Positions 1 to 64,000 of a stretch of 64,000 nt of DNA are shown here, piece after piece. The notes below the pieces were generated by a model. The model ran no database searches. It was given only the letters and a program-made list of their open reading frames with translations, and had not been told where the DNA came from. The first letter of the stretch is position 1, and each line of letters begins with the position of its first letter. The stretch is from positions 160,001 through 224,000 of IMG/VR virus record IMGVR_UViG_3300028591_000070. One strand, written 5' to 3'. The stretch is from a virus (Duplodnaviria; Caudoviricetes). Both the position numbers and the translations under genes were made by a program.

Positions 1-38
1 AAATCCAGCAAGTATCGTAGTTTATCCAGGAGCGAAAG

Positions 39-572
39 GTGACCCACTTTTTTAGAGTAATAAAAAACTATTTTAATATTCCATATCAAAGAACTCTTCT
101 TGTTACATTGGATAGTGGAAAACAGATTTATTGTGAAAGAAGAGCTTTTGCTAGTTTTGAAGCAAACAAACAGTGGCTAAAAGAATGGCCAAACCTTAAA
201 GGTAGAGGTGGCAAATACAAAATCTATGAAGGCATTTGGAACCTTTTTCCAGATGATGGAATTGGTTTTGTCCCTCTTAAGCAAATTAAAGATTGTAAGT
301 ATCTAAAAAATGAAGAAGATTTTAATCAGTATAAAGCCTATCGTCTTAGATATTATGAAGAGCATCCAGTTGAAATGTATATGCCTGAAGAAAGAGATGG
401 CGATACTAAAAAGTTTTTAAAATGGATAAATCAACCTAATGTTCAAGAAATGATTAGAAATTGGGTCGATGGATATGGTTATTCAGATGCTTATAATTGG
501 GAAAGTCCAGATATTTTAATGGAGCATATTTATAAAGCAGGACTTAAGGAAGGTAGAGATGGCAGAGTTTAA
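39..572 (+). CDS. hypothetical phage protein
   Basis: 177-aa ORF, GTG start with GGAG SD upstream. Confidence 0.75.
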   Translation: MTHFFRVIKNYFNIPYQRTLLVTLDSGKQIYCERRAFASFEANKQWLKEWPNLKGRGGKYKIYEGIWNLFPDDGIGFVPLKQIKDCKYLKNEEDFNQYKAYRLRYYEEHPVEMYMPEERDGDTKKFLKWINQPNVQEMIRNWVDGYGYSDAYNWESPDILMEHIYKAGLKEGRDGRV

Positions 573-957
573 TTTTGAAAAATGGAAAGCAGATAAAAAG
601 TTTGTAAGTCTTTTAAATAGGTATTATACCGAAAGGCAGTTTTATGAAGAAGCTGTACGAAAGTATAATAAAACAAAAGAAACTTATAGACACTTTTCTA
701 AAGAAGAAAATCAGCTTAGAAAAAGTGTGGAACAATTGAGAAGAGCTCATGGTTTTGGAATGTCTTCTGATAAGGAATGGTCGGCCTTTTATAATAAACA
801 TTTTATTCCACTTACAATGATGAAGAAAAGTGAATTGAATAAAATTCATGCTGAGGATTGTAAACGAGCTAAAGAATTGGTTAAATTACATCAGCATTTA
901 TTTAATAAGGCCTTTTTGGAGCTAAAAGAATTTATTTCTCATTATGGTCCTTTTTAG
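559..957 (+). CDS. hypothetical protein
   Basis: 132-aa ORF overlapping the previous stop; SD-like AAGGAAGG. Confidence 0.8.
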   Translation: MAEFNFEKWKADKKFVSLLNRYYTERQFYEEAVRKYNKTKETYRHFSKEENQLRKSVEQLRRAHGFGMSSDKEWSAFYNKHFIPLTMMKKSELNKIHAEDCKRAKELVKLHQHLFNKAFLELKEFISHYGPF

Positions 958-985
958 TAGTTAATATTTTAATGAGGTATAAGAA

Positions 986-1258
986 ATGAATATATTTCGT
1001 TTTATTTTATTTGTAATTGCCCTTTGTTTTAGTATTGCTTATTGGTGGTACTGTTATGAAAATGGAATTACAGATTTTGTTGGACATTTTTTAGATGAAG
1101 ATGGATTTATTGCAAAGTTTTTATCATTATTAATTGTTGCAGCTTCTATTGGTCTTGTTGTTTGGGCTTTTTTGTCTTGGCTTGGTCCGCTTTTACCGCC
1201 ATCAGATATACAAACTGTGATTCAAGAGGCAGAGCAAGCTGGAGTTGTTTTTGAATAA
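986..1258 (+). CDS. hypothetical membrane protein
   Basis: Two hydrophobic segments; GAGG SD. Confidence 0.75.
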   Translation: MNIFRFILFVIALCFSIAYWWYCYENGITDFVGHFLDEDGFIAKFLSLLIVAASIGLVVWAFLSWLGPLLPPSDIQTVIQEAEQAGVVFE

Positions 1259-1267
1259 GGAGATATT

Positions 1268-1432
1268 ATGACAGTTTATATTATTATAGAGCATGAATTA
1301 AGGAGTGGAACTTCTTATATTTATAATGTTTATCTTGATAAGAAAAAGGCTAAAATTGAAGTTGACAAATTAAATGACTCATGCGGTGAAGATGTTGATT
1401 ACACTCTTGAGTCTCATACAGTAGAGGAGTAA
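1268..1432 (+). CDS. small hypothetical protein (54 aa, MTVYIIIEHELRSG...)
   Basis: AAGGAG SD, ATG..TAA; fills the gap in the operon; not in ORF track. Confidence 0.75.
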   Translation: MTVYIIIEHELRSGTSYIYNVYLDKKKAKIEVDKLNDSCGEDVDYTLESHTVEE

Positions 1433-1435
1433 AAA

Positions 1436-1729
1436 ATGGATTATACAAAAGAAGCGCATATTTTTAGAAAAAAGCCTGTAAATATTACAGCAATTCAGTG
1501 GACTGGAAATAATGTTGAAGAGGTAAAGGCCTTCTTTGGTGGAGATGCTAAAAAGTGTAGTAATCTTGTGGACCTTAATGACCAGCCTATAAAAGGAAAT
1601 TTGATTATCGAGACTCTTGAAGGTAATCATACTGCTTCACCAGGTGATTTTATTATTCGTGGTGTTAAAGGTGAATATTATCCCTGTAAGCCAGATATCT
1701 TCGAGCAGACTTATGAGGTTGTTGAATAA
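1436..1729 (+). CDS. conserved phage protein (PGDYG-like)
   Basis: FRKKPV..AIQW..TLEG..ASPGDFIIRGVKGEYYPCKPDIFEQTY signature. Confidence 0.85.
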   Translation: MDYTKEAHIFRKKPVNITAIQWTGNNVEEVKAFFGGDAKKCSNLVDLNDQPIKGNLIIETLEGNHTASPGDFIIRGVKGEYYPCKPDIFEQTYEVVE

Positions 1730-2142
1730 TGCATGTTTTTCAATATAAAAAGAATAAAAAGATCGAACACTATAAGTATACATGCCTTTCTGGTCTTTTT
1801 ATTCAAGACATGGACTACTATAGAAATAAATTAAATATTGCCCACCAAAGAGCTTCTTCTGCAAATAGACAGATTATTGAAGCAAAGATTAAACTAACTC
1901 AAGCTTTTAAAAACGAACCTCATAGTGAACACCTTAAACAATTAAAAGAAGAATATCACAAGATTAAGCAAGAATGGAAAGAAGCTTCAGATGAAGTTAT
2001 CTCTACAAGATATTGGCTTAATTGTGCATATAGAGCTTATGCAAAATTTAGATTTTTATACCCAAATATAAATGTTGAAGAAAATCTTGTAGATAATCAT
2101 TATAGGAGAAAAAAGCATGAGAAAGTTGACACATCTAGATAA
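1729..2142 (+). CDS. hypothetical coiled-coil protein
   Basis: TAATG-coupled 137-aa ORF. Confidence 0.7.
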   Translation: MHVFQYKKNKKIEHYKYTCLSGLFIQDMDYYRNKLNIAHQRASSANRQIIEAKIKLTQAFKNEPHSEHLKQLKEEYHKIKQEWKEASDEVISTRYWLNCAYRAYAKFRFLYPNINVEENLVDNHYRRKKHEKVDTSR

Positions 2143-2548
2143 AAAGATTTTAATCTCAAATCAGAGAATATTTGAATTAGAAGACCCAAAAAGAAAAAGA
2201 GCACATTTCCTTTGGTTTAAGCTTACAAAGTTGAATAAACTTGCTAAGAAATATGATGTTGAATTATATACAATTCCAAAAGAATTTCATAAGAATTATG
2301 TCTTTAATTATAAAAATAAGAAAGGTGAAGATGCGGTGTATCAACCATTATGCCGAATTACAACAGGTATTTGGACCAAAGATAAAGACTTGTTTTTGTT
2401 TAAACACCTTAGAGAAAGCTGTCCAGATAAAAGACTAATAGTATTTATTGCTTTGCCTTATTTTGAAGGTGGTAAAATAGTACGAAGAAATTTTTATAAG
2501 GAAACTGGTCCTTGTGCCTATCTTGATTTTTTAGTTATGAGTAAATAA
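2117..2548 (+). CDS. hypothetical protein
   Basis: 143-aa ORF, AGGAG SD. Confidence 0.75.
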   Translation: MRKLTHLDKKILISNQRIFELEDPKRKRAHFLWFKLTKLNKLAKKYDVELYTIPKEFHKNYVFNYKNKKGEDAVYQPLCRITTGIWTKDKDLFLFKHLRESCPDKRLIVFIALPYFEGGKIVRRNFYKETGPCAYLDFLVMSK

Positions 2549-2552
2549 AAAG

Positions 2553-2576
2553 AAAGCCACTCAATTGAGTGGCTTT
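2553..2576. terminator. bidirectional intrinsic terminator between + genes and tRNA operon 1
   Basis: AAAGCCACTC-AATT-GAGTGGCTTT hairpin flanked by A and T tracts. Confidence 0.85.
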
Positions 2577-2595
2577 TATTATTTTGTTTTTTAAA

Positions 2596-2684
2596 TTCTG
2601 AGGGCGGGATTCGAACCTGCACGACTCGGGTATGAGTCACCAGAATCAAAATCTGGGGAGATACCAATTACTCTTTACCTCAGA
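2596..2684 (-). tRNA. tRNA-Gln(TTG) with atypical long variable arm
   Basis: TCTGAGG/CCTCAGA acceptor, CCAGA-TTTTGAT-TCTGG anticodon arm, GACTC/GAGTC variable hairpin, TTCGAAT T loop. Confidence 0.8.
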
Positions 2685-2691
2685 GTGAAGA

Positions 2692-2776
2692 CGGATAAGG
2701 TGAGATTCGAACTCACGGAAAGTTTCCAATCACTTCCTTAGCAGGGAAGCCACATAAACCACTCGTGCACTTATCC
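2692..2776 (-). tRNA. tRNA-Ser(GCT)
   Basis: CTTCC-CTGCTAA-GGAAG, long variable arm, G73. Confidence 0.9.
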
Positions 2777-2786
2777 ATAATAAAAT

Positions 2787-2869
2787 TAGGAGCGGTTGGA
2801 TTTGAACCAACATCCACCAGTTAGACGCATTATACTGGACGGTTTATAAGACCGCGCTCATACGCTCCT
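2787..2869 (-). tRNA. tRNA-Ile(TAT), no D arm, long variable region
   Basis: AGGAGCG/CGCTCCT acceptor; only TATGAGC before GCGGT-CTTATAA-ACCGT; T arm GTTGG-TTCAAAT-CCAAC. Confidence 0.7.
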
Positions 2870-2876
2870 ATGGTAG

Positions 2877-2944
2877 TTGGCTACAAGCGAGTCGGACGCT
2901 TCGAACTAGCCTTATGAGAGCCAGTTGGCAAACCTGCGTAACCA
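2877..2944 (-). tRNA. tRNA-Met/Ile2(CAT) with reduced D arm
   Basis: TGGTTAC/GTAGCCA acceptor, CTGGCT-CTCATAA-GGCTAG, T loop TCCGACT. Confidence 0.65.
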
Positions 2945-2951
2945 AAGAAAA

Positions 2952-3110
2952 ATAGCTAGTTCAACATCATTCTGCAGGGTCACTAGCCTTGTTGTCACGT
3001 GGTTTTTTCCTTTATTGGAATGTGATACTTGCTTTCATATCATCTTTTCAGGTCGCAAACCTTCCATAAAGTAAGACAACGTTCTGCACTCCGGAACTTC
3101 CCCAGAATTT
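2952..3110 (-). ncRNA. unknown structured ncRNA inside tRNA operon 1
   Basis: Nested inverted repeats (AGTTC/GAACT, TGCAG/CTGCA, GTTGTC/GACAAC), no ORF. Confidence 0.5.
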
Positions 3111-3183
3111 TTCTAGCGGTAGGAGTCGGACCCACACAAGCTTGATCCAGAGTCAAGAGCACTACCTATTATGCTACGCTAGA
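3111..3183 (-). tRNA. tRNA-Gln(CTG)
   Basis: CTTGA-CTCTGGA-TCAAG; T loop variant TCCGACT. Confidence 0.85.
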
Positions 3184-3184
3184 G

Positions 3185-3258
3185 TCGGCAAGATGGGACT
3201 CGAACCCATAAAATTCACATTTTGAGTGTGACACGTATTCCAATTCCGTCACTCACCG
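3185..3258 (-). tRNA. tRNA-Leu(CAA), short variable loop
   Basis: TCACA-CTCAAAA-TGTGA; Leu-type D loop; no long variable arm. Confidence 0.85.
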
Positions 3259-3264
3259 AAAACA

Positions 3265-3393
3265 AAAAGAAATAAGAATAAGCAAAAGAGTTCTGTGGGA
3301 CTTGAACCCACAAGCCATAAGGCGTTTGATTTGCGATCAAAATGAGTATACCAATTTCTCGAAGTAACTCTTTCAAACTGCATTATTTCTTTT
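3265..3393 (-). ncRNA. YrlA-like Y RNA 1 (non-permuted tRNA-like D/anticodon/variable/T insert)
   Basis: Outer stem AAGAAATAA/TTATTTCTT, TGCAG, AAAGAGT-TACTTCG...ACTCTTT; insert with TTTGA-TCGCAAA-TCAAA and GTTCAAGTCC. Confidence 0.75.
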
Positions 3394-3397
3394 ATAA

Positions 3398-3479
3398 TGG
3401 GCCTGGAGAGATTCGAACTCTCAATCCTTTCGGCGCCTGCCCCTTAAACAGGTGTGCATACCAATTCCACCACAGACCC
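3398..3479 (-). tRNA. tRNA-Leu(AAG)
   Basis: CCTGT-TTAAGGG-GCAGG, long variable arm. Confidence 0.85.
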
Positions 3480-3487
3480 AAATAAAG

Positions 3488-3569
3488 TCGACCAGGAGGG
3501 ATTTGAACCCTCAATCCTTACGGCGTCCGATCTTAAGTCGGATGTGCATTCCAGTTCCACCACTGGTCG
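3488..3569 (-). tRNA. tRNA-Leu(TAA)
   Basis: TCCGA-CTTAAGA-TCGGA, long variable arm. Confidence 0.9.
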
Positions 3570-3576
3570 ATAAATA

Positions 3577-3647
3577 TGTGCTGGAGGGGAGTTGAACCCC
3601 CATGTGAAGAACCACAATCTTCCGTCCTACCGTTGAACGACCAGTAC
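3577..3647 (-). tRNA. tRNA-His(GTG)
   Basis: GAAGA-TTGTGGT-TCTTC. Confidence 0.85.
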
Positions 3648-3649
3648 AG

Positions 3650-3722
3650 TCCCGCTGAGAAGATTTGAACTTCCACTTTATAGATTCTAAGTCTACTGCC
3701 TCTGCCGTTGGGCTACAGCGGG
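3650..3722 (-). tRNA. tRNA-Leu(TAG), short variable loop
   Basis: GTAGA-CTTAGAA-TCTAT; CCCGCTG/CAGCGGG acceptor. Confidence 0.85.
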
Positions 3723-3731
3723 AAAATAAAG

Positions 3732-3804
3732 TGTGAATGGTTGGAATCGAACCAACGACACGAAAATTTTCGGTCTTCTGCTCCACCTACTGAGCCACAT
3801 CCAC
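3732..3804 (-). tRNA. tRNA-Phe(GAA)
   Basis: GAAGA-CCGAAAA-TTTTC (C33). Confidence 0.85.
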
Positions 3805-3811
3805 ATAAGAG

Positions 3812-3882
3812 CCCGGAGACAGGGAGTCGAACCCCAACTTTTGGATCTTCAGTCCAAAGCACTTCCGTTATGCAACCTCCGG
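3812..3882 (-). tRNA. tRNA-Phe(GAA), divergent body
   Basis: TTGGA-CTGAAGA-TCCAA; CCGGAGG/TCTCCGG acceptor. Confidence 0.8.
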
Positions 3883-3916
3883 AAAATAAAAAACCCTCTC
3901 GATTTTTTCGAGAGGG
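3883..3916 (-). terminator. attenuator terminator of tRNA operon 1
   Basis: CCCTCTCGA-AAAAA-TCGAGAGGG followed by TTTTTTATTTT, directly 5' of the first tRNA. Confidence 0.9.
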
Positions 3917-3960
3917 CTCTATAAAAATTAAACTTATTATGAATCTATCACATATCAAAT

Positions 3961-4068
3961 CTAATTTCTATAAAGTCCTCCACCGAATAGGAGTATAAAC
4001 ATTTGCTGTAAAAACAAATGTAACTGGCTGAGAAAACTAAACTGATGTAAACTCATTGTATTGTTCAT
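3961..4068 (-). CDS. leader peptide 1 MNNTMSLHQFSFLSQLHLFLQQMFILLFGGGLYRN (attenuator of tRNA operon 1)
   Basis: AAGGAG SD; codons 5-28 are all M/S/L/H/Q/F/I, the tRNAs downstream; 3' end complementary to terminator 5' arm. Confidence 0.88.
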   Translation of the reverse strand: MNNTMSLHQFSFLSQLHLFLQQMFILLFGGGLYRN

Positions 4069-4101
4069 ACCTATACTCCTTTTATATTAAATTTTATAAT
4101 T

Positions 4102-4146
4102 TAATTAGTACAGTCACTAAAAGTAACTTACATATTTTATATTAAC
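4102..4146 (-). promoter_or_regulatory. tandem promoter motifs GTTAATAT and TGTACTAATTA upstream of leader 1
   Basis: Same pair with similar spacing at 9262-9303 and 23438-23481. Confidence 0.65.
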
Positions 4147-4154
4147 ATAAACTT

Positions 4155-4586
4155 TTAACATGGGTCTCCCCAAGCATTATGTCTTATGTAGGTTGAAAAC
4201 CTGAAACCTTTATTTCTATCAGGTGGAAAAAGATGCACATAACCACTAAGCTCTTTTCTATCCATACCATCAAAAATGGAATATTCTACATACCAACCTG
4301 CATCAGTAAATTGTTTCCATGGAAGAAAGCGAATATCATCTGGAAAGTCTGGACTATCCCAAAAAAGACACGCTCTTGCATCTTCTATGGTATAAGGAAT
4401 TTCAAATACCTTAGTACTTGGATAATTGTTACCCTTATCTAGTTGCTGCTTTAAATCATCAGCAACAGCTTTCATTTTAGCATCAGAGTGCATGTTTATA
4501 TATTTTGCAATAGAATAATCATGTCTCTGTTTAATTTTAGCTTCTTCTTTCTCTACAACTTGTTCATATGTAGGGAAATTTTCCAT
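4155..4586 (-). CDS. hypothetical protein
   Basis: 143-aa ORF with GAAGG SD. Confidence 0.75.
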   Translation of the reverse strand: MENFPTYEQVVEKEEAKIKQRHDYSIAKYINMHSDAKMKAVADDLKQQLDKGNNYPSTKVFEIPYTIEDARACLFWDSPDFPDDIRFLPWKQFTDAGWYVEYSIFDGMDRKELSGYVHLFPPDRNKGFRFSTYIRHNAWGDPC

Positions 4587-4596
4587 AAAAACCTTC

Positions 4597-4878
4597 TTAC
4601 TTTTCAGAAATTAAATCTTCTTCAAAAGACATATGATACAACCAACAAGCTGCAGCTCTGATATTTGCTTCGGCTGCTCCTGGACCTTCAAGTTCAAACA
4701 TTTTAATTAAATCAGGTTCAGTATTGTAAATAGCAACTGCATCACCAGAAAGACCAACGATTAAATCTTCTTTCTTACCATTTTTATGGGTAAGAGTAAT
4801 ACCACCTTCTTTAGCATTCAAAACCTGCTTAAGGCGAGCAATCAGTCTTTTTTCTAAGTCTTCTGAAATTTTAATCAT
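4597..4878 (-). CDS. hypothetical protein
   Basis: 93-aa ORF just downstream of a TTGAAT..TATTCT promoter-like motif. Confidence 0.75.
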   Translation of the reverse strand: MIKISEDLEKRLIARLKQVLNAKEGGITLTHKNGKKEDLIVGLSGDAVAIYNTEPDLIKMFELEGPGAAEANIRAAACWLYHMSFEEDLISEK

Positions 4879-4919
4879 CTTATTTAGAATATACCTCTTT
4901 GAGTTAAAAAATTCAAATC

Positions 4920-5909
4920 TTAATTATAATCTGGCTCGTCTATTTCAAAGTCATTTTCAAAATATTTATCTGGGTTGGCCAATAATTTTTCTTTAGCTAA
5001 ATTAAAAAGCTTATTTCTTAATTCTGGGTCTGTTACATCTTGCTCATCAGATAATTCTCTCATCATGTCTTTGAGCTGAATACTATTTTCATCAATATTT
5101 ACATCAGACCATGAATAATTTACACTATCGTCATATCCTTGGTCGAGGTCGGCGTTCATTATAAGATAAACTAGATAATAAGTACCATCTAATTCAACTT
5201 CAATTTCTTTTTCATATTCACCAGAAGTATCAGAGCTGGCCCATTTACCACCAACCATGCCATTTCCATCATGTGGAACATATCCAGAGTGGTGATTCCA
5301 TGCTTCATTTAAGATATTTTCAAAAAGTTTTTTACTGTCAACTATATTCATATTATAATTAGTACTTTCATTAAACATCTTTGTTATAGCTTCATCATTT
5401 AATTGTTTTGCTAATGGATCTTCTTTATAATGGCTAATTCTTTTTTGAATAAGCTTTTTGGCATAATCTACACTTTGGTCTATAGGTTCAGCATAAAGAT
5501 GAATTAAAGGAATATCACAACCTTTAATATAAATTTCATCAGATTTTTTAGAAACCTTAAACTTACCAAAAATGAGGTGCTCAGATTCATCTGTCCATTT
5601 TGAATCTGTTTTCTGCATTTCATATGAGAGTGTATCTTTTGAAAATTCTACAACTGCAACTGATTTTCTTCCAACACCATTTGAGATATACATAAGTTTA
5701 TCAATATCTGAGGTAGTGCATGTGATTCTTAAATTGACAATACCTTCATAAAAAAGGCGGTCATCTGAGTCTATAATTCTATAAAGTGTTTTACCAGTTT
5801 TACCTTTTGTGAGAATAGTACGTAAGATTTCTGTAGATACATGGGATTTTCTTAGATATTCATTTTTACCATCTTGCCAGAGTTTTTCCCATTTTTCAAA
5901 TTTTGCCAT
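4920..5909 (-). CDS. putative virion internal protein; N-terminal domain possibly ADP-ribosyltransferase-like
   Basis: LYR..CTT..ESEHLI pattern; KKLFENILNEA linker; ACTAAT motif upstream. Confidence 0.5.
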   Translation of the reverse strand: MAKFEKWEKLWQDGKNEYLRKSHVSTEILRTILTKGKTGKTLYRIIDSDDRLFYEGIVNLRITCTTSDIDKLMYISNGVGRKSVAVVEFSKDTLSYEMQKTDSKWTDESEHLIFGKFKVSKKSDEIYIKGCDIPLIHLYAEPIDQSVDYAKKLIQKRISHYKEDPLAKQLNDEAITKMFNESTNYNMNIVDSKKLFENILNEAWNHHSGYVPHDGNGMVGGKWASSDTSGEYEKEIEVELDGTYYLVYLIMNADLDQGYDDSVNYSWSDVNIDENSIQLKDMMRELSDEQDVTDPELRNKLFNLAKEKLLANPDKYFENDFEIDEPDYN

Positions 5910-5934
5910 ATGATAAATTAGTGAGTAATATAAA

Positions 5935-5962
5935 TAAAAAAGAGGCTTATGAAAAGCCTCTT
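5935..5962 (-). terminator. terminator at end of tRNA operon 2
   Basis: AGAGGCTT-TTCAT-AAGCCTCT followed by T tract. Confidence 0.85.
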
Positions 5963-5967
5963 AAAAG

Positions 5968-6045
5968 CCGGAGTAGTAGGAGTCGAACCCACCTTAAAAA
6001 GCTGGTTCCGTAGACCAGTGCACCAATCCGATATGCCATACTCCG
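5968..6045 (-). tRNA. tRNA-Arg(ACG)
   Basis: CTGGT-CTACGGA-ACCAG. Confidence 0.88.
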
Positions 6046-6056
6046 AAAAATAAAAA

Positions 6057-6128
6057 CAGGAGCGGAAGGACTTGAACCTCCACCTGCAGGTTTTGGAGAC
6101 CTGGATGCTACCATTACACCACGCACCT
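6057..6128 (-). tRNA. tRNA-Trp(CCA)
   Basis: CAGGT-CTCCAAA-ACCTG. Confidence 0.92.
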
Positions 6129-6137
6129 ATATTAAAT

Positions 6138-6211
6138 TGAGCCCGGACAGATTCGAACTGTCGACCCTAACATTAAAAGTGTTATGCTACTACCATCTGA
6201 GCTACGGGCCC
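6138..6211 (-). tRNA. tRNA-Lys(TTT)
   Basis: TAACA-CTTTTAA-TGTTA. Confidence 0.92.
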
Positions 6212-6220
6212 GAATTGTAG

Positions 6221-6307
6221 TGAGCGTGAGAGGATTTGAACCTCCGATGGGATTTCTCCGGAAGATTAAGAGTCTTCTGTATTCGACCAAGCTATACTAA
6301 CACGCCC
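6221..6307 (-). tRNA. tRNA-Lys(CTT) with long variable arm
   Basis: GAAGA-CTCTTAA-TCTTC then GGA-GAAA-TCC variable hairpin. Confidence 0.85.
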
Positions 6308-6317
6308 ATTTAAGAAG

Positions 6318-6401
6318 TGAGCGTGAATGGAATCGAACCATCCTAGAGGAAAAATCCTCCCAGATTAAAAGTCTGGTGCACGACCAATGTGCCACACGCC
6401 C
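6318..6401 (-). tRNA. tRNA-Lys(TTT) with long variable arm
   Basis: CCAGA-CTTTTAA-TCTGG then GAGGA-TTTT-TCCTC. Confidence 0.85.
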
Positions 6402-6466
6402 ATTAAGATAAATTGTGTTTCCATTTAATTCTGGCCACTTTCTATCCCAATGGACCGAACAGAAAG

Positions 6467-6634
6467 TTATGGCCTCTGTTTCTTCTTCATTTCTTCTTCA
6501 AATTCCTCTAAACGTTTCTTCCGTTTTTCCTCTCTAGATTCTTTATTAGCTTTGGCTTCTTCAGATTCTTTCATTATGTATTCATAAAGCTTTTTAGCTC
6601 CAGGTCCTTTAAATCTTGGTGCGCCACAATCCAT
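6467..6634 (-). CDS. small charged protein (55 aa, MDCGAPRFKGPGAKKLY...) within tRNA operon 2
   Basis: AAGGAG SD, open 56-codon frame; not in ORF track. Confidence 0.7.
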   Translation of the reverse strand: MDCGAPRFKGPGAKKLYEYIMKESEEAKANKESREEKRKKRLEEFEEEMKKKQRP

Positions 6635-6653
6635 ATAAAAAATCTCCTTTAAG

Positions 6654-6726
6654 AGATGGAGGTGGGAGTCGAACCCACAACGATAAGTTTTGCAGACTTA
6701 CTTCCTAGCCTTTCGGATTCTCCACC
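6654..6726 (-). tRNA. tRNA-Cys(GCA)
   Basis: TAAGT-CTGCAAA-ACTTA, U73. Confidence 0.88.
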
Positions 6727-6805
6727 ATAAACTTATTCATTTGTACAAACTTTTAGTTAACATCAATTTCTACGCCACATTCGAGTAATTGACAAACCTT
6801 AGGCT

Positions 6806-6877
6806 TACTGGATGTAGGAGTCGGACCTACCTAAGTCGTCTTGTAAGGGCGATACCTAGCCGATAGGTTAATCCAGT
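6806..6877 (-). tRNA. tRNA-Val(TAC)
   Basis: TCGCC-CTTACAA-GACGA; T loop TCCGACT. Confidence 0.85.
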
Positions 6878-6883
6878 ATAAAA

Positions 6884-7040
6884 ACATATCATGCAAAATA
6901 CTATATAGTCTAAATATAAATGCTGCAGTTTCGAGATTAATCCTAAACCAGTACTTTGCTTCCCAGTTTGTATAGTTCGTCACACTTAGAAACAAATTAA
7001 GCAGCTTTAAACTACTTCTCCCATATTTTGTTCGATATGT
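6884..7040 (-). ncRNA. unknown rod-like structured ncRNA
   Basis: Terminal stems ACATATC/GATATGT and CAAAATA/TATTTTG, inner GCTGC/GCAGC. Confidence 0.5.
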
Positions 7041-7087
7041 CTGTTATTAGGTAGATCTCACTCAACCAAAGCTGATTTCTACCATAG

Positions 7088-7161
7088 TAGTCCAAGATGG
7101 AATTGAACCATCAACCTTCAGTTTATCAGACTGACACTCTAACCATTTGCGCTATTGGACT
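7088..7161 (-). tRNA. tRNA-Ile(GAT)
   Basis: TCAGT-CTGATAA-ACTGA. Confidence 0.9.
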
Positions 7162-7169
7162 ATAAAATA

Positions 7170-7241
7170 AGTCGTAGATGAATTTCGAAATCACGACCTC
7201 CGAATTGGCAATCCGGCGCTCTGCCTCTGAGCTACTACGAC
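7170..7241 (-). tRNA. tRNA-Gly(GCC)
   Basis: CCGGA-TTGCCAA-TTCGG, U73. Confidence 0.88.
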
Positions 7242-7247
7242 ATGCAT

Positions 7248-7354
7248 ACCATAGAATATTGCAAAAAGTTTATAATCGCGTTCCCCCATAAATATCCTAA
7301 AAATTAAGATACTTATGGCGGAGAACGAAGTAACTCTTTGACTCCGCTTATGGT
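7248..7354 (-). ncRNA. YrlA-like Y RNA 2 (long-hairpin effector)
   Basis: ACCATA/TATGGT, GCGGAG, CAAAGAGTTACTTCG, hairpin CCATAAGTATCTTAA/TTAGGATATTTATGG. Confidence 0.7.
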
Positions 7355-7359
7355 TTTAG

Positions 7360-7520
7360 TCGGTCGGCAGAGAATCGAACTCCACTTTCCCTTTTACTCT
7401 CACAGAGATGAATTCTACTCCAAAAGGCTTCATTCGTAGTTATTCCTTTCTTCTGTAAAACCATATCTCTATTACCCTCAAGGTGTATTCCTTTCATCTA
7501 CGAAAATCCAGGACGACCGA
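7360..7520 (-). ncRNA. tRNA-like RNA (acceptor and T arm) with ~120-nt internal domain
   Basis: TCGGTCG/CGACCGA ends, GGAG-TTCGATT-CTCT T arm. Confidence 0.55.
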
Positions 7521-7527
7521 TAATATT

Positions 7528-8106
7528 TTATATCCTTCCAGGTCTAAAACCTTCAGGACATTCTTTTGCTTTTATATTAATTTCTCCATTTGTATACCAA
7601 TGAGTACCAAATTGAGAATTTTTAGATCCTTTTTGATGTTCACTGTTTGTTAAACCAATTTTTCTTTTGGTTTCTTCTGAATGATGTTTACCAGTGAAAG
7701 TATCGTGTTTTTTCCAACCACAATTCTTAAAAAGATCTGGATGTTTTTCTCTTGTAGACTTCCAAGTTTTAGACATCTTAGAATAGTCTATAAACTTTGA
7801 AGTATCTCCTCCATCACCACCTTTAGCAAGATTATATTCTGCTTTACCAATAAGCTTTTGGCAAGCTATCATACATCTTTCAAAGCGATTAATTTGTTCT
7901 TTTGAGAAGAAACCAGAAACAAGAATTCTTTTTTTAAAAGACTTTTTTCCATATTTCTGATATGCTTCTCTAAGAATAGAACCAGAACCCATATATGTAT
8001 CAGATGTAATTGTACGATCTTTACGCACAGTATGCTGACCTATATAAGTTTTTCCATTCGTTAAATTTGTAATTTCATAAATATATCTTATTCGTAATTC
8101 ACTCAT
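7528..8106 (-). CDS. free-standing GIY-YIG homing endonuclease (Seg-like, NUMOD3)
   Basis: YIYEITNLTNGKTYIGQH, YMGSG, EYNL..GG, GKHHSEETKRKI. Confidence 0.92.
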   Translation of the reverse strand: MSELRIRYIYEITNLTNGKTYIGQHTVRKDRTITSDTYMGSGSILREAYQKYGKKSFKKRILVSGFFSKEQINRFERCMIACQKLIGKAEYNLAKGGDGGDTSKFIDYSKMSKTWKSTREKHPDLFKNCGWKKHDTFTGKHHSEETKRKIGLTNSEHQKGSKNSQFGTHWYTNGEINIKAKECPEGFRPGRI

Positions 8107-8136
8107 AAGATAATTAGTTAGAAATGTACAAATGAG

Positions 8137-8207
8137 TGGACACAGCCGGCATCGAACCGGTTAAACCTCCGTGCAAAAGAGGTGAGATGCCAAACCTCCC
8201 CAGGCCC
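8137..8207 (-). tRNA. tRNA-Ala(TGC), divergent
   Basis: CCTCT-TTTGCAC-GGAGG; G3:U70; weak acceptor stem. Confidence 0.75.
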
Positions 8208-8358
8208 ATAAAATAAGAGTTCTTTATATCTATAACTAAGCGCTCTATTTGTAGCTATAGATTTCACAGTGAACTTCGTGAACTTCTAATATCTGTGGAA
8301 GGCTGCGATTTTAGCTTATTAGTTCTAAAACCTCTGACACCAGTACCTTCAACGAGTT

Positions 8359-8432
8359 TGGAACATGTCGGACTTGAACCGACGACCTTCAGCTTGCAAA
8401 GCTGACACTCTAGCCAACTGAGTTAATGCCCC
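8359..8432 (-). tRNA. tRNA-Ala(TGC)
   Basis: TCAGC-TTTGCAA-GCTGA; G3:U70. Confidence 0.92.
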
Positions 8433-8440
8433 ATATAAAA

Positions 8441-8514
8441 AACATATAGAATAAAACTTGCGAGCTATATTTCAAACCCAAATCGAAGTAACTCACAAAA
8501 GCTGCTTATATGTT
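8441..8514 (-). ncRNA. minimal YrlA-like Y RNA 3
   Basis: AACATATA/TATATGTT, GCAGC, TTGTGAGTTACTTCG...GCTCGCAA, TATTC. Confidence 0.72.
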
Positions 8515-8519
8515 CTTAG

Positions 8520-8593
8520 CGAAAGCCATAGGACTCGAACCTACAATCTCCACCAACCCCTAGGTGGTGATGAACCAATTCATCTCTGCTTTC
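8520..8593 (-). tRNA. tRNA-Pro(AGG), or a variant with an 8-nt anticodon loop
   Basis: ACCAC-CTAGGGG-TTGGT or CCACC-TAGGGGTT-GGTGG; normal D and T arms. Confidence 0.65.
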
Positions 8594-8597
8594 AAAG

Positions 8598-8688
8598 CGG
8601 AAGCGGCAGGAATTGAACCTGTAAGACGCCCTCATCAGGCAATCGGCTGTTTTCAAGACAGATGAGCTCACCAATGCTCAGCACTTCC
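8598..8688 (-). tRNA. tRNA-Ser(TGA)
   Basis: CTGT-CTTGAAA-ACAG, long variable arm, G73. Confidence 0.88.
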
Positions 8689-8702
8689 ATAATAATTTTT
8701 AG

Positions 8703-8778
8703 TCGGGCAGAGAGGACTCGAACCTCCGTTGAATGCTTGGTCCCAAACCAAGTGGCATCGCCGCTAGCCGACTGCCCG
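8703..8778 (-). tRNA. tRNA-Pro(TGG)
   Basis: CTTGG-TTTGGGA-CCAAG; CGGGCAG/CTGCCCG. Confidence 0.9.
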
Positions 8779-8952
8779 ATAAACATCTTCGTGGAACTGG
8801 ATCCCTTGTTATACCACATTAGCTATCGCAATCACTTTATTGACTAGATAAAGTGCTCTACGAAATCACTACCAGACCCATATTGGTAAGCTACTTCATT
8901 TGCTATAGTCATCACAAATTTTTTACTTATTCTTCCAATACAAGAAAGATTT

Positions 8953-9023
8953 TCTGGTATGATGGAGTTGAACCACCGCCCCAAGTCTCCAAAGCTCGCA
9001 TGCTACCGTAACACCTATACCAG
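8953..9023 (-). tRNA. tRNA-Pro(TGG)
   Basis: CGAGC-TTTGGAG-ACTTG; CTGGTAT/ATACCAG. Confidence 0.82.
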
Positions 9024-9030
9024 ATATAAA

Positions 9031-9062
9031 ATAAAAAAGGTCTTTCATTTCTGAAAGACCTT
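9031..9062 (-). terminator. attenuator terminator of tRNA operon 2
   Basis: AAGGTCTTTCA-GAAA-TGAAAGACC followed by TTTTTT, just 5' of the first tRNA. Confidence 0.9.
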
Positions 9063-9090
9063 AAGTAAATCTATAAAAAAACTTATAACC

Positions 9091-9228
9091 TTACTTAAAG
9101 TCTTTCTCCTTTTTACCGGCAATAACCCATTTAGAAGAACAAGGCACAATACGAGGGGCAACTGCTTTCGCAGACGCAATAGAAGAGGCACAAATAATTG
9201 AACGACCGATAATTCCATTCTCTACCAT
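9091..9228 (-). CDS. leader peptide 2 MVENGIIGRSIICASSIASAKAVAPRIVPCSSKWVIAGKKEKDFK (attenuator of tRNA operon 2)
   Basis: AAGGAG SD; codons 5-40 are all G/I/R/S/C/A/K/V/P/W, the tRNAs downstream; 17-nt complement to terminator 5' arm. Confidence 0.9.
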   Translation of the reverse strand: MVENGIIGRSIICASSIASAKAVAPRIVPCSSKWVIAGKKEKDFK

Positions 9229-9342
9229 AATCTTATTCTCCTTTATATTAAGTTTATACTATAATTAGTACAGTTACCAAAAATAACTTAATAAAATATT
9301 AACATTGTTTTTAGTATTTTATTAAATTATCTTCAAAAAAGA

Positions 9343-10225
9343 AAGCTGAGATTTATTGACTTTCCTCTGCGTCCATCTTCATCACTTTCGCAACTTAACC
9401 ACACTTTCATTTCTGAAAGTAGAACGCATAGCGAATAACTTAAAGGTGTTATCTACCTACTACAATAAGACTAATAATTTCATTTTTCATCCCTAGCGGC
9501 TTGCGGCCTAAGAAGCTTGCGGGCTCCTACCAGTTGATTACTTCAATCCATTCTTGACTTTCCTTGCGGTACTCACCAAGTCAACATATTACAGTTGAAT
9601 AACGCTATTTTCATCTTATCGTGACCAACACTTTTGCTTATCATGGCACAAAATGCTGGACTTGAACCAGCCACATTTAGATTAATAGTCTAACGCTCTA
9701 TCCTACTGAGCTAATTCTGTAATTATCGGTGAACTTCCTTGGGAGACGAGGTTGACCTTAATACCATGGCACCTTTTGAGTGCTTTAGGTAAATCGCCTC
9801 TCTTTTTTCGTCTGCTAAACTACTCAATCTAATAAAGTCAACATCTCTCACTTTCGCTTAAGCGTCAACATAATTCGTTATCATCTCACTCAGAATTTTG
9901 CATGTTCTTATTAGATGATATACATATCCCATATGTAAGCTTTCGACCCACATTCTTTTCAATCTTGTCTTTTAGACTTGATCTAAGCTCGTTGTTCAAC
10001 CGAGCAATACCACTGCAAACCTCAGCATTTGCCATCAATCTGCGCCATAGTATCTTGAATATGTAGTTTTCGTATGAAGTGATAAATCACCGCTGCACCT
10101 TTACGAATGCAACTTTCGCCGCTTATGAATTCACGGTTTATTCTAACGACTAGAAACCAGCCGGTGAACCCGAAGGTTCGATTAAATTACTGAGGATTGA
10201 ACCTCTATAACCTTGTAGTTAAGTA
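9343..10225 (-). ncRNA. large ornate ncRNA, probable GOLLD RNA
   Basis: ~880 nt ORF-free, many GNRA-capped hairpins (CCGCAAGG, GCGAAAGT), embedded tRNA, phage tRNA-island context; family assignment from recall. Confidence 0.65.
9644..9720 (-). tRNA. tRNA-Asn(ATT) embedded in the GOLLD-like RNA
   Basis: ACAGAAT/ATTTTGT acceptor, TTAGA-CTATTAA-TCTAA, encoded GCCA end. Confidence 0.8.
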
Positions 10226-10269
10226 ATTTATAATAATATATTAACAAGTTTTTTGAAAGCTTGCAAAAA

Positions 10270-10408
10270 AGATTGAGAATTTTGTGAAAAAGTATTTTTA
10301 CGGCGTGCTAACCAACTACACTAAAGCTCCCATAAACGGAGCTTACAGGATTCGAACCTGTGATACCGGCGTGATAGGCGAAGTAACTTTTTCGATCTGC
10401 ATCAATCT
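10270..10408 (-). ncRNA. YrlA-like Y RNA 4 (circularly permuted tRNA-Asp-like module)
   Basis: TGCAG..AAAAAGTTACTTCG; order anticodon remnant, T arm, closed acceptor stem, D arm. Confidence 0.82.
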
Positions 10409-10411
10409 ATA

Positions 10412-10537
10412 TTCGGAAGGTGGGATTCGAACCCACTCTCATTTTTGAGCGGCAACTCAACGTTTTTGTCCTACCAGCCATTTTTCGATACTTTTATCAA
10501 GATTGCCGTCTCTCAATTTTCTCTAGGTAGCTTCCGC
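10412..10537 (-). ncRNA. tRNA-like RNA with ~45-nt insert replacing the anticodon loop
   Basis: CGGAAG/CTTCCG acceptor, CGGCAA/TTGCCG stem, variable hairpin, GTGGG-TTCGAAT-CCCAC. Confidence 0.6.
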
Positions 10538-10622
10538 ATAATTTGTTGCTGCTTATTAGCAGCTTATTTAGAATATACCAACAATCAAAATTAAATTCAA
10601 AAATAAATTTAATTTTTTATAA

Positions 10623-10697
10623 AACTTTTATGTAGGATTTGAACCTACGCTTCCGACACAGCGGGCCGGCGCTCTGACCAACTAAGCTAACAAAAGT
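10623..10697 (-). tRNA. tRNA with non-canonical anticodon loop CCGCTGT (nominally GCT); possible pseudo-tRNA
   Basis: Canonical D and T arms, CCGGC/GTCGG anticodon stem. Confidence 0.6.
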
Positions 10698-10961
10698 CTT
10701 CAATGCTACCCTCAAATCCGTCGATAGAGGACATCTACTCTTATATTCCGTCGAACATAATTCTAATTAAAAGATCCTCTCTACCAGCATAACCTGTTGT
10801 AGAGAGGCAAAAAGCAGAGTCGGTACTAGTCTAGAACTAGATTTCGTCTTAGTCACGTTTAGGAGATTGGACTCACTCCTTAACCTACTCAGATACCCTT
10901 TAATTGATTGTGTCTTTATTCTCACCTTCGTGGCCACCATCGTGGAAGACACAATATTATA

Positions 10962-11285
10962 TTAACAATCCTGATTAATCAATAAAGGAATGTAACTTTT
11001 AAGTTCTTCATCATCTAAATCATATTGTTTTTGATAATCCATAAATTCTCTTTTTGACATTGTAGAACCATCACTAAGTTCAATAGGACTATGTAAATCT
11101 TCTTCAATTTCTTTTTGTCTCTTAATTATAAGTTCATGTCTGGCACCATCTAAAAAAGTCATTTCAAGCCAATATTTAGACTTTTCTTTTCCAGTTCTAG
11201 AACTTTTCCATTTAGCTTCTGCGGCTTTAAAATCTTTTTCTATTTTAGTTATTAGACCTACAGTTTCTGTTATAGCAATATCCAT
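10962..11285 (-). CDS. hypothetical protein
   Basis: 107-aa ORF, apparently leaderless after GTATATTCT. Confidence 0.75.
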   Translation of the reverse strand: MDIAITETVGLITKIEKDFKAAEAKWKSSRTGKEKSKYWLEMTFLDGARHELIIKRQKEIEEDLHSPIELSDGSTMSKREFMDYQKQYDLDDEELKSYIPLLINQDC

Positions 11286-11343
11286 ACTTAGAATATACTT
11301 TTAAAAATAGAAAAGTGCCCAAAAAATGGACACTTTAATAGAG

Positions 11344-12096
11344 TTATTTGCTGTATAAAACCTTGTACCAGCTTTTTATGATTTTTTCTTCATTTTTGTG
11401 AAGCCATCTCATAAATTGCTCTTCAGTTTTAAGATTATTTGGAATGATATTTCTTTTAACAAGAAAAGGAATCAAGCCTCTATCACAAGATGCTTGTGTA
11501 TAATCATGCCAATTAACTTTTCTAACTGAAACCCAAGTAGCTCCTGGCTCTAAATCTGACATTAAAGGCTGATGATATAAAGTTTTTGAAACTTTTTTAT
11601 ATGTTGGTTCCCAAGTTGTCCAATGCTTGTGAAAATGTCTTCCATATTCGCCTACATTTGGATTGAAAACCCAATCATCATGTGCTTCTTTATGCCAGCC
11701 AATTACGACCTTATAAGATAATTCATATTCAATTGTTATGAATTTAGCATCTCTGTATCTCTGATATTCTACCCAAGGATTGTACCAGACATCCCAATAA
11801 TAACACTGTTCTTTTAAGGCTTCATTAAACTCTCTTCTAAGAGTGCAAAGGTCATCCTCGAATTTGCTTCTCCCATCTGAAGGCCAAGACCAAGGATCTG
11901 CACTTTTGCAACCAAAGTCTCTACCTTTTGCGGTAATTTTTTCAGAAGGGCGAGCATTGTCGCCATCATCAATGAATTTTAATTCTTCTTTTAATAATGT
12001 ACGGATTTTTCTTCTTACTGAACGGTGATATTCTGTTCTACAAACTTTATCACCTCTGTATGAAGGAGTATAACCTCTTCTGTAACTTCTGCTCAT
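11344..12096 (-). CDS. hypothetical protein with basic MSRSYR N-terminus
   Basis: 250-aa ORF; AGGAG SD inside a hairpin. Confidence 0.8.
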   Translation of the reverse strand: MSRSYRRGYTPSYRGDKVCRTEYHRSVRRKIRTLLKEELKFIDDGDNARPSEKITAKGRDFGCKSADPWSWPSDGRSKFEDDLCTLRREFNEALKEQCYYWDVWYNPWVEYQRYRDAKFITIEYELSYKVVIGWHKEAHDDWVFNPNVGEYGRHFHKHWTTWEPTYKKVSKTLYHQPLMSDLEPGATWVSVRKVNWHDYTQASCDRGLIPFLVKRNIIPNNLKTEEQFMRWLHKNEEKIIKSWYKVLYSK

Positions 12097-12115
12097 GTTT
12101 TGAATCTCCTATAGC

Positions 12116-12139
12116 TCAAAACACTGCATATTTTCTCAT
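12116..12139 (-). CDS. uORF MRKYAVF-TGA
   Basis: GGAGG SD; stop lies in the 5' arm of the hairpin enclosing the downstream SD. Confidence 0.55.
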   Translation of the reverse strand: MRKYAVF

Positions 12140-12157
12140 TAAATTTTCCTCCATAAA

Positions 12158-12600
12158 AAGTCCGAAGTTTTTCTTTCAGTTGCCACAACCAAGTATTTTT
12201 CAACCCACGTCCCATTAAGACAACCTACAACTAGAGCTTTTGGTAAAACTTTCTACCCATATTCATCATATGGTAACCATTGTAAAGGCCTTTATGCTTG
12301 TTCCGCCATGCTCCCCACATCACAAGCTGATGTCTCGGTAATTTTTCATACCAGCCTTACCTTGGGCTCATACTTCCTTTCCCCAAGTACTCTTAGGAAT
12401 TCACGTGTCCTAAACTATCCCACGATAAAAAGCTAAGTGCAGGGACAGGTTCGGTATTTGCAACCTGCACTTTCCATTGGAACCACACAAATATGAAGTA
12501 ACCTGTCGTGGTAGCACATGCTCGAGTTTGATAATTTATATAGCGGTCAACTCTGATTAACATGCTTGCTTTACAATCGCTGGCAGTCTAAACGTTTTCA
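12158..12600 (-). ncRNA. unknown large structured ncRNA (~440 nt) containing a Y-RNA-like GGTTACTTC module
   Basis: ORF-free; long-range pairings ATTGTAAAG/CTTTACAAT, CCACGA/TCGTGG, GACAGGTT/AACCTGTC, AAGTGCAGG/CCTGCACTT. Confidence 0.6.
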
Positions 12601-12608
12601 ACTGCTTT

Positions 12609-12681
12609 TAGAGTAGATGGGAATTGAACCCACGCACGTTCCCGTTTTAGGCGGGCCGCTCTACCACTGAGCTACTACTCA
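12609..12681 (-). tRNA. tRNA of uncertain identity (loop CCTAAAA, nominal anticodon TAA)
   Basis: TAGCTCAGTGGTAGAGC D arm, CCCG/CGGG stem, GTTCAATTCC T arm. Confidence 0.6.
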
Positions 12682-12813
12682 TATCACTGTATCATTCTAT
12701 AGTTTTTATTGCGCAATTATTATACTATACTTCAACAGCTTAACCATTTATAGATTATACCAATCTAATTCATTTAGTTGAAAAATGGCAGGCAAAAAGC
12801 CCACCATTTATGA

Positions 12814-14499
12814 TTATTGCTGATTTACAGCATGTCTACCAGCTTTCTTGGCCTGTTTTTCCTGGTCTTTCTGAGCTTCGATAGCATCCCACTGCTTGAT
12901 ATAAGCGTCAGCGAATAATGCTTCTTTTCCTGTCCAACCATACAAGAATGCTGTACGGTAGCTCATTTCTGGAATAAGAACATTATCATATCCAGCTGTT
13001 TGACAGCTAAATACATTTACCTTTGGATTTACCTTTTTGCGATATTCCTGAATAAGTGCATAAACATTGATCATATGACCCTTACATCTGAAGCTTCTGT
13101 AGTCATCATCATTAAGACCATATAATCCACCTGTTCCTGCCTGCTGGTCTGAGAAAATGAAAATATTATCATAAACTTCTTTCTTTGCAATTGCATCTTT
13201 GAAGAATAACCAAATACCATTCTCAGTACCACCACCTACATCGTTATCTCCTCTGCTTGATAAAAGCTTTGTCTGAGCAAGAGCACCATTTCTCTTAGAA
13301 ACTGGAGATGTAATAAGTCTGTCACCAAATTTACCAACATAACCTTCATCTGAAGCTTTTGCAATTAAAATTGAAGACAAGTTGTCAATATCAGCAATAG
13401 TAGTCCTTCCATATTCAGAAGTAAATCCATGCCATGCAGAACCTGAGTTGTCAGAAAGAACCATTGTCTTTCCCTTCAACTTTGGTAAGTTTTCAATTGC
13501 AATGTCCATACACTCTTCAAGAGCATCAAGAATTAAAGTCTGGTGATTGATACCTGAAGCCTCTTCAATCATCTGATATGCATTCCAATATCTGAATGGG
13601 AACTGCTTACCTTTAAGGACTCCACCTTTCAAATCTTCCAAAACTTTCTTACAGAATTCTGTGTCTTTTACATCTGTGAAGATGTTTCTCAAGTTGCGTA
13701 AAAGAGCCATGTGCTGCATACAGCCTGACTCATAGATTTCACGCCAACCCATTCCAGCAGAGCGTTTCTGTTCCCAAGTTTCCCTGTCTTCAGTAACCTT
13801 TACTGTACCTGTCTGCATCAACTCATTCAAAACTGGTGAGTTTGCATGAGAAATACGAACACCATTGATCATACCAATTTCGTGGTTCTTGTATTTGTTA
13901 ACAGCATAAGCATCCAATGAGCTAAGTTTCTTAGCAATAGACTTTTTCAAGATTGTTGGAATCTTGTTTTTCTTACCACCATTAATATACATGTAATATG
14001 TAAGCTGAGTAAGTGGCTCATCTGCACGAGACATAACCAACTTTTCTACAGCTGCAAACTTTCCAGGATTTGCATTACAGAAATCAGCACGCTTTGGATG
14101 GATTGCTGCACGTACCATAATAACCTGTGGATTAAGGCGCATATTGTATGTTTTACGCAAATCAACTGCAAAGTCCAAAGTTCCGCCAAAGTCATAATCC
14201 AATGCCTTATCAATAGCTTCAGTAAATACCTCTGTTGTTGATTTTCCTGCACTAGCAGAGAAGATTGCATACATAGCTGGATCGGTAAATTCCTTTTGCC
14301 AAGAGAATTTTCCATCCTTTACATCTTTTCTGTAATAAGAAGCCTCACCAAAAATTGATGATGCTGAAATCAACTTGAGAGTATCAAGTGGATTTACTTT
14401 GTAAGAATCGCCACCCATAAAGTTTGTAACGATTTCATCTGGTCTAAGTTTATTCATCTCATTCATCTGAGATACTGCTTTAGCCATTTTCTTGCTCAT
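12814..14499 (-). CDS. rsr: Ro60/Rsr TROVE-domain RNA-binding protein with vWA domain
   Basis: NFMGG, MALLRNLRN, KQFPFRY, vWA MIDAS DNSGS, FIFSDQQ, GWT. Confidence 0.92.
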   Translation of the reverse strand: MSKKMAKAVSQMNEMNKLRPDEIVTNFMGGDSYKVNPLDTLKLISASSIFGEASYYRKDVKDGKFSWQKEFTDPAMYAIFSASAGKSTTEVFTEAIDKALDYDFGGTLDFAVDLRKTYNMRLNPQVIMVRAAIHPKRADFCNANPGKFAAVEKLVMSRADEPLTQLTYYMYINGGKKNKIPTILKKSIAKKLSSLDAYAVNKYKNHEIGMINGVRISHANSPVLNELMQTGTVKVTEDRETWEQKRSAGMGWREIYESGCMQHMALLRNLRNIFTDVKDTEFCKKVLEDLKGGVLKGKQFPFRYWNAYQMIEEASGINHQTLILDALEECMDIAIENLPKLKGKTMVLSDNSGSAWHGFTSEYGRTTIADIDNLSSILIAKASDEGYVGKFGDRLITSPVSKRNGALAQTKLLSSRGDNDVGGGTENGIWLFFKDAIAKKEVYDNIFIFSDQQAGTGGLYGLNDDDYRSFRCKGHMINVYALIQEYRKKVNPKVNVFSCQTAGYDNVLIPEMSYRTAFLYGWTGKEALFADAYIKQWDAIEAQKDQEKQAKKAGRHAVNQQ

Positions 14500-14532
14500 A
14501 TTCTATAAGCCTCCTTATAAGTTATATAAAAT

Positions 14533-14565
14533 AAAAAAGCACTTACCAAAATGATAAGTGCTTTT
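14533..14565 (-). terminator. terminator between Y RNAs 6/7 and rsr
   Basis: AAAAGCACTTA-N9-TAAGTGCTTTT hairpin with T tract. Confidence 0.75.
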
Positions 14566-14582
14566 CCAATATTCAAAATAAA

Positions 14583-14696
14583 ATGCTTAAGAATAAAAAT
14601 AACAGTTTTGCAGCCAACCTGCTAAATAGGACTCGAACCTAAACACTTTTTCTCATGCATTGAAACGAAGTAACTGTTATATGCTGCTTTAAGCAT
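14583..14696 (-). ncRNA. YrlA-like Y RNA 6
   Basis: ATGCTTAA/TTAAGCAT, GCAGC, ATAACAGTTACTTCG...AACTGTTAT; T-loop hairpin TAGG-TTCGAGT-CCTA. Confidence 0.78.
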
Positions 14697-14718
14697 GTAA
14701 TTTTTATATGTAAAAAAA

Positions 14719-14800
14719 CACTTAAGAAATAATGAATGAGTTTAAATTTTACAATTATAAAGGCCAAATTGTGAAGTAACTCATTCGGCTGCATTAAGTA
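14719..14800 (-). ncRNA. YrlA-like Y RNA 7 (short)
   Basis: ACTTAA/TTAAGT, TGCAGC, GAATGAGTTACTTC...AACTCATTC. Confidence 0.75.
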
Positions 14801-14942
14801 TATTTTTATATTAACAATAACGGTGAAAATTACTAAAATTTTTTCAATTTTTCCTTAATGACCCTTGGACAAGTCGTACTCAACCAATAATCATTTGTTC
14901 ATTTCCACCGAAGTCTTTAAGACTTAAACCTTAGCATGTTGT

Positions 14943-15007
14943 TGAAGTAACCAGAATTACCGCATCCCTTGTCCTTAGATGGTCACAGAGAATAACAACC
15001 CAGGTTT
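14943..15007 (-). ncRNA. circularly permuted Y-RNA Ro-binding module
   Basis: 3'-type strand AACCTGGGTTGTTATTC precedes 5'-type strand TGCGGTAATTCTGGTTACTTC, joined by a hairpin. Confidence 0.5.
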
Positions 15008-15088
15008 TTTCATAAACTATAAAAATTCATGAAAGTCTCAAAAAGAGTTCTCGCTCTCACTTAAGTGAGGACCAATCACTTAAGCTAT

Positions 15089-15162
15089 TGGCGCTGACAG
15101 GGCTCGAACCTGCATAGAACTGTTTAGAAGACAGTTTGCACATCCAATTGGCACACAGCGTC
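15089..15162 (-). tRNA. tRNA-Arg(TCT)
   Basis: ACTGT-CTTCTAA-ACAGT. Confidence 0.88.
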
Positions 15163-15203
15163 ATATATGTTAATTAGTTTATATTAAAATATTAACATTC
15201 AAT

Positions 15204-15614
15204 TTATTCAGTTTCTTTAACACGACCTGAATTAAAAATAAGTAAAGCATCATCTAAGTTGCAATATACTTTACCATCAACTTTATGATGATCTGCATCT
15301 GTATAAATAACACCTATAATAGCATAATGCTCTTCAGTTTCATCTTTCCAAAAGTCATATTTAGAATTTGGATTATTTGGAAGTTGTACTAATATAAGCA
15401 TTCGAGAACTCATACATTTTGTCTGTAAAACAACTGCATCTTTAATATTAGGAATAATAGATTTTGCTTTTGTTGTTGATTCTACTTTTTCTTCAGGAGT
15501 TGGCTCATCAATTTCCATTTGTCCAATAGACCATGAATAAGGATCTTCTTTCTCCATACAAGAAGAAAATAGCACACCAATTAAACAAATAAATAAAACA
15601 AAATACTTTTTCAT
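15204..15614 (-). CDS. putative lipoprotein
   Basis: MKKYFVLFICLIGVLFSSC signal/lipobox; start moved to ATG 15614. Confidence 0.75.
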   Translation of the reverse strand: MKKYFVLFICLIGVLFSSCMEKEDPYSWSIGQMEIDEPTPEEKVESTTKAKSIIPNIKDAVVLQTKCMSSRMLILVQLPNNPNSKYDFWKDETEEHYAIIGVIYTDADHHKVDGKVYCNLDDALLIFNSGRVKETE

Positions 15615-15615
15615 C

Positions 15616-15708
15616 CTAATCCTCAAGAGAAGCAAGTCCTAGCATTACAGATACAGCAACAACACCTACAATTAAAACTACTGCAATTACGCCTAACAAT
15701 ACTTTCAT
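15616..15708 (-). CDS. 30-aa single-TM protein
   Basis: GGAG SD; MKVLLGVIAVVLIVGVVAVSVMLGLASLED. Confidence 0.6.
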   Translation of the reverse strand: MKVLLGVIAVVLIVGVVAVSVMLGLASLED

Positions 15709-15722
15709 AATTACTCCACAAA

Positions 15723-15794
15723 AGGACCTATCCGGAATTGAACCGGACTCCACTCTTTAGGAGAGAGTTATTCTATCCGTTAAACTATAGGTCC
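15723..15794 (-). tRNA. tRNA-Arg(CCT)
   Basis: ACTCT-CTCCTAA-AGAGT. Confidence 0.9.
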
Positions 15795-15806
15795 AATTAA
15801 GTGAGA

Positions 15807-23402: not shown

Positions 23403-23789
23403 TGAAAATCTACTCCTCCAAATTAAGTTTTATATTTTAATTAGTACAATCATTAAAAATGATTGATGTATTTATATTAACATACTTTTGAAAAGTATGC
23501 TAAATATTTTCAAAGAAAAGCTCCAAAACTTTCAACTGATTAGAAAGAAAAAAGCTTATGCTAAAGCTCGATCCAACTTGCTACAATAGGGTAAGCTAAG
23601 CTGATTGTCCATACTTTAGTTTCATTAATCGGGGATGCCCGATTAAAGGCAACCTTCCACCACCAAGTTTCATTAATGTTTCTGAGAAGGAAGCTTCAAA
23701 AAACCTGGAAACAAATACCTTATTTAGAATATACTCAAATCTTATAAAAAGTTCAAGTAATTTCTAATGTTTTTCCATTTACAAATAAA

Positions 23790-24155
23790 TGGACTATGTG
23801 GGAATCGAACCCACGTCCGAACTACTCAGCACTAATAGAACTTCTACTAGATGGTGTCTTAGGTTAGTTTTTCTTGGACCTAGCAATATCAACTATAGAA
23901 CTGTTCACTAAAATTGAAGTTGACACAAAATTAGCTACTCGACTCGGTTTAGTAACAACATTTAAGATACTGAGTCTTCCTACTCAAATGCCGTCGGAAA
24001 AGATTATACTCTTCCGATTAAGCTACAAGGCGAGCTGCCTTGCGAGCTGTTCTGCTTGTTCTGTTAGCATTTATTTGGTCTTTGACTAGTTTTTTCTCTA
24101 GGTTCTGCCATCATTCTACCAGCCATTTTATAGCCGTCGAAACCGGGAATAGCCC
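23790..24155 (-). ncRNA. ssrA: tmRNA; tag (A)ANRTSRTARKAARLVA
   Basis: GGGCTAT..TTCGAC 5' end, GACGTGGGTTCGATTCCCACATAGTCCA 3' end, G3:U70, resume context AAATAAAT-GCT. Confidence 0.92.
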
Positions 24156-24201
24156 GAATAATTTTATATTAACACCCTCTTTTCAGAGGGTATTATTTTA
24201 T

Positions 24202-24588
24202 TTAGTTACGAATACCAAGGAAACCAAGTGGACAAGAATATTCTTTACCAGAACCATTTGCAATGCGGAGAATATTCTTAGGACGAGTAGTATTGAAACC
24301 AATAACCTTGTAAGAATGGCCATCATTTCCAAGATACCACTTATCATATTCTACCTTTTTAACCAAGGTGTTCTTCCAATAAGCTTTGCTCTGTTCAGCA
24401 AGCCAAAGTTCTTTTGATGAAGTTTCATCAGTACCAACATTCTTTACTTCCAAACGAGTGTGAAAATCATTTGTATTGTAAGTAATATTACCCAGTCTGA
24501 TAGATACTCCATACTGAGCTTCCAAAGCAGCCACAGCCTTAGCAAAATCTTCTCTAAACTGTGGCAATGTAGTTTTGTTCATTTTCAT
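24202..24588 (-). CDS. hypothetical (putative early) protein
   Basis: GAGGTAAATA leader; 128 aa. Confidence 0.8.
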   Translation of the reverse strand: MKMNKTTLPQFREDFAKAVAALEAQYGVSIRLGNITYNTNDFHTRLEVKNVGTDETSSKELWLAEQSKAYWKNTLVKKVEYDKWYLGNDGHSYKVIGFNTTRPKNILRIANGSGKEYSCPLGFLGIRN

Positions 24589-24644
24589 AGTATTTACCTC
24601 TTATATAGAGTATACCACCATGAAAAGATTTATTCAGAAATATT

Positions 24645-24953
24645 TTATTCTTTTTTAAGTTTATCTTTAATAGATTTAATAAAACTGAGAATATAGCTAT
24701 AACAGAACTGAGCAACACCTACAGTACCAACAGCAATAATAATTGCTCTCAATACACCTGTAGCAACTGAAGTCTTATCAAAAAGAGCTCCTACTAAAGA
24801 AACACCCACACCTACCAAAGCTTCAAAAACAATACCTATAATTGTTTTTACCTTTGGATTCATAGTTGCTATTGGGAACAAATTCTTAACAACATCAACA
24901 TAACCTACAGCAATTACAGATGCAATTAAAACACTCAAAATTAAATTTACCAT
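24645..24953 (-). CDS. membrane protein, holin-like
   Basis: Three TM segments and basic C-terminus; AAGGAG SD before ATG 24953. Confidence 0.55.
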   Translation of the reverse strand: MVNLILSVLIASVIAVGYVDVVKNLFPIATMNPKVKTIIGIVFEALVGVGVSLVGALFDKTSVATGVLRAIIIAVGTVGVAQFCYSYILSFIKSIKDKLKKE

Positions 24954-24975
24954 TATAATTTCTCCTTTATTAAAT

Positions 24976-26040
24976 TTAGTTCTGCAAACAATCAGCAAGT
25001 TCTTTTCCCATATCTGATGAAGCAACCTTTTCAAGGAATTCATGCTGCCAATTTAAGATTTTATTTTTCAACTCGGCATCACCAAAAATCTTAGCATAAT
25101 TTGTTTCAAGATCTTTTCTATTTTTGATATAAACTTCTGGGAATGGGCTAATCACATGCTTAGAGTCAAATGCATCTTCAAAGAAAACAATACAGTCTGC
25201 CATCATAGACTCATATACTCTTCGAGTAACAAATCCATCATTATAATGCTTTTCCTGCATAATACAAGTTGATTTACCTTCAGCATTCTTGGCTATAACT
25301 TCTGTACACTTAACCTTTGCAAACTTTTCACCTTTATAGTTATTAAGTTTTTCAATCTTAAGATTTCCATAAAGAGCCGTCTTCAAATTTGAACAGAAAA
25401 ACTCATTGAATGATTTAATACGAACATCTCTACGAGCACTACCACCATAAATAAAGTCGAATAGTCCTTTATTTGGAACCATCTTTGATTTGTAGTCTCC
25501 ATATAAAACCATTTTTCCAGAGTCAAAATAAACTACATTATCAACTGTCCATTCTTTTGAGTTTTCTTTTCTTGCAAAATCCAAATCCTTAAAAGATGAG
25601 ATAACCATAATAGGCTTATCAATATGAACATCTTCTGGTTTAACATCTTCAAATGTTTTTGATTTCAAAACTTTGCTAAGCTGTGTCGCCTTTAATAAAG
25701 AGTCATTGAAGAAATAATAAAGTTTTGCATTTGTTTTCTTTAAAAACTTAAACAAATAAACTGTATCAGCTGGAACAACACCACCAAAACAGTTGATGGA
25801 CCCATTCATAATGATAATCTGGTCAAACTTATTTGGGTCTGAATAATAAAAACTTTCTACAGGTTTAGAGCGTCCTCCAAAAAGTCCTTGAGGTTTTGCA
25901 GGAGGTTCTTTTTCATTCTGAAGAATTCTGCAGTCCAACCCTTGGCTCTTAAGAAGATTCATAACTCCAATAATTTCATCAGAGTTCGAATTTTTTCCTT
26001 CATAAACTGAACTACCTGCAAGATTACAAATTCCAATCAT
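24976..26040 (-). CDS. bgt: DNA beta-glycosyltransferase (T4 beta-glucosyltransferase homologue)
   Basis: NGSINCFGG, DFIYGGSAR, YNDGFVTRRVYESM, FDSKH match recalled T4 BGT motifs. Confidence 0.85.
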   Translation of the reverse strand: MIGICNLAGSSVYEGKNSNSDEIIGVMNLLKSQGLDCRILQNEKEPPAKPQGLFGGRSKPVESFYYSDPNKFDQIIIMNGSINCFGGVVPADTVYLFKFLKKTNAKLYYFFNDSLLKATQLSKVLKSKTFEDVKPEDVHIDKPIMVISSFKDLDFARKENSKEWTVDNVVYFDSGKMVLYGDYKSKMVPNKGLFDFIYGGSARRDVRIKSFNEFFCSNLKTALYGNLKIEKLNNYKGEKFAKVKCTEVIAKNAEGKSTCIMQEKHYNDGFVTRRVYESMMADCIVFFEDAFDSKHVISPFPEVYIKNRKDLETNYAKIFGDAELKNKILNWQHEFLEKVASSDMGKELADCLQN

Positions 26041-26789
26041 TGTATAATCTCCTTAAATACTTGGATTTCTTTATTTATAAGTTCTCTTGAAAGTCCATTT
26101 TTGATATTAACTTCTAGAGATATCGTCTTTTTATCATCGGCTTTTCTAAGTTGAGAAACAATTTCTTTATAATATTTTATCTCATTATCGGATAATTCTG
26201 AAATAGGCTGTAGTCCAAATCTACTTACATGAATATGATTAATTTGATGAATGCTTTTAGCTAGAGCTTCAATATCTTTATCACCTGATTTAATAAAGCC
26301 ACCAATATCAAAATTAATTTTAAAATTCTTTCGATCAACCATTAGTAATATGGCTAAGCATTCCTTAAAAGAAGTTCCAAAGTTTGTGCCATATTCTTCT
26401 GGATTATTTTCCAAAGCTAAAATAGCATCTTTAGGAATATTATCACAAACATTTCTGAAAAATGTTAATGCTAACATATTTTCTTTAGGAGAAGATACAT
26501 TTCTAAATTTAGGACTTCCAAAAACAAAGTTTTTACAACCAAAATCATTATAATAACTTCTTATTCTAGAAATTAAGATATCTGAATATTTTTCTACATT
26601 TTCGGAAGAAGCAAAAAAGTTATCACAGTCAATACCATTAAATAAAGACTGAGCACTAACCACATTAAGATTTTCTGGACAATATTTATCACAAACAATT
26701 TCAAAGTGGTCTATTCCATTGTCTTTAGCACAGTCAATGATTCCTTCATAATTCTCAGGACTCATCAGGAGACTAATTGCTGGTACCAT
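26037..26789 (-). CDS. sugar phosphate isomerase/epimerase (xylose isomerase-like TIM barrel)
   Basis: VFGSPK.R, LENNP..Y..NF, NFDIG, HIHVS, SLE motifs. Confidence 0.85.
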   Translation of the reverse strand: MVPAISLLMSPENYEGIIDCAKDNGIDHFEIVCDKYCPENLNVVSAQSLFNGIDCDNFFASSENVEKYSDILISRIRSYYNDFGCKNFVFGSPKFRNVSSPKENMLALTFFRNVCDNIPKDAILALENNPEEYGTNFGTSFKECLAILLMVDRKNFKINFDIGGFIKSGDKDIEALAKSIHQINHIHVSRFGLQPISELSDNEIKYYKEIVSQLRKADDKKTISLEVNIKNGLSRELINKEIQVFKEIIQ

Positions 26790-27645
26790 TAATAAACTCC
26801 TTTATTTCTTTTAATAAGTCTTCTTTTAAATAAGAATTTATTCTACCTTCAACCAAAACATTTTTGTAATGTACTGCATTAGGAGACTTAAACAAAGACA
26901 AATTAATGCCACAATTTACAGCAATTTCCTTATTAGTAACTACATCAGAAATAATAGTTACTTCTGGAATATTATTCTCAACAAGGTCAAGAATCTCTTC
27001 TGAAATATATTTTAAGTTGAACCAATAAAAATCGCTATTCATATTTGAAAAGTTGAGACTTGTAAAACCTAAATCCTTAAAGTGTTTTTCAACTTCTTCA
27101 TTCTTTGTTTTTACCTCATAGATTTTCTTTTCAGCATTATATGAATACCAATCTTTAATAGCTGGATCTTTTTCAACTAAGCCATCAAAAACATAATCCT
27201 TAATAAATGTTGGAATTAAGTTTTTCATATCGAAGATCACATTCTTTTTAAGACCTGGACCAAAAATGCCTGGCAATCTTAAAATATGAACATTACCTAA
27301 ATTAAGGCTTTTCTTCACTGAGTTTTCAAAATCAAGGCGATTTTTACCATAAGCATCTTTTGTGAATACATCAATAGTAGAAATCAAAACTGTTTCTTTA
27401 GATGTGATTTTTGAAAGATTGTTATCCAACTTAATGATATTATTTCGATCTTCAAGAGGATTCATATTTGCAAACTGCTTATTTGCAGAAACACCTGAAA
27501 TAATCAATAGGTCAAATTTCTCCCCACTAATCTCACCTATATTTTTGGAATTATATAGCTTCATCTTTTTATATTTATCTTTAAGCTGAGCTAAAATATT
27601 AGAACCAACAAATCCAGTATAACCAATAAGTCCAACATTTTCCAT
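26773..27645 (-). CDS. NAD-dependent sugar epimerase/dehydratase
   Basis: GYTGFVGS, ISTIDV, YGKNR, LRLPGIFG. Confidence 0.88.
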   Translation of the reverse strand: MENVGLIGYTGFVGSNILAQLKDKYKKMKLYNSKNIGEISGEKFDLLIISGVSANKQFANMNPLEDRNNIIKLDNNLSKITSKETVLISTIDVFTKDAYGKNRLDFENSVKKSLNLGNVHILRLPGIFGPGLKKNVIFDMKNLIPTFIKDYVFDGLVEKDPAIKDWYSYNAEKKIYEVKTKNEEVEKHFKDLGFTSLNFSNMNSDFYWFNLKYISEEILDLVENNIPEVTIISDVVTNKEIAVNCGINLSLFKSPNAVHYKNVLVEGRINSYLKEDLLKEIKEFINGTSN

Positions 27646-28751
27646 TATTTCAAAATCCTATCTAAATCATAAATTGTATTTAATTTACCAGAGAAAACTG
27701 TGTAAAATCCAGGATGAGATGGGTAATCTAACACTAAAGTAGGTCGACCATCATCATTTTCATTTGCCTTTAATATAGGCTTTATAGTAATTAGGGACTT
27801 AACAAATTTCATCTCAATATCATCATTAAGATATTTCTTTGCTAATCCATACATTTTATCCCATGCCGTTTCAGGTTTATAAGGGCATTCACCACAAGTA
27901 TTAAAATAATTTTCTTTACATTCTTTATCGTGCTTTTGACAAGAAAGATCTGGAATCTCATTCCAAGATGTCTCATGTGGGGTGAATGTTACAGCAGTTA
28001 ATGAATGTAAACCAGATTTTCCAAATGGCATAACACTAAAGAATGGACCATCCATAACTGTAAGACCAACGTTTTTAATATTATCCGAAACTTCGCAGAG
28101 TAATACCTCACATAATTCATATTTCATTGGAACGAGTGGGAGACCCATTTTTGAAAGAATATTATTTGTGCCAGCATAAGTAGCATTTAATACCCAATAG
28201 CTTGTAAAAATCTCTCCACCTGCAGTAAGTACATAAATTCCATTAATACGAGAAATATCTGTAACTTTGTGATTATAAAGAATATCTACATTTTTACATC
28301 TTAATAAAAGTTCTTCTGCCAATTTATCTCTATCAATAGCATATTCTAAAGTATCATAAAGACCATCAACCATTCCTGGCTTAAAATATTCTGACTCATC
28401 TACTTTGTCACATTTAATGCTAAGTTTATTACAAAACTTAACAAAGTTTTCATTAGTAGTTAATGAATCTTTTGAAGATATAGCATACAACTGCTTAAAG
28501 TCTGAATAAATTGCCGACTTAAAATCATTCATAAATCTAAAAAAATAATCTCTAGATTTTGCGGCTGTTTCTTCACTTCTAGGATAGTGATATCCTGAAT
28601 GTAAGCGAGCTTGATTTATATATGAGCCTCTATTTAATGCTTGGCTCTCAGCTTCCAAAACTAAGACTTTTTTACCTTGTTCTGAAAGTTTAGATGCTGC
28701 ATAAAGACCATAGATGCCCGCACCAATAATAATATTATCATAATTTTTCAT
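27645..28751 (-). CDS. FAD-dependent oxidoreductase (DAO family)
   Basis: IIGAGIYG, NQARLHSGYHYPRS, VMDGPFFS. Confidence 0.9.
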   Translation of the reverse strand: MKNYDNIIIGAGIYGLYAASKLSEQGKKVLVLEAESQALNRGSYINQARLHSGYHYPRSEETAAKSRDYFFRFMNDFKSAIYSDFKQLYAISSKDSLTTNENFVKFCNKLSIKCDKVDESEYFKPGMVDGLYDTLEYAIDRDKLAEELLLRCKNVDILYNHKVTDISRINGIYVLTAGGEIFTSYWVLNATYAGTNNILSKMGLPLVPMKYELCEVLLCEVSDNIKNVGLTVMDGPFFSVMPFGKSGLHSLTAVTFTPHETSWNEIPDLSCQKHDKECKENYFNTCGECPYKPETAWDKMYGLAKKYLNDDIEMKFVKSLITIKPILKANENDDGRPTLVLDYPSHPGFYTVFSGKLNTIYDLDRILK

Positions 28752-28805
28752 ATAAAAATAATATTAACCTCAAACAAAAAAGCTCGGTGAAAACCGAGCT
28801 TAAAA

Positions 28806-29255
28806 TTATTTTAATTTTTCTAAAACTTGTGTGACCATTTCTTTTGGAGATAAAACAGATGAATCTAAATAAATTCTTTTATCCTCGTCGTAAAAAACGT
28901 CAAAAACAAATCTATAAGTTTTCAATCGACTTTCAATGTCTTCCACTGAAAGGTCTTTACCTTTTGGAGCTTCAGGATGAGTACCATCATCAATCTCATT
29001 CTGTCGTCGCTCATATAAGGTTTTTGGGTCGCCATAGCAATAAACAAATAGACATTCACTCTTGTTTAGAACTTCAGCAGACCTTAAAAAACTGGCCCAT
29101 CTGCTTGAATCATATCGATTATAAATTGAATCATAAGCAGCATAACCAGCAGGACCTCGCGGAATTATAATATACTCCCACTTAGTTGCTTTACAGATAC
29201 CACTTATAAGTGTATCTTTACCAGTTCTATCATCACCTTCAATAACTATAAACAT
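28806..29255 (-). CDS. dNMP kinase (thymidylate kinase-like)
   Basis: IEGDDRTGKDT P-loop. Confidence 0.8.
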   Translation of the reverse strand: MFIVIEGDDRTGKDTLISGICKATKWEYIIIPRGPAGYAAYDSIYNRYDSSRWASFLRSAEVLNKSECLFVYCYGDPKTLYERRQNEIDDGTHPEAPKGKDLSVEDIESRLKTYRFVFDVFYDEDKRIYLDSSVLSPKEMVTQVLEKLK

Positions 29256-30064
29256 TATATTCTTGACGCCATATTAAAGTTTTGTTTGTCTTCAACAAAC
29301 TTTTTCAAATCTTCAAAATGTCTTGAATAAAGATGCATAGAATCTGATGTCCATCTAATAACACCAACTTCCAAATCTGGATATGTTTCTTTTAAGTCTT
29401 CATACATATTCTGATAAACAAAACAATTCCAAGCCAAATCGGAACAAATAAAGCCATAACGAATATCATTGGATCTCATCTGATGAACCATATAAAGCTT
29501 ATTTTTGCGAATAAAGAAATGAGAATACATTGTGCAAATCATGTCATGCATTCCATCTTTCTTATAATCTTTATAGATTCCAGGACGATTATACACTATA
29601 ATTGCATTTCTTGTTGTCTTATCTTTTTTCAAAACTTCAAGACAATTATCATACTGTGAACCATTTTCTTCACTGAATACGCACCAACCATAATTTGAAT
29701 TAACAAGTTTCTTTTCATCTTGAGTACAACAAGACTGCCAAGTTGGATTACTCTCAATTCCTTCATGGCCAATAATTGAAAGGTCCATTGACTTATACCA
29801 ATCTAATTCAGACTTAACATACTTTTTAGGTGTTTGGAAATTTTTATCCAAATAAATATAAGGTGAATAAGGGTCTAAATCAACTCTCTTTGCAAGAAGT
29901 TCAACATATCCTTCTTGGCCGGCGGTTTGACTCGCATTCGCACCTGTAGTTACAATATCATTGTTTATAACTTTACTGTAAAGTGGGAATAAAAACTCAG
30001 ATAAAACAATTTGATCATTGTTGCGCGATTTTTCAATCGGTTCTTCTACTTTAAACTTTCTCAT
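29255..30064 (-). CDS. dCMP hydroxymethylase (T4 gp42-like, thymidylate synthase fold)
   Basis: VNSNYGW, GMHDMICT, MRSND..YGF..DLAW with cytosine-specifying Asp, SMHLYSRH. Confidence 0.85.
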   Translation of the reverse strand: MRKFKVEEPIEKSRNNDQIVLSEFLFPLYSKVINNDIVTTGANASQTAGQEGYVELLAKRVDLDPYSPYIYLDKNFQTPKKYVKSELDWYKSMDLSIIGHEGIESNPTWQSCCTQDEKKLVNSNYGWCVFSEENGSQYDNCLEVLKKDKTTRNAIIVYNRPGIYKDYKKDGMHDMICTMYSHFFIRKNKLYMVHQMRSNDIRYGFICSDLAWNCFVYQNMYEDLKETYPDLEVGVIRWTSDSMHLYSRHFEDLKKFVEDKQNFNMASRI

Positions 30065-30074
30065 AATTTCAATA

Positions 30075-30617
30075 TTAACTGAACAAAATGTCAACAAAAG
30101 GTTTTACTTCTTGTTCAAAAATCTCCTCTTTTCCACGGCCTTTTAATTCAATAAGTTTCTTAGTTAATGAAGACTTATTATAAGCGGCTTTAAATCTAGC
30201 AATCTCATCATTCTTTTTGTCAATATCAATAGAGAATGAAAGACCATCATCTCTTTTAATAAGATTTTCAGCTGTCTCTGTAAATACTAAAAGACCAACA
30301 TTTGTTTCTAGATTAGCAGCTTTTTCAAGCTCAAAAACATAGTCGCCATCATAGCCACGATAAATTGGAGAATAAACAGCTTCTCCTAAATGTGAGCGAT
30401 CACAAATAATTAAACAATTTCCATAATCTTTACCAACAATTTCAAACATTTGTTTATAAAGTTCTTCAGAAACTGCTCTTACATCTTTTGCGCCTTTAAT
30501 GTTAGAATAATGCATATAATGCACAGGACAATTATATTTTTCTTCTACATATTTTTTAATAAACTCAATTTGAGTTCCTTTTCCAACGTTATCACAACCT
30601 TCAATCAATAGAGTCAT
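30075..30617 (-). CDS. dNMP kinase (thymidylate kinase-like)
   Basis: IEGCDNVGKGT, DRSHLGEAVY. Confidence 0.85.
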   Translation of the reverse strand: MTLLIEGCDNVGKGTQIEFIKKYVEEKYNCPVHYMHYSNIKGAKDVRAVSEELYKQMFEIVGKDYGNCLIICDRSHLGEAVYSPIYRGYDGDYVFELEKAANLETNVGLLVFTETAENLIKRDDGLSFSIDIDKKNDEIARFKAAYNKSSLTKKLIELKGRGKEEIFEQEVKPFVDILFS

Positions 30618-30876
30618 CTTTTTCTTTCTCCTGCTTTTTCACACCAAGGGATTCTAATACCCACTTTAGAATTTTCTTATTACCTAAATCTTTTTCAATC
30701 TGTTTAATATTTACAGTACTAACACCATTTGTAAGGTCCTGTAATATATATGAGTGCTTTCCTTTAACAACTCGCCAATGAGCTTTTTCTTTATACTCTA
30801 CTATAATAGTATCTGTACCATAATCAATTAAACGATAGTCTGCATAATCTAGGTCTCTTATAGTTTTTTCAATCAT
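30601..30876 (-). CDS. hypothetical protein
   Basis: 91-aa ORF after GTTAATAT. Confidence 0.7.
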   Translation of the reverse strand: MIEKTIRDLDYADYRLIDYGTDTIIVEYKEKAHWRVVKGKHSYILQDLTNGVSTVNIKQIEKDLGNKKILKWVLESLGVKKQEKEKDDSID

Positions 30877-30970
30877 ATTAAAAATATTAACTTTAAAAAT
30901 AAAAAAGAGGACTAGCCAACGACCAGTCCTCTTTGGGAGGTAAACTATACACGTTTTTTAAATATATTTT

Positions 30971-31189
30971 TTACATATTGGCACAGTTAATGCCGAATAA
31001 ATTTCTAATATGCATAATCGCCATAGGATTTACACGAGCTGTAATAACATACTTTTGATTGCATTTATCACAGCATCTCATCTGTTCTCCATTTGGCTTG
31101 CCTTCTTCGCAGTGAATGGCATCAGGATAAATAGGCCAAGTTGAATTACCATAACCTTTAAATTCTTCACCGCAAAAGCAGCATTTCAT
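30971..31189 (-). CDS. small zinc-binding protein
   Basis: CCFCG..GYGN..P..RCCDKCN. Confidence 0.75.
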   Translation of the reverse strand: MKCCFCGEEFKGYGNSTWPIYPDAIHCEEGKPNGEQMRCCDKCNQKYVITARVNPMAIMHIRNLFGINCANM

Positions 31190-31190
31190 A

Positions 31191-31562
31191 TTACCAAACC
31201 TCGCTATTTGTTACTTCATGATCTGAATATCTTGCGTAAGGATTATTCATATATTCTTCAAGCCAGTCCCATATCATGGAATATGCACCTGCTGGAATAA
31301 ACCAGTCCTGGCCATAATCAATATAAAGACCAACTTCTTTCTGATCTCCAAGATTCTTTACTGTAGGCTTATCTTTAAGAAGATTCTCAACGTACCAGCC
31401 TGGAGTCATCTGATACCAAGGAGCACTTCCATCTTCTTTTGTCTGCTTAATTAAAAAATGAACAGTTGGCTTACAAGGTGTTCCATCACAATCTGTTTCA
31501 AAAACAGCAAAACCATATTTTGGTGTAACCATCTGAACTGATGTTGCCTTCTTAATATCCAT
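31191..31562 (-). CDS. hypothetical (putative early) protein
   Basis: GAGGTAAATA leader. Confidence 0.8.
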   Translation of the reverse strand: MDIKKATSVQMVTPKYGFAVFETDCDGTPCKPTVHFLIKQTKEDGSAPWYQMTPGWYVENLLKDKPTVKNLGDQKEVGLYIDYGQDWFIPAGAYSMIWDWLEEYMNNPYARYSDHEVTNSEVW

Positions 31563-31611
31563 AATATTTACCTCTTATAAAGATAATACCAAAATTACTG
31601 ATAAAGTTCAA

Positions 31612-32103
31612 TTAAACTTTGAACTTAAGATATTCAAGGCTAAGAGTACCTGCCCATTTACCATCACTACCAAAGTAAAGAGCGCAGCTATCACCACCCC
31701 AAACAAAATACTCAGATTTCTGTTTACCTTTTTTGATTTGAGTAAAGAAATATTTCTTTGCAGATTCTTCTGTGGTAAAAACCTTAATTCCTGCAGCTTT
31801 AGTAAGCTCAATATCCTCTGGAGAAAGAGTTGCATATTGAATTCCCCAACGTGGAGAATTATAATAACAAGAGTCAAATGTTCCAGCATACCAAATCTTT
31901 TTTCTAGCGGCAGAAGATGCTTCTTCAAAAGCAGAGTCAATAATATCCATGTTGAGGATATTGCTGCGAACAAGACCTTCTTTCTTATAAATGAAAGAAA
32001 TAAAAATATTATCTACAGCATTAATTGTAGCATCATCATAGCGCTGACCACCTTTTGTATGAATGCTATATGTTTTTCCGATTTCAAAAATTGATTTTTC
32101 CAT
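31612..32103 (-). CDS. hypothetical (putative early) protein
   Basis: GAGGTAAATA leader. Confidence 0.8.
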   Translation of the reverse strand: MEKSIFEIGKTYSIHTKGGQRYDDATINAVDNIFISFIYKKEGLVRSNILNMDIIDSAFEEASSAARKKIWYAGTFDSCYYNSPRWGIQYATLSPEDIELTKAAGIKVFTTEESAKKYFFTQIKKGKQKSEYFVWGGDSCALYFGSDGKWAGTLSLEYLKFKV

Positions 32104-32192
32104 AGTATTTACCTCTTATGTAGAATATACTACTAAAGATTAAATCGTTCAATAAAAAGAGGACCAACTTATTAGGTCCTCTTTAGTTTTAA

Positions 32193-32498
32193 TTAACTTC
32201 GAAATTTTTCAATTGGAATATCGGTTGCATGCTTTTTATCGTATTCATTGAATTCATCTGGATGATTTGTAAAAAAGTCATAGATTTCTGCTTCACTTTT
32301 TCCTTTAGTAAACTCTTCTGCATCTTTTTTACATTTTGTCATATCTGTACAATGACCTGTCCATAAATCCATGTAATAGTCATGTTCATCACTAAGAGTG
32401 AAGTTTGCAGTCCACTTAGATGGATGATAAGCCATCTTAATAACTTTTAATGAGAATGTGTTCTCAATCAAAGAAATAAACTCTTTTCTTCCAATCAT
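32193..32498 (-). CDS. hypothetical protein
   Basis: GAGGTG SD before ATG 32498. Confidence 0.7.
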   Translation of the reverse strand: MIGRKEFISLIENTFSLKVIKMAYHPSKWTANFTLSDEHDYYMDLWTGHCTDMTKCKKDAEEFTKGKSEAEIYDFFTNHPDEFNEYDKKHATDIPIEKFRS

Positions 32499-32547
32499 TA
32501 TAACCACCTCTTAATAAGATTTATTTATTATATGATATACCTGAATA

Positions 32548-33105
32548 TTAGTCTTTTTTCAAATCTTCTGTGGCATCAATGGTAATTGTAATTATTTCAT
32601 CTTCATAGTAGTTGCTGAGCTTTTCTTCTTCAAATTTCTGATAAATATTTGGTGACCCAAGCTTTTCTGGATCTTCTGCTTTATATTTCACAAAATATTC
32701 ATAATGATGGGTTTTTGCAAAAGGCTTAGGTATTTTAATATATTTTCGTAATCCTCGTTTAGACTTAACCCAAGGAATGCACCAATATTTTACATCTTTG
32801 TCGTAAACATGAATCTGTGTAATATCTCCAAACTTTAAGCGTTCAATTGCATCCGATTCATCTTGACGGCCAAAAGTAGTTTTCTTATTTTTTAAAGCTT
32901 CCTTATATAAAGAAATACAAGCTGTATAAGCACTTTCTATAGTATTAAATCCAGAAAAAGTATCTTTATCCTTATCATCAAAGTGTGGCAAATTATAGGT
33001 ATAAGCATATTTTTGAATATTATCAAGTGATAAATATTTAATATCTTTAGAACTTAATTTAAGAAATTCACAGTTTTCAAAAACAATTTCAACTTTTGTT
33101 ATCAT
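32548..33105 (-). CDS. hypothetical phage protein
   Basis: 185 aa, AAGGAG SD. Confidence 0.75.
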   Translation of the reverse strand: MITKVEIVFENCEFLKLSSKDIKYLSLDNIQKYAYTYNLPHFDDKDKDTFSGFNTIESAYTACISLYKEALKNKKTTFGRQDESDAIERLKFGDITQIHVYDKDVKYWCIPWVKSKRGLRKYIKIPKPFAKTHHYEYFVKYKAEDPEKLGSPNIYQKFEEEKLSNYYEDEIITITIDATEDLKKD

Positions 33106-33114
33106 TCTATCTCC

Positions 33115-34014
33115 TTAAAAATTATAAAGCATTACATCTTTCTGTGTTGAGCGGTCTTGAGCTTTATCATGATTCATTCCATGAGGTGAAACTCCTTTAA
33201 AAGCTTTTTCAGATAAAACTAAAACTTTCCAGCCTGCATCAAAAAATGGCTTTAAATTTTTAGTATCACTGAAGTCGTCAACTTTTGTTGAACCAAATAA
33301 GCATACAGGATTTACTTTAGATTTTTCTGTTAACCAATTTACAAATCTCTCTGAGTCCCAACTTTCTGGCAAATAATCAGAATAAGTATTATCATAAGGT
33401 GGATCAACCATCAATAAACCTTTTTCAATAACCAAATCCTCATAATCATCTGGGTGTGTTTCAAACTCTTTGTTATTTACACAGGCCAATCCATTCTTTA
33501 ATGTTTCTTTAATATTATCTGCATTTACAACTTTACCATTATAAGCTTGATTAAAATACCAAGGATTACCAGGAATCTTATGGCCATTCCATCTTATTAG
33601 CGATGATGTGCAAGTGTGGTCCAACCAGAAAAATTGCATGCATCTTTGGTCAAAATCATCTAATTGATTATTAAATCTTTCTCTAACCTCAAAGTATCTT
33701 TCTTTTGAACCTATGTACCAAGCTTTTACTGATGAGTCAAACCATTCATCAAAAGTGCCATCCTTAAAATGACTATATGCTAATTCAATAAAGGTTGCAA
33801 TGAAAATGTTTTTCTCATTATAAACTAATCGGTCAAAATATGGTGCTAATTGACAAGTCAAAGAGCCAGAGCCACCAAAAATATCATATAAAGTCTTCTC
33901 ACCACATGACTTTATTACTTCAGCTATTTTTTCACCATATTTTCTTTTTGTACCCAAATATGATGATATAAATCTTGCATTTGCATTAATATTGCTCATC
34001 TTCAAATTCTCCAT
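33115..34014 (-). CDS. DNA adenine methyltransferase (Dam/D12-like)
   Basis: YLGTK, DIFGGSGS, DPPY. Confidence 0.88.
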   Translation of the reverse strand: MENLKMSNINANARFISSYLGTKRKYGEKIAEVIKSCGEKTLYDIFGGSGSLTCQLAPYFDRLVYNEKNIFIATFIELAYSHFKDGTFDEWFDSSVKAWYIGSKERYFEVRERFNNQLDDFDQRCMQFFWLDHTCTSSLIRWNGHKIPGNPWYFNQAYNGKVVNADNIKETLKNGLACVNNKEFETHPDDYEDLVIEKGLLMVDPPYDNTYSDYLPESWDSERFVNWLTEKSKVNPVCLFGSTKVDDFSDTKNLKPFFDAGWKVLVLSEKAFKGVSPHGMNHDKAQDRSTQKDVMLYNF

Positions 34015-34336
34015 CTTTTAAGATATGTACATGATAAAACTTTTCCAAAGAAGCCAAAATATCCCAAATAGCATCAATAGATGGGAACTTATCTTTTTTA
34101 CCTTTAGCTAAAACGCCAGCTATGTCTCCTAATTGTCGCCAAGCTTCAAGTTGTTTTTCCTTTGGAAGAGAGTCATAGTTTTTAAGGTTTTCTTTATAAT
34201 CTTCTTCTAAAAGGTCTAGTTCACCCTGAGGATATAATCCATTATTTTCTGCATCATCCAAAATAGCATTAAAAACAGTAATTATATTCTGAATAGATGG
34301 AGAAATTCTTTGCATAAATTCGTCTTCTGTCATCAT
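33986..34336 (-). CDS. hypothetical protein
   Basis: 116-aa ORF. Confidence 0.7.
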   Translation of the reverse strand: MMTEDEFMQRISPSIQNIITVFNAILDDAENNGLYPQGELDLLEEDYKENLKNYDSLPKEKQLEAWRQLGDIAGVLAKGKKDKFPSIDAIWDILASLEKFYHVHILKDGEFEDEQY

Positions 34337-34404
34337 ATTAAATTTAAATATTAACTACTAATTATTAAATAAAGACTAATTATTTTATAAAAGGAGAAAA
34401 ATAA

Positions 34405-35073
34405 ATGGATAAATTAGAAGCCCTTATTTCTGAAGCTCTTCAGAAGTTCCCTTCAGAAGATATTCGTGAATTAGTTGCTAAAGAAACTGGTCTTACAGTA
34501 GAGCAGGTTTCTGAAAAAATGAATGAAGCTGCTAAAGCTGCAGGTGATGACTTCCCAGCTGTAGATTTCGCTTTATTTGAAACTAAAAAAGATGGTCTTA
34601 AGGCATCAGATATGAAACAGTATACTGATGACCTTGATGGTGATGGAGATGCTAATACTGAAAGTGATAAAGAAATTGCCGCAGAAAAAGTAACAGAAGC
34701 TATTGATACTAACAAAGATGGTAAGATCACTTATAAGATTGGATATCTTCCAGAACCAAGCTCAAATAATACAGACTGGTCTGGGTTTGGTAATATTGAA
34801 TTAAGTGATGTTCCATTTGAAACTAAAACTGCTAAGATTGGTATAACAGTGGCTGATGCTCTTAAAGGATATGACTATGATAGAGCATTCACAACATATT
34901 CTAAATATGTAAATGGTACTCATGAATATACAACATCAGCAGTTGATGAGAGTGCAGCTAAAACATTGAGTGACTTCTCTAACTTCGGAGATATTTATGA
35001 TGCTAACAACACATTCTTAGCTGATGGATCTATAATCCTTCTCTATAAGGGTGCTACTGACGAAGCAAACTAA
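34405..35073 (+). CDS. acidic putative virion protein with EF-hand-like loops
   Basis: DLDGDGD, DTNKDGKIT; ACTAAT motif and AAGGAG SD. Confidence 0.7.
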   Translation: MDKLEALISEALQKFPSEDIRELVAKETGLTVEQVSEKMNEAAKAAGDDFPAVDFALFETKKDGLKASDMKQYTDDLDGDGDANTESDKEIAAEKVTEAIDTNKDGKITYKIGYLPEPSSNNTDWSGFGNIELSDVPFETKTAKIGITVADALKGYDYDRAFTTYSKYVNGTHEYTTSAVDESAAKTLSDFSNFGDIYDANNTFLADGSIILLYKGATDEAN

Positions 35074-35082
35074 TTATCTTAT

Positions 35083-35832
35083 ATGAAGATAGATATTGTA
35101 GTTTGTTTTTGTGATAAAGACTATACTTTAATTGATAGATTTTTAAGCTATATTAAAAGATTGACATTTGATTATCAGCTTACTTTAATTGATAATCGCG
35201 TTGATAAAAGTATTGATTTACATGAAAAATTAGCAAATTATAATTATCTTATACCCGAAAAAGATAGAGGTTTATTTGAATCTCGTCGTTATGGATTTGA
35301 GCACACCAATAATGATTTTATTTGGTTTGTTGATATCGACGACGAGATTTTTGATTTTGAATTAAATATCCAACCTACTGATGATATTGTTCTTTATAAT
35401 TTTAGGGTTCATGACTTAAATAAAGACATTATCGGCAATAATGAAAGATGTTATACTAATCGAATATATAAAATAGACCCAAACAATGATAGCCAAGTTG
35501 GATATGTCAATTATTATTTTATGCATGATGGTATATGGAATAAAATTTTTAATAGAAAAACCCTTAAAAAGTGCTATGACTCTATTCCATTTTTAGAAAA
35601 CTTTTTTATTTATGAAGACCTTTTCTTAGAAAAACACTTTTCTTATTTTGCATCAATTTTTAGAACTGATACTCAATATATTTATCAGTGGAATATGACA
35701 ACCACTTATGAGATTAAAGACCATATGGAGGATGGCGAAAGGTTTTATAACTTAATCGCCAACCCAAAATTAAAAAAAGAATATAGAAAATATCTAGATT
35801 TAATTTATATCCAACTAGACTCTGAAAATTAA
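35083..35832 (+). CDS. glycosyltransferase family 2
   Basis: LIDN, GLFESRRYG, WFVDIDD, WNKIF, YED. Confidence 0.85.
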   Translation: MKIDIVVCFCDKDYTLIDRFLSYIKRLTFDYQLTLIDNRVDKSIDLHEKLANYNYLIPEKDRGLFESRRYGFEHTNNDFIWFVDIDDEIFDFELNIQPTDDIVLYNFRVHDLNKDIIGNNERCYTNRIYKIDPNNDSQVGYVNYYFMHDGIWNKIFNRKTLKKCYDSIPFLENFFIYEDLFLEKHFSYFASIFRTDTQYIYQWNMTTTYEIKDHMEDGERFYNLIANPKLKKEYRKYLDLIYIQLDSEN

Positions 35833-37739
35833 ACGTACCAAACAGATGGAGTTCTTTCATAAACTGTGGCAGTTCTATCATAGTCAATAATTTCATCATC
35901 TTCTTTTAAATCTTCAAAGTTTACCGAACCTCTTTGAGTAATAACTGCTAGGTATTCTGAATTATTCCAAACATTTCCTTTATCATCTTCAACCTCAAAT
36001 CCTTCGCGATTATAAGGTGAACAGAAGAAGCGTTTCATATAATCTGCGATTTCTCCACGAGCTGGTATTTGTTGGAAGTTTGGATCATTCATTGCATGTC
36101 GCATACTTGTTGTACCAAAAGCATTACAAGATGGATGAACTCTATCTGTATTATCATCATTATGGTGAACAACACAATCTCCCCAACCAATAATAAATGC
36201 ATTTCTTGCAACATTCAAAGAACGGAATCTTTTAAGAATATCAATTCCAGGTTTATTTAAACGTTTATATTCAGTCAAAGCAGCATCGGATGTTGGATAA
36301 ACACCTGTTTTTGCTCTTTCACCTACACAAGGCCAGCCTAATTTTTCAAAAAGTTTTCCAAGCTCAACAGTTGAAGTAAATGGGAACTGAGGAGAAACAC
36401 CCCAAATCTTGGCCATTTCTTTTTTACATTCTTCAATTTTCTGCTGAATTTCTTTATCAGCAAAATCCATATAAGGCTTATCAAAGAATACACCATTTAA
36501 TTCATTATCAATACAAGCACAAAGATTTGGCATCATAACTTCTTTATACCATCTGTAAATTGTCCATTCTGGGATTTTTTCATTTGGCATAATTTCATCT
36601 ATATGATGACACCAGGCATCCATAGCTACTTGCTGGCGCCATGTTGAAATAGGGTCCATACCAGCATATTCTTTAAGAATAGGGAATACAATTTGGAGAT
36701 ATGATGTTACCTTCATCTTTTTCTTAATTTTATCCAAGGCATCATCATATCCACCAAGACTTCCGCACCAGAACCATGTTCCAGGTTTCAAACCTTTTGG
36801 TCTATAACTACACATAGCATGTGATAAAAGACAAGTATCATCTGTTGGATAAACACCTTTTACTCCATTTACGAATAAGAACCTAATATCAAATTTACCA
36901 TTGGCTAAAGTAAGACGCTTTGCAGATTTTAATACTTTTGTAAACTTTCGCTTATATACTCTTAAATCAGACCAGCTAAAGAAATATCCAATTTGGCCAT
37001 CATTACAAAGCTGAACTGTTCCTAATTGATCTTCCCAACAATTGAATCCACCTGTTTCAGTATCGAGCGCAAGTAATTCTGAGTTCATCAAACTATCTAA
37101 AACTTCATCAATTTTATCAGGGTCGACTTCAATCACAATTGGGTCTCTTGTATCTAATCCATTTGTGGTAAAGTCGTCATCTTTCATCATAGCCATATGC
37201 TTTCTAAAAATACGAGTATGCATATTGACTACATCTGTTGAGTTTAATTCTTTATATGGATAAATTGCATTAATTGAGTTTACAGGATAAATCCATTTAT
37301 CTGGACCACCAACAAATTTAGAGCCACAAAAATAACGAATTGGAGCAAATAATTCATCTGTAAAATCAAAATAACTAATGTCTGCTGATTTATTTAAAAG
37401 ACGAATTGCCCAACCAAATGAAACAATGGCTGAACATTCTTTTTGCTGATAGTTAAGGTATTTTCTCCACTGAGATTCTTTTGCCATCAAATCTGTTGTT
37501 GATGTTTCTTCAAGTTTATCATAATCAACACAAGAGAGTGCGATATAAGAATCAATACCAATTACTTTCAAATCATTTTTAAGATTCTGAATAACTCTTT
37601 TATCTTTTTCAGCCACATCCAAAAGAAACATAAAAAATGTGGGTGATTCTGGGTTGATATTATCAATAATTAAAATATCTGATTTTTCTTTTTGTAAGTC
37701 TTTAATTTTTGTATTTACATTTACATGTCCGAAGTTCAT
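35829..37739 (-). CDS. family A DNA polymerase, N-terminal fragment (3'-5' exonuclease, thumb, start of palm)
   Basis: ALDTETGG, NGKFD, YAGMD, RVHP, PNFQQIP; ends before motif A. Confidence 0.88.
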   Translation of the reverse strand: MNFGHVNVNTKIKDLQKEKSDILIIDNINPESPTFFMFLLDVAEKDKRVIQNLKNDLKVIGIDSYIALSCVDYDKLEETSTTDLMAKESQWRKYLNYQQKECSAIVSFGWAIRLLNKSADISYFDFTDELFAPIRYFCGSKFVGGPDKWIYPVNSINAIYPYKELNSTDVVNMHTRIFRKHMAMMKDDDFTTNGLDTRDPIVIEVDPDKIDEVLDSLMNSELLALDTETGGFNCWEDQLGTVQLCNDGQIGYFFSWSDLRVYKRKFTKVLKSAKRLTLANGKFDIRFLFVNGVKGVYPTDDTCLLSHAMCSYRPKGLKPGTWFWCGSLGGYDDALDKIKKKMKVTSYLQIVFPILKEYAGMDPISTWRQQVAMDAWCHHIDEIMPNEKIPEWTIYRWYKEVMMPNLCACIDNELNGVFFDKPYMDFADKEIQQKIEECKKEMAKIWGVSPQFPFTSTVELGKLFEKLGWPCVGERAKTGVYPTSDAALTEYKRLNKPGIDILKRFRSLNVARNAFIIGWGDCVVHHNDDNTDRVHPSCNAFGTTSMRHAMNDPNFQQIPARGEIADYMKRFFCSPYNREGFEVEDDKGNVWNNSEYLAVITQRGSVNFEDLKEDDEIIDYDRTATVYERTPSVWYV

Positions 37740-37757
37740 GTAAATGATATTAACTGA

Positions 37758-38150
37758 TTAATCAATCTTATCAACAGAATATTTTATTCTTTGTACACCT
37801 TTTTTATTTGTATAAATACGTTTTGTATAATAAACTTTTACAATATCGCCTTTATCATATTTGCCATAATAATAAGAGCTATCATATCCAATCTCAATTT
37901 CTCGGCCATCTTCTCGCATATACTTAAAATATACATCATCTTTAGACGGAATTGATGTTGGCATCCATCTGTAACCCATTTTTCCATCAGGTTTAAGGCC
38001 ATAAGAATATCTTAATTCTGTTCTGCCATCTTCATGGTATTTTGAAGTAACAATACCTTCTGAAACAAAGCTCTCTTGATAAGAGAGTTCTTCACATGAA
38101 ATAAATAATAAACTTGTTATTGCAATAACAATAAAAAATAATTTTTTCAT
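37758..38150 (-). CDS. putative lipoprotein
   Basis: MKKLFFIVIAITSLLFISC. Confidence 0.75.
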   Translation of the reverse strand: MKKLFFIVIAITSLLFISCEELSYQESFVSEGIVTSKYHEDGRTELRYSYGLKPDGKMGYRWMPTSIPSKDDVYFKYMREDGREIEIGYDSSYYYGKYDKGDIVKVYYTKRIYTNKKGVQRIKYSVDKID

Positions 38151-38563
38151 CGATATCTCCTTATTAAACCTGTGGTACCAACTTTACCATAGTCTGCATT
38201 CACAAATCCCATTAAAAATAAAATATAATTCTCATCAAAAAAGTGTTGATTACAAACTTGTATATGCATTAAGCCAATATGACCATAATGATAGTAGTCT
38301 GATGCAAAATTATCTTCTGACCTAACAAAGCCTTTGCATGCATCAAAAACTGGACGTAATTCTCTATGAATATAAATATTGGAAATGTTAAGAGCTGTTG
38401 CAAATTCTATAAACTTAGGTTCAAATGCTATTTTAATAAAATCTGAAAAATCCCGTCTATCTAGTTGGGTTAGATCAAAATGAAATGGCTGTATATAAGT
38501 TATTGCTTTTTTAAAACCTTGCGTTAGAAAATGCTCTTTCTCTTGAGTCCATATAGTGTCCAT
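38147..38563 (-). CDS. hypothetical protein
   Basis: 138-aa coupled ORF. Confidence 0.7.
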   Translation of the reverse strand: MDTIWTQEKEHFLTQGFKKAITYIQPFHFDLTQLDRRDFSDFIKIAFEPKFIEFATALNISNIYIHRELRPVFDACKGFVRSEDNFASDYYHYGHIGLMHIQVCNQHFFDENYILFLMGFVNADYGKVGTTGLIRRYR

Positions 38564-38564
38564 A

Positions 38565-39254
38565 TTACCATCCTAGTTTTTTATCAGGATTTTTTGCACG
38601 AACTAAAGTAATTTTATAAGGCTCAATACCATTCACTCTTGTTTCAGTAATTTTGTTTACCTTTTCTATAGTAACATATTTAGAATCTTTTCTCGTATAA
38701 GCAATATAATCTCCCATCTCAATTGGAATCTTATACCTATCTAAGTGAGTAGCTTGTTCATCACGCCATTCTTGTACTTCTTTTGGAAGAGATGTCCATT
38801 TATTTTTAGCATCATACCAGTGATTAAAGCTATAGCCATCTAAATTAAATTTGTCAAAAACAGCATTAGTTAAAGTATTGCATCTGTCCTTCAAAATGGT
38901 TTCGCCATCTGTATTACCTACAGCAGCTCTAACAGTGGTTACCCAACCATAGACTCTTGGCAAATGTTCGTCATCAACATGCCAAAGATTTTTTTCTATT
39001 TCAAAAAAGCCACTTCTAGTAATAGCTCCTAATACTTTTTCTTTTTTGGCTGAGAAATGTACAACTTCATTTTCATAAAAACTAGAGGAACCAAGTGTTG
39101 CATAAAACTCATGGTCCATAAATAAAGAATCATCTGGCTCTTTCTTTGTATAAAACTTTGCTTCGCGATAAAATGCTTTATTAAGAGAATTTAAAATAGT
39201 AATTTGTTTATTCCAATCTTTCCAAGGAATAAAGTGAGCTGTAAATTTGTCCAT
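38565..39254 (-). CDS. hypothetical protein
   Basis: 229-aa ORF, apparently leaderless after GTATATTCT. Confidence 0.78.
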   Translation of the reverse strand: MDKFTAHFIPWKDWNKQITILNSLNKAFYREAKFYTKKEPDDSLFMDHEFYATLGSSSFYENEVVHFSAKKEKVLGAITRSGFFEIEKNLWHVDDEHLPRVYGWVTTVRAAVGNTDGETILKDRCNTLTNAVFDKFNLDGYSFNHWYDAKNKWTSLPKEVQEWRDEQATHLDRYKIPIEMGDYIAYTRKDSKYVTIEKVNKITETRVNGIEPYKITLVRAKNPDKKLGW

Positions 39255-39267
39255 ATATAGAATATAC

Positions 39268-39966
39268 CTATTTTAGTATTATTTTTTCACCAAATAAAGC
39301 TTTATCATGTCCAAAAACAGCTATTACTTTATAGCATGAGTCTTTTTCATCTCTATAAATACCATGCATATAAGCTACACAATCACACCACTTTTTATAA
39401 GAGTCAGGAATTTTAATCTTATCTATAACTTCAACTGGTCCACCAGCATCTGCTTGATGTCTAACTTCCAAATTGTAATAAGAAAAACCAAAACTATCTT
39501 TGTAAGGTTTAGTCATATGGATAGTAATGGCATGCTTAAAACCTTTTTTATCATGAAACTCATAGAGATGATAGCAATCTTTTTTCTTATAGAAAGAAAG
39601 AGTGAATGTTACAGTTCCATCATCTGTATTGATAATATCATTTATATTACTTCTTGCAAGTTTAAGCCTTAATTTAGACTTAATCTCTGGTTTTCTATAA
39701 AAAGGCTGTTGTGGCATAATACTATAAGGAAGATATACATGGTCACCATATGCAATTTCTGGCGATGTATCAACACCTTTTTTCACACAAAGAAATTCAC
39801 CTTTTGGGACAAAATCACTTTCCACTATAGAAGTACCTTTTAATTTTAATTGTTCTATAGTATCTTCCGATATGACTTTTTTAGTCTCTGGATGCATTAC
39901 TAATGTATTAGACTTTGACTCTTCATCTAAGAGTCCATCAAATAATTTATCAATCTTTTTGCTCAT
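39268..39966 (-). CDS. hypothetical protein
   Basis: 232-aa ORF with GGAGG SD. Confidence 0.75.
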   Translation of the reverse strand: MSKKIDKLFDGLLDEESKSNTLVMHPETKKVISEDTIEQLKLKGTSIVESDFVPKGEFLCVKKGVDTSPEIAYGDHVYLPYSIMPQQPFYRKPEIKSKLRLKLARSNINDIINTDDGTVTFTLSFYKKKDCYHLYEFHDKKGFKHAITIHMTKPYKDSFGFSYYNLEVRHQADAGGPVEVIDKIKIPDSYKKWCDCVAYMHGIYRDEKDSCYKVIAVFGHDKALFGEKIILK

Positions 39967-40978
39967 CGTCTTCCTCCTCCTTAGGATAAACTACAGTTGC
40001 TGTTTCAGGGAACTCAAGGCCTGATGCAGCTGAAAGTGGACATAAATCTGGATGTCCACAATATTGGCAATATCCACAACTAAATGAAATATTTGCATTC
40101 ATTTTGGGGTCCATTGCTTCCCAATCTTTTGTCTGGTCATCTTGAATCACTCTCTCAAATGCTAACAAAGTATTGTTATAATCATCTGCAGAAAATTTAT
40201 ACTCAATAACATCTTTAAGCATACGAGCAGTAACTTTCTCATCTGTGGCCATTCTTGTTTTAATACCCACAAGTGGATAGAAGAGATAAAACTTAAAATT
40301 GTCAATAATGTCCTGTGCTGAATATCCTAATTGTTTTCCAATCATATATCCATACAAGAGCAATTGATTTTCATAACCTTCAAGATGAACACTTGAGCCA
40401 GTTTTATAGTCGTAAACTCTTACTTGAGCTTTACTTACAATTTCTTTGTCTTTAATAAATTCTCTGTAAGGTGTGTTGTCTCCTGTTTTAGGATCACCTT
40501 GAATAAATTCATATTTTACCTGAGCAAGTCCATTTCCTAAGTTTATAAGATTTTCGTTAATTTCATTTGTCTTAATAACTGGACCCTTAAAACAGAGAAC
40601 GTCGATTGCTCCACATAAAGGAGCTCCACCAATTGAAGAGTTTTCCCAATGCTCTTTAAATAATTCATAGTGCTGATTTTTTACCAAATCAACGACGTAT
40701 TTCTGCCACCATTTATAAAATATTGGAAATGATCTTTCTACTGGATATTTTTCCTTATCATAAGTATGTTCGTCAAGAGTTTTAAGACCTCTTTCTGTAA
40801 TTTGTTCTAAGGTATCATCAACAGATGTTTCTTCGGCGATCTTATGGAATGCAAGACCCTTTTGTTGTACATCAAATTCCCGTCCTTCAATTTTAATACC
40901 TTGAATATAAGCTAATTTGTACTTCTGTAGACAGCTAGAACGACAGCTAAATCTAGAAGCTGAATATTTGTTTGACAT
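39950..40978 (-). CDS. PD-(D/E)xK nuclease (RecB/Cas4-like, Fe-S)
   Basis: N-terminal C, G..FH...E, GAID, DYKTG, QL..Y, C-terminal CGYC..C. Confidence 0.85.
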   Translation of the reverse strand: MSNKYSASRFSCRSSCLQKYKLAYIQGIKIEGREFDVQQKGLAFHKIAEETSVDDTLEQITERGLKTLDEHTYDKEKYPVERSFPIFYKWWQKYVVDLVKNQHYELFKEHWENSSIGGAPLCGAIDVLCFKGPVIKTNEINENLINLGNGLAQVKYEFIQGDPKTGDNTPYREFIKDKEIVSKAQVRVYDYKTGSSVHLEGYENQLLLYGYMIGKQLGYSAQDIIDNFKFYLFYPLVGIKTRMATDEKVTARMLKDVIEYKFSADDYNNTLLAFERVIQDDQTKDWEAMDPKMNANISFSCGYCQYCGHPDLCPLSAASGLEFPETATVVYPKEEEDDEQKD

Positions 40979-41050
40979 GTTATAATATTAACTAAAAAGG
41001 GACCTATCTCTAGGTCCCCAAATGAGTAAAAATTATAATTCTTTTATTTA

Positions 41051-41338
41051 TTACTTCAGGTACATTCTTGCTCGAGTTCTCCAGCAATTAGTGTTACCTT
41101 CATAATCAATTTGATGTGAAGACTTGTTATCATAAACAATCTTCATATTAGAATATTTTGTAGGAAGATTAGCACTAAACAATGCTGAACCAACCATACC
41201 TTCAATTACAACTTCCAAATCAAAAACTTTTGGAGAAACTTTATTAAGTCTCAACTGATGAAAATCAACACCACGGCAATTTTCATCAACAACTTTCATC
41301 AATTTGGCATGTAATTTTTCGATTAATTCCTTATGCAT
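41051..41338 (-). CDS. hypothetical (putative early) protein
   Basis: GAGGTAAATA leader. Confidence 0.75.
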   Translation of the reverse strand: MHKELIEKLHAKLMKVVDENCRGVDFHQLRLNKVSPKVFDLEVVIEGMVGSALFSANLPTKYSNMKIVYDNKSSHQIDYEGNTNCWRTRARMYLK

Positions 41339-41387
41339 AATATTTACCTCTTATATAGATAATACTTTTTTGCAAGGAATTATTCAA

Positions 41388-42002
41388 TTATTTCTTAAGT
41401 CCGGTGCTCCCGAAGCCATTTTCTCCACGATTAGAATTATGATCTTTATAGAACTCTTCAGCAGTTGTCTGATTCTTCATATCCTTAAACTTTTCGATTG
41501 ATGAGTCATACCAAACATCTAAGTCATCTGCACAATACTTCTCTGGAACTCCCTGAGCAAGCTTCTGTCCAAACTCAATAATGCGTGATGAGTTAGAGTT
41601 ATTAAATACATGGATATGAATAATTCCTTCATATGTTGAGTCGATAACTTCTGCACCAACAACAAGCTTCTGCTTTGTACAAACACCAGATTTGTTAGCC
41701 ATACGAATATACATTCCTTCTGGAATACGAGACTTTACATATGTTGGAATAAGCAAATCTTCATGAGCTGGAAGAACAATAAATCCTGCCTTATTTGGCT
41801 CATTCTTGAATTCTTCTTCTGTGAGTGGAACCATCTGAACTTGATATTTCATAGGCGCACCTGGATTTTTGTCTGTAAGGTCTTTCAAAAACTGCTCACT
41901 AAAGTTTGGTACGAAGAAATCAATTCCTGCATCACCTTTAGCACGCTGTGGAGCCTTTACATCTCCGCAAACAAACAACTTAATGTCTGATGAATTTTCC
42001 AT
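41388..42002 (-). CDS. dut: dUTPase
   Basis: AGIDF, NKSG, VIDSTYEG, KLAQG, RGENGFGSTG. Confidence 0.93.
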   Translation of the reverse strand: MENSSDIKLFVCGDVKAPQRAKGDAGIDFFVPNFSEQFLKDLTDKNPGAPMKYQVQMVPLTEEEFKNEPNKAGFIVLPAHEDLLIPTYVKSRIPEGMYIRMANKSGVCTKQKLVVGAEVIDSTYEGIIHIHVFNNSNSSRIIEFGQKLAQGVPEKYCADDLDVWYDSSIEKFKDMKNQTTAEEFYKDHNSNRGENGFGSTGLKK

Positions 42003-42029
42003 TCAATATTCTCCTATTTTTAATTTATA

Positions 42030-42806
42030 TTAACTTTTGCTATAATTATCTTTAAGTCTATTTACAAACTCTAATTCAAGCATTTCAATTGCATTGAGTT
42101 CTTTTTTAGATTTTGCAATATTCTTGAGATATTGCTCTTTAATGTGGCGATTACGAGGCTTCTTAAGACACAACTCTAAATAAAGAAGTGCCTTAAACAA
42201 TAGGGAATTATTGCCAACCACATCTTCATAGTCTTTTAAGATTTCCTGAATAATCTCATAAGGTGTAGACCTTAATCTAACAGAAGGATCACTATTCTCT
42301 TCACCATATAGTGTTTGTGCTCCAAATCTCTGCTGGTCATCAATAAAACTATATTCAGTATCTCCATTATTAAATGAAAAATCCAAAGAAAGAGTCTTAT
42401 CCTCATTCTTTGGACGATATAATACTTCAATAATCTTATAATTCAGATAACCTGCAAATGAAGCACCTACAAAAAACTCATAATTTATAACATAACAGCT
42501 CAAAAAAGCTGTAGTTGCTTGCAAAGCTTTCTCATAAACTTCTTCTGGCTCTAAGAAAGTTTTACTTTTGAGTTTCTGTAAGATTAGTGATTTTGAATAG
42601 CTGAGTAATACATCAAATAAAGCTGTCCATGCTTTAGAACGATCTTCAGGAGTATTAGCCATAAAATAATCATATTGATAAGCAAAACACTGTTGTTCTG
42701 TAGGAGGCTTTGTTTTAATGTCATTGATTAATGTTTTAGTATAAACTTTTTTAGCCAGCTTTTTAAGGTCTGGCTTTGGACTCTCAAAATAATTTACTAC
42801 ATCCAT
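42030..42806 (-). CDS. hypothetical protein (possibly divergent sigma-like)
   Basis: 258 aa; helical, SFAGYL..KI..and LSLD segments weakly recall sigma regions 2-3. Confidence 0.55.
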   Translation of the reverse strand: MDVVNYFESPKPDLKKLAKKVYTKTLINDIKTKPPTEQQCFAYQYDYFMANTPEDRSKAWTALFDVLLSYSKSLILQKLKSKTFLEPEEVYEKALQATTAFLSCYVINYEFFVGASFAGYLNYKIIEVLYRPKNEDKTLSLDFSFNNGDTEYSFIDDQQRFGAQTLYGEENSDPSVRLRSTPYEIIQEILKDYEDVVGNNSLLFKALLYLELCLKKPRNRHIKEQYLKNIAKSKKELNAIEMLELEFVNRLKDNYSKS

Positions 42807-42836
42807 AGTTAATAATACTATATTAACATAGAATTT

Positions 42837-43055
42837 TTATTTAACCTGAATAATCTCTAATTTATAGTCTGGATGCTCTTTTGAAGCCTTATCTAGTGTC
42901 CGCTGAGCTTGAGAATATGTATAATTTCTTCCACCTAATATAGAATTATTGGCCTTATTTTTTACTAACCATATATGTGTTTCACCTAATGGACCTAAAT
43001 CATCTAATCCAAATAGGCTATCTAACTCATCTTGCTTAATTGATACGTTATCCAT
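42837..43055 (-). CDS. hypothetical protein
   Basis: 72-aa coupled ORF. Confidence 0.65.
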   Translation of the reverse strand: MDNVSIKQDELDSLFGLDDLGPLGETHIWLVKNKANNSILGGRNYTYSQAQRTLDKASKEHPDYKLEIIQVK

Positions 43056-43281
43056 TTCTGTTTAAATTAGTTTCCATAAGTAGTTTACTAGCTTTTATTT
43101 TAATTCCCAAACTATAATAAGGATTTACATTAATATATTGACAAGCTTCTTCGGTTGTTAACTTAAACTCATTCATTATGAATTCAACTGTTTCTCGATA
43201 GCACTGTCGGTAAACTTCTATTTCTTTAGGTGTCATGCTAACTCCATCTATGAGTATATCCATGTTTTTTCTTGCATTCAT
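43048..43281 (-). CDS. small paralog family protein (F.LT.EEA..Y)
   Basis: EFKLTTEEACQY. Confidence 0.72.
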   Translation of the reverse strand: MNARKNMDILIDGVSMTPKEIEVYRQCYRETVEFIMNEFKLTTEEACQYINVNPYYSLGIKIKASKLLMETNLNRNG

Positions 43282-43468
43282 CTTCTCGTTCTTTGCGTTT
43301 TATAGCTACTTCTAATCGAGCATTTTGTCTAACCTGTATACCATAGTCACGATTCATTTCAAAATATTTTGTTGCTTCTTCAGGAGTCAAACCAAATTCT
43401 TTTTGAATAGACTCAATTACCAACATATAATGTTTATACAAAATATCTTTGTCTAATACTGCAATCAT
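43238..43468 (-). CDS. small paralog family protein
   Basis: EFGLTPEEATKYF. Confidence 0.72.
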   Translation of the reverse strand: MIAVLDKDILYKHYMLVIESIQKEFGLTPEEATKYFEMNRDYGIQVRQNARLEVAIKRKEREDECKKKHGYTHRWS

Positions 43469-43713
43469 ATATTATGATACCATTTATCTAAAGGAATTCT
43501 AGAAGCTCCATAATGTTTATCTACAAAATCTGCCCAAGAACGTTGTTTTACCATAGGCTCATAGTTTAATTGCTTAAAATAAGTAAGAGCTTCATTTTTT
43601 GTTAAATCAAATTTTTTCTGTAATTTAGAAACTACATATGATTTATGCTGGTCGTAAACTTTTTTATGTCCATCATCTAAATCTTTTAGAGAGACTGTCT
43701 TATTAGTTATCAT
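43465..43713 (-). CDS. small paralog family protein
   Basis: KFDLTKNEALTYF. Confidence 0.72.
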   Translation of the reverse strand: MITNKTVSLKDLDDGHKKVYDQHKSYVVSKLQKKFDLTKNEALTYFKQLNYEPMVKQRSWADFVDKHYGASRIPLDKWYHNI

Positions 43714-43840
43714 AATTCCATAAGAGGATAACTACAAAAATTCCTAAAAAAGGATGACCACAACAACATAAAATTGCGCCTAAAAGAAATGCTAAACAGT
43801 TACTGAAAAATGCGTTGTCATTATCATTATTCTTTTTCAT
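43703..43840 (-). CDS. small membrane protein (45 aa)
   Basis: MKKNNDNDNAFFSNCLAFLLGAILCCCGHPFLGIFVVILLWNYDN fills operon gap. Confidence 0.55.
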   Translation of the reverse strand: MKKNNDNDNAFFSNCLAFLLGAILCCCGHPFLGIFVVILLWNYDN

Positions 43841-44057
43841 TATTATTCTCTTTTAATTGTTTTTCCCAAATCTCTTCATCAGAAGGTTTAATCTCATTTT
43901 CTTCTACAAGCATATCGAAGTATTTTTCAGCTTCATCATCCTGTAATGAATGTTGCTCCTTGAGTGAAGAAATCGCCACTTGTTCCAAACCAGTATCGAT
44001 ATCTAACTTGAAGACATCCTTGAAATCCTGGTTGCTTACACTTGTCTTCTTCATCAT
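43827..44057 (-). CDS. small paralog family protein
   Basis: QHSLQDDEAEKYF. Confidence 0.7.
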   Translation of the reverse strand: MMKKTSVSNQDFKDVFKLDIDTGLEQVAISSLKEQHSLQDDEAEKYFDMLVEENEIKPSDEEIWEKQLKENNNEKE

Positions 44058-44068
44058 ATAGAATATAC

Positions 44069-44359
44069 CTATTTCCTTATTAATAATTCATATTTAATAC
44101 TATCCTTTAAGATAGTTGGCTTAATATTAGTGGCTCTTAATTTCTTCATATATAACAAATTAAACTTGACGTCTAAGCGCTCTATGCAAAATGAAGTGCC
44201 ATATTCATGCAAGCCAAAATTATTTACCTTTTCATTTTCTTTATTTTGTACAGCGGCATATTCCCACCATGAAAAAGGAACTACAAAAACACCAAAAGCT
44301 TGAGTCATTTTAATTATGTAATTCAATTTAATGTCAAAAACTTGTTCAATAGGCTGCAT
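44069..44359 (-). CDS. hypothetical protein
   Basis: 96 aa after ACTAAT motif. Confidence 0.65.
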   Translation of the reverse strand: MQPIEQVFDIKLNYIIKMTQAFGVFVVPFSWWEYAAVQNKENEKVNNFGLHEYGTSFCIERLDVKFNLLYMKKLRATNIKPTILKDSIKYELLIRK

Positions 44360-44391
44360 AGGATTTAATTAGTTTTAAAACTAATTAAAAC

Positions 44392-45174
44392 ATGATTTTA
44401 AATGTTATTGACTTTAATGATAATCTTAAAAAATCATATAGAAATAGATATTGCCTTTATCGAAATCTCGAATTAGGTCATGAAATTCATGTTTATAATG
44501 AGAATTCTAAATTAATGAAGGCTTGTCAAAGTACATTAACAGATGAGATGAAAAATATTTTAAAACGAACTCATTTTTCTCCAACATATGAATACTATAA
44601 ATTATTTTTAATGCAACACATAGAAGGATGGTTTACAGAAAGCGATACAATAGTCTATTCAACAAATTTAAATCCAAATAAAACTGTTCCAGGTACGATG
44701 CCAGTATATTATGACTCACAACATTGCTTACTTATACTTAATTTTTGTACTTGGATGCCAATTTATATTCATCTTGATGAAATTACAAAATTTTTTCTAA
44801 AAAAATCTTTTGATACTTTACACCTTTATATTAAAGAAGATATGTATCATAAGGGCTATATGATGAGTGAACTTTTTTGCCAAGAAATTATAGCTAAACC
44901 TTACTGCTCAAGCTATGATGAAGACCTTAAAGACCTTTGCGAAAAGTTTAATTTTATTAATATACCAGTAGACTTTGTTCATCATTCAGTTGGTAATCTT
45001 GAAACAATACCTCCTAATTATGTAAATCCTGATTCCCCAGAAAAAGTTCAAGATTATAAATCTGCAAAGCTTTGCTTAAAAAGAGACCAAGAAAATAATA
45101 TTCTTTTTATTGATAAGAGTCTTATTTATTATGATGATTTACTAAAATTTGATACTTTTAAAATTATGCCTTAA
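44392..45174 (+). CDS. hypothetical protein
   Basis: 260 aa after ACTAAT motif. Confidence 0.75.
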   Translation: MILNVIDFNDNLKKSYRNRYCLYRNLELGHEIHVYNENSKLMKACQSTLTDEMKNILKRTHFSPTYEYYKLFLMQHIEGWFTESDTIVYSTNLNPNKTVPGTMPVYYDSQHCLLILNFCTWMPIYIHLDEITKFFLKKSFDTLHLYIKEDMYHKGYMMSELFCQEIIAKPYCSSYDEDLKDLCEKFNFINIPVDFVHHSVGNLETIPPNYVNPDSPEKVQDYKSAKLCLKRDQENNILFIDKSLIYYDDLLKFDTFKIMP

Positions 45175-45571
45175 GAGCTATTTTTCTAAGCTTCATTTCC
45201 CAGTCTTCTTCTGGATTATAACTTATAACTGAATGTGTAACAATACGATACCACCAGTAAAAATGTTCATTTCTATCTACAGGATCACCATTTAAGGGAT
45301 TTTGATAATCATCCATTCTTCTGTGCACCCATCTTACTAAACAAACTACATTATGTGGATTATAAATATGCTCTGGCTCTTCTGAGGCTGCAAACACATG
45401 AGCATGATCAATTTGCATTTGATTTCCAGGCTTGCATTGGAAAGACTCTTTCATTGATAAACACATCTTAAATGTATCTTGACATCTATCTCTTTGGTCT
45501 ACTTTTCTTTTACATTCTTGCCAGAATGGGTCTGCATTAGACCTTCGTCCATATTCTACTTTATTAGCCAT
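45164..45571 (-). CDS. HNH-like nuclease family protein
   Basis: W...RD.C, DHAHVF, N.V.L.R..H; start moved to MANKVEY. Confidence 0.65.
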   Translation of the reverse strand: MANKVEYGRRSNADPFWQECKRKVDQRDRCQDTFKMCLSMKESFQCKPGNQMQIDHAHVFAASEEPEHIYNPHNVVCLVRWVHRRMDDYQNPLNGDPVDRNEHFYWWYRIVTHSVISYNPEEDWEMKLRKIALKA

Positions 45572-45613
45572 ACTTAATTTAGTAGTTAATATTAACTCAA
45601 AGAGAGGTTTAAA

Positions 45614-45880
45614 GTGACACGATCTAAAGCAAATGACCTTTGGAAAAATTTTCATGATCGCTATGATTTATTTATTATAAATCCAGAAGTAGTACAAGAA
45701 CAAACTTGTGAAAAATTAAAATCAGATTTCGGCCTTTCAGATGATGAAGCCAAAAATTATTATGATATGATAAAAGACGAAGAAAACAATAAAATCATTA
45801 AAGAAGTTGAAAAAAAGGTAAGAGTAGAAGTAAAATCTACTAGTACTTTTAAGGTTGAATTTAATTATGGTAAACAATGA
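45614..45880 (+). CDS. small paralog family protein
   Basis: GTG start with GAGG SD; DFGLSDDEAKNYY. Confidence 0.7.
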   Translation: MTRSKANDLWKNFHDRYDLFIINPEVVQEQTCEKLKSDFGLSDDEAKNYYDMIKDEENNKIIKEVEKKVRVEVKSTSTFKVEFNYGKQ

Positions 45881-46115
45881 TAAAGATTTTCTTTCAGAGA
45901 ATTATCAAAAACACAAGAAAAATATGGTAGATGGTATTAAAAAGAAATATGGTCTAACAGATGAAGAAGCCGAAGAATATTATTATTTAGACCCTCAATA
46001 CGCTCAAGCAGCATTATTATGCGCAGCTATTGAAAATGGTCCACCTAGTTCTGAACCTAATACAGTCAATGTTACTGTGAGTCCTCAAGTTGCACAATTT
46101 TTGAAGTTGCTATAA
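45867..46115 (+). CDS. small paralog family protein
   Basis: KYGLTDEEAEEYY. Confidence 0.7.
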   Translation: MVNNDKDFLSENYQKHKKNMVDGIKKKYGLTDEEAEEYYYLDPQYAQAALLCAAIENGPPSSEPNTVNVTVSPQVAQFLKLL

Positions 46116-46191
46116 TTTTCTAAGTATATTCTATGAAGTTGAAAGTGGCTTTTATGCCGCTTTTTATATTTTAAAACTAATTTTAATAACT

Positions 46192-47403
46192 ATGAAAATT
46201 AAAGCTTTATTTATACATGGATTTGGTGGCTCTAAAGACTCTAGAACTGGTAAAGTAGTTGCTTCTATTTTGAAAGAGTACGATATTGAAACAATTACTG
46301 AAACTTTTAATCTATTAAATGTTGATGAGACTCTTGCTAAAATTGATAGTATCATATTAAAAAACAATGTACATCTTCTATTAGGTACTTCTTTAGGCGG
46401 TTTTTATACGTTAGCATATGATGGCCTTGTTGACAAAATTGTAATAAATCCATGTATGAAGCCTTCAGATGAAATCCCAAAATTAGACCCAAGCATTTCA
46501 GAAGAAACTATTTATGATTATATGGATTATGAAGACTATATCTTCGATTCTAAAAATAATATAAATACTCGTGGTATTTTTGGTACTAAAGATGAATTAT
46601 TTGGTGATAAATTTTTAATTCAATTCAAAAAATATTATGGTGCTGAAAATGCTTTTACTTTTAATGGTGGTCATCATGGAGCTGAAGGTGCTGAAAATGC
46701 TTTAAGAGATGCTATCGATTCTTTAGGAATTAAACAAGTTGATAAAATGTTTGATGATGAAGATGATGTAGCCGAGCCAATTTTCCATGTTGTAAGAGAA
46801 TCAAAATTAAGTGAAAGCTTTAAAAATCTTTTCCCAAAAGAACAAACTGTAGATGCTGGCCTTAAGCAAGAAGTGTATGATATTTTTAAAGAAGGATATG
46901 CTTCTATAGGTGGAATGGCTGGTGGTGAAACAATTGATAAGTTTTATTCCAAAGTTGATATGATTAAAATCAACAAAAAGGATGGTTCAATTGCTGCTCT
47001 ATGTGCATATCGTTTTGATAAAGGTGGTCGTAAATTAGTTTATTGTACTGCTAATAAAAAACATCCTAAAGGAAAAGAAGCTCTTATCCAAATAATGCAA
47101 GATGATATTAGAAGAACAGAGCGTGGTTTCTGGGGTGAAGTATCTGAACAACCTCTTCATATGTATATTAAATATGCCAACGCTCCTGTTATAAATGCTG
47201 ATGAAATGAAAAAATACATGAAAGGTGAAGATTTCATTGGCATAAATACTGAAAAAGATTTAAATAATATTGATCCAAAATTCAGAGATGAATATAAACA
47301 AGCTTATGTTCGTAAATTAGGTGATGGCAAATATCATGCAAAAGTAGGTATTGGACAGCTTCCATCTGAAAAAGTATTTGAGAACATCTTGCATACTAAT
47401 TAA
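46192..47403 (+). CDS. YqiA/UPF0227-like alpha/beta hydrolase fused to unknown C-terminal domain
   Basis: FIHGFGGS, GTSLGG nucleophile elbow, INP, GTKDE, GGH. Confidence 0.8.
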   Translation: MKIKALFIHGFGGSKDSRTGKVVASILKEYDIETITETFNLLNVDETLAKIDSIILKNNVHLLLGTSLGGFYTLAYDGLVDKIVINPCMKPSDEIPKLDPSISEETIYDYMDYEDYIFDSKNNINTRGIFGTKDELFGDKFLIQFKKYYGAENAFTFNGGHHGAEGAENALRDAIDSLGIKQVDKMFDDEDDVAEPIFHVVRESKLSESFKNLFPKEQTVDAGLKQEVYDIFKEGYASIGGMAGGETIDKFYSKVDMIKINKKDGSIAALCAYRFDKGGRKLVYCTANKKHPKGKEALIQIMQDDIRRTERGFWGEVSEQPLHMYIKYANAPVINADEMKKYMKGEDFIGINTEKDLNNIDPKFRDEYKQAYVRKLGDGKYHAKVGIGQLPSEKVFENILHTN

Positions 47404-47406
47404 TTT

Positions 47407-48672
47407 ATGGAATTTACAGAAAAATTAGCAAACCTCATTATGATACAATATTATCTTGCCATGGACCTTGAAATTCATGACACAGATTTTTCTCTTAAAG
47501 AAGTAGAAATTGGACAAAAAGCCTTAGATGAAAATGGTGGCTCTGAAAAAGCTCTCTCAAATGCTTTAGATGATTATATTAAAGAAAATGACTGGACTGG
47601 ATATTTAGGAACTTTTGGTTCTGGAAATCGAGAAAGAGGCTTTGCCGTTGAAGGATTTTTTGAAGCTTGTGGTAGAAGCCTTACATATAATGAATTAGAA
47701 GAGTCTACAAAAATTAAGGAAAATGAAGAAGAAAGTCCTTGGTTTTGGATAGCTTATAATGAGGATGCTCATTCTTATGAAATTTTACAAGGCCCACCTA
47801 AAACTAAAGATTATGCCTCTTACTGTGAATTTGATAGAAAATATTTAGATAAAATAATAGATTTATTCCCTAAATTAAATTCCATAGCAGATAAACCTGT
47901 TGAAATTTGGGATGTTGTTGAATCTAATCCCTTCAGTGACCATTCTTCTAGTAATTGGTTCTTTAGTGAAGAAGAAGCTAATGATTATTATGATGAGCTT
48001 TGTGGTAATCAAGGCGGCAGAAGTTCTTATGACGATGACGAAGGTGGAATGGACTACAGTATTGATGAATTAGAACAGCCATTTAAGGATGTTTTATATG
48101 AATTATCTCAAGACATGAATAATGAAGAGCTTATTAGATATATTGAATCTTTTGATAGTGATGAATTAACTGAACGAGCTCTTGAAATAGGTAATGGTAA
48201 AGTTTATGCTGTTCAAGATGCTTTTTATACAAGAAAAACTCATGATGCTACTGGTGAAAAAGACATCATGATTAAAAATGGTGATAGAGATCCAAGCTTA
48301 ACTAATACTGAAAAAGATATTGCCAAAAAATCAATTGAAGTCCTAAAAAAGATGGGTAAATTAGGTGACATCAGCAAAGAATATAATGTAGACCATGGCC
48401 CAGATTTAACTTATATACCAGTAGAAGATACAGTAAAAGTTACGCCAGATAATGGCTCGCAACCTTATAAGATTAAAATTCCAGAAGCATTATCATTCTT
48501 AAAATCTTATGAATATGATATTTTAGATGAAGCAGTTGCAGTTTATACTAAAGCTGATGAATGTAAAAAAGCTTTACAAGAAAGCTTTTTGGTTATTGAA
48601 ACTGTAAGCCCTGCCGATAATAAAAATTTTGGATATTTAGAAAATGAAGTTACAATTTTCAAAGTAAAATAA
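47407..48672 (+). CDS. acidic putative virion internal protein
   Basis: 421 aa; LEES, IKEN, LTER, LQES L-x-E linkers. Confidence 0.65.
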   Translation: MEFTEKLANLIMIQYYLAMDLEIHDTDFSLKEVEIGQKALDENGGSEKALSNALDDYIKENDWTGYLGTFGSGNRERGFAVEGFFEACGRSLTYNELEESTKIKENEEESPWFWIAYNEDAHSYEILQGPPKTKDYASYCEFDRKYLDKIIDLFPKLNSIADKPVEIWDVVESNPFSDHSSSNWFFSEEEANDYYDELCGNQGGRSSYDDDEGGMDYSIDELEQPFKDVLYELSQDMNNEELIRYIESFDSDELTERALEIGNGKVYAVQDAFYTRKTHDATGEKDIMIKNGDRDPSLTNTEKDIAKKSIEVLKKMGKLGDISKEYNVDHGPDLTYIPVEDTVKVTPDNGSQPYKIKIPEALSFLKSYEYDILDEAVAVYTKADECKKALQESFLVIETVSPADNKNFGYLENEVTIFKVK

Positions 48673-48840
48673 AGTCATTTTTTATTTATATCCAGTCAGT
48701 AAGGAACCTAAGGCGGTGCCGTGGTTCACTTTGGGGTTGCCGCGGCTAGCCCAAAGACATCTTTTTAGACTTGCAAAAGTCTGGAAAGTGGTCATCTTTA
48801 AATATAATTTAACAGTGACCAGTTTCATGAGTTTTTAAAT

Positions 48841-49056
48841 ATGGGAAAGTATAAATTATTTGAAAGAATATTAAAAGAAAGCCTCACTCCTGAAGAAAAT
48901 GATATTTATACTGCTGGGTATAATGCTTTTTACAATGACAATGATGAATGTCCTTATGATCCTCAATTAAACATAACTGAATTTAAGATTTGGGTTTGGG
49001 GATATAAGGACGCTGAAGGTGAGCTTCTAGATAAAGAATATTTTGATTTCCAATAA
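48841..49056 (+). CDS. small putative virion protein
   Basis: YKLFERILKES N-terminus; GY.A...CPY...W..GY. Confidence 0.7.
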   Translation: MGKYKLFERILKESLTPEENDIYTAGYNAFYNDNDECPYDPQLNITEFKIWVWGYKDAEGELLDKEYFDFQ

Positions 49057-49353
49057 TTATTTAAAATAAATCATTAAATAATCATCTTTTATAAAATAGT
49101 TTATAATTTCTATATCTTTATGCAAATAATCTTCTATTAGAAATTTAAAGCCATTTATCATAATGTCATTCCATTCTATATTTGTTGGCTTCTTAATCTC
49201 AAAAAAATTAGTCATATTGCAATAGTCATTGGTCCTACTTAGATAAAGAATCCAATTATTAGAGTCTACTGCTATTTGAGGAAATTTTGTAATCCAATCT
49301 TTATCAAAATAAAATGCCATGCCATCAGCAAAGCAATGCCAACACCACTCCAT
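49057..49353 (-). CDS. hypothetical protein
   Basis: 98-aa ORF. Confidence 0.6.
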   Translation of the reverse strand: MEWCWHCFADGMAFYFDKDWITKFPQIAVDSNNWILYLSRTNDYCNMTNFFEIKKPTNIEWNDIMINGFKFLIEDYLHKDIEIINYFIKDDYLMIYFK

Positions 49354-49395
49354 AAAAAATTTAGTATTTTTGATAATTCTTAGGTATATTCTATT

Positions 49396-49893
49396 ATGAG
49401 GTTGGTCATGAGAACATCTATAAATAAATTAAGAAATCGAGCTAAGTTTAGAGCTCAAATTAAAGATAAAATAGCAGATTTCGAAGTTAGAAAATGGATT
49501 TTCTCTTATAGTATAAGAGAAAGGTGTGACTTGGCTCATGATACTCGGATATTTATTAGAGACTTAAAGAGGGAATTGAAAAGAAGTTTAGGATATGGTC
49601 ATATTATTCTTCCTAAACGCGAAAGCTATAGGGACATTTGGAGATTCAATACTGATCCACATTTTGTCAGCTCAGATATAGCATATATTTACAGTAAGTT
49701 GCAGAAGGTATTTATAGATATTGATTCAATATATTTGTCTATAAGGTTCTGCAAATCATGGTGGGAAGATCTTAATGGTAACTGTCACTATAACTTGGAT
49801 TATCTTACTAGAATGCCTGACGAACTTCATATAGTGGAGTTCAATTTATGTGAGGCAAAACCTGATATAAAAAAACTTATTAAGGAGGAATAA
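49396..49893 (+). CDS. hypothetical protein
   Basis: 165 aa, apparently leaderless after GTATATTCT. Confidence 0.72.
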   Translation: MRLVMRTSINKLRNRAKFRAQIKDKIADFEVRKWIFSYSIRERCDLAHDTRIFIRDLKRELKRSLGYGHIILPKRESYRDIWRFNTDPHFVSSDIAYIYSKLQKVFIDIDSIYLSIRFCKSWWEDLNGNCHYNLDYLTRMPDELHIVEFNLCEAKPDIKKLIKEE

Positions 49894-49896
49894 ATT

Positions 49897-50634
49897 ATGG
49901 CATTAACAAAGGAACAGCAATATAAACTCATTAATAGGTATCAGAGTGGGGATAAGACTGCTTTAGTTGAATTGATTAAAGCAAATGAAGGTCTTGTCTG
50001 GGATAGTGCCTATAAGTTTTACAATATCCATAAGTCACGTTTGAAGACTGTAGCAGAAGCAGCAGATTTTGCCCAAGAAGGGTATATTGGCCTTATTGAA
50101 GGTATTAGACGCTTTGATACAACAAAAGATGTTGAGTTTAGTACTTATGTTAGATTTTGGATTGAACAAAGATGTCGCCTTTTTGCAAGAGAATATTACT
50201 CTTCTGTAAAAATTTCTACTACAAAATATGAACAGCTTATGAGAAAAAAGATGTATGAATCTTTTGGAGTAGACTGCATCAAGTCATCTACTTTGGATGA
50301 AGTTGATAGAATGGCAAAGGTCTCAAGTCTTAATGTTATTATAGGTGACTCATATGACGAAATGATCGACCTTTTGGCAGATAATAATGCAGAAGACCCA
50401 CTAAATAAATGTGCGCAAGCATCAGAGCATGATTATTTGCAGCATCTATTTGATAAATATCTTACTGAAAGAGAGCAGCATATCATTAAACTTAGAACAA
50501 ACTGGGATAAGTGCATGGAAGATTTTGCTACTCTTCAAGAAATCGGTGATGATATGGGCATTACTCGTGAAAGAGTTCGCCAAATCGAAAACAAAGCATA
50601 TAAAAAGTTAAAGTCACATCTTAAAGATTACTAA
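49897..50634 (+). CDS. RNA polymerase sigma70-family factor
   Basis: LIKANEGLV, QEGYIGLIEGIRRFD, FSTYVRFWI, TLQEIG..ITRERVRQIE. Confidence 0.92.
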   Translation: MALTKEQQYKLINRYQSGDKTALVELIKANEGLVWDSAYKFYNIHKSRLKTVAEAADFAQEGYIGLIEGIRRFDTTKDVEFSTYVRFWIEQRCRLFAREYYSSVKISTTKYEQLMRKKMYESFGVDCIKSSTLDEVDRMAKVSSLNVIIGDSYDEMIDLLADNNAEDPLNKCAQASEHDYLQHLFDKYLTEREQHIIKLRTNWDKCMEDFATLQEIGDDMGITRERVRQIENKAYKKLKSHLKDY

Positions 50635-50666
50635 TCTTCGGGTTTTCCTTATAAACTAAATTTATT

Positions 50667-51404
50667 ATGAAGTTTATATTAGGAAAACCTGAAAATTATT
50701 GTTCTCAAAGAAACAATAAATACAAGAAAACAATGACTGGAAACATGGGTACTTCTAAAATGGAAGCCTCATGTATGTGTAATGTTACAGTTTTATCTGA
50801 AGCATTAGAAATTGGAGAATGGATTCAACCTAAAGGACAATATGACCAAAATGAGGATAATCTTTGTGATTATATTGTAACTGAGTCTGAAAAGCCAGAT
50901 TCTTATTATGCTATTCATTTTCCAGCAATGTGGAAAGAATGGATTGAAGGTAAGAAAGATGCTTATTGGCCAAATGAAGTCCATAAAGTTTTAGAAAATG
51001 GAGTAAACTCTTGGCTTGGATGTTCTCACGCAGATACTTTTATTGAAAGTTGTGCCATTAGTGATTTAATCAAACAGCTTTGGTATGTTAGAATGCCAAT
51101 TCCTATTTCAGTTAAATTTGGAAATCTAAATCATATTGTTTTATTAGAAGGTTTTGAAACATCTATGAGCGAGGCTGAATTAGCTAGAGCAGTAAATAAT
51201 AAAACAGCTGTTAAAATTGATAAATGGTATTATGATGATCCTTATGGAGCTTTTGATTGGAAGTCAAAAACATATCTTCCAAATAGAGGTTCAGGTGATG
51301 ACCAAGTTTTAACAAATGCTCAGTTTAATGAGAGTGTTAAGCCTCTTGGAAATACCAAAGTAAAATATGCCCATATCTTACATAGACCTGCAGCAGTAGT
51401 TTAA
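50667..51404 (+). CDS. papain-like (C39-like) peptidase/amidase
   Basis: YCSQRNN..CNVT, HIVLL.G, DDPYG. Confidence 0.65.
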   Translation: MKFILGKPENYCSQRNNKYKKTMTGNMGTSKMEASCMCNVTVLSEALEIGEWIQPKGQYDQNEDNLCDYIVTESEKPDSYYAIHFPAMWKEWIEGKKDAYWPNEVHKVLENGVNSWLGCSHADTFIESCAISDLIKQLWYVRMPIPISVKFGNLNHIVLLEGFETSMSEAELARAVNNKTAVKIDKWYYDDPYGAFDWKSKTYLPNRGSGDDQVLTNAQFNESVKPLGNTKVKYAHILHRPAAVV

Positions 51405-51418
51405 TGACTAATTAATTC

Positions 51419-52708
51419 ATGAATGCTAAGACATATTTTGTCCCAATCTTAAATGCAACTACTGAATTAGATCCTGCTTTCATTCGTGAATTTGTATTTG
51501 TATCTTCAATCTCAGGACAACTCCCTCTTGGATATTTTGATTATTTTGACCAAGAGGGCTCTTTTTTAAAAAGTTATGAAAATCTTTCTGTAGGTACTCC
51601 TATTACATTTGAAACATACACTGATAGTGAAAGTAAAGACCTTAAAAATTTTAAGTTTAAGAATTATGTAATTCTTTATGTAGAAAGTTTGAATGGAGAG
51701 GGTGACTCAGGCCAATTTGATGGAATTGAAGGAAATATTCGTGTATGGTTTGGTCATAAATGGTATTTATATAAAGATACTAAAAATCATGCTTATGCTC
51801 CAATGAAAAACTCAAAACTTGTAGAAAAAATCTTAAAAGATGATACAAGAGGTGTTTCTTTCAAAATAAAAAATCTTGTAGAGAGCGATGATGATGGAAA
51901 AGTTTCACGCTATAAAACATGTGAAACAGATATTGAGTTTTTAAATAATAAAGTTATTCCATTCTGTTCACATAAAAAACTTCCAATGTATTTATTCTGT
52001 GATATTTCAGGAGATTTTTCATTCAGCTCTTTTGCAAGACTATATGAACAAAAACCAAAGATTTTTTATACTCCTGCAACTATTTCTGAAGATGAGGGTT
52101 ATGATACTGTAGCAGCATCATTAGAACAAGATGCCCTTAAATGTGAAGCAACTAGCGATTTTATGTTCGCTACTATCGCAATGGGTAATAAGAAATTTTT
52201 AGATGAATCTAGAATGAAACTTTTCTTAGAGGATGCCGAAGAAGGTTCATTTATTTCTGGAACTAAAAATCCATTAAATACAGCTGGAAAAAGTACTGGC
52301 AGCCATTTCTATAATTTACTTCCACTTAATAAACACTATGCTATGACCTCTATGGGAACATCTGTATTTACAGTTAGAAATAGAGTTATGCAAGATGCTA
52401 TGTCATTAGCTTATTCTCATGTAAAAGATTTAGACAGTTGTTTTAAACTAACTATTTCAGGTTATTTTGATGCCAAACAGTATAACGTTGGCGAAACAGT
52501 AAATGTATATTTTAATTTAGGAAACTGGATGAATGGTAAATGGTTAATTGAATCATTTATGGTTGGCACAGGAGAAGGTGATGGTAAAAAAGATAACCTT
52601 CTTCAAAGTTTAGTTTTAATTCGCCCTACATTCTGTGGTGATGAGAATACTACTACTTTGGATAAGAAGACACGACTTTTCATGTATTCAGTTAAGGAGA
52701 ACAATTAA
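51419..52708 (+). CDS. putative baseplate hub / contractile tail protein
   Basis: ETD.EFL, I.G....VGETV, NGKWLI patterns of gp27/GpD-like hubs; adjacent spike-like gene. Confidence 0.5.
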   Translation: MNAKTYFVPILNATTELDPAFIREFVFVSSISGQLPLGYFDYFDQEGSFLKSYENLSVGTPITFETYTDSESKDLKNFKFKNYVILYVESLNGEGDSGQFDGIEGNIRVWFGHKWYLYKDTKNHAYAPMKNSKLVEKILKDDTRGVSFKIKNLVESDDDGKVSRYKTCETDIEFLNNKVIPFCSHKKLPMYLFCDISGDFSFSSFARLYEQKPKIFYTPATISEDEGYDTVAASLEQDALKCEATSDFMFATIAMGNKKFLDESRMKLFLEDAEEGSFISGTKNPLNTAGKSTGSHFYNLLPLNKHYAMTSMGTSVFTVRNRVMQDAMSLAYSHVKDLDSCFKLTISGYFDAKQYNVGETVNVYFNLGNWMNGKWLIESFMVGTGEGDGKKDNLLQSLVLIRPTFCGDENTTTLDKKTRLFMYSVKENN

Positions 52709-53463
52709 TGTTTGAAACTGAGTTTTTAATTCCGCAAGAGCCAGAAATATCAGATGAACTTGTCTTAAGAAAGGCTCGTATATATGACATTATAGACCAA
52801 GATAATAATCAACTCAAAGTATGGCCATTACCAGACTTGGCAGGTATTCCAGAAAATGAATATGATAATCTTCCTGTGTTTCAGCCTTTTTATCCAGGCA
52901 CTTATGTTTCAGGTCGTACAGTTAAAAAAGATGGAAAAGAAAAAGCAGATTTAGTTTGGTGTGTATGCACTAAAGATTTTCAAACAGGATATATTTTAGG
53001 ACTCTGTTCTCAGTTTTACTGGGATGACGACCAGAAAGCTAAAGCAGGTTCCGTTAGATTTGAAAAATTGGCAAATTATTGTCGTGAGAGAAAATGTTGG
53101 GCATCAGATTTCAAATATGAAGATCTGGTAGTAGTAAAAGCAACTCAAAATCCAAGCTCAGGTGGTTTAATAGAATTTTACAACAGAAATACAGGAGATT
53201 GGTTTTTGATAAATACAACTGGTGCAATGATTTCTGTACAACGCAGTAAGATTTATTTAAGGGTAGGTTCACCAGGAAAATCTTTCTCTTCAATCGATAT
53301 GTCTGGTAATAGTATCGATTTTAAAACAAATGAAGTAAACTTTTCAAAGTGCCAGAATATTACTCTTGGCCATAGCGGCATGCTATTAGCTACAATACCA
53401 AGTGGTACCTGTATAGGTCGTAATGGTGTTATGGTTAGTAATGCATCCAATATTCATGTCTAA
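52708..53463 (+). CDS. putative baseplate central spike (gp5/gpV-like)
   Basis: N-terminal OB-like (LKVW..VW.V...GYILG) and beta-strand-rich C-terminus. Confidence 0.5.
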   Translation: MFETEFLIPQEPEISDELVLRKARIYDIIDQDNNQLKVWPLPDLAGIPENEYDNLPVFQPFYPGTYVSGRTVKKDGKEKADLVWCVCTKDFQTGYILGLCSQFYWDDDQKAKAGSVRFEKLANYCRERKCWASDFKYEDLVVVKATQNPSSGGLIEFYNRNTGDWFLINTTGAMISVQRSKIYLRVGSPGKSFSSIDMSGNSIDFKTNEVNFSKCQNITLGHSGMLLATIPSGTCIGRNGVMVSNASNIHV

Positions 53464-53480
53464 CTAGAGGAGGTTTTCAC

Positions 53481-53660
53481 ATGGACGAAAAGATTCTTAA
53501 AGAAGAGTTAGATCTTCGAAAAGAAATTCAGGTTCGGCTTAATAAGATTAAAAAGATTAAGCGGAAGATCAAAGATTTAGGTTATTCTATGGAAGGTTAT
53601 GAAGCCGAAATAAAAGACCTAGAGGAAGATATTAAAAAATTACAGAAAAAGACTAAATAA
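53481..53660 (+). CDS. small coiled-coil protein (59 aa)
   Basis: GGAGG SD; not in ORF track. Confidence 0.7.
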   Translation: MDEKILKEELDLRKEIQVRLNKIKKIKRKIKDLGYSMEGYEAEIKDLEEDIKKLQKKTK

Positions 53661-53680
53661 TTATAAAGGAAATAATATAA

Positions 53681-54547
53681 ATGAATAATTTAAATGAAAT
53701 GGGAATGAGAAAGCCAACAACCTCTTTTAATGTTCAGCATCTAAATAAATGTCTTGGAATTATTCAAGCAGAAATGGGTGCAAATTTTGAAAAAGAAGGT
53801 GTTAAGAACACAGTTCGCTATGAAGAAAAGCCAGGAGTAAATGATGCTTGTATTATTACATTTACAAAGCCTTTGAGAGATGAAACTGGTAGAAATTATA
53901 TGGATAAAGCTGAGAGTTATTTAAGAGGTGCTAAATTAAATCTTGCAAGCATTCCAGCAGATCCTGAGATTTTAAGTTCTCTTGCTTCTATTGCTTATTG
54001 TATCGACTATGATAATGCTACTTTTATAAATGACCATGAAGTAGAATTGATAAATCCAGAAGTTACAAGTTATGATGTACAGCTTATTGTGCCAAACCCT
54101 ACTGGAAGATCTAGCAAACCTAAAATTGCAGAAGAGAAAGTTTATTATGGTATTTTCTCAGATACAGGATATGGCCCAAGAAGTTCAACAATCATACCAA
54201 AGATTAAGAAAAGAATTCTTCAAGATTGTTTCGAATGTATTTCTAATCCAGAACATGAGATTTACAGAGACAACGGTAGCATTTATGGTATTTTTGAAGA
54301 CAGAAGTGATGCAGCAAACGCAATTAGAAGTAGAAGAGACGATGAAGCTTATAGTGCACAATATTCAAGAGGCTATTATAGAACAGCTTACATTGTATAC
54401 AAATGTAATAAAGATGGTGAGTTAATTATGTCTTTAAGAGATTTCTATGACCCAACTCTTTGGGATAAATATCCAAGTGAAGACGAAATTAGAGAGTGTA
54501 TTAAAGCATATAATGCATCAATCTTAAATAGAGGAGCAAATGAATAA
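53681..54547 (+). CDS. putative virion internal protein
   Basis: MNNLNEM N-terminus; ACTAAAT motif upstream. Confidence 0.65.
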   Translation: MNNLNEMGMRKPTTSFNVQHLNKCLGIIQAEMGANFEKEGVKNTVRYEEKPGVNDACIITFTKPLRDETGRNYMDKAESYLRGAKLNLASIPADPEILSSLASIAYCIDYDNATFINDHEVELINPEVTSYDVQLIVPNPTGRSSKPKIAEEKVYYGIFSDTGYGPRSSTIIPKIKKRILQDCFECISNPEHEIYRDNGSIYGIFEDRSDAANAIRSRRDDEAYSAQYSRGYYRTAYIVYKCNKDGELIMSLRDFYDPTLWDKYPSEDEIRECIKAYNASILNRGANE

Positions 54548-55059
54548 TGTTTTATGATGGCGATTGGGTAGAAGCTTACGATGCAAACTTTGCAACACCT
54601 TGGAAAGGACAAATTGCTCATAATGCAGATGGCGAATTAATCGTCATCAAAGAAAATGGAGATTATCGATATTTCTATAATCTTGCAAAAATTAAAAGAG
54701 CAGCTGCTCCTAGAAAAGATTACGACTTTGGTTTAAGGGAAGCTGAAGAAGAATTCAAAAACTATAATGATTATTTATCATACCAGATCCATAGTAATAT
54801 GGAGAAAGGTGTTGACTATACAAAAGCTAATGATTTACAGAAAAAAGAATTAGCTAAAAACTATGCAACTGTGGCAGCATCACAGAAAAATAAAATGGAG
54901 AATACTCCAAAAAATGATAAAGAAGCTGAAGACTCTTTTAACGGTGCTTTAGCTAATGAGTTGTTATCTCAAAATTCTGAAAAAGCTGCAACAGCTCAGA
55001 AAAATATTGATGAGATTAGTTCAAAAATACAAGAACAAATAATGGGAGAACTTAAATAA
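54547..55059 (+). CDS. hypothetical protein
   Basis: Coupled ORF; GLREA linker. Confidence 0.72.
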   Translation: MFYDGDWVEAYDANFATPWKGQIAHNADGELIVIKENGDYRYFYNLAKIKRAAAPRKDYDFGLREAEEEFKNYNDYLSYQIHSNMEKGVDYTKANDLQKKELAKNYATVAASQKNKMENTPKNDKEAEDSFNGALANELLSQNSEKAATAQKNIDEISSKIQEQIMGELK

Positions 55060-56447
55060 TGACAAAATTGCATGAAGCACAAGCCAATATGGCATATTAT
55101 GGATTTAAGAGAGTTCCTGAAAGAGATTTCTCAGATGATGGAACAAGATTCTTTATGTGGGTTTGGGACCCAGAAGATACAGGTCATTCACCATTCTACT
55201 TTTCAAAAGCGGGTGGATATGATATGGTTTTCTTTTCAGAACATTTTGGCTCAAATGTTCGTCAAGAATGTCGTAGACATGGCTATAATAACTTAGATGA
55301 CTTAAATGGCATTTCTAAGAGTGCATTTACCGATGAAGCATTAGGTAAAATTGTAGCTCAATTACAAAAGATTCGTGAATCAGATTGGTTTGAATCTCTT
55401 TGTCCTGAGTTTTCAACAAGAGGTGCTATTGACCAAGGTATTGAAGTAAAAGACTATAATGCTGATAAAGATCATCAGAGAGTTATGGATTTTGCTAAAC
55501 GCGCTGGTGGCGATACTGATAAAATGATTAAATTAGCAGCTAATATGGCTAAAGCTATTAAAGATGAAGAAAAAATGAGATCAAGATGGCAAGCAGCAGT
55601 TGATATTTATGGATCAGAGAGTCCTGTTGCAAAAGCATTTGAAGCTCAAGCTAATGCTAATCATTGGCATATCAATATTAGACCTCGTTCAGGTGATATT
55701 GACTGGTCATCTTTATTTGAAAGTACTATCCGAGAAAATGTAAAAGATGAAAGCATTTATAACGCTCATGCTGAATATGAGAAAGACCAATTAAAGAAAA
55801 AAGAAGAGGAAGATAATCAGGAAAACTTTACTTTTGATGAAGGTTCTGTAAAGTTGGCAACAGTTGTTAAGGAATCAGAAGAAAGAAAATATTGGAATAA
55901 TTTCTTTGATAAACTTACAGAATCTACAGATGTCGATAGAACTGAAGACCTTCTTAAAGATTATTTTGATACAACAAACGTTGAACTTTCAGACGAAACT
56001 TGTTGGGGATTGCCAGTTTATATCGTAGATAATAAGAGATATGCTGTTGGAGATAGTGATGAAGCTTATGATGCTGCAGTTCGACAAGCTATTAGTGTAT
56101 TTGAAGATGATACAGATGAAGGCAAAATAAGATGGCTTCAAAAAAATAACTGGCCTGGAATTGATGAGGACTCAGTTTGCGATGATTTAGGTGATGACCC
56201 AGCTGATTATGAAGAAGGAGAATTAATTTATAGACCTAGTTCAATAAGTGAATATTTAGATACTATGGGTTATTCTGATGCAGCAGATGCTTTCTCTATG
56301 GCCTTTATAGGAAATTATTTAAATAAACGTGAATTAGGAGAATATGTTGTTGACTCAGATGGAGTTGGACCTTTAGCATCAGAAGATGGTAAAGAAATTT
56401 CAATTGGTGATGGTTTATCAGCATTTTGTTTAGGAGGAGCATACTAA
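55059..56447 (+). CDS. multi-domain putative virion internal protein
   Basis: KLHEA, LFES, IREN, VKES, LTES linkers. Confidence 0.7.
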   Translation: MTKLHEAQANMAYYGFKRVPERDFSDDGTRFFMWVWDPEDTGHSPFYFSKAGGYDMVFFSEHFGSNVRQECRRHGYNNLDDLNGISKSAFTDEALGKIVAQLQKIRESDWFESLCPEFSTRGAIDQGIEVKDYNADKDHQRVMDFAKRAGGDTDKMIKLAANMAKAIKDEEKMRSRWQAAVDIYGSESPVAKAFEAQANANHWHINIRPRSGDIDWSSLFESTIRENVKDESIYNAHAEYEKDQLKKKEEEDNQENFTFDEGSVKLATVVKESEERKYWNNFFDKLTESTDVDRTEDLLKDYFDTTNVELSDETCWGLPVYIVDNKRYAVGDSDEAYDAAVRQAISVFEDDTDEGKIRWLQKNNWPGIDEDSVCDDLGDDPADYEEGELIYRPSSISEYLDTMGYSDAADAFSMAFIGNYLNKRELGEYVVDSDGVGPLASEDGKEISIGDGLSAFCLGGAY

Positions 56448-56752
56448 TGGAAGTAAAATTTTTTAAAGCAGTTTATAATGAGTATGATAGAAGCTTAGAT
56501 AGAGGCGTTTATTATATTCAAGAATTAGACGACGCGTCTGATTTTTTTGATGATAGGAGATTTGAGTATGTAGAGTTTGCTCAACCTTGTACAGTTGATG
56601 ATTTAGATGACATTATTGGAAAAGATTCTCCTTTTGCTAAAAATGAAAGTCTTAGAAAATTTATTGAAGCTGTTGATGAAGCAGAATCTATTTTCTGTTA
56701 TGGAGAAGGTGGCGGAACATCTTTCTGTAATTACTATCTTGTAAATATTTAA
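56447..56752 (+). CDS. hypothetical protein
   Basis: TAATG coupling, GGAGG SD. Confidence 0.72.
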   Translation: MEVKFFKAVYNEYDRSLDRGVYYIQELDDASDFFDDRRFEYVEFAQPCTVDDLDDIIGKDSPFAKNESLRKFIEAVDEAESIFCYGEGGGTSFCNYYLVNI

Positions 56753-56769
56753 TACAAAAAGCCGAGTGT

Positions 56770-56916
56770 TTACTCGGCTTCTTTTTTGTATTTTGGATTC
56801 ATCCATCTGCGTTCATAAGTAGTACAATGTTCTTTAACAGTAAAAATTAAACCATCTTCTGATTTATATTTTGTAATCTGTTTACCATTCTTATCTTTAG
56901 AAATAATAATCTTCAT
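56770..56916 (-). CDS. small hypothetical protein
   Basis: MKIIISK..., apparently leaderless after GTATATTCT. Confidence 0.55.
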   Translation of the reverse strand: MKIIISKDKNGKQITKYKSEDGLIFTVKEHCTTYERRWMNPKYKKEAE

Positions 56917-56978
56917 ATTAAGAATATACTTTTTTATTCTAAAAAATATAAAAGCCACTCAAAAAAGTGGCTTTATTT

Positions 56979-57944
56979 TTATCTAACATCCCAACAAGTA
57001 ACATCTTCTAGATTATCTTCAATATATTTAGCAAGCATACCTGAATTTGCAAAGTTATCAATAATATCAGCTAAATGGTCTTCAAGAGCTTCATTTTCTG
57101 GCTCATCGGTTTTGAGATCCCAAAATTCTGCTTCAATATCATCATAAACATCTCCGGTCAACCATTCCTCTCCATCAGGTGGCTCCCAATAACTGCCAGG
57201 TGTAGACCAACCAGCTGCTCCTGCAGTAAATTTTACCTCATATATAAGTTTATAAAGGGCTTTTGTAATTCTATCTTTGAAAATAAATGCAATTTTATTA
57301 ATAAATGTTGCTGAACCACCATCATCATCTAAGTCCAAATCTGGGTCATTACATTCTTCAGGCTCAATAGATACGATATATTTTGCAAGGTCTTCTTCTG
57401 AAATAGCACCAGATTTAACAAAAAGATCTCTATAATAAGCTTGTTCTTTCTTATATTTTTCTAAATTACGTCTGGCTTTAGCACTTGCTCTTTTATCGGT
57501 AACATCTTTGTCTGGTAAATTTTGACTATTAAATGTTGCTTCTATAGAAAGCATTTTTGAAGTAATCTTTAATGCAGCTAAAGAAACATCTACGGGAACA
57601 TTATATTTGTTTTCACAATTTTTTGCTTCATCTGTTAAATAATTTATATCTCTATCTTTAACAAAATAAAGATTTTTCCAATAAAAAATTTCTTTATCAT
57701 TTAAAGAGATATGGCCTGGAAAAGATGAATTACTATAATAAACCCTAAAATTATAATTTTGAGGTAAGTTAAATCGCAATGAAAAACTATATCTATCTTT
57801 TTTAAGAATTTTTCCATTTAAGCTTTTAGCCAAAATTATAGCTAGTCTTTCTGTTTTCGATAAATTGGTATTATAAGCGATAGAAATTTCACTTCTATTA
57901 GCTTCTTTTAAGGATGCTTTAATAAATTCTTGTACTATATCCAT
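56979..57944 (-). CDS. putative virion internal protein
   Basis: EFIKASLKEA N-terminus; ACTAAT motif. Confidence 0.65.
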   Translation of the reverse strand: MDIVQEFIKASLKEANRSEISIAYNTNLSKTERLAIILAKSLNGKILKKDRYSFSLRFNLPQNYNFRVYYSNSSFPGHISLNDKEIFYWKNLYFVKDRDINYLTDEAKNCENKYNVPVDVSLAALKITSKMLSIEATFNSQNLPDKDVTDKRASAKARRNLEKYKKEQAYYRDLFVKSGAISEEDLAKYIVSIEPEECNDPDLDLDDDGGSATFINKIAFIFKDRITKALYKLIYEVKFTAGAAGWSTPGSYWEPPDGEEWLTGDVYDDIEAEFWDLKTDEPENEALEDHLADIIDNFANSGMLAKYIEDNLEDVTCWDVR

Positions 57945-57953
57945 ATGAATAAA

Positions 57954-58235
57954 TTAGTTAGATTTTATGTTTATTCCTGAGTTTTTACATTTAATTTTGA
58001 ATTCATCAGTGATAATTTCAAATTTACTTTCACCCATATCCTGATTTAGAAAGCCATCTCTTAAAAAGTAATTATCGATTTGAAATTTACCGATCATGCA
58101 TCCTTTAAGATCAATATCGAATTTCTGAGGAGGTCTATTGGCCAATGGGTCACTATTTATTATCTGATTATTATGAAAAAACTCTTGAACTTCTGCACAT
58201 TCTCTTGGATTGTCAAATGAAAAAGTTATTGTCAT
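57954..58235 (-). CDS. hypothetical protein
   Basis: ATGA-coupled. Confidence 0.68.
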   Translation of the reverse strand: MTITFSFDNPRECAEVQEFFHNNQIINSDPLANRPPQKFDIDLKGCMIGKFQIDNYFLRDGFLNQDMGESKFEIITDEFKIKCKNSGINIKSN

Positions 58236-59245
58236 TGTAAAACTTCCTTATTATCAATAATATACTCATAGCCTCTAGGGTCTGTAGTTCTTCGAGGAAC
58301 ATATTGAACACCAATCTTTGGAGTTAAGTCAATAACACCATGAAGAGGAATCCATCCATTTTTAACTGCGTCAATATCATCAAAGGTAAAGTTTTTACCA
58401 AACTTTTCATTCCATTTTGCTAACTCAACTTTAATATCAAACTTTTCAATATTTATTTCTCTACCTTGACGGAATACTTCTCCTGCTGATGGGTCTGCTT
58501 CCTCAACGTCAATATGCATTGGAATACCAAAATTAGGTTGACGAGCAACTGAAGCAAGATAGTTTAGATAAGCATACATTAAATCTCTTTCAGGTTTGTA
58601 AACATATAACTCCTGAGAGTCATGTACATAATTAAATACTCTAGAACGCAATCCTAATTTCTTAATCATACCACAAACTGCTGTTACATTAGGCATGGCT
58701 TGGTAAACTTCTTCTGTCTGAACTGGGGAGTTTGTAGCATCATTTTTAAGGTGTTTAAACATAGCACTAAACAATTTTTTGTCTGCGCCTACGACTTCAC
58801 CTTTAGCATTTCTTTTCATAAAACGGAATTCTTGAAGATGGCGAACAGGACCAGTCCAAGTTCTAACATATCCATGTGTCATAGCAAAATTTTGCTCACG
58901 TTCAGTACGACCAAAGAGTCCTGGATATGTATCAGCGAATAATTCACGGATTTTAGTGCCAATTAAAGAATATTTAATATCGAGTGGATCTTGATTTGGC
59001 TTTTTAGCCAATATAGCTTGATTTATAGCATCAGTAAGTCCAAAAGCTTTTGCAGCTTTATCACAATCTTCTTCACTAAAACCACTTTGTCTCATCTGAG
59101 AACCTAAAGCTGAACCCGAACAAGCAAAAATTGTAGCAAAGTTTACTGTTTTAGAGTTTTGTCTATCATCACTGTAGGGTTTTATTTTTTTAACTTTAAG
59201 AAAGTCAGCCAACTCCATTGGCCTTTTTGTAATTGTATAAGACAT
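58232..59245 (-). CDS. family A DNA polymerase, C-terminal fragment (motifs B and C)
   Basis: RQNSKTVNFATIF (motif B), YPG, GYVRT..G..R, NSPVQ, VHDS (motif C). Confidence 0.88.
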   Translation of the reverse strand: MSYTITKRPMELADFLKVKKIKPYSDDRQNSKTVNFATIFACSGSALGSQMRQSGFSEEDCDKAAKAFGLTDAINQAILAKKPNQDPLDIKYSLIGTKIRELFADTYPGLFGRTEREQNFAMTHGYVRTWTGPVRHLQEFRFMKRNAKGEVVGADKKLFSAMFKHLKNDATNSPVQTEEVYQAMPNVTAVCGMIKKLGLRSRVFNYVHDSQELYVYKPERDLMYAYLNYLASVARQPNFGIPMHIDVEEADPSAGEVFRQGREINIEKFDIKVELAKWNEKFGKNFTFDDIDAVKNGWIPLHGVIDLTPKIGVQYVPRRTTDPRGYEYIIDNKEVLQ

Positions 59246-59283
59246 AACATTATATTAACTAATTTATTCAAGGAGAAATATAA

Positions 59284-60270
59284 ATGGACGATTTTCCAGT
59301 ACTCATACCAGAAGATGGTGGTTTTGCAATATATTTAAATGATGAAAGAGTAGATTGGTATAACAATGAAGCCGATGCTGAAGGTGTTGCTCTTTCTATG
59401 GTTGATGAAGAATTAAATGATGAAAGTTTTTTTGATAGACCACTTGAAGAGTCGGTAAACTTAAAAGAATCTTTTAGTAGTCCTATATACACTGGTCTAG
59501 CTTACAAGGAAGCTTATGCAAATATTATTTCAAGTTTTGTTGGACAGATTTGGGATGGTATTGGCGAGAGTGACAGCAGAGAAGGCAGAATATTTAATTA
59601 TTATTACAAACATATTGATTATGTTCATGCCGGCGAAGAAAATGGTGAATTCGTAGTATATATTTATCCATATGATATTGACTCTCTTATTAGAGGTATT
59701 TGGAGAGTTGCACAGATTGAGAGAAGCGATAATGGCTCGACTGATAAAAATATATATTATGATTATTTGGATGCTGATTGGTCTGATATTTGTAAATTAC
59801 AAGGAGCTTTAAAATCTATTTCTAAAAGATGGAATCAAGATCCTTCTAACTTCAAAAATGAACCTTGGTCTGATGAGAAAAAAGCTGAAAATGACGCAAG
59901 AATAGCTAAAGCAAAAGCTGAGGCAGAGGCAAAAGCAGCGGCCGAAAAGAAAGCTAAAGAAGAAGCTGAAGCAGCCGAAAAAGCAAGATTTGATCAAAAA
60001 CAAGCTGATATTGCAGCAAATATTCATCCTGATGCTAAAGATATTATGAGAGCATCAGATGCTTGGAAGAGAACGTTTAATAAACCAGGTAGATTACAAA
60101 ACTTATATTATCAGATGCAGAGACAGTTGGATAAAATTACTGACTTAAATAAAGCAAAACGTAGAATCGTTGCCTTCTATCAAGAAGCCTTAAAGCACCC
60201 AGATGTAGATAGCTATGATTATTGGATTAAGCGCTTTAAAGAAAAAATGGATAGAGATATTGACTTATAA
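59284..60270 (+). CDS. putative virion internal protein
   Basis: LNDES, LEES, LKES; AKAEAEAK linker; ACTAAT motif. Confidence 0.68.
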   Translation: MDDFPVLIPEDGGFAIYLNDERVDWYNNEADAEGVALSMVDEELNDESFFDRPLEESVNLKESFSSPIYTGLAYKEAYANIISSFVGQIWDGIGESDSREGRIFNYYYKHIDYVHAGEENGEFVVYIYPYDIDSLIRGIWRVAQIERSDNGSTDKNIYYDYLDADWSDICKLQGALKSISKRWNQDPSNFKNEPWSDEKKAENDARIAKAKAEAEAKAAAEKKAKEEAEAAEKARFDQKQADIAANIHPDAKDIMRASDAWKRTFNKPGRLQNLYYQMQRQLDKITDLNKAKRRIVAFYQEALKHPDVDSYDYWIKRFKEKMDRDIDL

Positions 60271-60304
60271 AAATAAAGGTGAGCATTAAGCTCACCTTTT
60301 TAAT

Positions 60305-61120
60305 TTAGATTAGTCCCCATTCAGCAAACTTTTCAAAACCACCTTTCGATTTAATAAAATCTCTAGCAATTTCTACAATTTCGCTGTAAGGCTTTCCATC
60401 TACAGTATCATCTCCGATAGCTGTACAGATTTCTACATCTTTCTTAAGTTCCTGTGCTTTAAGGTAAGCATAGATATTTACAGAAACATCAGCTTTAGAG
60501 AGGTCTTTACCATGGAGTCCACCACCTGTAACTCCTCTTCCCATATCAGAGCCTAATTTACGATTGGTGGCGCCAGTATCAACATCAATACCACCTGTCC
60601 AAGGACCTAATGGATTTACAATCTGTGTTATTCCTGCTGGCAAATTATGAATAATTTCTTTTTCATCTGTGCAAGACTGGCAAATAATGAGCTTAGAGCT
60701 ATTATAGTCTAAAATATACTTACCATCTGTAGGATATTTTTCATAAATAACACGAGCAATTTCTGATAAATACCTTTCTTCATCAGAAGTATAAACTCCC
60801 TTAAAAATACCATTATCACCTGTTCTGAAACCGTTTTCCTGGTTTTTAGCAAGCTCTACATCTTGTGGATGGTAAACAATTTGAATTTCTTCAAAATCAT
60901 TACGACCTGAAATACGTTTTACAGCCTCAGTGATTCTGTACTGTAAGCTACTATCAGCAAAGTTTACTGATGATTCAATAATAATAAAACATTTACGATG
61001 ACCAATTAATACTTCTACCGCAACTTTAGGATTAGTATATTCATAGGCCATATCAACAATCGCTCCGGCGATTCTATCTGCAACCTTATCAGGATGCATT
61101 GGGTTAACCTTTTCAAACAT
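60305..61120 (-). CDS. metK: S-adenosylmethionine synthetase (compact)
   Basis: HPDKVADRI, GDNG, DGK, VNPLG..GG..DTGATNRK, GGG.HGKDLSKAD. Confidence 0.92.
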   Translation of the reverse strand: MFEKVNPMHPDKVADRIAGAIVDMAYEYTNPKVAVEVLIGHRKCFIIIESSVNFADSSLQYRITEAVKRISGRNDFEEIQIVYHPQDVELAKNQENGFRTGDNGIFKGVYTSDEERYLSEIARVIYEKYPTDGKYILDYNSSKLIICQSCTDEKEIIHNLPAGITQIVNPLGPWTGGIDVDTGATNRKLGSDMGRGVTGGGLHGKDLSKADVSVNIYAYLKAQELKKDVEICTAIGDDTVDGKPYSEIVEIARDFIKSKGGFEKFAEWGLI

Positions 61121-61125
61121 AGAAT

Positions 61126-61147
61126 AATATTAACCGAGGTTAATATT
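61126..61147. promoter_or_regulatory. back-to-back GTTAATAT promoter motifs for metK and the nucleotidyltransferase
   Basis: Palindrome AATATTAACC-GA-GGTTAATATT with an ATG 6-7 nt away on each side. Confidence 0.6.
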
Positions 61148-61153
61148 TTAAAC

Positions 61154-61939
61154 ATGATAACAAAAAGACGAATTAAGAAAGCAATAAAATATTATAGAGA
61201 GTGTTGTACTTATTTAAAAGAAATATTAGACTTTTGCGATTTGAATGGATATAACTATGCTTTTGTAGGTGGCTTTATAAAATGGTGTCTTGATAAAGAT
61301 TTTGAGTCTACTGGACCACGGGATTTAGATATAATTATTGATATGCCTAAAGAAGAATTGCTTTGGTTTTTAGATTCTAATAAAATTAAGTTTAGAAAAA
61401 ATAACTGTGGTGGATGTAAAGTTTTCCCACATTATGATGACTATTATGCAAAAGAATTAGATATCTGGACATTAGACTCTCATCAACCTTTTGTACCTTT
61501 TGAGCATACAGTAGAATATAGAAATATTAAAAGAACCTTTAAGAATGTAACTAAAACATCTTGGCTCTCTACTGATGGAGCTATTTATGATGTTGGCAAA
61601 AATAAGTTATATGCTAAAGCTTGTAAAAAATCACTTAAGGAAAAATGTGTTAGATTTCAACATTATGATATTTATAAAGACAATTCATATGTTGAATTTA
61701 AGGTTGGAATAGTCGCTAAAATTATAAAACTAATGAAAGATGGTTATCGTGTAGATGACACTTGTGAAAAAGTATTAAAAGATTATTTTAATAAGAAAGA
61801 TGAAACTAAACTTGTAAAATATATGGAAAAGCATTATGACGACCAGTTCATTGATTGGCGAAATGAAGTAAATCTCTTCAAAGCCTCAATTAAAGCTTTA
61901 GAAGAGATTGACAGAATAAATAAAATGTTAGGTTGTTAG
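61154..61939 (+). CDS. tRNA nucleotidyltransferase/poly(A) polymerase-like (possible CCA-adding enzyme)
   Basis: AFVGGFIK..PRDLDII, ELDIW; most tRNA genes here lack encoded CCA. Confidence 0.65.
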   Translation: MITKRRIKKAIKYYRECCTYLKEILDFCDLNGYNYAFVGGFIKWCLDKDFESTGPRDLDIIIDMPKEELLWFLDSNKIKFRKNNCGGCKVFPHYDDYYAKELDIWTLDSHQPFVPFEHTVEYRNIKRTFKNVTKTSWLSTDGAIYDVGKNKLYAKACKKSLKEKCVRFQHYDIYKDNSYVEFKVGIVAKIIKLMKDGYRVDDTCEKVLKDYFNKKDETKLVKYMEKHYDDQFIDWRNEVNLFKASIKALEEIDRINKMLGC

Positions 61940-62454
61940 TAAGCCATCTTCCATCTTAGATAATCTAAACTGCCATATATGCTATCTTTGCCTTTACTTT
62001 TTCTAGCATAAACTAAAATCGAAATATAGGGAATAGATATATATGGCCCTTCTCTTTCAAAGATACTTTTAGACATATTAATGATTTCTTCTGCATTTTG
62101 TGCCAAAAAAGATGCTTTTATTGTATAACATTCTTGGTCATTTTCACTTGTAAAAGAAGAAACTGGGGTTTCTAACCCAACTACATTAAAACCATTTTTA
62201 ATAAGACTCTTATAAGCATTTATAGTATTTCTTATATGTTCTTCTGGACTTTTTATACTGAAGCGCTCAAATTCTTTAGAAGATAAACTTTTCAACCATT
62301 TAGCTGTATTATTTAATATAATTGCTAGATTTCTTTGCTGTTGAATTGTTAAACCATCAAAATCTTCTCCAAGAATTTGAGACCATAGACTTGTTAATTT
62401 TTGAGAACGATCAATTCTAGCAGCAAGAGCTACATTAAATCTTGTTTCACTCAT
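61936..62454 (-). CDS. hypothetical protein (weak capsid-protein-like N-terminus)
   Basis: L...WS.IL...R.LA.IL.N pattern. Confidence 0.6.
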   Translation of the reverse strand: MSETRFNVALAARIDRSQKLTSLWSQILGEDFDGLTIQQQRNLAIILNNTAKWLKSLSSKEFERFSIKSPEEHIRNTINAYKSLIKNGFNVVGLETPVSSFTSENDQECYTIKASFLAQNAEEIINMSKSIFEREGPYISIPYISILVYARKSKGKDSIYGSLDYLRWKMAY

Positions 62455-62792
62455 TAACTTTCACAATGCTCCATTGTTGTATTAGCAGCACTATTTGCTG
62501 TAGAAGTAATTGTAACTCCTGTATATAGAGGATCCTGATCAGGATGAACCTTAAACATATCATTGTTATAAGGATGAATTATGTCATTTGCATCAATTAT
62601 ACCTTTCGCATTAGTAGTTATTGTTGGCCAAAAGCCAGGGCTAGTAGGTGTCAATGTCTGCGGTCTAAGAGCATCCAAAATAGTCAAAATTTCATCTTCA
62701 GTAAAAATGTCTTTTAATTGGCTATCATAAGAGTCAATAATCTTCTTTCTTAATTCTTCATTATCATTCAAAGTCTTTTTCCTCCATTCCAA
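62454..62792 (-). CDS. hypothetical protein
   Basis: 112-aa coupled ORF. Confidence 0.65.
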   Translation of the reverse strand: MEWRKKTLNDNEELRKKIIDSYDSQLKDIFTEDEILTILDALRPQTLTPTSPGFWPTITTNAKGIIDANDIIHPYNNDMFKVHPDQDPLYTGVTITSTANSAANTTMEHCES

Positions 62793-63111
62793 AAGATTTA
62801 CCTATATTTTTCCAATCAATGGATATTCGTGGCCATGCCATATCATCTATATAGATATCAGCCACTATTTTTCTAGATTTATAATAACTATCAGCATTAT
62901 CATTAAAGGCATCAAATTCTAATTCATTCTCTTCTAGTAATTCCTTAGCATTCTCTAAAGCTCTACCTTCTCTACAAGTCCATAAAATTAAAGTAGCACC
63001 TTTAGATTTAAGCCATTTAATTACACTAGCTGCATTTGGACGAATCTCACCTTTATTTGGGTAAGCATCACTATTTATTATAGTTCCGTCATAATCAATT
63101 GCTATTACCAT
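62764..63111 (-). CDS. HAD-superfamily hydrolase (BT0820-like)
   Basis: IAIDYDGT, LWTCR, RKIVADIYIDD. Confidence 0.88.
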   Translation of the reverse strand: MVIAIDYDGTIINSDAYPNKGEIRPNAASVIKWLKSKGATLILWTCREGRALENAKELLEENELEFDAFNDNADSYYKSRKIVADIYIDDMAWPRISIDWKNIGKSFGMEEKDFE

Positions 63112-63340
63112 CTGTTGCCTCAATAAGACCAAAATCAATATGGTCGTTTATTTTAGAAATTAGTGCATCTAATGAATTGTCAAAAAGTTGATATTTCATT
63201 TTCTCCATATTAAGGTCCATACAAATTCTTCCATTCTGTTCAAAGAAACACATATAACCATTTTTATATGTTTCATCATCAATTGTACAAGACTCAACTT
63301 TATAAGCGATTGGTAAAAAATTTACTACACCTAGTTTCAT
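63095..63340 (-). CDS. hypothetical protein
   Basis: AAGGAG SD. Confidence 0.7.
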   Translation of the reverse strand: MKLGVVNFLPIAYKVESCTIDDETYKNGYMCFFEQNGRICMDLNMEKMKYQLFDNSLDALISKINDHIDFGLIEATDGNSN

Positions 63341-63456
63341 ATAATACTCCTTAATAAATATTAACTAAAAAGGCCTGCTTTATGGATTAAGCAGGCCTCT
63401 TGGTATTTTTAAATAACTTTTTTAAATAAAAGCTCTCACGCTTCGATGTCCAACTT

Positions 63457-63801
63457 TTAGTAATATGAAATAGACAATGACTCACTGTCAATAATTCGGT
63501 ATTTACTTACTTTTTCCTTAGATCCATCACCTTTATAAATAGTAATATCACCCTTTATTTCATAAACATAAAATTGAATTTTATTACCATTTGTCATGGA
63601 AAACATTGACTCATTAGTCTGGACCAAAATAGATACTTCTGCGTTTGTAGCTTCACAGGTTACTCTTCCACCATTGTCAAACTGAATGAAGCTTACTCGT
63701 TCAGGAATTCCAACATCCTTAAGACGTTTACCTTCTGTATAAGCAAAAGCTGAGCATACAAATATAAACATCAATACCACTGCAATAAAAAGTTTTTTCA
63801 T
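63457..63801 (-). CDS. secreted hypothetical protein
   Basis: MKKLFIAVVLMFIFVCSAFA signal peptide. Confidence 0.75.
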   Translation of the reverse strand: MKKLFIAVVLMFIFVCSAFAYTEGKRLKDVGIPERVSFIQFDNGGRVTCEATNAEVSILVQTNESMFSMTNGNKIQFYVYEIKGDITIYKGDGSKEKVSKYRIIDSESLSISYY

Positions 63802-63815
63802 TTATTTTCTCCTTT

Positions 63816-63998
63816 TTAAGTGTTTAATAGTTCTTTTGTGTATAAAACACAAATAGTATTTGGAATGATTTCTGGATGAGTATCTGTGATATGTTCTATC
63901 AGTTCATTCCATTGATCAACTCTGGCAAGTCCTTCCATTCTAAAAATATCCATACCACACACCATTCCAGAAGGTGAGCCATCTTTTAATCTGTACTG
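63816..63998 (-). CDS. partial hypothetical protein (5' end outside window)
   Basis: Open frame from window edge to TAA at 63816. Confidence 0.5.
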   Translation of the reverse strand, partial: QYRLKDGSPSGMVCGMDIFRMEGLARVDQWNELIEHITDTHPEIIPNTICVLYTKELLNT

Positions 63999-64000
63999 AA

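Follow-up and report, generated by a model that had tools for sequence, protein, structure and literature searches.

Our combined findings suggest that a block of tRNA genes in a large uncultured tailed phage (Caudoviricetes) is very likely under the control of a ribosome-dependent transcription attenuator providing feedback on tRNA supply. From its sequence organization, the phage probably makes the tRNAs of this block only when ribosomes decode the codons read by these tRNAs slowly. The element lies in a stretch of 64,000 nucleotides (hereafter the window; positions 160,001 to 224,000 of virus record IMGVR_UViG_3300028591_000070, which has 385,934 bases). An attenuator had been proposed at this place in an earlier note, and the codon match, geometry, conservation and covariation described below support that reading. 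The leader ORF and all other elements named in the note were found at their minus-strand positions, with the translation of 4068-3961 as given there.

The phage carries a T4 gp23-like capsid gene and a sigma factor (window about 49,900-50,600). No match to RNA polymerase beta was found in the phage genome, and thus the host polymerase is most likely used. Between 2.6 and 24 kb of the window there are 45 tRNA calls and one tmRNA, all on the minus strand. The bulk of the public runs with parts of this region are sheep and cattle gut samples, and the relatives are found in samples of the ruminant gut. No cultured phage was similar to the region beyond the tRNA cores, and the core DNA patterns of leader 1 had no match in viral and genome collections. 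The parts of the first unit, in order of transcription, and its two sister units are as follows.

4139..4146, minus strand: promoter-like motif GTTAATAT, putative phage promoter class 1
4102..4112, minus strand: promoter-like motif with core ACTAATT, putative promoter class 2; predicted start about 4097, by analogy
4072..4080, minus strand: ribosome-binding site with AGGAG at 4080-4076; also the 5' strand of the SD-locking helix
3961..4068, minus strand: leader ORF of 35 codons, its frame intact in 9 related loci
3985..4056, minus strand: sensor run, codons 5-28 (Met, Ser AGY, Leu, His, Gln, Phe, Ile ATA)
3989..3997, minus strand: anti-SD strand, codons 24-27, a 9/9 complement of 4080-4072
3957..3981, minus strand: antiterminator 5' strand (codons 30-35, the stop codon and 4 nt beyond)
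3911..3935, minus strand: antiterminator 3' strand, whose last 7 nt are the terminator 5' arm
3883..3917, minus strand: intrinsic terminator, stem 3917-3908/3902-3893, with a U-rich tail to 3883
2596..3882, minus strand: putatively gated tRNA block 1, 12 genes, the first at 3882 directly after the U tail
2553..2576, both directions: two-way terminator closing block 1, a terminator-like site
9028..9272, minus strand: sister unit 2 (ORF 9228-9091), heading block 2 (9024-5967)
23243..23448, minus strand: sister unit 3 (ORF 23402-23301), heading block 3 (23239-21451)

Both promoter-like motifs are concentrated between genes: 57 of the 88 genome copies of GTTAATAT are intergenic (intergenic DNA makes up 12% of the genome), as are 67 of the 105 copies of the ACTAATT motif. 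GTTAATAT precedes all three leaders, and so does an identical 11-mer with the ACTAATT core. Across the genome, ACTAATT lies 5 nt ahead of the start codon in 39 genes and GTTAATAT 6-9 nt ahead in about 25, a spacing that suggests that many phage mRNAs may be leaderless. In contrast to these leaderless candidates, all three leader ORFs have a 5' leader and a strong ribosome-binding site.

The codons of leader 1 correspond to the tRNAs of the block behind it. Every one of codons 5-28 can be read by block 1 tRNAs, and over codons 2-27 the match is 23 of 26, compared with 23% expected from genome codon use (binomial p 2e-12, post hoc). The block runs Phe (two genes), Leu TAG, His, Leu TAA, Leu AAG, an uncertain tRNA-like element (3286-3371), Leu CAA, Gln CTG, an atypical CAT element, Ile TAT, Ser GCT and Gln TTG. 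The agreement extends to isoacceptors, as the earlier note had claimed for the Leu codons TTA, TTG, CTC and CTA and for CAG/CAA, AGT/AGC and ATA; all of these were confirmed in the leader, with cognate tRNAs downstream. Leu is encoded in codons 2-27 by TTA (three times), CTC (twice), TTG and CTA, with the rare CTC and CTA served by Leu AAG and Leu TAG. The Ser codons (AGT twice and AGC) are all AGY, a class that makes up 26% of genome Ser codons, and Ser GCT is in the block. The Gln codons are CAG and CAA, and both Gln genes are present; the sole Ile codon is ATA, and an Ile TAT gene was found at 2787-2869 (Rfam 34.8 bits). Sensing of Met would rest on the CAT element (about 2876-2944, in the stretch 2872-2946, minus strand). 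Neither ARAGORN nor Rfam called this element, but five relatives have it at 97-100% conservation, and its T arm shows one compensatory pair. The Cys call at 3286-3371 was excluded from the codon match because it reads GAA in relatives and belongs to a repeated Y-RNA-like class.

Members of this class lie near 3286-3385, 10283-10405, 14720-14790, 18940-19060 and 21880-22000 of the window; their common stem ends in GTTACTTC, and tRNA-like inserts in some of them are called as tRNAs by ARAGORN. They accompany a TROVE/Ro60-like gene (window 12814-14499, minus strand). The region also holds a phage tmRNA gene (window 23790-24155, minus strand) with an unusual Arg-rich tag peptide, and a GIY-YIG-type homing endonuclease gene (window 7528-8106, minus strand) inserted within tRNA block 2; relatives have other insertions at varied block positions. 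A GOLLD-like large RNA (window 9343-10090, minus strand; Rfam 96 bits, under the gathering score of 150) has a tRNA-like domain embedded at 9647-9720. In three gut RNA runs, contigs of the GOLLD region (9551-10087) had a depth of 300-1800, compared with 1-40 for neighbouring DNA. The four metatranscriptome runs consist of assembled contigs, which do not show RNA ends. A contig of a related strain across the terminator (X3, 3810-4066) was set aside as RNA evidence, since it may derive from DNA and ends and levels cannot be read from it.

The end of the leader can pair with the sequence that leads into the terminator. The earlier note had described a 14-nt pairing that overlaps the terminator 5' arm, and this was found (3981-3968 with 3924-3911, 13 of 14 paired, with three G-U pairs and one A-C mismatch), although the helix is longer than the note had it: the antiterminator has 24 pairs, 3981-3957 with 3935-3911. 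Its pairing is stronger than that of 99.8% of genome windows (p 0.002; p 0.008 against shuffles), and the region as a whole folds with a z of -7.05, with 0 of 200 shuffles as stable. The terminator was computed at about -20 kcal/mol. Of 76 strong terminator-like sites in the genome, five are closely preceded by a short ORF with an SD, and strong leader-terminator pairing was found at three of these five, which are the three ahead of the tRNA blocks.

We then computed folds with the ribosome footprint masked. With the A site at codons 2-24, 87% of the terminator 5' arm was sequestered by upstream pairing, and with the A site at codons 25-36, 26-58%; with the A site at the stop codon, the full terminator folded. 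The end of the sensor run thus roughly coincides with the point at which the ribosome starts to cover the antiterminator. Naked RNA formed the SD helix and the antiterminator up to the terminator loop. Once the whole hairpin was made, the 9-pair G-C terminator core refolded at equilibrium and was favoured even without a ribosome. Antitermination would therefore have to be kinetic, and kinetic switching is usual for attenuators. No trp-type 1:2 protector hairpin was found in unit 1: the helix upstream of the antiterminator strand stops 8 nt short of it, at 3989. The antiterminator strand is unheld in naked RNA, and thus an untranslated leader should read through.

Taken together, these parts point to the following sequence of events. 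Transcription by the host RNA polymerase, probably directed by a phage sigma factor, would start about 30-65 nt ahead of the leader, and a ribosome would load on the leader and follow the polymerase. When Phe, Leu, His, Gln, Met, Ile-ATA and Ser-AGY codons are decoded at normal speed, the ribosome would be at codons 25-36 and cover the antiterminator 5' strand, so that the terminator would fold and transcription stop at about 3885. When decoding is slow at any point in codons 2-24, or when no ribosome has loaded, the 24-pair antiterminator would form first and hold 7-10 nt of the terminator 5' arm, and the polymerase would enter the tRNA block, the products of which would relieve the stall. 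Amino-acid limitation is not the only possible signal, since read-through should follow from any slow decoding, whether due to tRNA cleavage, a missing modification or absence of a ribosome.

The same layout occurs twice more in the window. Block 2 encodes tRNAs for Pro, Ser TGA, Ala, Gly GCC, Ile GAT, Val, Cys, Lys, Trp and Arg ACG, and leader 2 matches it at 33 of 36 codons (antiterminator p 0.0003, SD helix p 0.003). Block 3 encodes Asn, Tyr, Asp, Met, Thr, Glu and Gly TCC, and leader 3 matches it at 20 of 24 codons, with a borderline antiterminator (p 0.03-0.06). Each leader matched the two blocks that are not its own at 0-20% of codons. Leader 1 is limited to AGY Ser and ATA Ile, and leader 2 to TCN Ser, ATY Ile and CGT Arg. 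Jointly the three blocks serve all 20 amino acids; under generous wobble rules they cover 58 of the 61 sense codons, leaving AGA, AGG and CGG. Arg TCT and CCT tRNAs lie outside the three blocks (window 15088-15794, minus strand), AGA and AGG being nearly the sole codons left uncovered, and no terminator unit was seen ahead of them; in other phages (L061, L068, L080), a Glu/Arg leader appears to gate Glu and Arg TCT genes.

We found unit 1 in eight close loci at 93-95% identity, among which codons 5-28 show five distinct substitutions, all synonymous. In L019, a non-synonymous change of codon 34 turns an antiterminator G-U pair into A-U and improves the pairing, and in L107, whose leader is of the type of the distant phage L029, a non-synonymous change at codon 28 improves the antiterminator pairing. 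The 5' end is rebuilt in L105, with the SD helix kept; this locus is an exception in codon match, its leader 1 having an Arg CGT codon although no Arg tRNA was called in the block behind it.

A search with the TROVE protein led to L029 (TROVE 65% identical), which has all three units with diverged sequences and a leader 1 that is 55% identical to leader 1 here. The unit-1 antiterminator is in register in L029 with three double and five single compatible changes, the double changes all coming from this one distant lineage. Across a plain MAFFT alignment of seven sequences, 98% of cells in the antiterminator were paired, compared with at most 67% when the strands were slid. Leaders and blocks also differ in step between the two phages. 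Block 3 of L029 holds a tRNA-Ala gene that is 92% identical to the block-2 gene of our phage, its block 2 has no Ala or Gly gene, and codons for these two amino acids are likewise missing from its leader 2. Ala codons are present in leader 3 of L029 and missing from leader 3 here, the reverse of the arrangement of our phage for leaders 2 and 3. L021 and L108 seemed at first to lack tRNA-Ala, but inspection revealed atypical Ala genes in them; these TGC variants (L021:2690-2770 and L108:2163-2236) are missed by ARAGORN and Rfam, and their specificity fits the upstream leader.

The wider spread was assessed in 73 viral loci fetched with a TROVE alignment, 20 kb each. Several unrelated phages among them have a short ORF followed by a terminator and then a tRNA block. 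The leaders of L031, L061, L064, L068, L072/L073 and L080 match their own blocks, most with significant antiterminators; in L084 neither the codon match nor the pairing was significant. For eight unrelated units, the true leader-block assignment was the best of 40,320 permutations (p 2.5e-5), a value that is somewhat optimistic because block limits were set by hand after the data had been seen. Many TROVE phages with tRNA arrays lack such a unit in the fetched 20 kb, and thus the unit is not universal. When the TROVE bait was searched against the genome collection, the sole match was a Clostridia MAG contig (60%).

The SD-sequestering helix is a conserved design element. As the earlier note had observed, the Shine-Dalgarno segment at 4080-4072 is an exact 9-base complement of 3997-3989 within the leader, a match better than that of 99.2% of genome windows (p 0.008; p 0.009 against shuffles). 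Of the six units in our phage and L029 (three each), four have an SD helix above chance, namely units 1 and 2 of both phages, the letters of both strands differing between the helices (p 0.0015-0.008), whereas in unit 3 it is weak or not significant. The L029 equivalent of the unit 1 helix uses different letters on both strands (p 0.0015). Leaders of other phage groups that lack an SD mostly showed no significant helix of this kind. We consider it likely that the helix is under selection, and the case that it acts by limiting ribosome loading is evenly balanced. It would close once codons 24-27 have been made and are uncovered, and would then limit each transcript to about one ribosome and keep the released short RNA silent. 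Three compatible roles may be envisaged: one ribosome per transcript, a time limit on loading, and silencing of released RNA. Limitation of re-initiation, as put forward in the earlier note, corresponds to the first and third of these and is plausible for such a pairing, with other roles possible.

The conserved SD helix also bears on the alternative that we regard as very unlikely, though the least so of the rivals, that the unit is a general gauge of translation in which ribosome loading and pace are the main input, the SD helix is a timer and codon identity merely tunes the response. Without a protector, absence of translation alone predicts read-through under this alternative as well. It leaves unexplained, however, why codon choice is specific to the block at the level of isoacceptors and why Ala codons shift alongside the tRNA-Ala gene. 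A second alternative, a small peptide gene followed by a constitutive terminator, with tRNAs made through leak-through, a phage antiterminator protein or a promoter of their own, would account for the hydrophobic, conserved peptide of leader 1 and for the terminator core kept in the equilibrium fold. We judge it very unlikely, since peptides 2 and 3 differ in chemistry from peptide 1 despite the shared architecture, leader composition tracks the tRNA set and the antiterminator covaries; furthermore, the first tRNA directly follows the U tail, and neither promoter class has a motif between 4100 and 3850. Third, the leader could act as a stalling or sensing peptide, as in tnaC, or as a protein-binding RNA, so that a factor rather than decoding speed would set the switch. 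The Streptomyces ilvB and leuA leaders provide a precedent, being look-alikes that are not classical attenuators and in which codon changes had no effect (PMC1262725), and the phage encodes the Ro60-like RNA-binding protein nearby. Yet the three leaders share only their layout, with no common peptide or RNA motif, and the synonymous codon class follows the tRNA block, which makes a factor-dependent switch highly improbable. Chance, in the form of a short ORF and fortuitous pairing in AT-rich DNA, has a negligible probability: short ORFs and hairpins are common and the tests were picked after the data had been seen, but three units here, three in a distant phage and more in phages from an unrelated bait, together with the conservation, the cross-matching and the permutation result, already exclude it.

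An attenuator that senses decoding thus remains our preferred reading. In its predicted working, unit 1 is a multivalent leader-peptide attenuator, and it has the features of that mechanism that can be tested in a sequence. It shares with the E. coli trpL, pheL, hisL, thrL and ilvL attenuators a short leader, here putatively translated, with control codons, at which ribosome position would decide the outcome, and an antiterminator overlapping an intrinsic terminator (PMC4615214, PMC3082878). It differs from these classical attenuators in that its output is tRNA genes rather than enzymes, in a phage; that each leader has 7-10 specificities over 24-36 codons, specific to isoacceptors; and that three units divide nearly the whole code. 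By comparison, the specificities of thrL and ilvL are limited to two or three amino acids. With tRNA output and no protector, unit 1 is not of the four-segment trp/his/phe type. In trpL, pairing of the leader ribosome-binding site with a distal segment reportedly turns off translation. An untranslated trp leader terminates (PMC4615214), whereas that of the phage unit, lacking the 1:2 protector, should read through.

Among known uses, the attenuation of synthetase genes, for example pheST, comes closest (PMC1262725). The pheST (pheM) and Streptomyces trpS/leuS attenuators likewise act on the translation machinery through aminoacyl-tRNA synthetases (PMC1262725); there the output is the charging enzyme for one amino acid, and here it is the tRNAs themselves. 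T-box riboswitches, which control Firmicutes synthetase genes, also give terminator read-through at low tRNA charging, but bind uncharged tRNA directly and do not need translation. No T-box match was found here with Rfam, at the gathering score or in permissive searches, and the Rfam amino-acid leaders (His, Phe, Leu, Trp and Thr) did not reach their gathering thresholds (His_leader 20.6 of 49 bits, Phe_leader 20.5 of 55).

Phage tRNAs that replace host tRNAs cut or depleted in infection provide a possible context for the unit (PMC11464382, PMC10264068). These reports describe counter-defence by a phage tRNA array, with T5 tRNA-Lys acting against PARIS (PMC11464382), and by anticodon-loop variants in phage tRNAs (PMC10264068). 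The phage unit here would be a sensor for such use; term searches of PMC11464382 and PMC10264068 found no sensing or regulation of phage tRNA genes. No published report of leader-peptide attenuation of tRNA genes was found in the literature covered, outside of which most subscription papers lie.

On a broader reading, to which we give equal weight for and against, the three multivalent attenuators, with their 58 of 61 sense codons, would constitute a three-channel monitor of the code. Loss of decoding, including that caused by cleavage of host tRNAs by defence nucleases, would switch on the matching phage tRNA block only, and the SD-locking helix would provide a single-ribosome timing test for each transcript, with a default of ON if translation fails.

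For decades it has been debated whether phages carry tRNAs for codon compensation or for replacement of depleted host tRNAs (PMC10264068). A sensor wired to tRNA genes would provide phage tRNAs on demand when decoding fails, and makes this question testable. The attenuator units would also explain the grouping of these tRNA genes, and leader codons may serve as an annotation aid for atypical phage tRNAs, such as the CAT element and the Ala genes missed by standard tools. Attenuation would thus be extended to a closed feedback loop on tRNA supply, and each leader would be a reporter of the tRNA pools that collapse in infection.

Follow-up and report, generated by a model that had tools for sequence, protein, structure and literature searches.

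In enterobacteria, transcription attenuation by translated leaders is exemplified by the classical trpL, hisL, leuL and pheL and by the multivalent leaders of ilvGMEDA (Ile/Leu/Val) and thr (Thr/Ile). The known leaders regulate biosynthetic enzymes, and each of them senses one to three amino acids. The E. coli leader pheM, which senses Phe, mediates attenuation of pheST, an aminoacyl-tRNA synthetase operon. T-box elements require neither a ribosome nor an ORF; the uncharged tRNA binds directly to their specifier codon and T-box sequence. To our knowledge, bacterial tRNA genes are controlled at their promoters and not by attenuation, and both the regulation of phage tRNA arrays and the reason for their organisation in blocks are essentially undescribed. 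Likewise, a full-text literature search retrieved no description of leader-peptide attenuation for tRNA genes or for phage tRNA arrays.

Here, we analysed a window of 64,000 nucleotides (bases 160001-224000) from a virus record of 385,934 bp (GC 31.7%), the completeness of which is estimated at 100% by CheckV. Near-identical DNA is present in sheep and bovine gut samples. ARAGORN called 45 tRNAs and one tmRNA, every one on the minus strand, and most of these tRNA calls were confirmed by Rfam. Based on sequence and on modelled RNA folds, we consider it likely that one of the tRNA operons of this phage is controlled by a working ribosome-mediated transcription attenuator, and that its tRNAs are probably made only when ribosomes read the codons of a short leader slowly. 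All features of the tRNA modules described below lie on the minus strand, and their coordinates refer to the window.

The presumptive regulated operon extends from 9024 to 5967 and comprises 14 tRNAs together with an inserted gene for a GIY-YIG endonuclease (8106-7528) and a 55-aa ORF (6634-6467). The tRNAs follow in the order Pro, Pro, Ser(tga), Ala, Ala, Gly(gcc), Ile(gat), Val(tac), Cys, Lys(ttt), Lys(ctt), Lys(ttt), Trp and Arg(acg), and a strong intrinsic terminator (5962-5940) is located directly after tRNA-Arg(acg). The second tRNA-Ala (8136-8207) is called by ARAGORN only. The initial annotation had likewise proposed tRNAs for ten amino acids, including Ser(tga), Gly(gcc), Ile(gat), three Lys and Arg(acg), and these assignments are borne out by our analysis. 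It had, however, counted three tRNAs for Pro, the putative third of which (about 8519-8593) is a tRNA-like sequence that becomes visible only at a lowered ARAGORN threshold. The Lys/Glu-rich 55-aa ORF was considered as a second leader and rejected; it possesses a Shine-Dalgarno (SD) sequence, and neither a terminator nor an antiterminator is found downstream.

Upstream of the operon we find a promoter-like region (9280-9253), consisting of the box TGTACTAATTA-N3-TATAAA (9272-9253) and a -35-like TTGGTA (9280-9275). The exact box occurs three times in the 386-kb genome, in each case ahead of a leader ORF at a spacing of 44-46 nt, and all three ORFs are short, preceded by an SD sequence and followed by a terminator and a block of tRNA genes. 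This arrangement, together with the invariance of the box across 7 relatives, is consistent with a function as promoter. Among the genes of the phage is one for a sigma-70-family factor (window about 49972-50181), and a beta subunit of RNA polymerase was not detected in its genome. We therefore presume that the phage uses the host RNA polymerase, which would render intrinsic terminators meaningful, and consider transcription by the host enzyme with intrinsic termination plausible.

The ORF downstream of the box (9228-9091) comprises 45 codons and a TAA stop codon, with the ATG at 9228 and the TAA at 9093-9091. An AAGGAG motif read from the sequence (9243-9238) is located 9 nt 5′ of the ATG and is invariant in the relatives. 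We presume that the ORF is translated. Its codons 5-40 (9216-9109) specify 36 consecutive residues that exclusively comprise Gly, Ile, Arg, Ser, Cys, Ala, Lys, Val, Pro and Trp, whereas Leu, Phe, Met and Thr are absent. This set is identical to the ten amino acids of the tRNAs of the downstream operon, and residues 5-40 of ORF 9091-9228 are the 36 residues quoted in the initial annotation, which had claimed that this run covers all ten amino acids and no others; we found the same.

The ten-residue set accounts for 48% of the residues in long ORFs of the phage genome. Considering all six frames of the genome, an in-set run of 36 residues has a chance expectation of about 3e-6. It is the longest in-set run in the 386-kb genome, the runner-up being a run of 20 residues inside a 607-aa protein. 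When the whole leader peptide is considered, 39 of its 44 residues belong to the set of its own operon as compared to the background of 48% (p=1.9e-8), and by this own-set fraction the 45-codon leader ranks first among the 1608 ORFs of at least 30 aa. The residues outside the set, namely Glu3, Asn4, Glu41, Asp43 and Phe44, are confined to codons 1-4 and to the tail that encodes the 5′ arm of the antiterminator described below. Since a ribosome stalled in this tail could not free the arm, the location of Glu41, Asp43 and Phe44 fits the geometry of the switch, and this fit was not built into the search. Codons 3 and 4, in turn, lie upstream of the predicted switch point, so that readthrough is expected upon omission of Glu or Asn from an in vitro reaction as well. 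His and Tyr do not occur in the leader peptide and therefore are valid negative controls.

The match between leader and operon extends in part to the codons. As previously proposed, both Arg codons of the leader are CGT, which matches Arg(acg), although AGA accounts for 62% of the Arg codons genome-wide. The claim of 36 consecutive cognate codons, however, stands at the level of amino acids and not under strict wobble rules, as 13 of the 36 codons (GGA, GCC x3, TCT x5, GTT x2, CCT x2) are outside the strict wobble of the anticodons of the operon. The 12 of these that are not GGA would be readable only if U34 reads U and C, and GGA is not read by Gly-GCC.

The 3′-end of the leader overlaps with two mutually exclusive RNA structures. 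An intrinsic terminator (9062-9028), composed of an 11-bp stem (9062-9037) and a U-tract (9036-9028), ends 4 nt before the first tRNA-Pro, which starts at 9024. The 5′ arm of the antiterminator (9106-9090) begins at the third base of codon 41 and extends across codons 42-45 and the stop codon to one nucleotide beyond, whereas the 5′ half of the terminator stem lies completely within the 3′ arm (9069-9053). In agreement with the initial annotation, which had described an arm that spans the stop and pairs with the 5′ side of the terminator, all 17 positions of the two arms pair, two of them as G-U. The antiterminator is the minimum-free-energy fold of the 91-nt element (-28.9 kcal/mol, z = -6.05). 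Forcing the terminator yields -24.3 kcal/mol as compared to -26.0 kcal/mol, and hence two near-isoenergetic states. The terminator forms (-15 to -17 kcal/mol) once the 24 nt at the beginning of the arm region are masked. In the nascent transcript, all 10 of 10 nucleotides of the 5′ half of the terminator are already paired upstream, and the default fold in the absence of any ribosome is the antiterminator, that is, readthrough.

The position dependence of the switch was modelled by moving a ribosome footprint from codon to codon, masking the positions from -15 to +12 relative to the A-site, with the probability of the terminator helix as readout. With the A-site at codons 1-37 this probability ranges from 0.02 to 0.43, and it amounts to 0.82-0.97 from codon 38 to the stop, which places the predicted switch point at codon 37/38. 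These in silico results correspond to the switch proposed from the initial inspection of the sequence, in which a ribosome at the stop would permit termination and a stalled ribosome would permit antitermination. A pairing of the 1:2 type (pause hairpin) with the antiterminator arm was not found in the folds of the leader. The MFE fold contains a small GNRA-capped hairpin within codons 18-24, which tolerates the variants of the relatives. Employing Rfam covariance models on positions 9025-9300, neither an amino-acid leader (Trp, His, Leu, Thr, Phe) nor a T-box riboswitch (RF00230) was matched at E<=1. Weak matches to the Leu and Phe leader models are located elsewhere, at a terminator at 2550-2660.

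The locus thus combines a co-oriented, SD-led ORF with matched codons, an intrinsic terminator, an exclusive antiterminator and, in silico, a fold that depends on the position of the ribosome. It shares with the enterobacterial leaders the short SD-led ORF enriched in regulatory codons, the terminator in front of the first structural gene with its mutually exclusive antiterminator, and the predicted outcome of termination by a ribosome at the stop and readthrough upon stalling. In contrast to these leaders, it belongs to a phage, which carries three paralogs that divide all 20 amino acids among them, it would regulate tRNAs instead of biosynthetic enzymes, and its sensor comprises ten amino acids in 36 consecutive codons instead of one to three amino acids. 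Moreover, it lacks an evident 1:2 (pause or anti-antiterminator) hairpin, and therefore, unlike in the trp leader, the lack of translation is predicted to result in readthrough. With pheM-pheST the module would have in common that a component of the translation machinery is controlled by the speed at which its own cognate codons are translated. The pheM leader, however, senses one amino acid and controls a protein-coding operon, whereas ten amino acids and tRNA products are involved here; as the products are the very tRNAs that would be sensed, the feedback loop would be closed directly. Similar to a T-box, the element would couple the state of specific tRNAs to the choice between terminator and antiterminator upstream of translation-related genes, but in contrast to a T-box it contains an ORF predicted to be translated.

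The two further copies of the box belong to paralogous modules. Module 1 (4112-3890), with the box at 4112-4093, the leader ORF at 4068-3961 and the terminator at 3920-3890, precedes tRNAs for Phe (two), Leu (four), His, Gln (two), Ser(gct) and Cys, as well as a tRNA that lacks the D-arm and carries the anticodon UAU. Module 3 (23448-23251), with the box at 23448-23429, the leader ORF at 23402-23301 and the terminator at 23272-23251, precedes a block of tRNAs for Asn, Tyr, Asp, Met, Thr, Glu and Gly(tcc). Jointly, the amino-acid sets of the three modules cover all 20 amino acids. In leader 1, 22 of the 34 residues belong to the set of its own operon (p=1.8e-6), and in leader 3 this holds for 24 of 32 residues (p=5.5e-5), whereas all mismatched combinations of leader and operon are depleted. 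By own-set fraction, leader 1 ranks 43rd of the 1608 ORFs. The correspondence again includes isoacceptors. The Ser codons of leader 1 are AGT, AGT and AGC, and operon 1 encodes Ser(GCT), whereas leader 2, the leader of the operon starting at 9024, contains six TCN codons and operon 2 encodes Ser(TGA); AGY codons constitute 26% of the Ser codons genome-wide. Likewise, the Ile codon ATA in leader 1 corresponds to the tRNA(UAU) of operon 1 and the seven ATT or ATC codons of leader 2 to Ile-GAT of operon 2, and the sole Gly codon of leader 3, GGG, matches Gly(tcc).

The upstream arm contains the stop codon in all three modules, and the 5′ half of the terminator is pre-paired in the nascent transcript at 11 of 12, 10 of 10 and 8 of 9 nucleotides in modules 1, 2 and 3, respectively. 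In modules 1 and 3, however, the equilibrium lies on the side of the terminator, by 11 and 5 kcal/mol, respectively. Footprint-masked folding of these two modules did not reveal switching at equilibrium, and only co-transcriptional sequestration was seen. As the terminator wins at equilibrium, any real switching in these two modules would have to rely on kinetics; attenuator 2 is the clearest case among the three. Nevertheless, the existence of two paralogs with different leaders, each matched to its own operon, renders chance or an unrelated function of the peptide very unlikely.

Related loci were retrieved with the box. A 22-base version yielded 15 metagenome loci, all of which are true relatives, whereas patterns with 15-17 specified bases searched in IMG/VR gave mostly chance matches and one truly related viral contig. 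In GTDB genomes the box matched once, in a Chitinophagaceae MAG without tRNAs, which we consider a chance match. The other approaches added little: a megablast search with positions 4100-12000 against the phage collection gave no near-identical match, the neighbouring 329-aa protein used as an anchor in IMG/VR revealed no relatives, and the TROVE protein as an anchor revealed only the related viral contig already known. The metallophosphatase next to operon 3 has homologs at 46-55% identity in loci without tRNAs, and its relatives at 61-74% lie on short contigs that cannot accommodate a leader.

In the 16 related loci the SD sequence, the reading frame and the position of the stop codon are conserved, and the box and both hairpins are kept as well. 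Attenuator 2 is represented by seven distinct DNA versions, in which box, SD, terminator and arm are almost invariant. The predicted fold of all seven is the antiterminator (-28 to -34 kcal/mol), and masking of the arm turns each of them into the terminator. The leader itself displays at least 7 synonymous differences at third positions, and its insertions and deletions are all in-frame (+3 and -9 nt, and -15 nt in the protein variants). The stop codon is either TAA or TGA, always at the same place within the arm. In half of the variants GAC-TTT is replaced by GAT-CTT, whereby C-G/U-G becomes U-G/C-G opposite the same GG, which keeps the pairing of the arm while Phe becomes Leu. Covariation in the antiterminator is nonetheless weak, as 95% of the cells pair, a value equalled by 65 of 500 shuffles, with only 7 close sequences compared. 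Among 18 variants of the peptide, 17 variant residues are in the set and 12 are outside, a proportion no different from the 0.50 that random single-base changes would give. The out-of-set variants all belong to small clusters save one with 30 members; in-set residues make up 100% of the abundant variants and at least 86% of every variant. Hence, neither the spectrum of variants nor the covariation of leader 2 in close relatives is statistically decisive.

Outside this group, a comparable arrangement is that of gp083 of the Caulobacter phage phiCbK, an annotated ORF of 45 codons followed by an annotated rho-independent terminator and tRNAs for Pro (two), Lys (two), Leu (three) and Ser (two). 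Pro, Lys, Leu and Ser account for 24 of the 44 residues that follow its start Met. The match is much less clean than that of leader 2, as 16 residues are Ala or Thr, for which this block contains no tRNAs, and gp083 bears no sequence similarity to module 2. The phiCbK block therefore represents a real but much weaker match to the leader design. A quick scan of an unrelated phage contig with 37 tRNAs did not reveal composition-matched leader ORFs, which indicates that the design is not universal.

Parts of the tRNA operon are also covered by rumen metatranscriptome contigs (4 runs from 4 studies). One contig, derived from a relative, spans 9497-8950 and thus covers the leader and the terminator and reaches tRNA-Pro. 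As these contigs carry no information on strand, ends or levels and may originate from carried-over DNA, they give no more than a hint of the region in RNA libraries, and parts that are not covered have no meaning.

Based on these features, we propose the following course of events. Host RNA polymerase, possibly together with the phage sigma factor, would initiate at the conserved box. A ribosome would load at the SD sequence and translate the 45-codon leader while the polymerase heads for the terminator, the two presumably being coupled. Given an ample supply of aminoacyl-tRNAs for Pro, Ser(UCN), Ala, Gly, Ile, Val, Cys, Lys, Trp and Arg(CGN), the ribosome would reach the stop codon and cover the 17-nt 5′ arm, the terminator hairpin would form, and transcription would end 4 nt before tRNA-Pro. 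Slow decoding of any cognate codon, in contrast, would stall the ribosome within codons 5-37 and leave the arm free to pair with the 5′ half of the terminator, whereupon the polymerase would read through into the 14 tRNA genes. In effect, the phage would adjust its own tRNA supply to demand by negative feedback. Decoding might become slow through depletion or cleavage of host tRNAs during infection, and a slowing specific for one block might follow degradation of host tRNAs or their cleavage by anti-phage nucleases.

The same attenuator could, however, respond to another signal, either amino-acid starvation of the host or its global translation capacity, and thereby tune tRNA output or the timing of infection. 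A stalled ribosome reports a missing aminoacyl-tRNA whatever the cause, and the circuit by itself cannot tell a shortage of tRNA from a shortage of amino acids. Similarly, since readthrough is the default without a ribosome, a block of translation would also switch the operon on. On the other hand, extra tRNA does not relieve amino-acid starvation, and the partitioning of Ser AGY versus TCN and of Ile ATA versus ATY, together with the CGT codons for Arg, tracks isoacceptors and fits the sensing of tRNAs better. We favour sensing of tRNA supply because codon boxes and not just amino acids are partitioned, and regard a starvation or translation-capacity signal as rather unlikely. A more modest role for translation would be to occupy the 5′ leader, for protection from Rho or RNases or as a timing delay, while a constitutive partial terminator sets the dosage of the tRNAs. 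The terminators of paralogs 1 and 3, thermodynamically favoured at any position of the ribosome, agree with this, as does a variant spectrum without significant in-set constraint. Nonetheless, it is difficult to reconcile with the near-isoenergetic two-state switch of attenuator 2 and leaves the matching of composition and codons in all three leaders unexplained, so that we give it little credence.

The conservation of the ORF in relatives with synonymous changes, as well as its richness in Ser, Ala, Cys, Gly and Ile, would also be expected of a functional micropeptide, small and hydrophobic or Cys/Ser-rich and perhaps a substrate of a radical-SAM enzyme, next to hairpins that constitute an ordinary leaky terminator. 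Such a peptide would not explain a run that is devoid of Leu, Phe, Met and Thr and yet contains every amino acid of the downstream tRNAs, nor a stop codon that always lies within the antiterminator arm. Moreover, the two paralogs encode unrelated peptides that match their own operons, and a Pfam search with the leader 2 peptide gave no match, which in sum makes this explanation highly improbable. Finally, short ORFs are generally abundant in AT-rich DNA and leader 1 does not stand at the top of the ranking, so that the ORF might be a chance feature beside an ordinary terminator. This is effectively excluded by the length of the 36-residue run, the maximum of the genome and far beyond its expectation, by the composition and rank of the leader, by the three independent matches of leader and operon, and by the SD sequence, frame and stop position kept in the related loci.

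Returning to attenuation in response to tRNA supply, we lean towards the reading that the three attenuators partition the 20 amino acids down to isoacceptor boxes, each switching on its own tRNA block when decoding slows. If true, tRNA genes would here be found under leader-peptide attenuation for the first time, and leader 2, with its ten amino acids, would be the most multivalent attenuator known; classical attenuation would thus be extended to a new class of targets and to ten-fold multivalency. The element would likewise provide synthetic biology with a compact natural sensor of aminoacyl-tRNA supply. For the phage, it would mean that the speed of decoding is measured directly and that only those tRNAs running short are topped up, which would link phage tRNA arrays to the depletion of host tRNAs and to tRNA-cleaving defence systems.

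In the leader ORF of attenuator 2 (9228-9091, minus strand), predicted to control the 14-tRNA operon 2 (9024-5967, minus strand), five of the six Ala codons are the rare GCC or GCG, which jointly account for 11% of Ala codons genome-wide. These GCC/GCG codons contribute to a small GAAA-capped hairpin within the sensor, spanning leader codons 18-24 (9150-9175, minus strand). This hairpin may serve as an RNAP pause element.

Directly on the upstream side of the promoter-like box of attenuator 2, the GOLLD RNA model is matched over its full length (9343-9802, minus strand; 96 bits, E=4e-25), with a score that falls below the Rfam gathering score of 150 for this family. The match encloses a 'tRNA-Asn(att)' call (9644-9720), and one rumen contig from the assembled RNA libraries, matching 9409-9463 inside it, reached a depth of ~2300. 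At attenuator 3, a paralogous module with its own tRNA block, the promoter box is immediately preceded by a phage-encoded tmRNA (23787-24155, minus strand; Rfam 62.5 bits), whose tag peptide has 16 residues. The TGTACTAATTA box occurs in three exact genome copies, one before each leader ORF. A 246-aa ORF contains a sigma-70 region-2 match of 46 bits (~49972-50181, plus strand), and no homolog of RNAP beta was detected in the phage genome. The sigma-70-like factor is a candidate for recognition of the box.

Operon 2 also harbors protein-coding genes. A SegE-like GIY-YIG/NUMOD3 homing endonuclease gene (7528-8106, minus strand) is located inside the operon; several relatives are devoid of this gene and show an Ala-to-Gly tRNA spacing of ~500 nt versus ~970 nt, and one RNA-library contig skips 7523-8203. 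Between tRNA-Cys and the Lys tRNAs lies a very Lys/Glu-rich ORF of 55 aa (6467-6634, minus strand) with a good SD, which varies among relatives, is well covered by RNA-library contigs and is not followed by a terminator.

Within 10283-10488 (minus strand), a weak match to YrlA (Y RNA-like; 10283-10393) adjoins an unclassifiable tRNA-like call (10412-10488), and a TROVE-domain (Ro60/Rsr-like) protein of 561 aa is encoded 2.3 kb upstream (12814-14499, minus strand). Together, these elements may constitute a phage Ro-Y RNA module within the tRNA region.

A tRNA at 2787-2869 (minus strand; Rfam match 34.8 bits), overlooked by ARAGORN, combines a D-arm of only 4 nt with a long variable arm; its anticodon loop, CUUAUAA, contains the anticodon UAU (Ile/AUA), which corresponds to the only ATA codon in leader 1, the paralogous leader at 4068-3961. 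Long variable arms, atypical for the respective identity, were observed in several tRNAs (6220-6401, 2596-2684 and 3286-3371, all minus strand), the tRNAs with this feature comprising Lys(ctt) with 88 nt, Lys(ttt) with 85 nt, Gln(ttg) with 89 nt and Cys(gca) with 86 nt. The two Lys tRNAs of Caulobacter phage phiCbK are likewise long, at 88-91 nt. The long variable arms of the Lys, Gln and Cys tRNAs could be relevant to the evasion of anticodon nucleases.
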